NCBI GenBank assembly: GCA_038087875.1
Contig: CM075990.1
Coordinates: 14,572,001-14,636,000, forward strand
Direction: 5' to 3'
Length of the DNA: 64,000 nucleotides
DNA from: Malacoraja senta
Lineage: Eukaryota
The notes beneath the pieces are model-generated. The model was not told the DNA's origin and did not search any database. It saw only the letters and a program-made list of their open reading frames with translations. Both the position numbers and the translations under genes were made by a program. Shown here one piece after another: positions 1-64,000 of the stretch (positions within the stretch are counted from its first letter, which is position 1; every line of letters begins with the position of its first letter).

Positions 1-214
1 TTCAAATGGAAAGTATAGTAAAGGGATTACATTTACTTCCTCTGCTGGCTGTAAGCATTTTCTGTTCTTGAGTGTTGGCAACATGGAGCCCGATGTTAAA
101 TTTAGTTGATCTTCAGAGCAAAATGGCCATTGCTGTTGGCAGTAAGCTGGTTGATTCCTGGTAGAGGTGCAAGATCTCTTGTGTCACAAATTGGAATGAT
201 TCACGGGTGTCAGA

Positions 215-523
215 GGCGTGGCGGGTGGAGCTGCTGCCTCAGGGTGCCATTGGCCCTAGTTTGATTCTGACCTTGGATGCTGCATGTGTGGAGTTTACAC
301 ATTCTCCCCGAGACCAAGTGAGCAGGTGCTCTGGTTTCCTCCCACATCCCCGAAACGTGTGGATTTGTTGGCTCATTGGCCTCTGTAAAATATCCTCCAG
401 CATATAGAGAACGGATGAGAACGTGAGATAACATAGAACTATTATGGAAAATGTCCATGGTAGGCATGGACTCAGTCAGCTGAAGGGTCTGTTTCCATGC
501 TGTATTTCTAAACTAAGCTAAAT
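215..523 (+). mobile_element. tRNA-derived SINE (V-SINE/HE1-like), diverged
   Basis: Degenerate A/B-box head, central GGTTTCCTCCCACA core, CR1-like tail ending in CTAAA repeats; similar to the copy at 29608. Confidence 0.8.
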
Positions 524-1119
524 CTGGTAGAGAAACATCCTGCAGTAGATGGACATTGTTAGATTGGAGATATTGAAGTTTTACACTCTATTTTCCCCAA
601 ATCACCTTTTTATCTGTGGGTGCTTGAAGCTAATGTAAAATACTGAAAGCCACAAAGAATTATACCCCCACCCTTGAAATATAGGGTTTAAAATACACAT
701 TTGATGTTCTTCCAATGTTTTTTTTGTTGCAATTTCTGTTTATATTATTTGCTGCTAATATATTTTGTATATTGTCAAACTGAGGGAAGGATATGCGATT
801 AGGATCCAATCTGGTTACACCCTTGCATCCTGTAACTACAGTGCCAGTGGAGATGCAGCAGAACCAAAGGCAGTTCAGTACAGACCCCCACCTATCCTAT
901 GCAGGAGAGTGCGTTTTCACATCTTCACCTGAAATCAATGAGAAATCCATTGACTTCAAAGGAGTGGATTTAAGAGGCAGAGTACATTGTGCTCCCATGT
1001 CACTTACTTACTGCAACTGACAGGCAATAATTTTCCTGGCAAATATACTTAACTACAACCGAACTGCATTGTCTCTCATGTCCCCTCTATTCCAATCAAT
1101 CCAATGGTTGATTTGAGAA

Positions 1120-1208
1120 ATTTCTTGTCTCTGAGTCAGAAGGTTTGTGGTTAAATCCCATTTAAGGCACAGGGAAATCTAATCCTAGTTCAGTATTGAG
1201 AGAATACT
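1120..1208 (+). mobile_element. Ancient DeuSINE/SacSINE-like head fragment
   Basis: TCTCTGAGTCAGAAGGTTTGTGGTTAAATCCCA...CAGTATTGAGAGAAT resembles the DeuSINE-type 5' region. Confidence 0.4.
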
Positions 1209-1210
1209 TA

Positions 1211-1520
1211 AGGTAGACATAAAATGCTGGAGGAACACAACTGGTCAGGCAGCATCTCTGGAGAAAAGTAATAGGTGACGTTTTGGGTCAGAACCCTTCT
1301 CCAGTCTGAAAGATGGAGAAGGCAAGAACAAACCAGGGCTGGCAACAGATGACCTCAGGAAGGGTGGAGTCCATAATGGCTCATTGTTGGCTGGGGAAGA
1401 TGTGCTAATGACAGGGATATGAGGATGTGAACAGTGGAACTAGAAGAGTGACTAGGGGGTGGGGGGTGGTGGTGGGGGAAGAGATGCAGGAGCTACTTGG
1501 AATTCGAGAAATCGATATTC
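1211..1520 (-). mobile_element. Penelope-like element 3' end
   Basis: Reverse complement of the Penelope terminal sequence seen at 1875-2292. Confidence 0.75.
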
Positions 1521-1699
1521 CCAGATAGTGTTACAGCTACAGAGAAAGTACAGATTAAAAAAAAAAAAAGTGCTGAGCTGTAACAATGTAGATTGTAAGA
1601 TGGCAGATACATTCTTAGCACGTGAGAGGTTCTTTCATCAGCATGGTAACCAATAGGGTTTTTATGTTTTTGTAATCCTAGGTCAATGTAACATAGACC

Positions 1700-2740
1700 C
1701 TAAAGATGGGGGGGGGGGGGGGGGGGGGGTTGATCCTGGAGGTCATGGCTCCCGGGCTCTTGCACCTTCTTCCCAATGGTCTCAGCAAGATGGAAGCGTG
1801 GCTTGGGTGGTGTGTGTCTTTAATATTAGCTGCCTTCTTGAGACAGTGCAGCTTACAACCCACCTTCTAACCCAGTTTACAAGAGCAGCTTACAACCCAG
1901 CGGTATGAATATTGATTTCTCTAACTTCAAGTAATCCTTGCATTGCCCTCTCTCCATCCTCCCCCACCCGTCTTCCTGGCTACAAAGTCATCTTGTTGAG
2001 TCTCATTGTCTGTAACCCGTTTTCACCTAAACATAGCTAACATTGGCCTGTTTCATTTATCATTGATACTTTTTTGCATATCTTTCATTAATTTGTTGTA
2101 TATCTCTCTAATTCACTGTCTCTCTCTCTCTCTCTCTTGTTTCCCTTTCCCCTGACTCTCGGGCTGAAGAAGGGACTCAACCCAAAACATAACCTATTCC
2201 TTTGCTCCAGAGATGCTGTCTGACCCGTTGAGTTACTACGGCCTTTTGTGTCACTTTGGTGTAAACCAACATCTGCAGTTCCTTCCTACACACTTCCGGT
2301 AGATCCCTTTGATGGTGAGGAGGTCAACTCCATGATATGACCAGGCAATCTCCTCCACTTTCTGCAGCCTCCTTTGTTCTCGGGCACCTCTGAACCAGGT
2401 GATGATGCAACCAGTCAGCATGCTATCTATCATATTAGATTGCATGCAGGCCACTGAGTTTTGACCTCCCTCTGTTCAAAACGTGATTTAGAATGGGAAT
2501 TCAATGTTGGCCTTAAGGAAGATAATGAAGTAAAGGCCAACTCTTGGACTGGCTGGGTGGTCCTTGCCAACTTGCAGGGAGTTCTTTATATGGTTATCAC
2601 TGACATATGCTGGTGCACTTCACTGAGGGTCACCATCATGTCATGGTTGAGCAGCTTGTGTGTTCCAAACATCCTGAGAGTTAAACTATCTGGAGCTATG
2701 CACCTAGCAGGGACACTCCTGGTGGACCGATCGAGAGGAG
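1700..2740 (-). mobile_element. Rex1/Babar LINE fragment, interrupted by a Penelope 3' end
   Basis: Minus-strand ORF 2251-2454 IDSMLTGCIITWF..RRLQKV resembles the Rex1 C-terminus (compare 19717). Confidence 0.65.
1875..2292 (+). mobile_element. Penelope-like element 3' end
   Basis: End of GIY-YIG coding region (CAACCCAGCGGTATGAATATTGATTTCTCT), pyrimidine tract, CTGAAGAAGGG terminal motif. Confidence 0.8.
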
Positions 2741-2749
2741 GAGGGGATT

Positions 2750-3098
2750 GTTCCTGACAAAATGCGGCCCAAAAAGAAGCCTTCAATGGTGGAACAGTTG
2801 GAATGGTGGAATGGGCTGGCCACCAGATGGAACAGTGCAATGGCTGAGAAGATGGAAGATGTTTGCATTGGGGACAGATCCCGACTGTGGTGGAGTCCAT
2901 GTGGTTGGATCTGTCTGTCTCTGTCTAGGACCGTGTGCTGGCTATACGTGTACTGGTCTCCCCATGTTACAAGTTGTTTGTCTGGAGAATTACAGTCTGT
3001 AGCTCCAGGATTGACTTCTGCAGCCAACTCGTGACGCGTGGAAAGGACTCACCAGGAGGACAACCATACTCTGTTATAATGATGATGATGATGATGAT
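2750..3098 (+). mobile_element. Probable RTE LINE 3' end with (ATG)n tail
   Basis: CSSRIDFCSQL resembles the RTE C-terminal C.SRIGL.SH motif; followed by an (ATG)n microsatellite tail. Confidence 0.4.
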
Positions 3099-5780
3099 GC
3101 TAGTGCAGGGCAAAAGCAACGTTAATCTAACTGGTCACTCCACACAGCTAACTGCGTTGATCTGACTCCGAAAAGGCTCTCACGAACAACCCACTCTCCC
3201 TGATCAGCTGATTTTTTTTCCATGCTGAAAGGAACAATTAGCCTCTGTTGTACATCACTCCCTGAAGGTATAATTGAGATATGAACGTTGTGCCTGAATC
3301 TTATTCCATAAAGTAATGCACCAAAACACCAAAGTTGCTCTGCTAATGATCACATGATTGTAGATTTGAACAGCAACTCAATTATTCAATTTTCTCATTA
3401 TATGTAATAACCATCCAGTGAAATCTTTATAAACCACCTTAAATGTTTGCTAGAACTGTGTACACACAGGAGCAAATAGTATTCACCATTGTATTTTATT
3501 GAACACAATTTTTTCGTACAAGTTCATTTTAAAAGTAAGTAAGTTTATTGGCCAAGTATTCACATACAAGGAATTTGCCTTGGTGCTCCACCCACAAGTA
3601 ACAACATGACATACAGTAACAGTTACGAATGACTCAGAAAACACTAAACATTAATAATAATAAAACATTAATGATAAAACACCATTGATCAAGCAAGGCA
3701 AAGACCTCCTGTACCCCATAACAATTGCCAATGCACGTTGGTCAGAACAGTGTGTCACTATCTGGTAGTGCCAGTGTTCTCCGTTTTCAGTCTCAACATG
3801 TTTAGAATGATAAGCCCAGGGTTCCTGCTGCTCTGTTTGCCTCTATTCGTACTGCAAAGATCTGCTCCTTTCTGAGGAGGAACCCTCGGTCTCTGTATGA
3901 CCCTTGCAGTTTCAATGTGTAGACTAGGACTATACTTCCTGACACCATGTTTCCCTCTTGCAAGGTGTTCTGGTGCAGATAGACACAAAATGCGGGAGTA
4001 GCTCAGCGGGTCAGGCAGCATCTCTGGAGAAAAGGAATAGGTGACGTTTCGGGTTGAGACCCTTAATCAGACTGGACATTCATCAGAGCCTTCTGGTGCA
4101 GAGTTGGTACTTTGATGAGCAAGTATTGGAAAACATCCCAGGAGAAACTTCCAATCAAACTTCTGAACGGTGCTTTCATAAGCTGGGGTACAGTCCTGGT
4201 TTTCCAATCTACCTCATTGGGGAACATTGGAACTACAATGCTAAGCAACTATATTCGGCACTGATATCTTTTGCTTCGCTCTACCTTTTATATTTATCGT
4301 GATGGTAGTCATGTTTAGCATTATCAAATTTGATTGGACAGCACTCAAACAAAAGCTTTTCACTTTACTTTGGTGCAAATGACAATAATAAACCTAAATA
4401 ATAGTTTGGGACAAAAGATAGACAACAAAGGTGGAGTAACTCAGGCAGCATCTCTGGAGAGAAGGAATGGGTGACATTTCTGGTCGAGACCCTTCTTCAG
4501 ACGCGTTATTTCTTGTTGCACTTGGGAATGCACTGCTGCATCGGAAAAATGGTGAATGTCTTCAGCAGCTTAAGTGGACAAACACGGCCAAAGATCCCAC
4601 ATTTTTCAACAAATTTGCAAATTCTGCCAAGGTCGGATTTGAATCCATTGTCTTGGCTTGCGTTGGTTGCTTATTTACACATTTTCCAAGACTACACATC
4701 TCCTCTCAATGCTAAGTGCCTGTTCAATATTTAAGTTGTTCTGCATATTGATAAGGTATTAATAATGGAAAATCTGGCATTTGACGTTGATTTATTGGCA
4801 TCGTCCAATTTACATGTGTCTATTTGTCGCCCAATACAAAGTGTATAGGTGTAAAACTGTCTGAATCTGCCGTGAAATATTCGCCGCCTTTCCACACAAG
4901 GAGGAAGAAAACTGACAAATGTTACTACTTGTGTAAAATATCCATTGCAGGCCAATTGCCTGTTAACGGAGGAGCTGATTTTCATTTGCCTCGATCTACC
5001 CACATGCAAATAAAAACGGCCAGTCTAAAAACAAGTTAATCCACAACTCTCAGATGTGACATATTAAAATCTACTCCGAGCTGCATGTACACCAGTTTCT
5101 TCAGCTAAGCTGGTTACTAACCATGCTGTTGATATGTGGGGTACTTTTTCGTGACATAGTTGTAATATGTTGACAATCTGACTATCTGAGAATGTAACTA
5201 ATTTTAAATTAATGCGATCCATCCTTGTGTACATCAAATGTACAGTTCTTTAAGAGCAATGTGATAGGTTTTATTTTAACTTGACAGGCAATTGATTGAG
5301 AATATTTGGAAGGGGAAAGTACAACTGCAGCAAAATGGTTCTAATTTATGTAGATTATAGTCAATTGAGGTTTTTCTTATCTTGACAGTTATGGATGTAC
5401 AGTATGTTTGGGTTTCAGCACAGTCGGTTGGAACCAAATAATGGCTGCAGGTGGTTTAAATTCGCATTCTTATGAAGAGCAAATTGTTGCCACAGTCGAG
5501 GTTAATTCTCAAGACATTTTCTTTTTCCGTGGGGGAGAAAAACTGCAGCAACCAAGTACCTGACAAATTGGTAAGACCGAATTTTTAATGAAGGTTTTCT
5601 TGAAGAAACCAATGTTGAGAGCAGAATTAAATGTTAAGTTATCAGAGGAGTGACATGTGATTGTCTCCAGCCCATGTAGCGCAGTGGGAGGCGAGCTTCA
5701 TGATAATCCCAGTGGGCCCAGTGGAACTCGAGCAGCCTGGGGTCTATTAAAAGAGGCACCCCGAAGGTAGTAGTTGTTTA

Positions 5781-6150
5781 GAAACATAGAAAATAGGTGC
5801 AGGACGCCCTTCGAGCCAGCACCACCATTCAATATGATCACTGCTGATCATCTAAAATCAGTATCCCGTTCCTGCTTCCTCCCCATATCCCTTGATTCTG
5901 TTACCCCTCAGAGCTATATTTAACTCTCTCTTGAAAACACGCAGTGAATTGTCCTCTGTGGCAGAGAATTCCACAGATTCACAACTCTCTGGATGAAAAG
6001 GTTTTACCTCATCTCAGTCCTAAATGGCCCAGCCCGTATACTTAAACTGTGATCCCTGGTTCTGGAAGCCGCCAACATGGGAACGCCCTCATCTAGCCTG
6101 TCCAATCCCTTAAGAATTTTATGTTTCTATAAGATTCCCTCTCATCCTTT
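5781..6150 (-). mobile_element. CR1 LINE 3' fragment
   Basis: Matches CR1 3' end at 33887-34399 (AGAAACATAG tail, CACAGATTCACAACTCTCTGG). Confidence 0.85.
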
Positions 6151-6779
6151 GCTTGGGAAGGTTTAATGGGTGAGGAGAATACTCAAAGTGGCAGTGTCCC
6201 TGATTTCTTTGTGGGGCCTCAGGAAAATAATATGCTTTCTCTTAACCTGACAGTATCTATGTGATGCAGAATATTTGCCCTGAGCAATGAGGATCTCAAT
6301 CAGGACCACTGCTCTGTGGGAGATTTGTATGTTTTAGACTTCCTTCCCCAGAATCACATCATGTATTGCCTTTCTGCTGGCTGGTTAGCATGCAACAAGA
6401 GCTTTACCCTGTAACTCGGTACACGTGACACTGATCTAAACTCAAACTCGTACAGTATATAATCTTCAGCATGTGAGAAATATCTGATTATGGGGAACTT
6501 TGAACAAATTGAACATTTTTCTTTTGATTTTTCCTTCATTATGGACTCTTGGTCACTCTTGCAATGGACAAATGTAGGGGTTTGATGAATTTTCACGAAA
6601 TTTACAATGCTGTGTCTAATTTTTGTCATCAGTCCTGATATTATTTTATTCTTAAACAGTTGTACTTATGCACAAAGGTGTATTATTTTCTTGCGCATGT
6701 GATGAGAAATAGTTGTTTGATTTATATTGTAGCTGTAAGATGCTGTCTGAGCAATCCTACACATCTGCATTGAACCATC

Positions 6780-6985
6780 TGCGAGTTTAGGATCAGTACA
6801 GCAATGGTTGAATATAGAACATGTACTGTATCTTTTGCAAGATGCGAATATCATGCGGATATCCATTATGTATCTATACACTGTAAATGGCTCAATTGTA
6901 ATCATGTATTGTCTTACAGCTGACTGGAGAGCATGCAACAACAGTTTTTCACTGTACCTCAGTGCACATGACAATAAACTAAACT
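6780..6985 (+). mobile_element. Rex1/Babar-type 3' tail
   Basis: TTTTCACTGTACCTCAGTGCACATGACAATAAACTAAAC tail; related copies at about 6355-6445 and 23905-24110. Confidence 0.6.
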
Positions 6986-8290
6986 GATATCTTTTTGCAT
7001 ATAACATTTTAAATGTTCTGAATTATCGCTACCAGCTTTGAAGGATCATGTGGTTTATTGTTTGAGAAAAGAAACAATGCCGTCATTTTAAGTATGATAC
7101 ATTTTTATTTGAATATGAATTTGCATGTTTTTATGCCTCCCAGAATTATTGTGAATGTCAGTCACTTTAAACCCTGAAAGTATCTCAGTTTGTGTTACAT
7201 CATTAGTCAAGGTTCCCTACCTGGTTTGTACGCATTTTGCCGGTTTTAAACCCATGACTAAATTACCATTTTCCAGTCGTGAGGCTTTTTTGCTTAATCT
7301 TACACCACAGTTATTAAGTCCTGCCTTACAGATGTACCATGTAATAGGCTGATGATTTAAATGTATGGCAGCTTTACCCAAGGTCGTCTTCCAACAAATG
7401 GAGAAAACGTTTAAAACTTAGGCCATTTGAATTAAATTATTTTGATTGAATAATGAAATTTCCAGACCATCTAACAGGCTTATGAACATTAGCAAAGATA
7501 ATGGCATTTAAAAAAAACCTTGACTGGTTAAAACTTTGATTCTTTGGAAAGATTTTACATGTTCTGGTATTTGATTATTCTATCAAACAAGTTTGGCGAA
7601 AACCTCTTCGCAATTAGTCTAATTAAAACTGGTCTAAGCTTTGAATATTTTCTCCATCCATCATCAGTTAATTTTGGTGACCTCCAAATGCCCATTACCA
7701 CCAAATGCAAAGCCCTCTTTGTGCACCAGTTTCTAACGTTTGTGGTCCCTCAAAGAACTAGTGCCGTTTTACATTAGGAATCAAATAAATCTACGTTATC
7801 TGTAGTTTCCTTTGGCCTCCGAGACCAACATTATCCATATTTTTTTCCAGTGCAGCTGCAAACTTCTCTAATATGTTTCATCATTGGCAAGATCATGGGC
7901 CTCTAATTAGGAGGCCTCCCACAGTCACAGTAGTAAGTAAACCCCCATCTCAAACTTTGACCCCACCTTTATATTCCATCATCCCTTGAGAAGAAATGTT
8001 GATTCTGTTCCTCTCTCATCAGATGCTGTCAAACCTGTTGGGTATTTCCAGCATTTTAATCCCACCATTGTAGAGTCAGAAGAGAACAAGGTGACATTAC
8101 AAACAAATTAGGAGAAACTGACAATGTTTTTCTCCTGGCTCTTTGATCACAGTTGAAGACTTGGTGCAGATATGCCACGTAGAAGGAAAACTAAACATGG
8201 AAAGGGTGAGATTCCAATACATATAAAGAGGATTAGAAGTATGGGAAATGAAGCAAGATAGAGCAAGATTTCTGTTGTATTGGACATACA

Positions 8291-8560
8291 CTTTGTAGAT
8301 TTAAAAAAAAACACAAACTGCTGGAGGAACTGAATGGGTCAAGCAGTATCTATGGACAGACAACATTTTTGCTTCAAGTTGTCTGTTCATTTTCCTTTTC
8401 ATTTAAAAAAAAACTTTGTATATAAAAAAAAATAAACAGCTGGAGGAACTGAATGGGTCAAGTAGTATCTATGGACAGACAACATTTTTGCTTCGAGTTG
8501 TCTGTGCATTTTCCTCCTCGGATGCTGCCTGACCTACTGAGTTCCTCCAGCAGTTTTTTT
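8291..8560. repeat. ~120-bp direct duplication of a Penelope end; second copy is a fold-back
   Basis: GCTGGAGGAACTGAATGGGTCAAG.AGTATCTATGGACAGACAACATTTTTGCTTC occurs at about 8320 and 8439. Confidence 0.75.
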
Positions 8561-10444
8561 TCATCAAAAGTACTGAGAATTCCAACATTCACTGGATGGG
8601 ATCAAGCCCCTTTTTCAATATGTTCCACGTCATCAAAAGCTTCTAAATTGAGGGTTCTTCAGGAATGTTTGCTGCTGTTTTAACTCTGTCTATATGGTAT
8701 TGTGGGGCCTTTTGCCCTTTGAGTTGAATGACAAAGGCACATAATTTTCACGTTTAAATAACACTGAAAACCGCACGACTTCAAGGAAGTATTTGTAATA
8801 CTGTTTAGCTTTTTGAACAAGTTCCTTAAAATGCAAGGAACTTGGGACCTGAAATTGTACAGGGGTAGTAAATTATTACAAGTGGGTGAACTCCTTAGCT
8901 AAATTAGTGAGAAAAGGTCCAGGTCACCATATTAAGCATTTGGATACTATTATTTCCAATTATGTAATTTAAAAGTCTCTGCATTGCTGATGCCCAAAAT
9001 CTCTTTTTCTCAGTTAATTTTTTTTTGGTTAGCTCCCACTATTTACTAAAGTACTGGCTTATGATTCAAGCACTTAGTTTACTTCCATCATTCCTTATCA
9101 AACTGTCCTCCTTTCACCAGTTATTTATGTGAATATAAAAGTACTCTGTCTTTTTCTCTTAGTTTTCCAATAGAAACTGAAAGCTCTTCACTCTCTGTAA
9201 AGTGATTGAGAAGTCATGGACAACATAACACATATACAAGTTCTTTTCTTCTCATTCACTTACTTAAATTGACAAATCAACATAGGAAAATACTCAAGGA
9301 GCTACTTCTCAGAAAAACTACTTATCTTGCTTGCAGCCAAAAATGACAGAATAATTTCTCTTGCATTTGAGACTGCAGTGATGGATGTTTCGATCAGATG
9401 TTCGTTGAACTGATGCCTCAGCTCAGCATCAAAAGACCTCTTAGAATCCTCCTGTTGCGAAACATAAGTACCTTCAGTGTTGCAAGATTTCCCACCTCGA
9501 CTGATATTGGTGCTTAGTTTTTTTTTTAGAGAATGTAACATCAAGAAACACAGAGAGAGGGAATTTGTTTAATTCTTAACCATTTTATGATGTTTAAAGG
9601 CCAAGAAGATGGATTTCATCCTTTAGTTGAGTGCTAATGACCAATTGGAAATTCTGCAATGTCATGAAATTGGTCAATCGCATCTTAGGGACAGTTTATG
9701 CCCAGAAACGTACGCCATTATAGGACTTGCACATTGGGATCAGACTAGATTTTACACAGCTTACAATGCTGCTGAGGATTATTCAGAGATGTGTCTAAAA
9801 CCCTCAAGGCTGAGCAGTGCACAAGGCATCTGTTCACCAGGAACACACGTTGTGGGTGTCCTGGCAGTCAAAGCACATGCAGGAAGAAGGGATGGGGCTG
9901 GGGGGAGGGGGGAGCTCCAAGATTTAATCTCACAGGGATATGGAATTCCTCCTTGAGGCAATGCCTGCCAGGAGGGAGGTCCGTGACACCGGTGGGACCA
10001 GGAGACTATCTAAGGCTGCTATCGAAAGAGCTTGCAGGAGATGACTTTGACTATGTTCATTTGTGAGAACCCCCACTTACTCGAAAAAATGCGCAAAAAG
10101 ATAATTGCCCTCACGAGATAGGCAAGTGCAAGCTGACGTCACTTGTAGTCAAGTCAAGTTTATTTGTCACATACACATACGAGATGGGTAGTGAAATGAA
10201 AAGTGGCAATGCTCGCGGACTTTGTGCAAAACAAACAAACAAACAAACAAGCAAACTACAACAGAATGGAAGAATAGAATCACATATTCATTTACATATT
10301 AAATGATTGTAATGAAACATTGCAATAATTGGATACATTGTTTGTACAATGATGTGTTACCAACAGTGCAGTTTGCGTAAAAATGTAAGGATTTTTTGTA
10401 GTGATCTGGACTGTTTTGCCATATTGTTGCTGTTGAGAATTGGG

Positions 10445-11197
10445 GAAACACAAGGAACTGCAGATGCGAGAGCCTGAGCAAAGCACCAAGTGCTGGAAGA
10501 TCTCAGCGGGCCAGGCAGCATCTGTGGAGGGAAAGTACAAGCATTCTTCCGGACTGGGTAGGAAAGAACTGCAGATGCTGGTTTAAATCAAAGGTAGACC
10601 AAAAAATGCTGGAGTAACTCGGCTGGACAGGCAGCATCTCTGGAGAAGGAATGGTTTCAGGTCGAGACCCTTCTTCAGGCTGATTTACCTTCTTCTTCCG
10701 GACTGGGACAAATTCATCCTATTTCTAGGCTAAAGAGTTTTTCATTCATTATTTTGAAATACAGGTTTTACTGGAAACCAATGTGAATAATGTCTGAAGA
10801 AGGGTTTCGGCCCGAAACGTTGCCTATTTCCTTCGCTCCATAGATGCTGCTGCACCCGCTGAGTTTCTCCAGCATTTTTGTGTACCTTCGATTTTCCAGC
10901 CTCTGCAGTTCCTTCTTTAACACTGAATACTATAGTTCCTTGAATGTTTTGCTCTCACATGCAAAGAATTTATAACATAAATTAACGGCTTATTATCGTC
11001 ACTAATATAGAAATACAAGGAAAGAACTCCAGAGGCTGGTTTACACCAAAGATAGACACAAAATGCTGGAGTAACTCAGTGGGATAGGCAGCCTCTCTGG
11101 AGAAAAGGAATGGGTGATGTTTTGAGAGCGTCACCCATTTCTCTCCAGAGATGCTGCCTGTCCTGCTGAATTACCCTAGCATTTTGTGTGTATCTTC
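10445..11197. mobile_element. Cluster of Penelope terminal fragments in both orientations
   Basis: Four or more copies of the GGAACTGCAGATGC/CTGAAGAAGGG terminal unit (10445-, 10557-, 10792+, 11018 fold-back). Confidence 0.8.
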
Positions 11198-11369
11198 ACT
11201 GCAATGTAAAACTTTGTTTTGTATGCCTTCCAATTATAATGTTGCATTATTTCTCAATTAAACAATGTATGTTGATATAAGAAATAATGGATATTCACTT
11301 CAATCACTACTTCAGCTTATTTTGTGTCACCTGCAGGATATGGCCCCAGATATAAGACCTAAATGTCGT

Positions 11370-11740
11370 ACAGCATGGAAACAGACCCTTTGGTCTGACT
11401 CATCCATGCTGACCAAGATATCCAATTTAAGCTATAGTCCTATTTGCTATTTAGTCCTATTTACCTGTGTTTGGCCCATATCCCTTTAATTCTTTCCTAT
11501 CCATGAACCTGTCCAAGTGTCTTTAAAATGCTTTTAAAGTATCTACCTCAACTCCACCCTCTTGCAGCTTGTTCCCCATCGCCCCTACTTTCTAAGTGGA
11601 AAAAGTTGCCCATCAGTTTCATGTTAAATCTTGCCCCTCTCACCTTAAACATACATCCTCTTGTTTTTGATTTTCCTACGCTCTGGAAAAGATTGCGCAT
11701 TCACCCTAACTATTCCCCTCATGATTTTATACACCTCTAT
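11370..11740 (-). mobile_element. CR1 LINE 3' fragment
   Basis: CR1 tail hairpin and CCCCTCTCACCTTAAAC ORF2-end sequence. Confidence 0.75.
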
Positions 11741-13069
11741 AACTGCATGTCCCCATCAATACAAGTGCATGTAAGCAAAGAAGGAAATTCTGAAAACTAT
11801 TTTTAATTTGAAAATGTAAAATTGGTGAAGTATTGATTACAGAAAGTAGTATGGATTATTAAAGGCCAAATCGTCAAAAGCAAATGAGATGTGGGGGAAG
11901 GGGAATTACCCCATCTGGTATCTCTGCAACTCGATTGTTTGTCATATTGCCATGAGTAGATACAAAATTATACCTCATAAGATGTGTCCAATATATCAGT
12001 GGGTAGAAGGTAGATACAAAATGCTGGTGTAACTCAGTGGGTGAGGCATTATCTCTGGAGAAAAGGAATGGGTGATGTTTCAGATCAAGACCCTTCTTCA
12101 GACCATCATACTATCAATGGGTAGTATTGATGGATGTGACGGATATTCAATACCCTACACAATTCATTGCAAAGAATATAAATACCCAGACCTTTTTTTA
12201 ATTGCATGAATGAATATGGGTAATTTTTATAATCCTCAGAGCTTTGTTTTGAAATATTTCTATATATGTGTTTGGAATTACAGGCTTCATACTCCAACCA
12301 TTTCAACTTAAAAATGAGACTATAAATGTTTCCACATGCTTCACTTCTTGCAGGGAAAAAGTTCAGCTTATCAGCAGAAGTTTGTATGCAATGTCTTTAA
12401 TCAGTCTGCAGCTAATTAGTGGTGTTCCACACAATGAGTCCGCAAGTCATTAATCATGTGAACTATATGCAGTCAGCTCCACGCACGACATTTTAAGAAA
12501 AGTGTTTTCTCATTCAGGATGGACTTCAAACTTGTAAGATTGCCTTTCATAGTGAATAATGAATGAATTATGGGCCTTGTCCAGCTGTGACAGATGAGGG
12601 ACCTCTGTTTAGTTACAAAACAGCCTTCTCACTTGCTGCTTCAAAAGAGACTGAATTTAAAAAAAAATAAAAAATGTAAACTGTTCTGCTTTCCATCTTG
12701 TGTCCACAAGTCTCGGAATGATGATTAAATGAAAAAGGGTTGTTAAATATATTTCAGACCTTTTGTACGAAAAATATGTGAAAAGGATTTTCGCTTTTCA
12801 CCCCTAGAGTGGCTCTTGTCACTCTCTGAGGGACTTCTTGAATCTCATTATAATCTTAATTTCTTAGTTTCTCTGCATACTTTATTTTCCATTTTTGGTT
12901 GGCCCTGTGGTCACTAGTCCACAGCTTTCCTTCAGTCTTTGACGGAGAGGGCAATCCATGCCAAGATTCCCCATCGCCTTGCCGTGAACTTGTAGAAATT
13001 ACCGATGCATGTTAACCCTACTTCATACATTGGTAATACCCTCTCCCATAACTCAGAGTGAATGCTGGA

Positions 13070-13340
13070 AGAGGCAAAGTTTGGAGGAGGTGCGTGGGTC
13101 AAGTTTTTTTGCATAGAGGATGGTGGTGGGTAACTGGAATATGCTGCCTGGGGTGGGTGGTGGAGGCAGACACGATAGTGGTGTTTAAGAAACTTTTAGA
13201 TAGGCACATGGATCGGCAGGGAATGGAGGGATATAGATCATGTGCAGGTAGAGGAGATTAGTTTGCTTAGGTATCAGGTTTGGCACACACGTTGTGGGCC
13301 AAAGGATGTTCCTGTGTTGTACGGTTCTATGTTCTATGAT
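13070..13340 (+). mobile_element. CR1 LINE 3' fragment
   Basis: ORF ...VVEADTIVVFKKLLDRHMD, typical CR1 ORF2 C-terminus; TTCTATG tail. Confidence 0.8.
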
Positions 13341-13507
13341 CTGAAACTAGGGATCCTGAGGGACTTGGAGAATGTTGTGTTGTTGAACATACTGTCAAAA
13401 CTTGTAGCACAGAAGGAGGATAGTTGGCCCATTGTGACTCTGACTGGTCTCTATGAAAAATAAAATGCCTTCCAGCCCACCCACCCCCATCTCATCAGCG
13501 ACCTACT

Positions 13508-13646
13508 GGGGTGGGAGATTGCAACCTTTATGTGGTCCATGCTGTTTCAACTAATACAATCAACCCAACGTGCACAAACAAATAGATGTAGTTTTTCATG
13601 CCACTTGATCTACAACTTTAGGCCCAGCACGCCATACGCAAGAAGA
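13508..13646 (+). mobile_element. Ribozyme-headed short retroposon, diverged copy
   Basis: GGGGTGGGAGATTGCAACC start, GCACGCCATACGCAAGAAG end, imperfect TSD AGC..CCTACT; homologous to copies at 32780 and 57256. Confidence 0.8.
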
Positions 13647-14048
13647 AGCTGCCTACTTCAAATATTTTGTATTTTGTTAATTCTGGCCAAATTGGAGATG
13701 CCAGGACATTAAAATTGAGTAAAGGCTTCTGTGCTGCTAGGCCATATGGTCAATTTAAATGTGCCTTCTGCAGAAATGGGACAAGCTGCAGAATGGTGCC
13801 AGCTTGTCTGGAGCCCAGATAAGAGTTGCAGGGAAAGAATGGAACATCTGCAGATTCTTACAATTAGGTGAAAATTGCATGAAACGGATTGGGTGAATGC
13901 AAACCAGACATACATATTGTTAATAATGTTGCAAAGCTTTACTTTGCTAGATGTTGATTGGGTTAAGTGTTGAGCCTTGACTGGGTTTCTCGAATATCTA
14001 GGCAAATGTTGCTGTTTGCTTCCTTCCAGAAGCTCCTTTCGAATACAA

Positions 14049-14440
14049 TGTATTAGTTACTGTGTTATTGGGTTAGGGAACTGTCTATCGTGTACTGTGT
14101 TAATCAATATCTGTTATTGGACTGTATAGAGACCACCCCCCTATGGTTCGACCCTTCAAGGTTTGGGGAACTTTAAAAGGTAGCCCCCACGAGGTCCTGT
14201 GTCGATCTCTGGAAGAACGCTTGGGAGTGCGTGACCTTTTGGAGTGTCTCTGCTTGCGTGAGGCTAGAAGGGCTTGGCCAAGCAGATACAAGGATCGAAC
14301 CCGCGGTGGTTAGGTATAGTAGTGGGGAACTATTATTGTGTTTTTCCAAAATAAAGTTTAGATGCGCAAGTGCTTGACTCAGCATTTTATTGACTGAAAC
14401 TAGACTGGGGGGAGCTTAGAATGAGCTATTTATAATTTCA
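14049..14440 (+). mobile_element. Possible solo LTR
   Basis: TG...CA-bounded ~390-bp block, more CpG-rich than its flanks, with TTTAAAA at ~14172 and AATAAA at ~14349; no TSD found. Confidence 0.4.
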
Positions 14441-15843
14441 TCCCCCAATTGTCAAATTTGCATGAACCTAATGTCCTTGTCATCTTTGCTGGATTGCTTC
14501 AAAGGTGAATGAATAACCATCTGTTTTTGTACTACCGCAATGTCTTTCCATTCATTGTTTACAAAGGCACAATGGGCTGCCTGAAGTTAGAAGCAACAGG
14601 ATTATTCACCTAGAATAAACACTGATGTCAGGAATGACACTCGTGCATTATATTCTACTCAATCATTAAGTGAATGCCTATCCTTGTTGCTCATACAGAT
14701 TCTGTGTGAGATAATGGGTTTCTGTTTCCATTCAAATGTGGTCCAGTGTTCTTTACTCTTGAGACCAATTTGGCATGGACAGAAAGTTTTGCTTGAGACG
14801 TAAAGATAGACAGCATGGAAATGGGCCCTTTGTCCCACCATGTCTAAGCTAGGCACCTACCACCCATTTATACTAATCTACCAATCCACACATCTTTGGG
14901 TTATGGGGCACGGCCAGAGCACCTTGGACACCCATGCAATCACAGCGAGATCATGCAAACTCCACACCGACAGCACCAGAGATCATGATTTAAATAAGGG
15001 AGGGTGGAAAAGGGAGGGGCTGATGAGGCAGAGAAATATTGTAATGTTAGATCAAGTTGGCTGTATATCTACAGATCAAAATCCCAAACTGTTGTATACA
15101 AAAGCAATGAAAAATGAGTAATGGAGCTTGCTTGAAATGTCATACCTAAAGCTGTGATGTGATTGGAACCCATAGATTATGGCTTGACCCCTGAATGACC
15201 ATTAATATTGTCACAGTAAGTGATGGGGGGGAATATGAGTAAGCACTTGTCCCATCCTTTAAACAGTTCCAACTGTAGAAGTGACTGGAATAACCAAGAA
15301 ATAATTCAAAATTGCCCAAATTCAGCTCTTCTCTCCTCCTGTTGCCAAACCTTAGAAAGCATTCTTGTCATCCTGTGGACTGATTAATTTGATGTCATTG
15401 CAAAGGAAAGTTGGCAAGTGCAGAAAGAAGCAGACACTTAGTCATGGATACTTTTCAGACATTTAGTTAATTCAAATTTGTCTAAAGTAAGAATGTTTAA
15501 TGTCATACAGTCATTTAACGTCTGTGAAGCATTCACACATCATAAGAATATATAAATGCTAAGATACATGTATTTTCTCAATCCTAAGAATAGACTTCAA
15601 AGCAGGATTCATTAGTCTGATTACCTTATGAACTTAATCGGCACTCATTCATCACCTGAAACATTCATTCCCCCCCCCCCCCGTAAATAACAGCACACAG
15701 AAACTACATTGAGTCCCCTCCACAAAATGGATCCACTCGAGCAAACCTGACACTACCTCCCAAATCTGTAGCCTCTGCCATCAAGTGCTACACGCACTAG
15801 GGACAACTTACAATTTTGCCAAGCCAATTAACCTACAAACCTG

Positions 15844-16993
15844 AAGGTACACAAAAAAAAAACTACCGACTCCCATGGCTATCTGGACTACACTTCTTCC
15901 CACCCTGCTTCCTGTAAGGACTCCATCCCCCACTCCCAATTCCTCCGTCTACGCCGCATCTGCTCCCAGGATGAGGCGTTCCACACCAGGGCATCCGAAA
16001 TGTCCTCATTCTTCAGGGAACGGGGGTTCCCCTCCTCCACCATAGATGAGGCTCGCACCAGTGTCTCTGCCATAACCCGCAACACTGCTCTCTCTCCCCA
16101 TCCCCCCACTCACAACAAGGGCAGAGTCCCCCTAGTCCTCACCTTTCACACCACCAGCCGTCACATACAACAAGTGATCCTCCGTCAGTTTCGCCACCTC
16201 CAACGTGACCCCACCACTCGCCACATCTTCCCATCTCCCCCCATGTCTGCCTTCCGCAAAGACCGCTCCCTCCGTAACTCCATTGTCAATTCTTCCCTTC
16301 CCTCCCATACCACCCCCTCCCCTGGTACTTTCCCTTGAAACCGCAAGAGATGCAACACTTGTCCCTTCACCTCCCCCCTCTACTCCATTCAAGGACCCAA
16401 GCAGTCGTTCCAGGTGCGACAGAGGTTCACCTGCATCTCCTCCAACCTCATCTATTGCATTCGCTGCTCTAGATGCCAGCTGATCTACATCGGTGAGACC
16501 AAGCGGAGGCTTGGCGATCGTTTCGCCGAACACCTCCGGTCGGTCCGCAATAACCAACCTGAACTCCCGGTGGCTCAGCACTTCAACTCCCCCTCCCATT
16601 CCGTATCTGACCTCTCTGTCCTGGGTCTCCTCCATGGCCACAGCGAGCAACACCGTAAATTGGAGGAAATGCACCTCATATTCCACTTGGGCAGTCTACA
16701 TCCTGGGGGCTTGAACATTGAATTCTCCCAATTCTGCTAGCCCTTGCTGTCACCTCCCCTTCATCAGCCCTCTGGTTGTCTCCTCCCCTCCCCCAGCCCT
16801 CAGGCTCCTCCTCCACCTTTTTCCTTTTTTCCTTTCTTCTCCCCACCCCCTATCAGTCTGAAGAAGGGTTTCAGCCCGAAACGTTGCCTATTTCCTTAGC
16901 TCCATAGATGCTGCTGCACCCGCTGAGTTTCTCCAGCATTTTTTTTTTTTTGTGTACCTTCGATTTTCCAGCATCTGCAGTTCCTTCTTTAAC
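15844..16993 (+). mobile_element. 5'-truncated Penelope-like element (Neptune-like), nested in a SINE
   Basis: 14-bp duplication AACCTACAAACCTG at 15830-15843 and 16994-17007; RT-thumb and GIY-YIG coding region; short inverted terminal fragment at the 5' junction. Confidence 0.92.
15862..16740 (+). pseudogene. Penelope polyprotein C-terminus (RT thumb, Cys linker, GIY-YIG endonuclease) with one in-frame stop at 16336
   Basis: YLDYTSSHP..IPHSQFLRLRRICS; RCNTCP; NLIYCIRCSRCQLIYIGETKRRLGDRFAEH; ORFs 16000 and 16414 are in the same frame. Confidence 0.9.
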
Positions 16994-17389
16994 AACCTAC
17001 AAACCTGTGTGTCTTTAGTGTGTGGGAGGAAATGAGACCAACTTATGCAGTCCTGGCGAGAACGTACAAACTCTGTATATGCAGTACCTGTGGTCTGGAT
17101 GAAAACCGGGTCTCTGTCGCTGTAAGGCAGCAAGTCTACCGCGGTGCCACCATGCAAAGTAGCTGCTTGGCTGTTGTCGGAATATTCAGAAATTGTGCAT
17201 AGTTAGAGGGATTAATATCACCTGCAGCAGTGAAATGAGAGATGTTAATATTGGAGGCAAGAAAAGACTGAACTGATAAATGCGAATCATTCTCCTTTCT
17301 TCTCTGAAACTGCAGCTCAGTGGAAGAAATGTTGGTGTGCATGTGTCCTTCACCTGCTTTACTTGCTCCATTGTTTTCAAATGCAACGT

Positions 17390-17920
17390 TATAGAGACAT
17401 ACAACGTGGAAATGGCACCTTCAGCCCAACTCGTCCATTCCATCCAAGATGGGCCACTTTAGCGCGTCCCTTGAGCCTGGGTTTGGCCCATATCCCTCTA
17501 CACCTTTCCTATACATGTCCCTGTCCAATTGTCTTGTAAATGCAGATATAAAACCTGCCGCAACTTCATCCCTTGGTAGCTCATTCCACATACCCACCGC
17601 CCTCTGATTGAAAATGGTTTCCCACAGGTTCCTATTAAATCTTCCCCTCTCACCTTAAAACTATGGCCTCTGGTGTAGGAATGAACTGCAGATGATGGTT
17701 CAAATCAAAGATAGACACAAAAAGATGGTGTAACTCAGCGTGTCAGACAACATCTCAGGAGAAAAGGAATAGGCAACGTTTCGGATCGAGAAGTCACAGT
17801 CTGAAGAAGGGTCTCAACCCAAAAAGTTACCAATTCCTTTTCTCCAGAAATGCTGTCTGAGTTACTCCAGCTTTTTGTGTCCAACTATGCCCTCTGGTAC
17901 TTGATTCCCCATTCGTGGTG
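17390..17920 (-). mobile_element. CR1 3' fragment containing a fold-back Penelope end (17675-17882)
   Basis: CR1 tail; insert flanked by AACTATG(G/C)CCTCTGGT duplication. Confidence 0.8.
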
Positions 17921-19696
17921 AAAGGCAAGAGACAAGAGACATTTATTTGTCACATGTACCAATTGGTCCAGTGAAATTTGTGGTCACCATACAGCCATAC
18001 GAATAAAAAAGAGCACAGAACACGATAGCCTTTAACATAGATGTCCCCACACAGCGGAATCAAAGTTTTCCACTGTGAGGGAAGGCACCAAAGTTCAGCC
18101 ATCCTCCTCGGTTGTCCTCTCTTGTTCACCCGTAGGCGGGGGGGAGGGGGGGGGGGGGGCTCCCGAACCCCTCACCCCTCACTGTCGCCGCTACTCTGTG
18201 TGTTCTGAGGAATGGTCTCTGATCCAAAATGTTGACGTCTCACTTTGCAGATACTGGTTGAGTTCTTCCTGTCTGAAGAAGGGTTTCGGCCCGAAACGTT
18301 GCCTATTTCCTTCGCTCCATAGATGCTGCTGCACCCGCTGAGTTTCTCCAGCATTTTTGTGTATCTTCCTGTCACTGCTTGTTTCGATGTTCTGTCTGCC
18401 TTCCAAAGTGTTGCCCTTTCGATGCTCACACTCACTTTTTTTAGATCCACTACAGCAGCTGGTTTCTAAGTCGCTGTTGGGTTTACTTGTGGTTTCAATT
18501 ACTTGTGAAGCAGCTTGGCATCATCGAGAGCCCACTTAGCACCAGGCTAATTCCATTACGTCTTGCAACAACAGCAACTTTCAGGCATGTTGTACGAATC
18601 CCAATGTAAAATCCCAAAATCTGGCCTGCTGACATTTTGAAATGAGCAAACAGAATTGCAAAAAGGGTATATTCCTTTTTATTTTAAAAACTGTTTGGCA
18701 AACCCTTTCATGTATTAGCAAATAAATCATACAATTTAATTTGCGCATTATGATATCATCACATTCCACTCTTGCTCTCAGACAATGGAAGTTACTGTTT
18801 CATGAACCTGACTTAGTCTCGCCAAGTATCGCTCAAAGAGAAACCAACTATTAAAGTTTTCTCTGCAGAGCGTTATTAAAGTTTTGGCACAGGAAAGTAC
18901 ATATTGCCATTTAGATTTTATGAGGTGGAATTGTATTGTAGATTAGCACAGAAAATCTATTTGAGAACCTCATTTCCAATCGTGTCAATGTGCATGACAT
19001 CATCAAATAGTGACTGCGGCTTTTCAGCAGATTGCTTTTTATGTTTCAAAGAAAAAATAAAATGCTATTTTGTACTTACATGTGAGTTACAGTGAATTAT
19101 TTTTCCAACATGGCCTTAATAACAAAGAAGCCAACCTGTTCAGGAAGACTGCTGTAACTCTTTATTGCATTTTTCTCCCACTTTGAACAAAGACAATTCC
19201 TCTTTAACAGAACATTGACTTTTGATGAAGAGCTTCCTTTCCAAAAAAAGAACAGTCTTGTCTTGATTTTATAAATAAAATAATTTGAAAGTAACTGGGA
19301 TTGTGACAGATGTTGCCTCAATAAGGAACATGTGTCTAGAAACTGGAGAGCACCCTCATATTGTGGGTTAAATAGATGGTTGTATGTACTGTAGCACTAG
19401 TGACCATTTGGGTGACCTGCATAAAATATCAGGTAATTGGCAAACATTCCAGTTCATCATCAGGGTACTATTTGCATTGATCCATTAAAAGCATTAAAAG
19501 TTTTTTTCTGTGTAGTTCCCAATGAGTTGATGACTGAGACAACAGAGATTGCTCTTGCTGAGTTATTGTTGAGATGAAGTACTAGCTAGATAGCCCAAGC
19601 CATATAGAAGCACTCTCCTTAAACAGCAACAGAGCGACTGCAGAGAGAGTTTCCACTGAAGTGAAGTGGGGGTTAGAATAGAAGGCGTGTAGAATA

Positions 19697-20205
19697 CAGG
19701 GCTTTAGAAGTTTGGCATGTCACCAACGACCCTCACCAACTTCTATCGATGCGTCATAGAAAGCATTCTATTGGGATGCATTATAGTATGGTTTGGAAAC
19801 GGTTCCATCCAAGACAGCGAGAAATCGCAGAAAGGTGTGGACGTCGTCCGGGCCATCACGCAAACCAACCCCTCTTCCATCAACTCAATGTATACTTCAC
19901 GCTGCCTCAGCAAGGCCACCAGCATAATCATGGACCATTCTCACCCCGGTCAATCTGTCTTCTCCCCTCTCCCATCAGGTAAGAGATGCAGTAGTGTGAA
20001 AATGCACACCTCCAGATTCAGGGACAGTTTCTTCCCAGCTGCTACCAGGCAACTGATCCGTCCTCTCACCAGCTGGAGAGCAGTCCTGAACTCCTCTCCA
20101 CATTACTGGAGATCTTTGAACTTTATTGGAATTCATCTTGCACTAAACATTGTACCCTTTATCCTGTATCCATACACTGTGGACAGCTTGATTGTAATCA
20201 TGTAT
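19697..20205 (+). mobile_element. Rex1/Babar LINE 3' fragment
   Basis: ORF 19717: LTNFYRCVIESILLGCIIVWFGN...DHSHPG..FSPLPSGKR...TSRFRDSFFP. Confidence 0.88.
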
Positions 20206-20482
20206 ATCATTGTGTCTGGCCACATTCTGCCAGCCCATAACTTTGTACACAGAGTGGCAAATGGCAACACACATCATTCTGGCAAAGACTAGGGCAAAGA
20301 TCAATGCAATGAATTGTATGGAAAGGCTGTTATAAGGTAAGGGATACCCAGCAAGGTTGGTAGAAACATCCTGGTGAACAAATGAAGCTGATACCGCAGA
20401 ACTTTAATTATCCCAGGAGGAAAATTGATCTGCGAACTGTCATACAATACAAGATACATGAAAGAGGAAAGGGGAATTTACC

Positions 20483-20578
20483 GTCTGAAGAAGGGTCTCG
20501 ACCCGAAACGTCATCCATTCCCTCTCTCCAGAGATGCTGCCTGACCCGCTGAGTTATTCCAGCATTTTGTGTCTATCC
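20483..20578 (+). mobile_element. Penelope terminal unit with intact hammerhead-core motif
   Basis: CTGAAGA-A-GGGT CTCG ACCC-GAAAC GTC at 20485-20512. Confidence 0.8.
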
Positions 20579-21639
20579 AAGAAGAATTCACCTATTTGCT
20601 ATCTATCCTTGCTTTGTAGGTTAAAAGCATAGGTTGTAGGACAGCTGCTTTCTATTGAGAAACATAAAAATGAATACCCATTGTATGTTTAAAGCCATGC
20701 TTTGTGACGATTTGGTTGATAGTTGCTAATTAGCTGCTAAATAGTTGTTAGATTGAACTAATATTTTAAAAAATTCTTTGCACAATTTAATAAGTAAGAA
20801 CAAATGGATGTCTAACCATAAAGTATTTAAAATACAGCACAGATTATCGAATTGAATTAATTGTTTTCCAGCCTTTTCATGTCATTGTTTTATTTTTACT
20901 TTTGCTTTGGTTTGTTGCAGCCTCTGCTTTGCCACTGCAAAAAGTTAGAAATTAATGCAAGGGGCAGGCAGATGAACTTCTCACAACTGCGTCTGACCAA
21001 GTGTTTGTGCTGTGGAATGTCCTGATATTTGCCATCGAACAGGTAAGATGCTGGCCTTCCTTCTAAAGCGCATTGGATGTGGACTTGAAAGAGGACATTA
21101 TTGAGGAAGTCAAAAAGAGTGGGAATGATTGATTGAATAGAAAAGGCATGATGCTGTGTGCTGTAATATTACTTGAGTGTGATCAAAAACCTATTGATAA
21201 AGCCTTTCTCCTTATGTTGAGTAACTGTGTTTATTCGGGCTTTAGTTTGAAAGAGCAACTGTGAACATTGACATTTGCTCCTGGCCACCATTTGTTATTG
21301 CAGTCTGTAGTTTTTGTTGGACGTTTCCGTACACACTTCATTGCTAGCATTGAACTGTAGCTGTTCATGCATTGTACTAAGTAATTGCAAATGCATATCT
21401 GTAACTGATTTGTTGTTTAGCATCGTAACACATTGTTTTTAATTTTCAAAATTAAATCACTTGAATAATTCTTTAATTGATGACTTTTTACAAATTGTTC
21501 CACACTCCGTACAGGTCTATTATGGTCCTTGTTTAATCTCACCTCTGAGTTGCAACAGGTCTAGCGTTGGGAATAAAAGGGAGAGGTGGTGGAAGTGGGA
21601 AATGTGAGGAGATGAGCACTATGACTACTGTGTCAAATA

Positions 21640-22335
21640 CAGTAAAACTCCCATAATCTGGCACCTGGCTCAATTATTAGCCCAGAAAGTGAGTTGAGGG
21701 TCTAGAGTGCAAAAATGATTGTGTGGCCAGAATCAGGGGTCTGGGCTGATGAACAGGAGTGCAGCCAGCGCTCGGGTTTAGTTTAGTTTAGAGATACAGC
21801 GCGGAAACAGACCCTTCAGCCTACCGGGTCCACACCGACCAGTGATCCCCGCACACTAACACTATCCTACACACACCAGGGACATTTTACATTTATACCA
21901 AGCCAATTCACCTACAAACCTGTACATCTTTGGAGTGTGGGAGGAAACCGAAGATCTCGGTGAAAACCCACGCGGTCACGGGGAGAACATACAAACTCCG
22001 TACAGACAGCACCCAAAGTCAGTATCGAACCCGGGGCTCTAGCGCTGTAAGGCTGCAACTGTACCACTGCACCACTATTGAGCACTCGAACACCAGGAGT
22101 ATGGAATGTAGGTAGGTGCAGCCACAGCCAGGATCCAGAGTCCTTGTATATTCCATGCTCCCTTTAAACTTGTTGGGTTCACAGGAAAAAATGTTGTACA
22201 AGAGCATGATATGTAAATGGATGTGAAATGGAAGTGCATTTGAGTTTAAAATGGAGTAAAATATAATACTCTGGAAAATCTGTTTGTCCAGTACCACCAA
22301 AGTCTCAAGGGTGCTGGATTATCTGAGTTTTACTC
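21640..22335. mobile_element. Tc1/mariner (pogo/Tigger-like) non-autonomous element with nested SINE
   Basis: TA|CAGTAAAACTCCCATAATCTGGCACC on the left and inverted GGTGCTGGATTATCTGAGTTTTACT on the right. Confidence 0.7.
21777..22075 (-). mobile_element. tRNA-derived SINE (V-SINE/HE1-like)
   Basis: (TTTAG)n tail, core and tRNA head in reverse; homologous to 29608. Confidence 0.88.
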
Positions 22336-22672
22336 TTTGAATATAACACATTCAAGGTTTCTGGAAAAATAAATCACAGATCAATCCTGGGAACATAATT
22401 TCTGTGCCTCTGGGAGTTCAGACTTTTTGGCTGCTTGTTTTATTTTGCACAAGTTTTGTTTTGGATCGTGTTCTGGGAAGATAGACTGCTGGTTGATTTG
22501 TGGGGATGAGCAAGATGGATGGTTGTAAGATTGCACAGAGAACAGCTGCAATCCCTTAGTCTGAAGGATCATTGGACATGTCAGAGGAAAGGAGATTTCT
22601 GCAGAGCAGTCAGCTGAGAGAATTGATCTTGTTCATTTGCTTCTTAAAATGATGATTGTGATGATATTATAG

Positions 22673-23039
22673 GTGCTTTCCACCACTCAATCAGCTTGGA
22701 AAAAGGAATGGGAGTCCAAGGACGTCCCAAATAAATATCTGGTGTCAGACCCAACCCTATCTGGTGTCAGACCCCACCCTGCCACCAATCTCCCAAGGAA
22801 GCATTGGACGACGCTGAATAGATTCAGGACTGGACATGGCCCCTGCTTGGCCAGCCTTCACAAATGGGGCAGCAGCCCAACCCCACGGTGTGTTTGTGGA
22901 GAGCAGCAAACAATGCAACACATCATTGAAGCATGCCCTCAAAAAAGACTTAAAGGAGGACTTGTCACCCTTCATACAGCAGATCAAGAGGCAACTGCTT
23001 GGCTAAAGGACTTTGCATTCGCTAAATAAAAAAAATAAA
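22673..23039 (+). mobile_element. Ingi/Vingi-like non-LTR retrotransposon 3' fragment
   Basis: Open ORF LPRKHWTTLNRFRTGHG..LHKWG..P.CVCGEQQTMQHIIEACP (CCHC finger) ending directly in a TAAA/A-rich tail. Confidence 0.65.
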
Positions 23040-23448
23040 CTGCGGTGATTGCATGCATTTTGACAGTCAGGAGCGATGTGACACTCTGCCGGTTATCCTG
23101 GTGTTGGACAAAATTGTCATGGCTGAAATTCAAACCACCATAAATAAATGGCTACTTTCCAGCAGCTATAAGTTAGAACCATATTTCTTGTTCCACAGGG
23201 ATAAAAGCCATACCAGTGTCAAAATCCATTACAGCATTTCATTGGAAATATTTCTGTAAAATTAGAACAGGAACTGGCTGGCGAATACTTGTTAATACAG
23301 CACTGTGTAACACACGCCACATTTGGAATTTATTAGAGGATTATTAGTCAATTGTTTTATTATCCAGTAAATCCGATGTGATTATGTGACTTGATGGACA
23401 TTGCTATCCGTAACTGTGATCGGAGCATCCACCTTTAATACTAACCCT

Positions 23449-23659
23449 TGTTGTTAAAGAAGGAACTGCAGATGCTGGAAAATCGAAGGTACACAAAAAT
23501 GCTGGAGAAACTCAGCGGGTGCAGCAGCATCTATGGAGCGAAGGAAATAGGCAACGTTTTGGGCCTGAAGAAGGGTTTCGGCCCGAAACGTTGCCTATTT
23601 CCTTCGCTCCATAGATGCTGCTGCACCCGCTGAGTTTCTCCAGCATTTTTGTGTACCTT
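23449..23659. mobile_element. Fold-back Penelope terminal insertion
   Basis: Inverted pair of terminal units; ACCTTTAATACTAACCCT repeated at 23431-23448 and 23655-23672. Confidence 0.88.
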
Positions 23660-24116
23660 TAATACTAACCCTCAAGATTTAGGTGGAAAAGTAATTAAAA
23701 TCCAAATGAGAGTGGGAGATTGTGGGCCGAAGGAAGGAACAGTGGCTGTAAGATGTCCGTGGGCAGTCTGTCAATAGTGTCTTTTGCAAGATTGGGTTTC
23801 CCTCTGACAGTGATACCTCAACCATTTCTCTACAATAACACCGTGGCTTGTGATAATGGAGCAGTTTTTGGTCATCCTGACAATACTGGATACAGCCAAA
23901 TGGTTTAGTTTAGTTTATTAGTTTAGATTATTATTGTCACGTGCACCGAGGTACAGTGAAAAGCTTTATGTTGCGTGCTATCCAGTCAGCAGAAAGACAA
24001 TACATGATCACAATCGAGCCATCCACAGTGTATAGATACATGATAAGGGAATAACTTTTAGTGCAAGGTAAAGCCAGCAAAGTCTGATCAAGGACAGTGC
24101 GTGGGTCACCAAAGAG

Positions 24117-24420
24117 GTTTAGTTTAGAAGTTTAGAGATAGAGGGTGGAATCAAACCCTTCGGCCCACTGGGTCTGCGCTGACCTGGTGATCCCTTTACA
24201 CTAGTTCTATCCCACACACTAAGGACAATATACATTTTTTACCAAAGCCAATTAACCTACAGACCTGAACATCTTGGGAGTGTGGGAGGAAACCGGAGCA
24301 CCTGGGGAAAACCCACAAGGTCATGGGGAGAAGGTACAAAATCCGTAGAGACAGCACCTGTAGTCGGGATCGAACTCTGGTTTCTGCCGCTGTAAGCAGC
24401 AACTCTACTGCTGTGACACA
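24117..24420 (-). mobile_element. tRNA-derived SINE
   Basis: Reverse complement of the 29608 family. Confidence 0.85.
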
Positions 24421-24877
24421 TTGGTTCTTCCAATGAAACATGGAGTTAAACAAGGTTTATGGGAGAATGGTTAATTCCTGGAGCTATATTATTAATGACC
24501 TGGATTTAGTTTATCCTAAGTAGGACACTTACTGCAGTGGTATAAAACACTTAGCTATTTATATTAAAAAAATACTATATCTCTGCAGTTGTAGCTTTCT
24601 TTGGAATGAAGATGACTTGCTTACCTTCCTCAGTTAGGTGACTGAAGAGGCTAATGTGGTAACTGTGCCTTCCACAAAATGGACAGGAGATGTGTGATGG
24701 GGAAATGAAATGGGTAAAATGTGATGTGGTGCACTCCTGGGCTGCTGTCTGCTCCCAACACATGGACTCCATTTTGTCAACAGTATCGCAAATGTTCTTT
24801 CTCCTCCCTGAACTTTCTCTACTCTGAAATCCAGAGAGTCCCAAGGTGAGGGGGATGCTTGGGATGGCCGGGACAGA

Positions 24878-25428
24878 CACTATCTTGGAAACTTTCCAAT
24901 CAGGTTTCAGGGCTCACCATAGCACAGAGTCTGCCTTGTTGAAGGTACACAATGACCTACTGCTCACTGTTGACTCCGGCGACTGTGCAATTCTGCTCCT
25001 TCTTGACCTCAGCGCAGCATTTGATACTGTCGACCACACCATCCTAATTCACTGTCTCCGGTATGGGGTTGGTATTGATGGCACTGCCCTGAACTGGTTC
25101 ATCTCCTACCTCAAAGGTAGGAGTTTCTCGACTAACATAGGCAACTCTTTCTCCTCCCCAGCTAATCTCTGCTGGGGGGTTCCACAAGGTTCCATCCTTG
25201 GCCCCATTCTCTTCTCCCTGTATATGCTCCCCTTAGGCCAAGTCATTGAAAGGCACGGCATTTCCTTCCATTGCTACGCAGACGATACACAACTGAGTGA
25301 GGGCTACATGTATATATGTATGTAGTTTGTTTTGTTTGTGCTATTCTCATAACAAATGTAAAGCACTTTGGCCAATGAGAGTTATTTTTTAAATGTGCTA
25401 TATAAATAAATGTGACTTGACTTGACTT
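24878..25428 (+). mobile_element. L2 LINE with reverse transcriptase fragment joined to the 3' tail
   Basis: FQSGFRAHHSTESAL..LLDLSAAFDTVDH..GVPQGSILGP..YADDTQL, then L2 tail TGTAAAGCACTTTG..TGCTATATAAATAAA(GACTT)n. Confidence 0.92.
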
Positions 25429-25429
25429 G

Positions 25430-25970
25430 GATGTGGAGAAGAAGTTTCCACTAGTGAGAGAGTCTAGGACTAGAGGGCACAGCCTCAGAATAAAAGGACG
25501 CACCTATAAAAAGGAGATGCAGAGGAATTTCTTTGGTCAGAGGGTGATGAATCTGTGGAATTAATTGCCACAGACTGCTGTGGAGGCCGTCAATGGGAAT
25601 GTTTAAGGTGGAGATTGACAGATTCTTGATTAGTAAGGATGTCTAGGGTATCCAAATGTCCTTTAAATGTTGTTCGTGTAGCTGCTTCAACCACCACCTC
25701 TGTCCACTCATTCCATATACTCACATTCTTCTGAGTAAAAAGGTTGCCCCTCAGCTTCTTATTAAATCTTACCCAAATCACCTTAAATCTTCATCTGAAG
25801 AAGAGTCTCGACCCGAAACGTCGCCCATTCCTTCTCTCCAGAGATGCAGCCTGTCCCGCTGAGTTACTCCAGCTTTTTGTGTCTTTCTTCACCTTAAACC
25901 TATGTCCTCTGTTCTTGATGCCCCCACCCTGGGTAAAAGGCTCTGTGCATTCGTCTTATGATCTTATACA
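25430..25970. mobile_element. Two CR1 3' fragments in opposite orientation plus a Penelope end (25795-25890)
   Basis: GGGCACAGCCTCAGAATAAAAGG (+) followed by the reverse CR1; CACCTTAAA duplicated around the Penelope unit. Confidence 0.75.
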
Positions 25971-26889
25971 AGATTAAACCCTGTCAATTCCATTCTCCCA
26001 ACCACTTTCCATGCAACTCAACGATGTTCATCCTGCAATTCCACAACTTGGTGGAACTGACTTTAGGGACCACAAACATCGTGTGACGATGGGCTGTAAA
26101 AGTAACTCAATTTTTGGGGTATGATCCTGAGTAGTGTGGCATTATTTCCCACCTGTTTCAGTAGAGTGCTAAGTTGGTCTCTTAGTGCAGAAAAAATGAA
26201 AGAAAGAAACTTGTAATTTTCATTCCAAAAGCTCAGTAATCCTGCAGGCAGATTTTGTGTTGAAATTGACATAACATTTATTCTAACACAACACTAAGCA
26301 GATCATGCGTAGAAAGGAACTGCAGATGCTGGTTCAAAGCGAAGGTAGACACAAAAGGCTGGAGTAACTCAGCGGGACAAGCAGCCTCCCTGGAGAGAAG
26401 GAAAATGAAACGTCACCTATTCCTTTTCTCCAGACATGCTGTCTGACCCGTTGAGATACTCCAGCTTTTTGTGTCTATTCATGACTGTCTTTTAACACAA
26501 ATACAAGGGAGAAATACAAAGTTTTCTGAATTAACTTGTTATGAATAAAATATTTGAGTCATTTCAAGTCTCAAATTCTTAATTGCTCATCATTTGATCT
26601 TCAAAAAATGTTGAGAAACTTAATTTTGCAAGAATATTTTCAAAGGAACTCTGTATTAAATTAACTTTAGACCATGGCTAGCTCGTGCAATTCTTTACAA
26701 TGAAATTATTGAAAGGCCTAGTTAGTGAATGTAAGATTTTATTATAGTACCAGAAGTATAGAAAAACAAAAAATAGGAAGAAACTTGTGTAACTAATGAT
26801 CTGGAACAGTGAACTAATTCTGTTTTGCTGTGGAACTAAATGGGGATTAGGAGTATGGAGACCTGTCGTGACAAACAAGTTTATAGAGA

Positions 26890-27195
26890 GTGAGAGAGCA
26901 TGGAGACAGGCCCTTTGGCCCACCGAGTCCATGCTGACCATCAACACCCATTTACATAAGTTCTATGTTATTCCACTTTCCCCATCCACTCCCTGCACGC
27001 CAGGGGCATTTTACAGAGACACATTAAGCAAATTACCCTACAAACCCATGCGTCTTAGGGACATGAGAGGAAACTAGAGCATCGGGAAGACACCCACTCA
27101 CTCACAGGGAGAACATGCAAACTCCACACAGATAGGACCCAGGGTCAGGATTGAACCTGGGTCCCTGGTGCTGGTGGCTGCGCCACTGTGCTCTC
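26890..27195 (-). mobile_element. tRNA-derived SINE
   Basis: CR1-like tail, core and B-box (ATTGAACC) in reverse. Confidence 0.75.
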
Positions 27196-29607
27196 CTTTT
27201 AAAAAAAATTATTGGTCAGTTTTAAAGTAATCGTTTTGCTTTACTTCAGATATTGTGCTGTGTTTTAGAAATATATCAAAATTGTACTTTTTATTTGGAT
27301 TCCTGCTTTGTGCTCTCCCTGAAAAAGTGTACTAAACAAATAATTTACAGGAGTTTCACGGCACAGTTCACTCTTTATTGTACGAGATTCAAGGGGAAAT
27401 TGTCGTGAAGTGGTAAAAGCATTTTTCTTCAGTAACAAATGGATAGAAACTTAACAAGTGGTACATTTTATAAATGCCATAACTTTTACCATTAGCCCTT
27501 ATCTTACATGTTGTTTATGACCTACAAAGGTCAACTAATCGTAATTTCATCCCGTATCTGATTTTCTGTTAATAATTCTCTAATGTGCTTGGTTTAATGC
27601 CGAAAGTTTGAATATAGAACGGTATTTTTTTGCATGCATGTGCTAAAACTTATTTTTAAAACAAAGATGAACTCTCTTTAATAATGTTGATTAGATGGCT
27701 TGAAGGACTTGGTACAAGACACATTCCTGTATTTCAAATTAAGTAAACATATATCTCTAATTCAACAATAAACCAAACTTGATTTCTCTTCTCTTTGCCT
27801 TTTTTTATTAATGACTTGCTTGATCTCAGATTTTGGCCAGGTAGATTTTGCAGCTGTCTTGAAGGTTATGACAACATCACAATCTGGCTAAAAAATAAAT
27901 ACCAGCCTCTCTGTGCCAGGTCCAGGCAAGCGGATACTTTTCCCGACTGCTTTGAAGTGGCAATGCACACAAGTTTAACAAATCACTTAACGGAGATTAA
28001 TACACCATGTCATTGGGGCAAGCTGATGAAGTAATGATTAATTTGCATGTTGTTTGCAAATGTAAATCTCTAGTAAAATATAAGTAAACCAATGTATTTC
28101 TTTTGGATGGTTACATTTACGTTTCACAGTTGAAAGGATGTGCAATGTAATCTTTCTTTGCAACTTTATAAATACTTGCCTTAGTTGGTGGCAAGATAAT
28201 TACTGCAGGTTTATATTTTGATGCAGATCATTGAAGATAAATTATTACATGGATTTATGTACCAGCCAGACAGATGATTAGGTTATATATGAACAGGACA
28301 GGTTTATAACCATTAATGTAGTGTCATGTCCAGCATAATTATTTCACTTATCCTATAAAATTAGACAAGAAATTTTAGTGGTTCTCTATAACCACCCATT
28401 TAAGGATTTAACCTTGTATCTGATTTTCAATAAATCTGTTTCAGATTGTTAGCAATTACGTAATGCTTAAGAGTTTTTCAATTACTCTGTTTCTGAATAA
28501 AAGGCCAAGTATCCATTGATTTTTGTGGCAGCTTTTAACTTGATAATTTATCAAATGGGGTGTCAGAACTTTCACACTGTTGTGCCAAAGTTAACACTGT
28601 GCGAAGCTTAAAAGAAAGTGTACGTTTGTGAATACAGATCTGTGCTCATAGTGTTTGGGCATGGGACTGGGTCCAAGGTTTCCCATGCTGAGTTCCACAT
28701 CGCACCTGGGATATCAGGAGGGTGGCGGGACTTGGTGTAAGATGTACGACTAACATTTTTGCTGCTTATCCTTAAGACTTGCAACTGCAGCTGAAAGCAA
28801 CTAACCCTTGACAGAGCGGGGAATGTACTTGGCCTACCTTCAGTTTCTTTAGTTGATATTTAATACTTTTTTTAGGATTGCACGGCAATGCTGTGCAGTT
28901 GGGGTTTTTTTGCATCCAAGATTAATCCTAATGTTTTACCTCTTCATCAGTTTCAATGCATTTCTAAGCAAGGTCCCTGTTAAAACTGGCACCCAGAGCA
29001 TAATATTTGCTTACATCTTTTTAAGTTGGAGCATATGATTTTAAAACACCGGGGACCGCTTACAAATTGAATTTGAAGTCTGGAATGATCTGAAATAAAC
29101 TTGCGTAGATTGATACCAGCCATTTTGGATTTATTTGGATTTGCCTTGGATTTAATATGTTTCTCCATTACTCCCTCTTCCCTATTTGTAATTTTGGGTG
29201 GATGTGTTCATTTTTTTTCTTCCTACGGGAAAAAGCTGTGAAAACATATTTAATGACAAACGTCTGGTGGTTCTGGGGTTTCTGTGCTTTGTTCAGACTA
29301 GGCTTTCTGTGATGTGACAACCTTTGCATGAGCTGAAAATTCCAAGAGTTTCTGTAAAAGCCTGGGTAAAGAGCAGATGTGTTTTTTTTATGTAGTACCG
29401 CAATACTTCATAAATTATATGTTCGTTCCAATAGTGTCAACAGCAGGTGTTAGACTGAAGCTCGCACAACGTGAATGTGTGCCAGACCCTTATATTGTGA
29501 GGTGTGAAAGGAGGTGAAACATGGTCTTTGATTCCAGACCCAGATGAATTTATATACACTGTGTTTTACGAACTCCCCTGATCGTTGCACTTGGTGCTGG
29601 TTGGTTA

Positions 29608-29935
29608 GGGCGGCACGGTGGCACAGCGGTCGAGTTGCCGCTTTACAGCGCCAGAGACCCGGGTTCGATCCCGACTACGGGTGCTGTCTCTACGGAGTTT
29701 GTAGGTTCTCCCCGTGACCTGCGTGGGTTTTCTCTGAGATCTTCGGTTTTCTCCCCCACTCCCAAAGACTTATAGTATTGTAGGTTAATTGGCTTGGTGT
29801 AAAAAAAAGTTAAATTGTCACGTGTGTGTGTGTGTGTGTAGGGTAGTGTTAATAGGCGGGGATCGCTGGTCGGTGCGGACTCGGTGGGCCGAAGGGCCTG
29901 TTTCCGTGCTGTATCTCTGAACTAAATGAAACTAA
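29608..29935 (+). mobile_element. Full-length tRNA-derived SINE (V-SINE/HE1-like)
   Basis: Pol III A box TGGCACAGCGG, B box GGTTCGATCCC, V-like core, (GT)n, CR1-derived tail GGGCCGAAGGGCCTGTTTCC. Confidence 0.92.
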
Positions 29936-30209
29936 ATGCCAGAGGATATCTCTACAATCCTTTTTCTGTTGTGTTATGGCACATAATAACAGAGACTTCT
30001 CAGTCTGTGTGGACACATTGCCAGTCAGTTAAAATGAGTGTGAATCTTTGGCAAACTCTTTACGTGTAGCTGCATTAGGCATCTGATTTGGAATCTCAAA
30101 AGAAACCCTGCACCAGGGCTGGGTTATGAGCATGGTTATCTGAACGTTGCACTGCGGATGTGAATCATTACCTGCCTGATACTTGGGGAATGGGACATCA
30201 AACATGGAA

Positions 30210-30700
30210 CATGGAGCGGTGAAGCCCAGCATCAAGCCCTTCAGACCACAATGTCCATGAACATCATTAAATTAATCTCCTCTGCCTGCAGATAATCCAT
30301 ATCCCTCCATTCCCATGCACCTATCTAAAAGCCTCGAATGCCATTACCATATCTGCCTCCACTACCATCCCTGGCAGTGAGTTCCAGGCATCCACTCCCT
30401 TCTGGGGTGGAGAGGGAAAGATAGATCAGCCATGATTGAATGGGAGAGTAGACTTGATGGGCCGAATGGCCCAATTCTCCTCCTAGAATTTATGAACATG
30501 ATGTGGTTCACTGGATCGATTCTTGGGATGAAGAGATTGACATTTAAAGAAAGGTTGATCACATTGGGCCAACATTTAAAAGACATTTGGACAGGTACAT
30601 GGATAGGGAAGGTTTAGTGGGGTATGGGCCAAACATGGTAGGCATGGGCAAGTTGGGCTGAAGGGCCTGCTTCTATGTTGTATGACTTTATGACTCCATG
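30210..30700. mobile_element. Mosaic of CR1 3' fragments
   Basis: Several CR1 tails in both orientations. Confidence 0.65.
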
Positions 30701-31084
30701 GCAATTAAGAGATTGGACCCATAGGAGATTACATTATTAAGAAATGTATGCACACAACATCCACATTTGTTAATCAGAAGGGATTGCGGGAAGAGGAGAG
30801 AGTGGAAATAAAGATGATTGATCCAAAGCATTTACTGTCTCCTCTGTGGTTTCCGTCACTCATGTGGCTTCTGCCCTGTCTGTTTCGGTGATTGTAAGGA
30901 CTCTCCCGCTGAGAAATTCAATTGCAAAATATTGTTTTTTCAGTGGTATGTGAATAAAAACTTTCCGCCTGGAGTGAAACATGATAACAACCACATTCAG
31001 ATTGTTTCACATCGCACTGGAAATTAAACCGAGCGCTCCCAAACATGTCCCCGGTGCAGTCGTTTCTGTATCGCAGTGAGCGAG

Positions 31085-31690
31085 ATGTCACTCTCCATCC
31101 ACTGGTCCCTCTCCACATCCAGTGCCCTGTCCAATAGAGCTGTTCTCTGTCCAGTGGTTCCATCCAGTGGCCTCTCTCCCAATCTAGTTGTTCTTCTCCA
31201 TCCAACGGTCCCATCCAAACCTTTCCCCATCCAGTAGACCATCCAGTGACATTGTTATCCATCTAAGGGGGTCTCTCCCTATTCAGTCCTCCCAATTCAG
31301 CGCCCTCCATCACCATCCACTGACATTTTCTCCATCCAGTGGTCCCATCTAGTGGCATCCCTCCACCCATCCAGTTGTCTCTTTCTCCATCCACTGACAT
31401 CTTTCTATCTCCCCATCCAGTGGTGTCTCTCTCCCCATCCAGTGATGTTGTTCTCCATCCACTAATCCCATCCAGTGGTTTATCTCCCCATCCAGCCATC
31501 TCTGTCTCTCTCCATCCACTGGTATCTCTCTCCATCCACTGGTATCTCTCTATCTCCTCTGGTCATATTCTCCGTCCAATGATCCCATACAGTGGTGTCT
31601 CTCCAGCAGACTCTCCCCATCCCATGGTGGTTCTCTCCCCATCCCTTCATCTGCCTCCATCCACAGGCTTCCCTCTATCTCCCCATTCAG
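31085..31690. repeat. Degenerate pyrimidine-rich minisatellite
   Basis: Many variants of CTC(T/C)CCATCCA(C/G)TGG at irregular spacing; resumes at 31915-31945. Confidence 0.8.
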
Positions 31691-31892
31691 TGAATTCAAT
31701 GTTCACACTGTTGGGTTGTGAGCAACCCAAGTGGAATATGAGATGCAGTTCCTCCAGTTTGCATGTGGACTCGCACTGGCAATGGAGGAGGCCTTGGACA
31801 GCAAGCTCATGGGAATGGGAAGAGGAGTTAAAAGATAGGCCTTGCTGGACCAAATGCAAATGTTAGGCAGAAGGGTTACTAAATCTACACTT
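31690..31892 (-). mobile_element. Penelope GIY-YIG fragment
   Basis: ORF ..VQGLLHCQCESTCKLEELHLIFHLGCSQPNSVNIEF matches the C-terminus of ORF 16414. Confidence 0.85.
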
Positions 31893-32242
31893 GTTTTTGT
31901 TCTCTGTACAAACATCCCATTCAGTGGTCAGTCTCCCCATCCAGTTCTGTTTTTGGAACATAGTGGAGGAGCTTGGATCACATTGCCCTGGGAACAGCAT
32001 GCCTTGCACAACATAGCTTTCCTGGTAAACTGCGACCCCAAATAGATAAATGCTAAACTCGTCTTGCAATGTTTGGGCTTCAAGAATTTTACTTGTTCCA
32101 ATGAGATCATGCCGCTAAATCTAAGAGAGTAGGGCCCCAGTCTGTTTATTCTCTCCTCACAACACAAACTCTTCACACCAATTTAACCAGCTTAACTTTA
32201 TTCCCCCTGTTGCACACGTCTCCTTCTCTGGGTTGGAAGTTG

Positions 32243-32680
<438 letters not shown>

Positions 32681-32779
32681 GTAGAGACTGGAATCTCATA
32701 AAAACATTAATAATCAAAAAAGTGGCAAAAGATAAGCCGCTAGAGGAACTCGGTGCAATCTGAAGTAGAGCAAAATACT

Positions 32780-32918
32780 TCTTCTTCTTGCGTATGGCGT
32801 GCACAGCCTAAAGTTGTAGGACAACTTGTTCTACTTGATCTTATTTGATTGTGCACGCCAGGTTGATTGCATTCGTCAAAACAGGGCGGACCACGTGAAG
32901 GTTGCAATCTCCCACCCC
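32780..32918 (-). mobile_element. Ribozyme-headed short retroposon, best-preserved copy
   Basis: (AAG)n tail; 12-bp TSD GAGCAAAATACT / AAGCAGAATACT (2 mismatches); homologous to 13508 and 57256. Confidence 0.9.
32865..32918 (-). ncRNA. Predicted minimal HDV-like self-cleaving ribozyme (54 nt)
   Basis: P1 GGGGUGG/CCGCCCU with G1-U wobble, P2 GAUUGCA/UGCAAUC, P3 ACC/GGU, L3 UUCACGU, GU, UUUGA in place of P4, J4/2 CGAA. Confidence 0.85.
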
Positions 32919-33886
32919 AAGCAGAATACTGAAAAATAATGAAGTGCAATATTGAAGTAACCAAATGAGGTAGACTTTGCAATAAGAGGATGTGAAATAA
33001 GTGACTTATTTCAGAGTCTGAAAGCATTGGGGAAGCTGTTCTAAGCTCTGGATGTCTGGGCTCCTGTACCTTAACCCAGAAGGCAGAAGAGGGAAATGGT
33101 AATGGTTGGGGTGGTAGACATCTTTGATAATACTTCCATCCTTGCTGACGCAATGCACTGTGGAGTTAGACTGGGTGGAGGAAGGGACGGTCCTGTGATG
33201 GACTGGTCTGTGTTCACCACTCTGCGCAACTTCAGGTGGTCAAGAGCAGAGCAGTTGCCACATCAGGGTCGCATGCGGCCCATCATAATTCTTACCACAG
33301 AATATCTGTAGAAGATCAAGCAAATCCTCAAACTGAATCTTCTCTAAAGCATAAGAAAGCAGATACTCTGACACATTTTCTTCATCGCCACATGAGTGTG
33401 TAGAGACCAGGTTAGTTTACTGGAGATATGGATGCTTAGAAACTTGAAGCTGTGGACCATCTCAATATCAGTTCCATTGATGAGGACAGGGTTATGCTCA
33501 CGCCACCCTCACACCTCCTCAAGTAAACAACTCTTTTGTCTTGCTGACCTTCAGGGCTAGGTGTTATTCTGACATCATGATGCCAGGTTCTTGATCTCTT
33601 CCCTGTGCTCGTCTCATCATTGTCGATCTGGCTGACAACAATGGTATCATTTGCAAACTTAAAGGTCAAGTTGACGCCGTACTTGGTCACATAGTCAGGA
33701 ATGTACAGGGAGGGGAGCGGGCGGCTAACCCCGAGAGGCACTGGTGTTGAGGGTCAGAGTGGAGGCAATGTTATGGCCAGTTTTAACCGAATGAGGTCTG
33801 CTGCTCAAGAAGCCCAGAAGCCGATTGCAGATCGAGACCCAAAAATCCTAGGTCCAGAAGTTTAGAGATGAGCTTGTTTGGTATTA

Positions 33887-34399
33887 ACATAGAAACATAG
33901 AAACATAGAAATTAGGTGCAGGAGTAGGCCATTCGGCCCTTCGAGCCTGCACCGCCATTCAATATGATCATGGCTGATCATCCAACTCAGTATCCCGTAC
34001 CTGCCTTCTCTCCATACCCTCTGATCCCTTTAGCCACAAGGGCCACATCTAACTCCCTCTTAAATATAGCCAATGAACTGGCCTCGACTACCCTCTGTGG
34101 CAGAGAGTTCCAGAGATTCACCACTCTCTGTGTGAAAAAAGTTCTTCTCATCTCGGTTTTAAAGGATTTCCCCCTTATCCTTAAGCTGTGACCCCTTGCC
34201 CTGGACTTCCCCAACATCGGGAGCAATCTTCCTGCATCTAGCCTGTCCAACCCCTTAAGAATTTTGTAAGTTTCTATAAGATCCCCTCTCAATCTCCTAA
34301 ATTCTAGAGAGTATAAACCAAGTCTATCCAGTCTTTCTTCATAAGACAGTCCTGACATCCCAGGAATCAGTCTGGTGAACCTTCTCTGCACTCCCTCTA
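33887..34399 (-). mobile_element. Young CR1 3' fragment
   Basis: ORF QRRFTRLIPGMSGLSYEERLDRLGLYSLEFRRLRGDLIETYKI...; TSD TGGTATTA on both sides; (TTCTATGT)n tail. Confidence 0.95.
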
Positions 34400-34454
34400 T
34401 GGTATTATGGTGTTGAAAGCTGTGAAGCAGTCAGTGAATACCATCCCGACATTG

Positions 34455-34640
34455 TGTGTAGGAAGGAACTGCAGATGCTCGTTTAAACCAGAGATAGACA
34501 CAAAATGCTGGAGTAACTCGGCGGGTCAGGCAGCATCTCTGGAGGGAAGGAATGGGCGATGTTTCGGGTCGAGACTTCTTCAGACTTCTCCAGAGATGCT
34601 GCCTGTCCCGCTGAGTTACTCCAGCATTTTGTATCAATCC
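34455..34640. mobile_element. Fold-back Penelope terminal insertion
   Basis: Inverted terminal units; ATCC(C/T)GACATTG on both flanks. Confidence 0.8.
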
Positions 34641-34710
34641 TGACATTGCTGTTCTTATGGTCAAGGTGATCCAGAATTGACTGTAGTCCTATTATCTATG
34701 TTTCTATAAA

Positions 34711-34950
34711 ACATTTTTCACACAGAGAGTGGTGAATCTCTGGAATTCTCTGCCACAGAGGGTAGTTGAGGCCAGTTCATTGGCTATATTTAAGAGGGAG
34801 TTAGATGTGGCCCTTGTGGCTAAAGGGATCAGGGGGTATGGAGAGAAAGCAGGTACAGGATACTGAGTTGGATGATCAGCCATGATCATATTGAATGGCG
34901 GTGCAGGCTCGAAGGGCCGAATGGCCTACTCCTGCACCTATTTTCTATGT
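34711..34950 (+). mobile_element. Young CR1 3' fragment, inverted relative to the 33887 copy
   Basis: Near-identical reverse complement of ~33900-34143; ORFs 33964 and 34704 are identical over their first ~57 aa. Confidence 0.93.
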
Positions 34951-35743
34951 TCCATGAAAGGGAAATGGACTTCTCCTTGAAAGTCCACAGGTTGAACAGA
35001 TTGGAAAAAAAGCACAAGGGTAATTGTGGTCTGGATTTCACTGCCTGTAGGGGTGGTGGAAATAGATTGAATGGGAGATGCTCAGGAGAAAATAATTGAC
35101 AAGGTTGAGGGGAATGGGCTAGTAAATGGGACTGAGAGTGGAGCTGGAGTTGACCTGTGGGCTGAACATCCTTTTCCGCTGAGACTATTCCATGATTCAA
35201 AGGTTCAATGGTGGTCAATTGTGGAAGAGGATCCCAAATTTGCACTTTCCTTTCTCTCTAGTTGTGACTCATGAACACTCCTCAACATCTTGCCTCCAAT
35301 GTTTCTGCTACAGTGCAATGTTCTAGACCAGCAGAAATACCTTTTCTCCATTTATTCTATCAACATCTTGAAAAGCTTGCTCAAATCACCTCCAAACCAT
35401 CCAAATTCCAGAGAGTTCAACCCTGCTGTGTGTAATCTCCCTTCATAATTTAACTTCACTTTTGGAGTCGAAATGTCATTCTGATGGATCTGTACTGCAC
35501 TCCTTCCAAGGTCAATATTTCACTTGTAAGGTGTGGTGTGCAGAAATCTCGCAATACCCTGGGCCTTGACCAACCAAAGCTTTATTTAGCTGCTTCCTCC
35601 AATACGTTACATTTTTGCTAATGTTTCCATCAGTATGATGTTCCTTGGGTTATATCTTTAATAACCACATATTGTACCACCATTTAAATCCTATGCTTCT
35701 AATTTACAGTGTGGTTTTTCATACCAGGAACCATATTGCCCAT

Positions 35744-36178
35744 GAAACAGACACCAAGTGCTAGAGGAACTCGACGGGTCAGGCAGCATCTGTGAAGAGT
35801 GTGGATGGGTGACATTTCTGGTCGGGATCTTTTTCCGATCTAATCACCTCTTTCCCAAAGTAGACAAACAAGACTTCCCTGACAGACTCGTTGTTTTTAC
35901 CTGATCCTGTTTTGGAGAACTCGTCTCCAAATCAATCCTATCTCCGCTTATCTCGTCTCATCCGACCTACATCCGAGACACCTCGCACACTCTTCAACTC
36001 TTAAATAACTTTCAATTTCTAGGCCCCCATTGCCTCATCTTTACCATGGATGTGGCTGTCTGAAGAAGGGTCCCGACCCTAAACATCCTAATTCTCCAGA
36101 GATACCGCCTGACCTTTGAGTTACTCCAGCACTTTGTCCCTGTTTTTGTAAACCAGCCTCTGCTGTTCTTTGTTTATC
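35744..36178 (+). mobile_element. Internally deleted Penelope: inverted end, RT fragment, terminal unit
   Basis: PTYIRDTSHTLQLLNNFQF..LIFTMDV at ~35960-36054; CATATT(G/A)CCCAT duplicated on the flanks. Confidence 0.75.
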
Positions 36179-36829
36179 CATATTACCCATTAGATTTTTG
36201 TTCACTGTTCACATTGGCGAAATAGTTGGCTGATTCACAAGCTGGTAATGTTGAGTGTAATAATGGTGTTTGCCCACAATGATATGGTGCTACTTCTTGG
36301 GACAGTTGAGACTGATGTTTCAAAGCTGGAATGTGCCAGCAGATTTCCCGACGGGATTGTTGGAAAACTGCTGTTTTACGGTAATATTCATGCCTCTCTT
36401 TTTAAACGGTGAGGTTTCTTCCAAACATACTGCCAGGCCTTTTAACTGGTATAGGAATTGGCCATGCCATTTCCTTGGAGCTGAATTGCTATTCTATTTC
36501 ATACAACATCATAAATGAAGAACACATGTTGCATTGTACCGCGTTACCAAACATTTATCAAGTGTTTCCAGTTCTGCATTGTCAGATCAACTAAAATCTT
36601 TCTGCCGGATTGTTATAATGGATTTTGACAAGTGGATGGCTTTTATCCCTTCTGGAACAAGAAATATTTTTAAAACTTCCATGAGTTGGAAAGCAGCCAT
36701 TTATTTGGGCAGGATTAGTTCTACCATGACTGCTCTCTAACATTTGTGCGGCTCCAGAATTAGGCAAACGTTGCTTTCAGTTCAACTCGCAATGTGACGA
36801 CTTCAACTTGATGGGCAACAAACACTATG

Positions 36830-37585
36830 GAAACAAGGCACTGCAGATGCTGGTTAACATGAAAAGATATAAAGTGCTGGAGTAACTCAGCTGGTCAGGC
36901 AGCATCTCTGGAGAACATGGATAAGTGACTTTTTGGGTCGGGACAGTTTTTCAGACTAATTGTCAAGTCACTTTTATTTATATAGCACATTTAAAAAACA
37001 ACTCTCGTTGGCCAATGTGCCTTACATTGGTGGAGGTACTAACGTTATACAACAGTGGTTCATAGATTAAATACATACATCACTACATACATATAGCCCT
37101 CGCTCAGAGGACGTCAAGAAAGACTTGGGAGTAGAGATGAGTTTTAAGTCTCGACTTAAAGGAGTCGATGGAGGGGGGGTTGGGTGGGTGAGAAGAAAGC
37201 TGGAAGAGAGGAGGGGCAGGGCAAAGCCTGGTGAGTGATAGGTGGATATATGATGGGGGGGGGGGGTTGTGTGATAGGTAGGTAGTTGGACAAAGACAAG
37301 AGATGAAAAGGTAAAAGGTGTGAAATAAGAGTGGAAGAGTGGCCAGGGAAGGAAGGTAGGTGGAAGGGGAGGGGAGAAATGCATGAGAATCCTTGTGGGG
37401 CACAGGGAGGTCCAGTTTGCATGTGGACTCGCACTGGGATTGGAGGAGGCCTTGGACAAGAAAGCTCATGGGAATCGGAAGAGGAGTTAAAAGATTAACA
37501 ACCGGGGGATCCAATAGGCCTTGCTGGACCAAGTGCAAATGTTAGGCAGAAGGGTTACTAAGTCTACACTTGGTCTCGCTGATGT
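36830..37585 (-). mobile_element. Penelope 3' fragment interrupted by an L2 tail
   Basis: Terminal unit at 36830-36957, purine tract, GIY-YIG remnant at 37410-37585. Confidence 0.75.
36963..37178 (-). mobile_element. L2 LINE 3' end
   Basis: PSIDSFKSRLKTHLYSQVF C-terminus; tail closely similar to 25297-25428. Confidence 0.88.
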
Positions 37586-38044
37586 ATTTAAATATTTATG
37601 TTTGGAAGTCATTGTTCACTGTATTGGATAAAGACAATGAAAAGTATTCTTTACACATTCCTGTGTATTAATTGTTGGCATACCTGTTTTAGGTCACCTG
37701 TCGTAGACTGTATTGCTAAGAGGCATTCAGTGTTGTTGCTAGAAATACTTAGGCAGACTGGTCTCAGCGAACATCTTCCAAAATAAAATAATTAACTAAC
37801 CCGGAAGTTATTAGTCTGCAGGAGTAATCCTTGGGATGAATACAACTGTTTGCTGCCACTCCTGATCTAATTACCAGCTCACTTCTGCATGACCTCTTCT
37901 CCTATGTTTTTGGAACACCCATTTGCTGTCATTTTGTGCCTTGACTCTTGGCCCCTGAGCTTGTCTGTATTGTACTGGAATTATGATGCCAAATATTTGA
38001 TGACAATTAAACCTGTTTGCTCTAGAGCAGAAAACATGCCCTAT

Positions 38045-38645
38045 GAGCACCTCAACACCCTACTCATCCCCAGCCCCTTCCCATTCCTCCAGGTTCAAGG
38101 ACAGCTTCTTCCCATCAACTATCAGGCTCTTGAACCAGACTGCACAACCCTACTTCAGCAACAAACTACCAACAACTGTTTGGTTGCATGAATCAGTTCT
38201 ACATTTCCTTGATCAACATCTGCTTTGATCAAGGAAAGAAGGGTTTCGGCCCGAAACGTTACCTATTTCCTTCGCTCCATAGATGCTGCTGCACCCGCTG
38301 AGTTTCTCCAGCATTTTTGTGTACCATCTGCTTTGATCTGCTTCACACCTTACCGTTCCCTATCTCTGGTCTCTCTCTCCCCTGACTCTCAGTTTGAAGA
38401 AGGGTGTCGACCCGAAACATCACCCATTCCTTCTGTCCAGAGATGCTGCCTGTCCCGCTGAGTTACTCCAGCTTTTTGTATCTATCTCTTGCATTATTAG
38501 TATGGTCTGGTTCCCTGATATTGCTAATAATTCATTGTATTATTGATGATTGTACATTTATTTGTTGCGTTAATGTGCCTGTAAACCTTGGGCAAGTAAG
38601 AATTTAATTATTCCATTCCCGGTACCTATGAGAATGAAGCACTAT
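38045..38645 (+). mobile_element. Rex1 3' fragment with nested Penelope ends
   Basis: SRFKDSFFPSTIRLLN; Penelope units at 38232-38490 with CATCTGCTTTGATC duplicated. Confidence 0.7.
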
Positions 38646-39939
38646 TGACTTCTGCAGCCATCTCACTGACAAGAACCTAAACGCTGACGTGCACAAAATC
38701 TCCAGGCTCTTCATTGTTGGAAGACCTCAAACTGGTGATTCGAGCAATCGCTACCTTATTGGCCGTGCTAGTAATCCTAACTGGCTGTTTCTCCCCCGGC
38801 TTTGCCTCGGTTGCCCAACTCTCCATTGGAGACAGGGCGCACAGCTGTGCTGTCCGAACGCCTTCCCAAAAAAGGCCCGCGGTTTATCTTGTCAGCACAT
38901 ATGATCTAAAAAGAATTGCAGAAGGTAAAATCAAACCAGCAGTGAGATAGATTCTCCCTACAGACTCATGAATTATGTTTCCAAGATTTGTCTGAGATTT
39001 TTCTCGAACTGATTTAAATCCTCTTGATTATCTGACAGCCATATTTAGACACACGGTGCCATTACAGATTTATTTCATCCTCTTCCACTCATCCCCACAG
39101 TGTCTTTAGCCAGATCGCTGGCACTCACGCAACTGGAATTTATGTCTCACAACATGTACCAGAATAGATTAAAAAAACAGGTGGTGTTTTTTTATTAATT
39201 TTCATTGATCAATCAAGGTACAATTTTTAAGAAACAATTAAGACTTTCATATCTGAAATCTTTCCAATAACTTAAACAGAAAAGTCAAGTAATATGCAGC
39301 CAAATAGAAATAACACCTGAAATCAATATAAGTTTCAAGCACAAGTTGTCATTGGTACAAATGGTGGATCTCTGGTCCTTGTTTGCAAAATTCCTGGTTT
39401 ACGCCTGTCCTGCCACAAATGAGTTTAGTAACCACTAATCTCCATTCAGTATAATTGCCATTTATCTTTTGAAGAGGGGACGTTTTAAAATATTAAATAC
39501 TCGGTGTTCTCTGAAACAATCTTTTGCACACCAATTAAATCAGTAAATGGTTGTTCCGAGTTTTAAAAGTCGTTTTCGGTTATTTAATTTGGTTAACTTC
39601 TCAGTAATGGACAAAACATTAAAAATGCACATTTTTATGATAAGCAGCATTTTTTGCTTTATTACTCGGACATAACTATTACATATACCATTGAGTATCC
39701 GATTAAAGACAAGAGAAATAATTGCTGTGTAAAACACTGTCCAATTTTGTTTCTCATGAAAGATGTTAGGTTCTGAACTATGCAAATGCGTTTGAGTCGA
39801 GATTTGAACTACAATTTTATTTTGTCCAATTAGCCCAATTGTTTGACGTTTGTAAACTATCATTTTTACAAATAGATCTAAAATGTAAAATGAAAGGTTA
39901 ACTTTGTCCACATGGTGTCATAATCAGACAGCAACGAAA

Positions 39940-40250
39940 CAATGGTGACACTGTGGTAGAGTTGCTGCCTTACAACACTTGTAGTGCCAGAGACCGGGTT
40001 CGATCCTGGTCACAGGTGCTTGTCTGTACGGAGTTTGTACGTTCTCTCCGTGACCGCATGGGATTTCTCCGAGAAAATCAGTTTCCTCCCACACTCAAAG
40101 ATGTACTAGTTTGTATATTAATTGGCTTTGGTATATATGTAAAATTATGTCTAGTGTAGGTTAGTGTTAACGTGCGGGGATGGCTGGTCAGTGTGGACTC
40201 GGTGGGCGAAGGGTCTGTTTCCGCACTGTATCTCTAATCTAAACTAAACT
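39940..40250 (+). mobile_element. tRNA-derived SINE
   Basis: B box GGTTCGATCC, core, CTAAA tail. Confidence 0.85.
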
Positions 40251-40254
40251 CCTC

Positions 40255-40860
40255 CGGCCTAACTTGTCCATGCCAGCCAATTCGACCAACAATGCCTATT
40301 CCACTTGCTTGTGCCTGGCCCATAACCCTCTCACCTTTCCTACCAAGTGTCTTTTGAATGTCATAATTGTTATTTTTAAGTATGTTCCCTTTCACCTTAT
40401 AGCTATGCCCTCTAGTTTTAGACTCCTCTACTCAAGGGGAAAAAACTGTGACTTTTCACCTTATCTATACTTATCTATAAGGTCAGGCTCCTAGATTTGA
40501 CAGACCCAGTTTATTCAGTTGTTCCTTCTAACTCGAATCCTCTAGACCCAGTAACATCCTCAATTTTATTTTTGCACCCTTTTCACTTTAATGACATCCT
40601 TCGTACAGTAGGTCACATAGTACTCTAAATGTCACTTTGCCAATGTTTTGTGTAGCTGTAACATGATGTCCCTACTCCTGTACTCAAAACCCTGACCAAC
40701 AAATGGATGCGTGCCAAACAAACTTCACATCTTCTTGGTCACCTCTTCAAAAAACTCAATTAACTTCATGAGGCACAATTTCCCGTGTAAAGCCTTGCAT
40801 ACTATTCCTTGTTAATCCTTGTTTTTCTAAATGCTGGTAGATCCCGTCTCTCAAATTGTG
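40255..40860 (-). mobile_element. Old CR1 fragment
   Basis: Degenerate CR1 ORF2 3' region. Confidence 0.6.
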
Positions 40861-41065
40861 CTAGCTTGCCAAATAAATTTGTCGTTCAAATTTCTGCTCA
40901 TACTTATTTGCATTGTTCAAAACATAATGGGTAACTTGGTTGCAATGGATGAGTTGTCCTGCGAGGCATGTTTCCATACTGTATAACTATGACTCAGTCA
41001 AAACTATTCTACAAACCAGGAGAAAATTCCAAGGCAACACGCCACAGACAAATGAAGATTATTTC

Positions 41066-41362
41066 AGTTTAGTTTAGAGATACAGTGCGAAAACAGGCCC
41101 CTTTGGCACACTGAGTCCACACCGACCATCGATATCGCACACTCGCACTGTCCTACACACACTGGGGACAATTCTTTACATTTATACCAAGCCAATTAAC
41201 GTACAAACCTGTATTCTTGGGAGTGTGGGAGGAAACTGAAGATCAAGGAGAAAAACAACGCAGGTGACGGGGAGAATGTACAAACTCCGTACAGACAGCA
41301 CCCGCGTTCAGGATCGAACCTGGGTCTCTGGCGCTGTAAGGCAGTAGCTCTATCGCTACACC
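41066..41362 (-). mobile_element. tRNA-derived SINE
   Basis: (TTTAG)n tail and GGATCGAACC (reverse B box). Confidence 0.85.
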
Positions 41363-42178
41363 CATTTGCAACTAAAATTATTTGGGGAGGTACCAAAAAC
41401 ACACTTGGCACCTTCCTAAAATATAAAATATTCTGAATAAAGTGTTATTTTAAATTTATGGCATGAACGATATAACCTGAGATTAGCTCATCAACCATAA
41501 AATTAAGCCTCCTTAAATTCTTTGTCATATGATGTGTTTGACATCCGGAACTCTTTGCCAGAGGAGGCAGTAGAGTCAGATACAAACAATATCTTCAAGA
41601 GACATTTGGACAAGTACATAAATGGGCAAGGCACAGAAGGGTATGAAGCTAATGCAGGCATTAAGATGAGTGTACATAGAACAATACAGGACTGCAATGG
41701 GCCCTTCAGCCCACAATGCTTGTGCCGAACATGAAGCCTGGTTAAACTGATCTCATCTCCCTGTACATGATCCATATCCCTCTATTCCCTACACTTCCAC
41801 TTGAATGCTGCTATTGTATCGAAATCTGTAATGTAGATGAGCAAAAAAGGTAGGTGTGGATGTGGTAAGCCAAAGGGACCGTTTCTGTGCTGTACAACTC
41901 TACTGTACGACACTGCCAATTAAAGAGACCCAAGTATCAATCCTAAATATTCTTGAATGTTTCTGTCACATCAGTCTCGGGCGACAGAGCAGAAAGAATG
42001 CATAATTGGTTTAGATTTCCTCAGGGTACAAATAACACACAGATCAGGGCTGTACTTGCTATTCCTTAGTCTTCCGATTGGATGCAACAACCCCCATTTA
42101 AAAGATACTTGTACAGGTGCATGGATGGGAAAGGTTTAAAGGGATATGGACCAAATGCGGGCAAATTAGACTAGTTTA

Positions 42179-42720
42179 AGGGGCTGTCCCACTTGGGCGA
42201 CCTAATTGACGAGTTTAGAAGAGTTTGAAAAAATGACATGTTGAAGACCTCCTTTGACTATGTAGAAGACCTCCTTCGACCTCCTTCGACTATGTTGAAG
42301 ACTAGCTATGACTAGCTACGACTAACTTCGGGAAAATTGGACACTGAATAGTGGAGAGTGAAGACGACCTCCTTCGATCTCCTTCGACCTCCCTTCGACT
42401 ATGATGAAGACTATCTACGACTACCTTCGACTCCCCACGATTACCTATGACTAACATGCCGACCTACTACGACTAAACCTACGAGTAAAAATGTGTTGAT
42501 TTTTTCCATTGCGACCTTTTTTTACTTACGGGTATTTTTTAACATATTGAAAAAAACGCCCGACCTAGCTGAGGCCTCGAGAATGCGGAGACCACTCTCG
42601 AGCATGAAGGAGAGTTACGAAGACCTCCTACGACCTCGTGTCGACCATGCTGCGAGTACAACAGTCAAGGGCAAACTCACCAGAACTCGCGGATTAGGTC
42701 ACCCAAGTGGGACAGCCCCT
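42179..42720. mobile_element. PIF/Harbinger-type MITE inserted in a CR1 tail
   Basis: TIR AGGGGCTGTCCCACTTGGGCGACCTAAT / ATTAGGTCACCCAAGTGGGACAGCCCCT; TTA on the left flank; internal GACCTCCTTC and GACTA repeats. Confidence 0.88.
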
Positions 42721-42871
42721 TGATATAGGGCATCTTGGTGGGCAGGTCAAGTTGGGCCAACGAACCTGTTTCTTTACTCTATGACTCCATGTATCAGTGG
42801 TGAAGAACTTGATCAAGTTTCCCACATCTTTATATGGGAAATACAGTTGAATAGCAACCAAAGTATTCATG

Positions 42872-43045
42872 TGTAGGAAGGAACTGCAGATGCTGGTTTC
42901 AACCGAAGATAGACACAAAAAGCTGGAGTAACTCAGCGGGACAGGCAGCATCTCTGAAGAGAAGAAATGGGCTTCTCTTCTCCCATTCCTTCTCTCCAGA
43001 GATATTGCCTGTCCCGCTGAGTTACTCCAGCTTTTTGTGTCTACT
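42872..43045. mobile_element. Fold-back Penelope terminal insertion
   Basis: Inverted units; AAAGTATTCATG duplicated at 42860 and 43046. Confidence 0.85.
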
Positions 43046-44053
43046 AAAGTATTCATGGCTGATTAAGTGGGAGAATGTCTCTGTTACCTGCACTACCACT
43101 GGAGCTGCTGCCTTATGGCACTCAAGACGAGTTTACAGAACTCTAATTAAATTCGATAATGTGAAAATATTCTACTGTTGCGGTCATAAAAGTGAAACTT
43201 TAATAGAACTTTGTGTGCAAAAACATTTGGAACAGAAGCAGATATTTTCCCCCTTCACAAACCATTGTGGTCAAAATGGTGAATGGTCGACAAATTTTTC
43301 AGGATGAAGGAGTTTTACTTTTAGGAGGAATGTTGTTCAACAAGGAAAATGTGCATAATTTTTTTATGGATTTATTACCAAGATTAATAATTTGTTTTCC
43401 TGAGGACATGTGCCTCATAGAGTCCATTATCCTTGTATTTCTAGCAGGTAACGTTCATTATTCTGTTGTCACCATTTGCATCTTCTCCATGATTTAACTC
43501 TACACTTGCTTTGCTTCCATCCATTCTTCCTTTCCACCACCAACGTGAAACGAATGGTTCTATGATATTATCTCTTGAAAAACAAATCATGAGTGTCTAA
43601 ATTCATGTGGTACCCTGGACGTACAGCCCACAGTTTCCAAGCTTCAAGAGGATTCATATTGTATCATTCTGGTGCCATGGTTTTCTCTTCCAAACTTCTG
43701 CCTTCTTCAGCTCTTTCAACCAAATTGCTAATACTTTTAAGAATACGTGACCCATTGATGTTGTGAGAAATTTTTTAGATGAATGTCATGAGCATTTATG
43801 TGATCAAATATGATCATTTATATTGTGGCAAATTCTTATTCTGCTTCAAACATTCTGCCTGTTTCAGCTATGCTAGTGGGGTCAAGGAAAGAGCGTTCAC
43901 GTCGCGGCCCTGTTTCCACCAATCTTTCCACCACCATGCACATGACGGGCACCATTGTATGCAGATGCCGAGAAATGTGTTCAGATCTGGCTGAACAACT
44001 TCTAATCTTGTGTGTGGACTCGATGAGAAGAAGCTATGCTAGTCACTATCACA

Positions 44054-44375
44054 AGGGCAGCACAGTGGTGCAGGTGGTAGAGCTGCTGCCTCACAGCGCT
44101 AGAGAGATGGGTTCAATCCTAACCTCGAGTCCTGCTGTGCAGAGTTTGCACGTTCTCCTTGTGACCGCATGGGTTTCCCCGTGTGCTCCGGTTTCCTCCC
44201 ACATCCCAAAAGATGTGTGGGCTTGCAGGTTAATTGGCCTCTGGAAATTACCCCTAATGTGGAGGGAGTACATGCAAAAAATGAGTTAACGTAGAAGTAG
44301 TGTGAATGGGTGGTCGGCATGGACACGATGGGCCTATTTCCCTGCTGTATCCTTCGATCAATTAATTAACCAATT
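44054..44375 (+). mobile_element. tRNA-derived SINE
   Basis: TGGTGCAGGTGG A box, GGTTCAATCC B box, core. Confidence 0.85.
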
Positions 44376-44414
44376 GAAATAGCCCACGAAGCTACCATAT
44401 AGTCCAATAACTGA

Positions 44415-45346
44415 GCATGTCCGGAGTGGCAGCGCGGCCCTGGCTGCAGCGGCTCATCGGCAGTCCCGTTGTTTATTTTGTTTTGGTTAGTCTAGTTTTT
44501 GGTTCTTAGTTTGTGTTTTGGGGGGGTGGGGGGGGTTGAAACGGGGTTTGCAGTCTCTCCCTGCGGGGGAATGCGATTTTTTTTGTCGTATTCCCCTTCT
44601 CTGCCTCCGTCTGCGCTGAGGCCTAATGGAGCTGATGACCTCGAGGCTCCGGAGGCAGAGCCCGTCAGGACTCACCCTGAGCTCGCTCCCGTGAGGGTGG
44701 TCCGGCTCAGGCCTGGAACAGTGCTCCCGTGAGAGGTTGTGGACAGCGCTCTCGTGAGGGCGGCCAGCCCAAGGGTGGAATGAGGCTCCCGTTGGAACGA
44801 CCGAGCTCGGGGAGGTGCGGCGCTCGCAGCCCGAGGGAGGTTCGGCGCCCATGTCGGGGCGGCCCGGCCGGGGGGAGAAGCGACGCCCAAGTTGGGGCGG
44901 CCCGGCCCGGGGAAGAAGCGACGCCCATGTCGGGGCGGCCCGGCTCGGGGAAGGTTCGGCGCCCACGTTCGGAGGTTCGGAGCACGGTACTCACGTGAGG
45001 GTAGCTGGGACGGTGTTCTGGCGGTGGTGGCCTGAGTCCGGGGTTCGGCCGCGGGCCAGCGGCTGCTTCTGCAGGACTGGTGGGCGGCAGCTTCGACCAC
45101 CCCGGGCCGCGGTGTTTGAGCCGCGGGACTGATTATAACATCGCCCGGGGGGTATCGCCTCAGCGCAGAGGGAGAAGAGGAGGGAAGAGACTGCAGACCT
45201 AAGACTTTTGCCTCCATCACAGTGAGGAGATGCTGGATGGACTCACTGTGGTGGATGTTAATATGTGTTTATTGTTGTTTTTATTGTATTATATGTATGA
45301 CTGCTGCAATTTTGTCCAGACTTCGGTCTGAATGACAATAAAGGCA

Positions 45347-45377
<31 letters not shown>
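44415..45377 (+). mobile_element. GC/CpG-rich non-autonomous retroposon with Rex1-like tail
   Basis: Sharp GC jump, internal ~38-bp tandem repeats and inverted repeats, ends GAATGACAATAAAGG(ATCT)n. Confidence 0.7.
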
Positions 45378-46474
45378 GTGAAAACATAGCAAGTAGAAGC
45401 AACAATATTTGCCCCTTCTGACACTGTCCATATTGGAACCACATCTCAGAAGTCATCGCACAAGCAAATGTTTCAGTCAGCTCATCATTGTGCAAGTTGA
45501 AAATATATTCAGTAATCAAAAGGGTATTATGATATTAAAAAATAGACTTGCATTATATCCAATCACATTATACACTATAAATACACATCCTATTTTGCTT
45601 TCATGTCCTTATCTATTTAATGGGCAAACTGAAAACACTAGTGAGATGTGACCAGCTACAAATCACGAGGTAGCTTTATTTTACAGAAATCACACAGATG
45701 TACTTTGTGTCAGTTGTAATCAAAATCCACTTACTTCACATAACTTTACAGCATTCCTGAGGAAGGAAACATAAACCAGTATGCCCTTGGTTAGTCGGCT
45801 GAGTAATACTTTGCTTTGGACTGCCTAGCACAGAAACAGACCCAGATTTGTATACATTTAGCTGGAACTAATCTTGTGACAAAGTGGCTAGGCCCATCTT
45901 GCCTTTCCCAGATGATGAACCCAACCAACTAACTGTGAACAAGGATTTTTCTCTATTAATTACTTGTTATTGGATACTTTGGTACAGGTTATGGTGACAG
46001 GAAGTGCATGATTTGTTTCTGCTTAGTGTTTTGCCAACAGACCTTATAATGGCCTTGTCACAAAAGCAGATTCAAGACAGGCAGGCGAGGCTCAGATGAC
46101 TGGGTGATAGATGTGAACGGTGATAAGATGTCGGAAGCAAGGCAACAAATTAGCCTTTGTCCCCAACCGTTTGGGAAACAGAGGTCACCGCCCTATTAAG
46201 ACACGCGGAAGCAGGTTGTACAGGGACAGCTTGGGAATGGTGTGGAGCACTGCAGTGTGAATGGAAACCCCAGCATGAGTTACAATTTGCCGGATATACT
46301 GCAACATGTTTCAGATTCTTCCTGCATTCGCAAAGAACCCCAAAGGAGTTTTACTTGTTTTTTGGGGGGATCTGGTCATCACTAGGCCAGCATTAGTGTC
46401 TGAAGAAGTGTCCCGACCTGTAACATCGCCTGTCCTTTCCTTCCACAGATGCTGCCCGACCCGCCACTGAGTAA

Positions 46475-46684
46475 AGGGCCTGTCCCACTTGGGTGTCATT
46501 TGCGCGTCATTTACACGTCATGATGCACGATGTGCGCGTAGTGACTCGCACGTGATGCGAGCATGGTGCATGGTGACGTAGGCAGTGACGTGCGGTCGCG
46601 AGGCGCCCCAGGAATTTGGGATGTAAAAAATCTTCGCGCGCCATCTGCGTGACGCGCAAATGACGCCCAAGTGGGACAGGCCCT
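46475..46684. mobile_element. PIF/Harbinger-type MITE inserted in a Penelope end
   Basis: TIR AGGGCCTGTCCCACTTGGG.GTCATTTGCGCGTCA and its inverse; flanks TAA / TTA. Confidence 0.9.
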
Positions 46685-46809
46685 TTACTCTAACACTTTC
46701 TGTGTTACCCAGCTTTTTTATTGTCTATACTTAATTACTCTTGAGAAGGTGGTGATGAGCTGGCTTCTTGAACCACTATTCATTAATGTGTTGTACTTTA
46801 TTGGTATTT

Positions 46810-47290
46810 GCTTTATTATTGTCACTAGCACAGAGATATATTGAAAAATGTTGTCTTGTGTGCAATCCAGTCAAATCATACCATATACGATTACAATCAA
46901 ACCATACACAAACACAATGAGTGGTGCAAAGAAAAAAATCAAGAATTTACAATATAGTATTACAGCCAAAGAGAAAGTGCAGATATGAAAGTTGCAAGGG
47001 CCGCAGAGAAGTAGGTTGGGATATCGGGACTACATGCTTAGCTTATGAGAGGTCAATTCAATAGTCTGTGAACAGTGGGAAGAAGCTGTTCCTAAATTTG
47101 TCGGCATGCAAATTGAAGCATTTGTACCTTGGCCCTGACAAGAGAGGGTGGAAGAGGGAATGACTGAGGTGTAAATTGACCTTGATTGTATTGGCTGCTT
47201 TCCCAAGGCAGAGTGAAGTGTACAGTGTAATGTGGATATATAGGTGTGAGGGAGGCTAGTTTGTGTGATGGACTGCGCTGCATCCACAAT
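46810..47290 (-). mobile_element. Rex1/Babar 3' fragment
   Basis: IVDAAQSITQTSLP on the minus strand; TTTATTATTGTCAC tail. Confidence 0.7.
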
Positions 47291-47494
47291 GCTTAAGGAG
47301 CCCAAATCCACAATCCTCCCTCAAAGGCAATTCAGTTCTGGGCTCCATGAGGCAAAGTGGACCATCAGCAGTAGCTGAAATGCCCACCACCACAGTTGTA
47401 ACCTCATGGCTTGGCAATCCCTCACTGTGCACTTGTACCCTTCCTCAGTGAAGAGAGCAGAAAACATGCTGTGTATAGCATTGGGTATCCATAG

Positions 47495-48065
47495 AAATAG
47501 TCATACCATGTGGAAACAGGCCCTTTGGCCCAATTTCCCCATGGTGATCAACATACCCTTCTATGCTATTCCCACCTGCCTGCGTTTGCCCCATATCCTT
47601 CTAAACCTGTCCTATCCATGTGTTTAAGAAGGACCTGCAGATGCTGGAAAATCGAAGGTAGACAAAAGTGCTGGAGAAACTCAGCAGGTGCAGCAGCATC
47701 TATGGAGCGAAGGAAATAGGCAACGTTTCGGGCCGAAACGTTGCCTATTTCCTTCGCTCCATAGATGCTGCTGCACCCGCTGAGTTTCTCCAGCACTTGT
47801 CTACCTGTCCTATCCATGTACCTGTCTAAATGTTTCTTAAACTTTGCAATAGTACCTGCCTCAACTACCTCCTCCAGCAGCTTGTTCCATACACCCACCC
47901 ACTTGTGTAAAAATGTTACTCCTCGGGAGTAATTTTAATAACATTTTAATACTTCCTATTAAATCCTTCCCTCCTCACCTTAGACCTATGTCCTCTAGTT
48001 CAAGATTCCGCTACTCTGGGCAAAAGACGCTGTGCATTTATCTGATCTATTCCCCTCGTGATTTT
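47495..48065 (-). mobile_element. CR1 3' fragment with fold-back Penelope insertion (47622-47802)
   Basis: WNKLLEEVVEAGTIAKFKKHLDRYMD; 17-bp duplication ACCTGTCCTATCCATGT. Confidence 0.88.
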
Positions 48066-48776
48066 GTCCAAGGTGATTTTGGTCGTGATTTTGTAATGGT
48101 GAGGTGCCAGTCTCGCGAAGTTGTTTGACAGGACTAATTCTATGGGAAACAGCAAGATCCGTGTGCAATAGATAGAGCTAACTGATTTCACCACTAATTG
48201 AGTCAATCGAACCTTTGCAGTCCTACCACATCTACTTGTGATGAGGGTGAACAATTAAACAGCTCATTCATACACATAATTTCACAGACTTCATGAAAAA
48301 TGCTGCAAGCTTTCATTCACTATTTATTTTTCATGGAAATTAAATTGCAGGTACTTGCAATGTACTTGGCACTCTAATCTCCAGGCAGTTTGTTTTATAA
48401 TGATTCATGAAGGTTGTTTAGTTTAATTGAATGGTTTATGGTCAGCTTTTTTACAATTATATGACCACATTTGCCCATTTCAATCATGTTCGGATGCTTT
48501 ATCAATAACCTTTCCTCAGTCAAAAGTGTAGAAGCTTTGAGGTTTGGACAATGTTCAGTTCCAATTTTTTAATTTACAGTGTAGTCAGTAGAACCAAGAC
48601 AATATCTGGGCTTGGGCATGGGTTTATGACCAGCAAGTAATATTTACGCCAAACATGTGCCATAGCGACCATGTCTTTCAAGGGTAGACACAAAATGCTG
48701 GAATAACTCAGCAGGACAGGTAGCATCTCTGGAGAGAAGGAATGGGTGACTTTTGAGGTCGAGAGTATGTCTATGG

Positions 48777-49075
48777 TTAGTTTAGTTTAGAGATACAGCG
48801 CAGAAACCCTTCGCCCCACCAAGTCCACACTGACCAGCGATCCCCGCACATTAACACTATCCTACGCACACTCAGAACAATTTACACTTATACCAAGCCA
48901 ATAAACCTACAGACCTGTACGTCTTTGGAGTGTGGGATGAAACCGAAGATCGCGGAGAAAACCCATGCGGTCACGGGGAGAACGTACAAACTCCGTACAG
49001 ACAGCACCCGTAGTGGGGATCGAACCCGGGTCTTCAGCGCTGTAAGGCAGCAACTCTACCACTGTGCCACCGTAC
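48777..49075 (-). mobile_element. tRNA-derived SINE
   Basis: Reverse complement of the 29608 family; GTATGTCTA on both flanks. Confidence 0.88.
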
Positions 49076-49189
49076 CGTATGTCTAATTACCTCCCCGGGA
49101 CACCTAAAGCATTGATGTCAATTTATCACCTTCTATATTCTATAAATGAATCGAAAATGTAACTGGATTAGGCATGTATATCCCATGGG

Positions 49190-49600
49190 GAGTAACTCAC
49201 CTGCTTATCCAAAGGATTTATTCAACTGGTTACATCACCCTGAATGATGACTCCATCCACCACTGGCGCATCAAGGTTGCTGTTGACAAATCATCTACAA
49301 AACAAAAGCACTTTCATTATTTGCCTTGACAATATTAGCCAAATCCATGACCTTTGCTAACAAAGGCAAGGCAGAAGCACATGGCATCACCATCAACTGC
49401 AGGCATCCTTCCAAGTTACAGAGTCCCATAGTGGAAATATTGCCTTGCTCATTCATCATTGCTGGCTCCAAATCCAGGAGCTCCTGACCCCAACATCACT
49501 GCAGGTGGAGGTCACACCACAGATCCCGTAGGGATTCATGATCACTATCACCTTCCTAAGGGCAACTCTGGATGGACAATAAATGTCGATCTTGGTATGA
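49190..49600 (+). mobile_element. Ancient CR1/L2-type 3' fragment
   Basis: CACCTTCCTAAGGGCAACTCTGGATGGACAATAAATG tail; related reverse piece near 46740. Confidence 0.5.
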
Positions 49601-49859
49601 TCTAATAAAAAAAAATCTAATGTGGGGAAGATTGAACTGGGTAATTGTTTTCCTCTCAATGTCAACTGTCAAAGTGGACAACCTTAGTTGTGAAAGCTGG
49701 TCCTAATTTGAACATCCATGAAAATATTTTGAGATAAGTTACTCAGTAAATAATGGTACCTTGAACTGTGCATTCATAGAGAGCATTTGTTCCAAGCCAT
49801 TTAATATCACTGGTGGGTTTGTGCAGAGGGTGTGTGAGAGGGAGGAATCTTGCATCGTT

Positions 49860-50700
49860 GCTTTTGTCTTTATGCAACGATGATTGATGCAAGAAAAGAT
49901 CTGAATCCAGGCATGCATGTTATTTCTGAGAAGCCTCTTAACTGAATCCAAATGCGTGCTTCGAGTGATGTTTGTGAGCAGCTCATTCACCTAGTCCTGT
50001 TTGCTGATAACTACACACAAAGTAAATGCCCAGGAGGATTTGCAGCTGATTGTGGAAGAACTACAAGCTTACTGTGAGCCTAAAAAAGACAGAGGTGATT
50101 ACTAAGAGTGGATTGTTACATCAAATCATCCATCACTATCAACAACAATGAAATGAATGGTTACCTGCCTGGGAAACTTGCCATCGACCACTGGTCTCGT
50201 TGATCAAGAGATGCTTCCTTACATCACAAAGGTCAGTTGCCCTGTTGTCAGTGAGTAAGTGAGTCTGGAGTCAGCAATGGTATCAGTTTGCAACCAGGCA
50301 GCTTTGCGATTGAAGGACTACAATTCAGAAAATCTGTAGGTTATTTAACTGCGGAGACTTCATTAAGTTGATAATTATCCCATCCTTATTGGGTGTCCAT
50401 ATACGTCCAGCATAGGTCAACTGCAAGGCATCAAATGGGAGGAGCACGCAATCTCCGACCTATAGATCCGTCTCCCCAAGAGTTATTTGGAGTCTACTCT
50501 TGCATCCATTTCTCAAAGGAAAAATATATCCTGAGGCTGATTTTTTTTTAAAAAGTCAATAGTGACAGAAAGTTGTCACCTTGTGCAGGACGATCTCCGA
50601 TCAGGTACCAGTCTCCCCTTGAGATCATTGTACCAGTCTCCCCTTGAGATCATTGGTCTCTAGTCGTGGCACCTGATGTGTTGATGACAAAGGTTGCTGC
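49860..50700 (+). mobile_element. Highly degenerate RTE LINE RT region
   Basis: Remnants LFAD, QEDLQLIV, LTVSLKKTEV with frameshifts. Confidence 0.5.
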
Positions 50701-51699
50701 TCACCCACTGTAGTCTCCAGTCAGTTAGAGAGTTAAACTCTTTCTCCCAGAGTGGGCAAGAGGAGATATAAGGGTAGACGCAAAATGCTGGAAAAACTCA
50801 GCGGGACAGGCAGTATCTCTGGAGGGAAGGAATGGGTGGCGTTTTGGGTCGAGACCCTTCTTCAGACTAATGTCAGGGGAGTGCGTGGGACAGAGATAGA
50901 ATGTACCTTAGATTTCAACCAGCATCTGCAGTTCTTTCCTACACACTAGGAGACATAAGGGTCTGCACACAAAGCTGACATAACCCATCCTGCAGCACAC
51001 ACTGAAAAAGTGCCCTTGTTTTAGCATGGCGGAATCTCTCCTCCAGTAAAGGAGATAATTAAATTTAATTCCACGTGGCTGCATAGCTCTTGCACAAGTT
51101 TTACATGTGATTTTGCATCTTCCCTGATGAACTTGAATTGTTTCATCGAAACATTTCCATGATATTGAAACCCTGCTCGCAGTGGAGAGTGGTCTAGGGT
51201 GATGAGGCTGCAGATTGATTTGTCAGTGCAGCGGTGTTCGTGTACATCACGGTTGACCACAGGTCACTGAGCCCCCCCCCGTTGAGACATAAGGAACAGC
51301 AGATGCTGGTTTACACAAAAAAGCTCTCAGAGGTGCTGGAGTAACTCGATGATCAGGCAGCATCTCTGGTAGGTGATGTTTCAGGTCTCAACTCTTCTAC
51401 ACACAGGTACAACATTTAACAGAGAAAACAGGACAAAGGTACAACAATCCCTGATCCTCAGACACAGGAATCACTACATCTTTCATTGCAGTTATTTTGT
51501 AAGAAAAATAGAGTAATGGTTGTCTTTGGAATGTGTTAGGATGACTTGGGAGGGTCAAGCAGTAATCGAAATGCAAACAGCTACAGGTACACAAAATCTG
51601 AAATAACTCAGCAAGGTTTCTAATGGGACCACTTCCTCTGTAACTTCCTCATCCCCAACAACCACAGGAGGTGCAATGCTCATTCTTGCACCTTCCTCA

Positions 51700-52470
51700 C
51701 TGCCATCCAGGGAGTTAAACAGCTTTTCCAGGTCTGCATTGATTTGCATGAATCTCCTTCACCTTGTCTACTGTGTTTGATGCTCCCGATATGGCCTCCG
51801 CTAATTTTCTTTCTCCTCAGATCACCAGCTTGTTGTATACAATGACCACCCTAAGCTCCAAGATGTATGGCATGACAATTCCCCTTCCCATCCCCATAGC
51901 GACTTGTCCTCCCTTGGCCTTCACCATTGCCAGGATAAAGCCGAATGCAAACTAAAGGAACCTTACCAATGGTATGAATGTTGAACTATCCAATTTAAGG
52001 CCACCCTCCCCTCCAATGTGCCCTCATCCCCTCTCTCACTCTCACCTTTCAGTATTCATCCACACCCAGACACACTTCACCTCTAGGCATCTCCTTCTCC
52101 CCATCTGTTTCCATCGGCTGGTCACCTCTTCCTGAATGGTTTCCATTCTTTTCATATTCCAACATTAGTAGCCTTAGTATTCCAGCTAATCACCCTCCAT
52201 CAGTTATCTCCACCTTCACCTACCCCCTCCCCCTCCCCCACCCCCTCTCCCTTGATCTGCCGTTATTCATTTAGGTTACCTCCATCTAACACCCACCTTC
52301 CCCAGTTCCACCCCTCTGCCCCTCCTACCTGGCTGCATCTGCCTGTCATCCTTCACCCCTCCTGGGTCCACTGCTCACCTCCAGCTCCCCCTCGCCTCTT
52401 TACGCTGTCTATTTCCCCTCTCCTCTTTCAGATGCTGCTTGACCTGCGGAGCTTCCCCAGCAGATTAATA
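51700..52470 (+). mobile_element. Degenerate Penelope GIY-YIG and 3' region
   Basis: Similar to 16410-16860 (TTGTCTACTGTGTTTGATGCTCCCGATATGGCCTCC; pyrimidine tract). Confidence 0.6.
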
Positions 52471-53261
52471 GGCATATCACCACTTGCGTCATTCCGTTTC
52501 ACATTGTATCGATGCTCTCCGTTCCCTCATCTGCAACTTAAAACGGGTGTGATTTCCAACTATTCCTCAATCTGTGAAAGATCACAAATGTTGTTTCACT
52601 GCTAATATTACACACCTAATCACACCTAATCTGCAGAACACAAGAATCTGGAAAACCTCCCCAATTTCTCTGATGTTCATTCAAAGATAGCATGCATGAA
52701 TGAGTGTAACCATTCCATATGCAAGGATTTATTGGCAGCATCATATCAAATATATCTGCACACAAAGTCTCGGATAAATAAAAGCAAATTTGTAATTACT
52801 GTAATAAATATTTCCTAGTTCTAAACTGAAAATGATATAGATTGCATTAAACTAAACTGACAATACTAGGGCAATTTAATGTATAATTTTTAAAAATCTC
52901 TCTTTCTGCTTTGTGGAAAGGATTTTCTGCTGGCCTGAGGAAAGATTCCTTCATTGTTTATGAGGAAGTGGCTACTTACTGCAGATGGTTTATTTTCACT
53001 ATTATTCACTCATTGGGGGCCTGCCTGGTGCCATATCTCTATATTCAATGGCAATATTATGCAGCACTGTAGTACAATTACAGTGTGTACTGTATTACAA
53101 TTATTTTGTAAATTAATCTCTAGGTCTTCTTTGAGACTTCTCTGGAGCAATGAAAACATTTGAAATTCTGCTTGAAGTAGGTGGAACACTATAATGCCAT
53201 CACCAACGTCAGCTCTTTAAAACTAAATGGCTGTAACATTTGCGGGCAAGGAGAGGGGTGT

Positions 53262-53568
53262 GTTTAGTTTTAGTTTAGAGATACACTCATCGGCCTACTG
53301 GGCCCACGATGACCATCCATCACCCGTTCACACTAGTTCTATGTTATTCCACTTTCTCATCCAGTCCCTACACATTAGGAGCAATTTACAAGGGCCAATT
53401 AACCTACAAACTTATAGGGTGTGGGAGGAAACCGGAGCACCCAGAGAAAACCCACATGGTTATGGAGAGCATGCAAACTCCACACAGAGAGCACCAGAGT
53501 TCAGGATCAAACCTGGGTCTCTGGCCCTATGACTCAGCAGCTCTACCAGCTGTGCCACTGCGCTGTCC
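53262..53568 (-). mobile_element. tRNA-derived SINE
   Basis: (TTTAG) tail, core and head in reverse. Confidence 0.8.
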
Positions 53569-54742
53569 TGATACGGATCACTAGAAGCTCATTTCATGCT
53601 GAGTATCACCCTTCAACAAATGGGATCGTTAGATTCTATCTCTTTCTTCAAATATTAATATTAACTTGTTTATTCGTTGAGTAGTTGAATGCAGTTCCCA
53701 TAAAAGGAATAGGTGATGTTTCGGGTCAAATCCCTTCTTCAGACCGAGGAACAAGGGAAAGGGAAACTAGAGGTATGCAAGTCTTTTGATACTGATTGAT
53801 AGGTTCTTGATTAGTAAGGGCATCAAAGGTTACAGGGAGAAGGCAGGAGAATGGGGTTGAGAAGGAAAAAATGATCAAATGGCATAGCAGATTTGATGGG
53901 CTGAATGGCCTAATTCTGCTTCTATGTCTTATGGTCTTACGACTAACAGAACATTATGGTACCAATTTGTCTTTTGAACTTGGAGACACGAGGAACTGCA
54001 TTTGCTGGAATCTTGTATCTGAAGAAGGATCCCGACCTGAAACATCATCTGTCCATTTCCTCCACAGATGTTAGTACCACAGTCTCCTACTCCATCTCCC
54101 CATCCTGGACGTGTATAAAACACTCAGCTAGAAAGCTTCATTCTAAAGCAGTCAATATTTGTTTAACATACATGTCCATTAAACATTGTTAAAGTATGAT
54201 CACTTAGCAACATTCCAGTTTGTTATCTTGCATTGTCATTAGTTACAGTGCAAATAGATTTGTATGATCTAAATGGCGGAAAATAAATACTTGTTTCCAA
54301 TTAACATCTGAATCGGAAGGTTTTTGATAGACAGGGGTGGTATTGATGCCTTATTGTATTGGAGAATGGGATTTTTTAAACCTTCATCCTCTGTAATTTC
54401 TTATAATTTTCTGTTATCACGGAGACATTGCATAACAAACAGCATGAAAACGGCCTTTCAGCACATTGTGTGAATGCCGACCTTGCTCTTGTTTCAATAT
54501 AAATGGTTAATTTAATAATTGAGTCAATCACTAGCACTGATTTTTGGCGCATTTGGAATCTGCGCATTGTTGTGGTAAGCATATTTTTAGAAATTATTAT
54601 TTAGCTTCTCCAGAATTAAAATATTACTTAGAGCACTTATCTTCTGTCGCACTGCTTTGCGAAAAGCACAGGTAACAATCTTCTAAACATAGGTCCCTTA
54701 TCGAACAGTACAAGGAGAATAAATATGATAAATTATTAAGGA

Positions 54743-55380
54743 AATAGACAATAGACAATAGGTGCAGGAGTAGGCCATTTGGCCCTTCGAGCCAGCACCG
54801 CCATTCAATGTGATCATGGCTGATCATCCCCAATCAGTACCCCGTTCCTGCCTTCTCCCCATATCCCCTGACTCTGCTATTTTTAAGAGCCCTATCTAGC
54901 TCTCTCTTGAAAGCATCCAGAGAACCTGCCTCCACCGCCCTCTGAGGCAGAGAATTCCACAGACTCACCACTCTCTGTGAGAAAAAGTGTTTCCTCGTCT
55001 CCGTTCTAAATGGCTTACTCTTAATGGCCCCTGGTTCTGGACTCCCCCAACATCGGGAACATGTTTCCTGCCTCTAGCGTGTCCAAGCCCTTAACAATCT
55101 TATATGTTTCAATGAGATCCCCTCTCATCCTTCTAAACTCCAGAGTGTACAAGCCCAGCTGCTCCATTCTCTCAGCATATGACAGTCCCGCCATCCTGGG
55201 AATTAACCTTGTAAACCTACGCTGCACTCCCTCAATAGCAAGAATGTCCTTCCTCAAATTAGGGGACCAAAACTGCACACAATACTCCAGGTGTGGTCTC
55301 ACTAGGGCTGTGTACAACTGCAGAAGGACCTCTTTGCTCCTATATTCGATTCCTCTTGTTATAAAGGCCAACATGCCTTT
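54743..55380 (-). mobile_element. Young CR1 3' fragment
   Basis: GMLAFITRGIEYRSKEVLLQLYTALVRPHLEYCVQFWSP...; (TATTGTC)n tail. Confidence 0.95.
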
Positions 55381-55963
55381 GTGAGGATACCACATTTTTT
55401 GTAGAGAAAAAGTCCCTGGTCTACATGTCAATTAAAAATTAAGCCACATTTATCAACACTTTATTTCCCATCAATATACGCTCCTCTTCTGTTTTGATTT
55501 TGTGATCAATCAACTTCAAATTTAGTAAACTAACATGTATAAAACCAATACATGTAAAAAATAAACAGATTATTAAAATAACATACCATATAACCATATA
55601 TAACCATATAACCATAACAGCACGGAAACAGGCCATCTCGGCCCTTTTTTTTTTTCATACACAAAATCATTTACTGGAGGTGCTTTTTTAGCGGTGCTGT
55701 TACGCTGAACCTACGCGTACTGTCTTGCATTGCGTGTGAGTTTTTTGGCATTCACGTGGTCACTGATAGTTCAATCTTCCAAATTGCCCTCACCACCTTC
55801 ATTCCAATGTTGGATCCTGTGGACCAGGTGCCGAGTGCCAATTCTCTGAAGTTTATCATCAGTTTGTTGGGAAAACATTCTGCAGGCAGACACTTTCTAT
55901 TGGTTCTGTGGAATTCTTTGGCCAAGTCAGTGGATATTTTTAAGGCAGAAATAGATAGATTCT

Positions 55964-56389
55964 TTTTTTTTTTTTTTTAATTTTTATTTATTAGAAGTAC
56001 ATTACATTACAACCACATACATTAATACTCGTCATTTATATCTTCTTACAATTAATGTACTCCCTTTATTTATTTTTTTACACTAGAAAAGGAAAAGATT
56101 GAAAGAAAGAAGAAAGTGAAGGAAAAAGTGAAAGTGTAGAAAAGTGTAGAAAATGTAACAACAAAAAAGGACGAAGACCCTATAAGAGCGAAATTAAAAA
56201 CAAAAGAAAAAGAGTTAAGAAATAGGCCCTAGGAAAAAAAAGAGAAAGAGAGAGAGGAAAAAAAAAAAAGAAAAATATATATTTTTTTGAGCATTACGTA
56301 AATAGGACATACCAACTCTTCAAATATCATCCCCCCTTACCTGACCTCAATTTTTTTTATTTTTTTTAAAGTACTTTTGCACCCTATGT
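55964..56389 (-). mobile_element. Poly(A)-tailed retroposed insert (L1/Tx1-type 3' UTR) inside a CR1
   Basis: 17-bp TSD GAAATAGATAGATTCTT; poly(T) and TTTATT (AATAAA on the minus strand) at the left end. Confidence 0.8.
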
Positions 56390-57255
56390 GAAATAGATAG
56401 ATTCTTGATTAATACGGGTGTCAGAGGTTATGGGGAGATGGCAGTGGAATGGGGTTAGGAGGAAGAGATAGATCAGCCATGATTGAATGGCAGATTAGAC
56501 TTGATGGCCCTATTCCTTATGACATGGTTCAGTAACTACATTCATTTCAAGTGGAGAACAATGACTTTGGGGGAGAGAGACAAGCTCTTTTGTCAGTCGA
56601 GTCAACTTAAATGTTTTTGACTATTTTATGTTTTTAAAAGAAAATCAAAATACATTTAAAATATTGTGTTAACTTTGACTGCTGATGGGTCTGAGTCTTA
56701 ACTAGTCTTAAGGCATTTCGAAGGATGGAGCTGGCTTTTTTCAGTGGATAAGAGTCACGTACTTGGTTGGTCCAACAATTTGGTTCTCCAACCCTATTTC
56801 ATCTATTGTCACTCCCTTATCTATTCCTTTATATCATCCAAAAACACCAATCTCTAATCTACAGGAATTATTCCATAATCTATAGAATTTTGGAAGATTA
56901 TAAACATTATTACCATGGCTACCTCTTTTGGATTGCAGAGTATGAGGTCCTGGAGATATGGCAGCTTTCAATCCTTTAATATCCTTAACACTACTCATCA
57001 CAAAAAAAAATCCTTCAATCTACTAATTTATTAGATTCTTAAGAATTTCTGGATAGCTATATATGTTTTCTTCTGTAAGGACCAAAGTAATTGTTTAATT
57101 GTTCTACCATTTCTTTGTTCCTTAGTTATTATAAATTCTTCTTTTTTCTGACTGCAAGGGATCAAACTTTGTCTTCAGTATTCTTTTGTACTTTTTGCAC
57201 AGAAGCCTTTGAAGGTTTGTCTTCAAACTAGTTTCCTTCTATCAATTAAATTCAG

Positions 57256-57309
57256 GGGGTGGAAGATTGCAACCTTCATGTGGTCCGCCCTGTTTCCACG
57301 AATGCAATC
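57256..57309 (+). ncRNA. Predicted minimal HDV-like ribozyme (54 nt)
   Basis: P1, P2 and P3 intact as in the 32918 copy; L3 UUCAUGU; UUCCA linker; CGAA. Confidence 0.78.
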
Positions 57310-57399
57310 AACCTGACGTGCACAATCAAATAAGGTCAAATAGAACAAGTTGTCCTCCAACTTTAGGCTGTGCACGCCATACGCAAGAAGAAGGAGAAG
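57256..57399 (+). mobile_element. Ribozyme-headed short retroposon
   Basis: TSD AATTAAATTC(A/G)G at 57244-57255 and 57400-57411; (AAG)n tail. Confidence 0.9.
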
Positions 57400-57412
57400 A
57401 ATTAAATTCGGG

Positions 57413-57665
57413 ATGGACAAAAATGCTGGAGAAACTCAGTGGGTGAGGCAGCATCTATGGAGCGTAGGTACACAAAAATGCTGGAGAAACTCAGCGGGTG
57501 CAGCAGCATCTATGGAGCGAAGGAGATAGGCAACGTTTTGGGCCGAAACCCTTCTTCAGAATCCATTCTTCAGATCTATGCTCCATAGATGCTGCCTCAC
57601 CCGCTGAGTTTCCCCAGCATTTTTGTCTACCTTTGATTTTCCAGCATCTGCAGTTCCTTCTTAAA
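57413..57665. mobile_element. Nested or fold-back Penelope terminal units
   Basis: Two reverse units followed by a forward unit. Confidence 0.8.
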
Positions 57666-58077
57666 AATCAAATTCAGAATCCTTTTTGATAAATCCCAAA
57701 CTGCTCCAGATCCTCGGGCCTTCTACTTTCTCTGGTAATTTTATTAACTTCTATTTGGATCGAATGCGACCTTGAACTACTTTTGTTAGCTATAGATGGG
57801 CCACTTTTCCTTTTGTGCTTTTGCTCCATAATGAAATCCATAACTATTCCACTTCTTGTATTCATTCCTTAAATATTCCTCATAGCATTACCAAGCACCA
57901 TCATGTTTTTCAGTAAAGATTGCCTATCCATCATAGCTAACTCACTCCTCATTACTTTATAGTTTTCTTTATTTAGATTTAGAACACTGGTTTCAGATTG
58001 AGTGACCTATCTTACTGAAAATTTCTATCACATTATGGTCACTCTTCCCTGAAGGACCTGCACAGCAAGATTATTAA

Positions 58078-58517
58078 AGGGCCTGTTCCACTTACGCGAT
58101 TTTTTTTTGCAACTTGCCGGCATAGTCTGGATGGTCATAAGTAGGCGTGCAAAGAGTTGTACCTTTTTCTGGTCGCCGCTGGAAACAGGGTTGCAATCTT
58201 ATATAACCCCATTATTTAAAAAAGATTATATTTTCTATATAACTCCAGATATTACAGAATCGACTAGCCGATGGGAAGGTTAGCTACAGAGCTGGGGAAC
58301 TACAGATCATTTGGCCTAACAATAGTAAGGATGAAAATGTTAGAGATGTTATATAACTGGACACTGAAAAATTGTCAGTGGAATTAGACAATGTCAAAAT
58401 GGATTTATGAAAGGGAAATCAAGTTTGACAAACCTGTTGAAAATTGTCGGCGACCTGCTTCGACTATGACGGGTGCCGGCAAGTTGACGAAAAAATTGCG
58501 TAAGTGGAACAGGCCCT
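58078..58517. mobile_element. PIF/Harbinger-type MITE carrying a CR1 RT fragment
   Basis: TIR AGGGCCTGTTCCACTTACGC.ATTTTTT and its inverse; perfect TAA TSD. Confidence 0.9.
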
Positions 58518-59177
58518 TAACAAAACTCTTTGCATTGTACAATAAACTCTGTCCTCCAGTTGACTCCCTGATGTATTGGTCTACAAAATTATTTTGCACA
58601 CATTCAGGAATTTATTATTCACAGTATTATAGAAGTATTTATTTTGTCCAGTCTGCATGTAGATTAATGTCACCCCTTATTACTGTAGTGCCCTTTATAT
58701 GTGCATCTTTAATTTCCTGGTTGATGTTCCCAGTGCTTTTCTGTAGATAAAAAATATACCAGAATGCATATTGTTCCTTGTTGTTAAAAAGTCTACAGCA
58801 GAACCTCATCCAAAAAGCTGTGTAAGGTATTTAAGGATATCAGCATCTAATTCAATTAACAAATTCTGTTTTTTAAACTTTGGTGATATTTTTGTAGTAA
58901 TAATAATTTGAAAATCTAGTTTAAAACTTTTTAGAGGTGTCGGCGTGCCATAGGATACCATCCTCTATTACTTTTCCAAATTGGATGCGCATGAAACAAC
59001 TCTCTGGTTGGCATGGGCAGGTTGGGTTGAAGGACCTGTTTCCATACTGTATGCCCCACCAATATTTTCTGTCCCTTGGTGTTCCTCAGTTCCATTCAGT
59101 TTCATTTCGATTTTCTGAGCCAATGTCTCTTCTCACTACTCTGATGTCATCCTTCACTAACAAGACCTGCTCACTTA

Positions 59178-59415
59178 AGGGCCTGTCCCACTTTCACGAC
59201 CTAATTCACGACCTCTGCCGAATTTGCCCTTGACTCATACTCGCAGCATGGTCGTCACGAGATCGTAGGAGGTCGTGGGTAGGTCGTAGGTAGGTCATGA
59301 TGCTAGTCGTAGGTACTCGTGGCATCAAGTGGGTCGGGGCGTTTTTCTAGCCTGATGAAAAATGTCCACGAGTAAAAACGGTCGTGAATTAGGTCATGAT
59401 GGTGGGACAGGCCCT
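59178..59415. mobile_element. PIF/Harbinger-type MITE
   Basis: TIR AGGGCCTGTCCCAC...GACCTAATTCACGACC and its inverse; perfect TTA TSD. Confidence 0.92.
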
Positions 59416-59631
59416 TTACTTTTCATTTTTCCTCTGAGTGCAAACAAATTTTATTGTTGTGCATACATTATTAGTCAGTCGTAGAGTTGTACAGGCCCTT
59501 TGGCCCAACTTGCCACGCTGATCCACATGTCCACATCCACGTGCCCCATCTACACCAGTACACTGCACTCCTTTATATGCATTAGGACCTTCAGCACCTC
59601 CTCAATCGTAACACTGACGGCCTTCAAGACG

Positions 59632-59798
59632 CTCTTCCCAATTCTCCCATCTGTCTTACTGTCTCCGCCTACATTCTATCTTCAACCCGTCCCCTCCCCT
59701 GACATCAGTCTGAAGAAGGGTCTCGACCCGAAACGTCGCCCATTCCTTCTCACCAGAGATGCTACCTCACCTGCTGAGTTACTCCAGCATTTTGTGTT
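59632..59798 (+). mobile_element. Penelope 3' end with intact hammerhead-core motif
   Basis: CTGAAGAAGGGTCTCGACCCGAAACGTC at 59710-59737; GCCTTCAAGAC on both flanks. Confidence 0.82.
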
Positions 59799-59929
59799 TG
59801 CCTTCAAGACACTTCCATTGACTGCTCCGAGTTCCCCTTTACCCGTGTCTTTATCAACAGTAAAAAAAAAACTCATTAAGGTATCTTCTATGGTTCGCAA
59901 CAGAACCACTTTGATTCCTGAGGGGCTCC

Positions 59930-61285
59930 ACTCTCTCTCTCTGGTTACCCATTTCCCCTTTATATACATGAAATATCTTGGGATTGTCCTTAATATTTAT
60001 CTGCCAGAGTTATCTCCAGTCTCCCTTTTGCTTCCTGATTTCTTTTCATAGTGCACTCAGTTTGCAAAACTCCTCTCCAGGGATACACTTGATCCCAGCT
60101 GCCTAGACCTGCCCCAATGCATCTCCTTATTTTTGACCAGAGCCTCAATTTCTCTCATCGTCCAAACTTCCTTATCCCCATCTGCCAGGTCCTGGAGTCT
60201 TGGCAGTACCCTTTTTAAAAACATCCCACTTTCTGCACATTCTTTGTCCTTCCAACAACCTGCTCCAATCAACTTGAGCAGGTCAACTTAGATCCTATCT
60301 AATACCTTCAAAATTGGCTTTGCCCCAGTTTAGAATTTTAACTTGAGGGCGCACCCTGTCTCTATCCGTAACTATCTTAAACTTAATAGAACAGTGGTCA
60401 CTGGTCCCTAAAAGCCCATCAACAAACATTTTGTCCACTTATCCCTCCCAATTTTCTAAGACTAGATCGAGCATTGCCCTCTCCTATGAAGTGCCTTCTA
60501 CATATTGCCTGAGGAAACTTTGCTGACCAAATTTAACAAATTCTGCCCCATCTAAACTTTTTGCACTGTGACATTACCCAGTCAATATTGGGAAAGTTAA
60601 AATCTCCTATTACAACAACCTTATTAGTCCTGCAGTTACCTGCGATCTCCTGACATTTTTGCTTGTCTAATTCTTGTTGACTATTTGAGGACCTGTATCA
60701 CACTCCAAGTAGGGCAATCATCCCTTTCATATTTCTCAGCTCCACCCATATCACCTCACTGGACAAACCATCAGTAATGTCATCTCTGACTACTGACGTT
60801 ACATTCTCCTTAATCAATAAAGCAATACCTCCTTCTCTTTTACTCCCACCTCTGTCTCCCCTGAAGCACCTGTACCCTGGGACATTAAGCTGCCTGTCCT
60901 ATCCCTCTCTTAACCAGGTTTCTGTAATGGCTATGATGTCCCAGTTCCACGTACCTTATCAATGCCCTGGGTGCACCTGCCTTGTCTGTCAGGCCTCTCG
61001 CATTAAAATACGTGCAATTCAAACCAACAGTCCTTTCTCACTGATAGACACACAATGCTGGAGTAACACAGCGGGACAGGCAGCATGTCTGGAGAGAAGG
61101 AATGGGTGACGTTTCGGGTCGAGACCCTTCTTCAGACTGGTCCTTTCAGAGTGAGCCCTTTCTCACTCCCTGCCTTTCTCCTGCCTATTCTGTCCATTAC
61201 ATGTCCTCTCATTAGTGCTCATACCATCTTTTCCCCTGTATTGGTCCTGCATAGGGTCCCACCCCCTACCAATCTAGTTTAAATC
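59930..61285 (-). mobile_element. Old CR1 ORF2 N-terminal (endonuclease) region
   Basis: Degenerate CR1 endonuclease sequence (GGAAAGTTAAAATCTCC = GDFNF on the minus strand); Penelope unit nested at 61044-61138. Confidence 0.65.
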
Positions 61286-62989
61286 TAGTTCATAGGTCAA
61301 TGACTTTCTAGTTCATGGGTCAAGGAATTTCTCCTTGAACAACCCCAACTCCTCAAATAAACGATTCAGTTTCACTTGTGATAGTGGAGTCAGGTACAAT
61401 AGTGGTGGTTAAGAAGCTTTAAGATAGGCACGTAGATATGCATGGAATGAAGGGATATGGATCACGGGCAGGCAGAGGAGATTGGTTTAATTTGATGTCA
61501 TGTTGGGGATGGTCATTGTGAGCTGAAGTGCCTGTTCCTGTGCTGTACTGTTCTATGTTCCATGTTGCTCAATCATCCCACGACAAGAGTAAGATATCTG
61601 GTTGCACCATCTATTTTTATCAATGTGGCAAGCATTGTACAGAAGTTATGACAATGTTTGTTTAAATTAATTGATGATCTCGGGTAATTGGGTTATTGTT
61701 ATATACCATTAGAAATTTTAGTCTATTGAACAATGTAATAAATAGTCCCTTTGAATAATAACTTTGCTACTAATTGTGAACTGTAGGATTAAAATTAAAA
61801 ATGGTGTGATTTATAATAGTTATCAATGATTGCTAGGTGCTGCCATTTGACAGTTTTTGTTTTATATGTTTATCTACCGTACAATGATAGGCTTGGGAAA
61901 TTAACATAATATTGATCAGAATAAAACATCTGTGAACTTAAAAAAAAAAAAGCATACTTAAAATACTGCATTCTCTACTAATTAAATACTTGAATAAAAC
62001 GTCAGGAGAAATTGATTGCAAGTAATTAAAAATGATCCACTTAGGACAACTGTACAGTTTTGTTCCTTTGATTGTTCAATTCCCAAAGGTTTTGGCATCG
62101 TTCTTCTCTTGTAGTTCAAGGTATCTAGATGGTGTCATTATTCATAATGTCACATTGCATTGTTCTGGCTTGAAAGCAGCAATTTGAAATAGACTAACGC
62201 ATGGATTACAATGGAACTTGTGCAATTATATATACAAAAAAAAAGACAAATATCTCTTGAAGAATAGAAGAACTTAAAACGCATGCACGCCACAAGCTGC
62301 ATAAATGGTAACAGGCCCCGCTAATGCCATTATTGTGGTGCAGAAATATATAAATATTGTAATTATACGGTATGCATCAAAACTGATGTACACACATTAT
62401 AATTCTGTGTGTTGTGTATATACTTGTGTAACAAGAGCACATAACTGTCATCCTTGGAATTAAATGGGATCAGCAATGCACTTCACTGAAGTCTTCCAGC
62501 ATCTTTAATTTCAGCAGCATTGATGGTTTCTGACTCAAGGCGGAATGCAATGACACTGAGACATTTCATACTAGTTCTTAAATCCATTTCCAAAGCTATT
62601 AATTTGAAGAGCATACATTTGGATTGCAGTGCAACGTTCACACATTCTTAAATTATTAATGCACTTTTACATTAAACTTGTTTTCTATTTGTCTGGTCAT
62701 GCAAGCTTCATAACAAATTTTCTTAACACTATGACTGCGGAGTAACGCAGAACATATTTATTTTCTAAATCTGTTTATATTTGTAGTAAATAATTTTCTC
62801 AGTTGCATAGTGTCACCAGTGTGACAAATCTGTGCCACAACTCATCATATTGCGTCTAAAAATGAGAAGAAATAATATGGTGAATATTCTGGGTTATAAT
62901 AAATCACATCATGACAAGGTGACAAGAAGAAAAAAAGCAATATATTAGTATAAAAGTGCAAAGTCCTCAGTGCAGCCAAAACCGTTTGT

Positions 62990-63410
62990 ACTCCATAGAT
63001 TAGTTAGTATTTTGTAGTGTTCAGCAGCCCAATGGTTGTTGGAAAGAAGTTGTTCTTAAACCTGTTGTTCACTTTTTTCAGACTCGTATACTTTCGTCCT
63101 GATGGTAGGAGTGAAATGAGAGTGTGGCCAAGATGGTATGGATCCTTGATGTTGGCTGTCTTTTTGAGGCCACCATCCCTTCAATGATGTGGAGGTCAGT
63201 AGCCATGATGGACAGGGCACAGTACACCACCGTTTGCAATCTCCTTCATTCCTAGGTATTCGAGTTGCCGATCAAGGCCATGTTGGCCCAGTCAATATGC
63301 TCTTTACCATACACCAGTAGAGGTTCAAGAGAGTATTCATCAAGATAGTAAATCTTCTCAATCTTCTAACTAAGTAGAAGTATTGATGGACTTACTTTAT
63401 GATTGTATCA
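62990..63410 (-). mobile_element. Rex1/Babar 3' fragment
   Basis: GGAAAGAAGTTGTTC, CCTGATGGTAG, CAATATGCTCT..ACCAGTAGAGGTT match the reverse of the Rex1 C-terminus. Confidence 0.7.
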
Positions 63411-64000
63411 TAAAGCAATGAGAGAAATTACAGGCATAGTGTTTTTTCTTTTGGAGATGTTGATCAATGTATATTGGCTGGAAGTCTGCTTCTCAGAAGA
63501 TAGAATAGAATCTTATGCATTGAAGAAATTGATAGCTTCTTGGACTAATGCATAATTCCAAGAATGGTGATCTGATAATTCTTCAACCATGAAAAATAAT
63601 GCATGTCCACTTTGAGCATGATTGAGGTTCTGATGTTCACCCATCCAAGATACTGTATAAATGCTGGCACGAATGCTCAAAAAGTTTGTTTGTTTGTGCA
63701 ATCTTCAGCAATTGCCAAAGGAATAGTTTGCAGAGAAAGCATGTTGATTGGAGACGAGGGAGGAGATGATGACTGGAGAAGCCTATCGGTGTGAGTTGGA
63801 ATTAGTTCATTGGGTCTGAGAGGAGGCAGTGGAGACAGGGAAGGGCATTGAAACTGTGACGTGCACATTTGGCAATAAGTAGGAGTCAGTGCCAAATCAG
63901 AAATAACTTAATTTTGATTCAGAAATTTTATGTATTATCCTAGAATGTGATTGTATCCTAAACGTTATACATTTTTTTCTAAATTGCCTGGATTGCTTGC

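Follow-up and report, generated by a model that had tools for sequence, protein, structure and literature searches.

The question raised by this locus is whether a short repeat copy, lying at 57244..57411 in the 64,000 nucleotides of DNA that were analyzed (the window), begins where a small self-cleaving ribozyme would have cut its RNA and, if so, what kind of element such a ribozyme heads and which enzyme moves it. The original prediction described an independent insertion that starts at the predicted cleavage site and keeps all three helices; its observation is confirmed by our analysis and its interpretation is partly supported. Our best reading is that the copy is one of many of an abundant ~138-140 nt non-autonomous non-LTR retroelement consisting of a ribozyme and a hairpin. 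We consider it likely that this ~138-nt element joins a 54-nt P4-less HDV-type ribozyme to a ~80-nt hairpin with an (AAG)n tail and is mobilized by a Vingi-type LINE.

Architecture of the element and its predicted ribozyme

Three copies of the ~140-nt element were found in the 64-kb window, at 57256-57399 (+), 32918-32780 (-) and 13508-13648 (+), and no further ones were recovered there with blastn and nhmmer; a 21-nt pattern from the element 5′ end matched the window three times and 100 shuffles not at all. The third copy was absent from the original prediction and begins at the same G. The features of the locus, followed by the other two copies, are:

57244..57255 (+), 5′ copy of the TSD, 12 nt with 1 mismatch; readings of 10 or 13 nt are equally good
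57256..57309 (+), P4-less minimal HDV/CPEB3-type ribozyme fold, with predicted cleavage 5′ of G57256
57256-62/57285-91 (+), P1, 7 bp, with wobbles G1.U and U5.G
57263-64 (+), J1/2
57265-71/57303-09 (+), P2, 7 bp
57272-74/57282-84 (+), P3, 3 bp
57275-81 (+), L3, 7 nt
57292 (+), G, the probable P1.1 partner of C57277, followed by U57293
57294-98 (+), linker replacing P4, 5 nt
57299-302 (+), J4/2, CGAA, with the putative catalytic C57299
57310..57384 (+), non-coding body; in the family form an outer stem (57314-24/57369-79) and an inner hairpin (57347-63)
57385..57399 (+), (AAG)n microsatellite tail
57400..57411 (+), 3′ copy of the TSD
32780..32918 (-), second full-length copy, 93.6% identical to the 57256 copy and nearer the family majority
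13508..13648 (+), third full-length copy, 78.7% identical to the 57256 copy, with a different middle body

The predicted structure of 57256-57309 is confirmed as a complete HDV/CPEB3-type double pseudoknot without P4. Pairing in P1, P2 and P3 is complete (17/17 pairs) in the 57256 and 32918 copies and reaches 15/17 in the 13508 copy, which has one broken pair in P1 and one in P2, together with a U-A pair in P1 and CUAA in J4/2, both occurring as family variants. That the fold is beyond chance follows from two matches of a fold descriptor in the window (the 57256 and 32918 copies) against none in 2821 dinucleotide shuffles, both strands, with a descriptor that was composed with the sequence known and loosened at one L3 position to admit the 57256 copy. 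The HDV-like descriptor in the relevant part of PMC6326823 specifies G1-Y, fixed U20, C24 and G25 in L3, and C-R-R-A in J4/2, and these features are present in the family majority. The L3 residues U20, C24 and G25 are all found in the 32918 copy, while the 57256 copy has U at position 24 (57279). P1.1 offers one possible C-G pair, its only Watson-Crick one, and a U.U; both are invariant and so uninformative for covariation. The 5-nt linker without P4 is common to all three window copies, and no indel at or above 4% is among those listed there in four public runs. Neither the window nor the surroundings of either copy had an Rfam match at the gathering score or at E up to 10, other than chance matches with E 3-10; the missing P4 may be the reason why an HDV-type match is lacking.

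The TSD of the 57256 copy can be read as 10/10 exact and ending 2 nt before G1, as 12 nt with one mismatch and ending directly before G1, or as 13 nt with one mismatch and including G1. The predicted start at the cleavage site holds to within these few bases: a TSD is present and its junction lies near G1, and a fit of 10, 12 or 13 nt does not fix the base. Since the mismatch, at 57254, is a change of the CG-to-CA type, this TSD was probably perfect at insertion. The TSD of the 32918 copy is 11 nt long and has one mismatch, and an additional T stands ahead of G1; that of the 13508 copy is 11 nt with two mismatches and ends directly before G1. All three copies therefore start no more than 1 nt from the end of the best-fitting TSD (for the 57256 copy, an equal-scoring exact 10-nt TSD ends 2 nt earlier), and all three have an (AAG)n tail. 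In common with bipartite non-autonomous LINE derivatives, the element has a TSD, a simple-repeat tail, no ORF and many dispersed copies.

The body is a putative reverse-transcriptase recognition region. In the 32918 copy it forms an 11-bp stem around a 7-bp inner hairpin (z -3.4, 1/200 shuffles), and in the 57256 (z -0.6) and 13508 (z -0.3) copies it folds no better than shuffles. The description of the 57256 copy as intact therefore applies to its helices, all of which pair, and not to L3 position 24, a U where the family has the C fixed in the published descriptor, nor to the body hairpin, which is decayed. The middle body differs by subfamily (13562-13648 in the 13508 copy, and contig pieces elsewhere), with the ribozyme and the last ~20 nt constant; the 13508 copy has a different hairpin insert there, and several contig pieces show 11-14 gaps. 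An abundant palindromic repeat of ~95-200 nt occupies 57412-57671 and some 30 other sites in the window; one of its copies immediately follows the element's 3′ TSD, and its own 5′ loose ends are scattered over 57416, 57419 and 57420.

The coordinates, the helices and the differences from the 32918 copy that had been given for this locus are correct: within the 54 nt the two copies differ at four positions (8, 24, 41 and 42), all unpaired. As evidence for the fold this pattern has little weight, because three of the four differences lie at CpG sites and the 13508 copy has broken pairs in P1 and P2. That all four differences should fall in unpaired positions has a chance of 0.016 with uniform rates and 0.05-0.11 with CpG rates 5-15 times higher, and of the eight differences between the 13508 and 57256 copies four are in paired positions. 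Post-insertion mutations are not expected to respect the fold, and those of the 13508 copy do not.

Variation and 5′ ends across the family

The stretch, whole or in part, is present in 20 of 22 public runs under eight organism codes, and four runs were examined, comparing contigs only at 80% likeness and a 4% share, with shares weighted by depth and not equivalent to copy counts. One public run, X1, is possibly the source sample. Each of the four runs has 57256 as the only 5′ junction of the element among those listed (146, 245, 256 and 382 contigs, where contigs with G at -1 would score one base earlier), and the main 3′ loose end among those listed was 57393 followed by AAG (197, 424, 395 and 513 contigs). 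The heterogeneous 5′ ends that would have spoken against a ribozyme-defined start were thus not seen among the listed junctions in any of the four runs. Copies number in the hundreds or more, dispersed through several related animal genomes.

Seven variable positions are listed inside the fold, each of them a CpG base in the majority sequence; the listing under-reports variants close to the 5′ end, as 57263, at which two of the three window copies differ, does not appear in it. At 57279, where the 57256 copy has U, the family has C in 70-94% of depth. P1 varies at 57286 (C>T, 3-5%) and 57287 (G>A, 5-17%), with pairing kept in both cases, and the linker at 57296 (C>T, 2-5%) and 57297, where G at 80-85% and A at 15-19% in 4/4 runs bear out the predicted consensus linker UUCGA. 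The putative catalytic C57299 (the C75 equivalent) changes in 1.9-4.2% of depth, against 16-38% for its neighbor G57300. Variation at G57300 includes G>T at 11-27%, which gives CUAA, departs from the first R of C-R-R-A and is not explained by CpG decay. No variant was listed at 4% for the G25 equivalent and none at or above 4% for P2 and P3, and the changes in P1 are one-sided and pair-keeping only; outside the fold, family variants concentrate at 57353-57, in and beside the inner loop of the body. The distribution of variants suggests that the family spares critical ribozyme bases. Two-sided covariation within the family was absent from the variants listed in the four runs. The covariation between subfamilies to which the original prediction had looked was not seen; covariation was found only between element families.

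In runs X2, X4 and X13, one contig each leads from the unique flank into the element (57130-57278, with 3, 3 and 5 other letters), and the insertion therefore predates the split of those organisms. Each of these contigs has two differences absent from the variant listing; 57254 and 57263 are natural candidates for them and would give a perfect TSD and GA in J1/2. No empty insertion site was found among the joints listed, and the insertion is present in three other organisms. Shared with these three, the 57256 copy is old and partly decayed and is not a source copy.

Relatives, partner LINE and alternative explanations

The supplement of PMC5786205 prints the 5′ end of the LINE Vingi-2_Gav, in which we recognize by eye an HDV-type fold with the L3 heptamer, P1 end, J4/2 and spacing from the first G of our element, on different stems and with P4 present. 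Ribozymes are stated in PMC5786205 for Ingi, RTE and other clades, and no such statement for Vingi-2_Gav was seen in the parts consulted. A core scan of metagenome contigs returned at least 116 loci, nearly all of them chance. Two of the 115 loci scored, L113 and L067, reach at least 14/16 unspecified pairs, against 37/34200 in a flank-swap null, and L073 is a decayed homologue of L113 with 12/16 pairs. L073 and L113 lead into an ORF for an APE endonuclease. Full-length relatives of this ORF encode, in a single frame, ~1045 aa with APE, RT and, at the C-terminus, a Cys/His knuckle that we take to be a mark against RTE; RNase H gave no match in the three full-length relatives scanned. A PDB search returned general RT matches only. 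The APE+RT single-ORF layout agrees with the portion of PMC13708176 describing Vingi domains, and the label Vingi-type is used here for this layout together with the knuckle, not for a position in a tree with named references.

Columns 1-38 are free of gaps between the three window copies and the three ribozyme-like metagenome loci; the core is shared with Vingi-type 5′ ends of other organisms. In the six-sequence alignment 9/17 pairs change on both sides, compared with at most 5 in slid controls, in a test that is partly circular, since the core was built into the metagenome pattern and pairing was the basis for choosing L067 and L113; a misalignment of L113 in P2 lowers the P2 counts. All but one of the two-sided changes separate element families, and G1.U occurs in 6/6 sequences (its U side fixed by the search pattern for three). 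We regard this between-family covariation as supporting evidence for the stems and not as independent proof. Patterns specific to the family had no match in metagenome or viral contigs, and a core-motif scan of the viral contigs gave six loci, none with full pairing. A metagenome repeat family (L011, L072, L093 and L097) has the same L3 and P3, a 5-nt linker and CUAA, no compact P1/P2, and homology that extends far upstream; it is possibly another P4-less or rearranged ribozyme. L067 carries at 3995-4060 (-) a decayed CPEB3/Vingi-type ribozyme with P4, with no Vingi-type ORF or clear TSD downstream.

One further feature of the window bears on the partner LINE:

22661..23040 (+), 3′ end of a 5′-truncated Vingi-type LINE (tblastn E 2e-17; profile iE 8e-22); its tail is rich in A/TAAA and a clear TSD is lacking

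The fragment places the Vingi clade in this genome. It was rejected as the matching partner, since alignment of its 3′ end with the element scores 14-15, below the null maximum of 27-31, and its tail differs; the two have only 6/7 of a heptamer before the tail in common, a weak signal with 7 window matches against 4.1 expected. Read-through of the element tail was not found at the C-termini of 175 proteins. Elsewhere in the window lie a stretch at 15832-16740 (+) with a GIY-YIG match, which we take to be Penelope-like, and an RT fragment at 24828-25325 (+), presumably of another LINE.

Our best guess is that the element is probably moved by a Vingi-type LINE, with a second Vingi family as the candidate partner. 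The same element and ribozyme could alternatively be mobilized by an RTE-clade LINE, in which case the element would be a bipartite derivative of RTE comparable to RTESINE or Bov-A. RTE elements typically end in short microsatellites, for example GAA, and the tail of the Vingi-type fragment in the window is different from that of the element. However, the ribozyme core agrees in register with Vingi-type 5′ ends and the Vingi-type profile detects only two RT-related stretches in the window, and we consider RTE mobilization unlikely. A retrozyme was rejected because the copies are monomeric with TSD and the window has no Rfam hammerhead match, and a theta ribozyme because the window holds no tRNA gene and the viral contigs no true matches.

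The uniform 5′ end raises a separate issue. Separate insertions sharing one 5′ nucleotide had been put forward as what a ribozyme-defined RNA end predicts, and the sharing itself stands in the window copies and the four runs, but a uniform 5′ end can have other sources than a ribozyme. It could stem from an internal promoter, such as Pr77 of L1Tc/NARTc, with a P4-less fold that is slow or vestigial and mainly protects the RNA 5′ end. Pr77 serves as promoter and as ribozyme, and inactivity despite adequate folding is on record for some SIDER ribozymes (PMC4035085); insertion of R2 templates is aided by the fold itself (PMC11331408). The activity of our element is a prediction, and its P1.1 has just one Watson-Crick pair. 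Yet P1.1 with non-canonical pairs, as in cellular examples, still permits fast cleavage (PMC13635239), minimal P4-less ribozymes are active (PMC6326823, PMC10879173), and few CpG bases of the fold vary as little as the putative catalytic C. An exact match to the usual A or B box consensus is absent from all three copies, near matches being misplaced, so that no Pol III boxes stand in the SINE-head arrangement, and an internal promoter with a vestigial fold seems quite improbable to us. The lack of these boxes, with the lack of tRNA genes in the window (ARAGORN), also bears on the reading as an ordinary tRNA-headed SINE, in which the likeness of the 5′ end to a ribozyme would be accidental. Uniform G-rich starts occur in tRNA SINEs too, and the window has no Rfam ribozyme match, but the descriptor is not matched in the shuffles and the stems covary across families. 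This last reading is largely refuted, and we give it hardly any credence.

Proposed cycle and comparison with known systems

In the cycle that we propose for the Vingi-mobilized element, a copy would be transcribed by read-through from a host promoter. As expected from what is known of the family, the ribozyme would then fold and cut 5′ of G1 with C57299 as general acid, and cleavage would free a unit RNA with a 5′-OH end protected by the pseudoknot. An autonomous LINE with a single APE+RT ORF, most likely of Vingi type, would supply in trans the protein that binds the 3′ hairpin, and target-primed reverse transcription on the AAG tail at the nick would leave the TSD of 10-13 nt that is observed together with the tail. 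Because the template is so short, many copies would be full length and start at G1, where the main junction is observed. Tentatively, and with less than even confidence, we go further and suggest a promoter-less retroelement cut down to two essential RNA parts, an active 54-nt P4-less ribozyme and an RT-binding hairpin, that was spread to high copy in a vertebrate lineage by a Vingi LINE.

If true, this would be the first eukaryotic home and function for minimal HDV-like ribozymes, and Vingi-type 5′ ends would be the pool from which CPEB3-type ribozymes came. The family would offer a series of natural mutants of the smallest HDV fold and let one test directly whether SINE 5′ ends can be set by cleavage in the absence of a promoter, and its copies would be many potential self-cleavage sites spread across host transcripts. 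The ~140-nt module of 5′ and 3′ parts would also mark out which cis sequences a Vingi-type LINE needs at minimum, the Vingi clade being now in use for gene insertion (PMC13708176). In the literature covered, mostly titles and abstracts, neither this element family nor an animal retroelement carrying a P4-less ribozyme was reported; the family may already be deposited in Repbase or Dfam.

HDV-like ribozymes form the 5′ ends of several LINEs and their short derivatives (PMC6765202, PMC7761336, PMC3414825). Ribozyme-headed LINEs and such derivatives are thus known, and a P4-less ribozyme heading a high-copy animal repeat would be new. NARTc, RIME and SIDER of the L1Tc/ingi clade (PMC4035085) and the R2 SIDEs (PMC3414825), like our element, carry a ribozyme of HDV-like type at the first base, a non-coding body and a LINE-type 3′ end, and are moved in trans. 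In contrast to them, our element is without P4, is only ~138 nt long and reaches hundreds of copies or more in a vertebrate-type genome, its partner LINE being a candidate at present. RTESINE, WALLSI3 and RTE-N (PMC5786205) resemble it in their short build from LINE 5′ and 3′ parts, microsatellite tail and TSD. Four element motifs of 9-11 nt were absent from the consulted supplement of PMC5786205, and a fifth, of 7 nt, has a single occurrence there, within the tRNA head of an unrelated SINE. To judge by the other repeats, the host may be a cartilaginous fish. The SINE/LINE pair table excerpted from PMC3747384 gives tRNA-headed SINEs as the only kind for sharks and rays.

Minimal P4-less HDV-like ribozymes are ~99% confined to phages, according to the sections of PMC10879173 consulted, in which the eukaryotes searched were human, mouse and protists only and the origin and function of these ribozymes are given as undetermined. 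Both drz-Mtgn-1 and the theta ribozymes (PMC10879173) are like our element in lacking P4, in their length of ~54 nt and in the catalytic C in J4/2. The theta and minimal phage ribozymes often follow a tRNA (PMC10879173), whereas the fold described here heads a retroelement.

Vingi 5′ ends (Vingi-2_Gav, PMC5786205; L073 and L113) share with the element a G-rich P1 start with G1.U, an identical L3 heptamer, a P1 strand ending before GU, C-G-A-A in J4/2 and the same spacing from G1 to L3. They differ in the P1, P2 and P3 sequences, in a 12-24 nt insert or P4 stem where the element has its 5-nt linker, and in the ORF that follows. In the sequences printed in PMC5786205, we read the Vingi-2_Gav 5′ end and its copy inside the alligator SINE2-1_AMi as CPEB3-like ribozyme folds.

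The CPEB3 ribozyme of mammals, which has P4, completes the comparison. It is like our element in the L3 heptamer, in the same register, and in a weak P1.1, and differs from it in being a single conserved intronic copy with different stems (PMC10919898, PMC13635239). A mouse Cpeb3 ribozyme primer that lies 18 nt from the cleavage site contains the L3 heptamer of the element in that register (PMC10919898), and by eye it matches the Vingi-2_Gav 5′ end at 14/15 nt, again in the same register (PMC10919898, PMC5786205). These sequence likenesses hint at a Vingi origin of the CPEB3 ribozyme.
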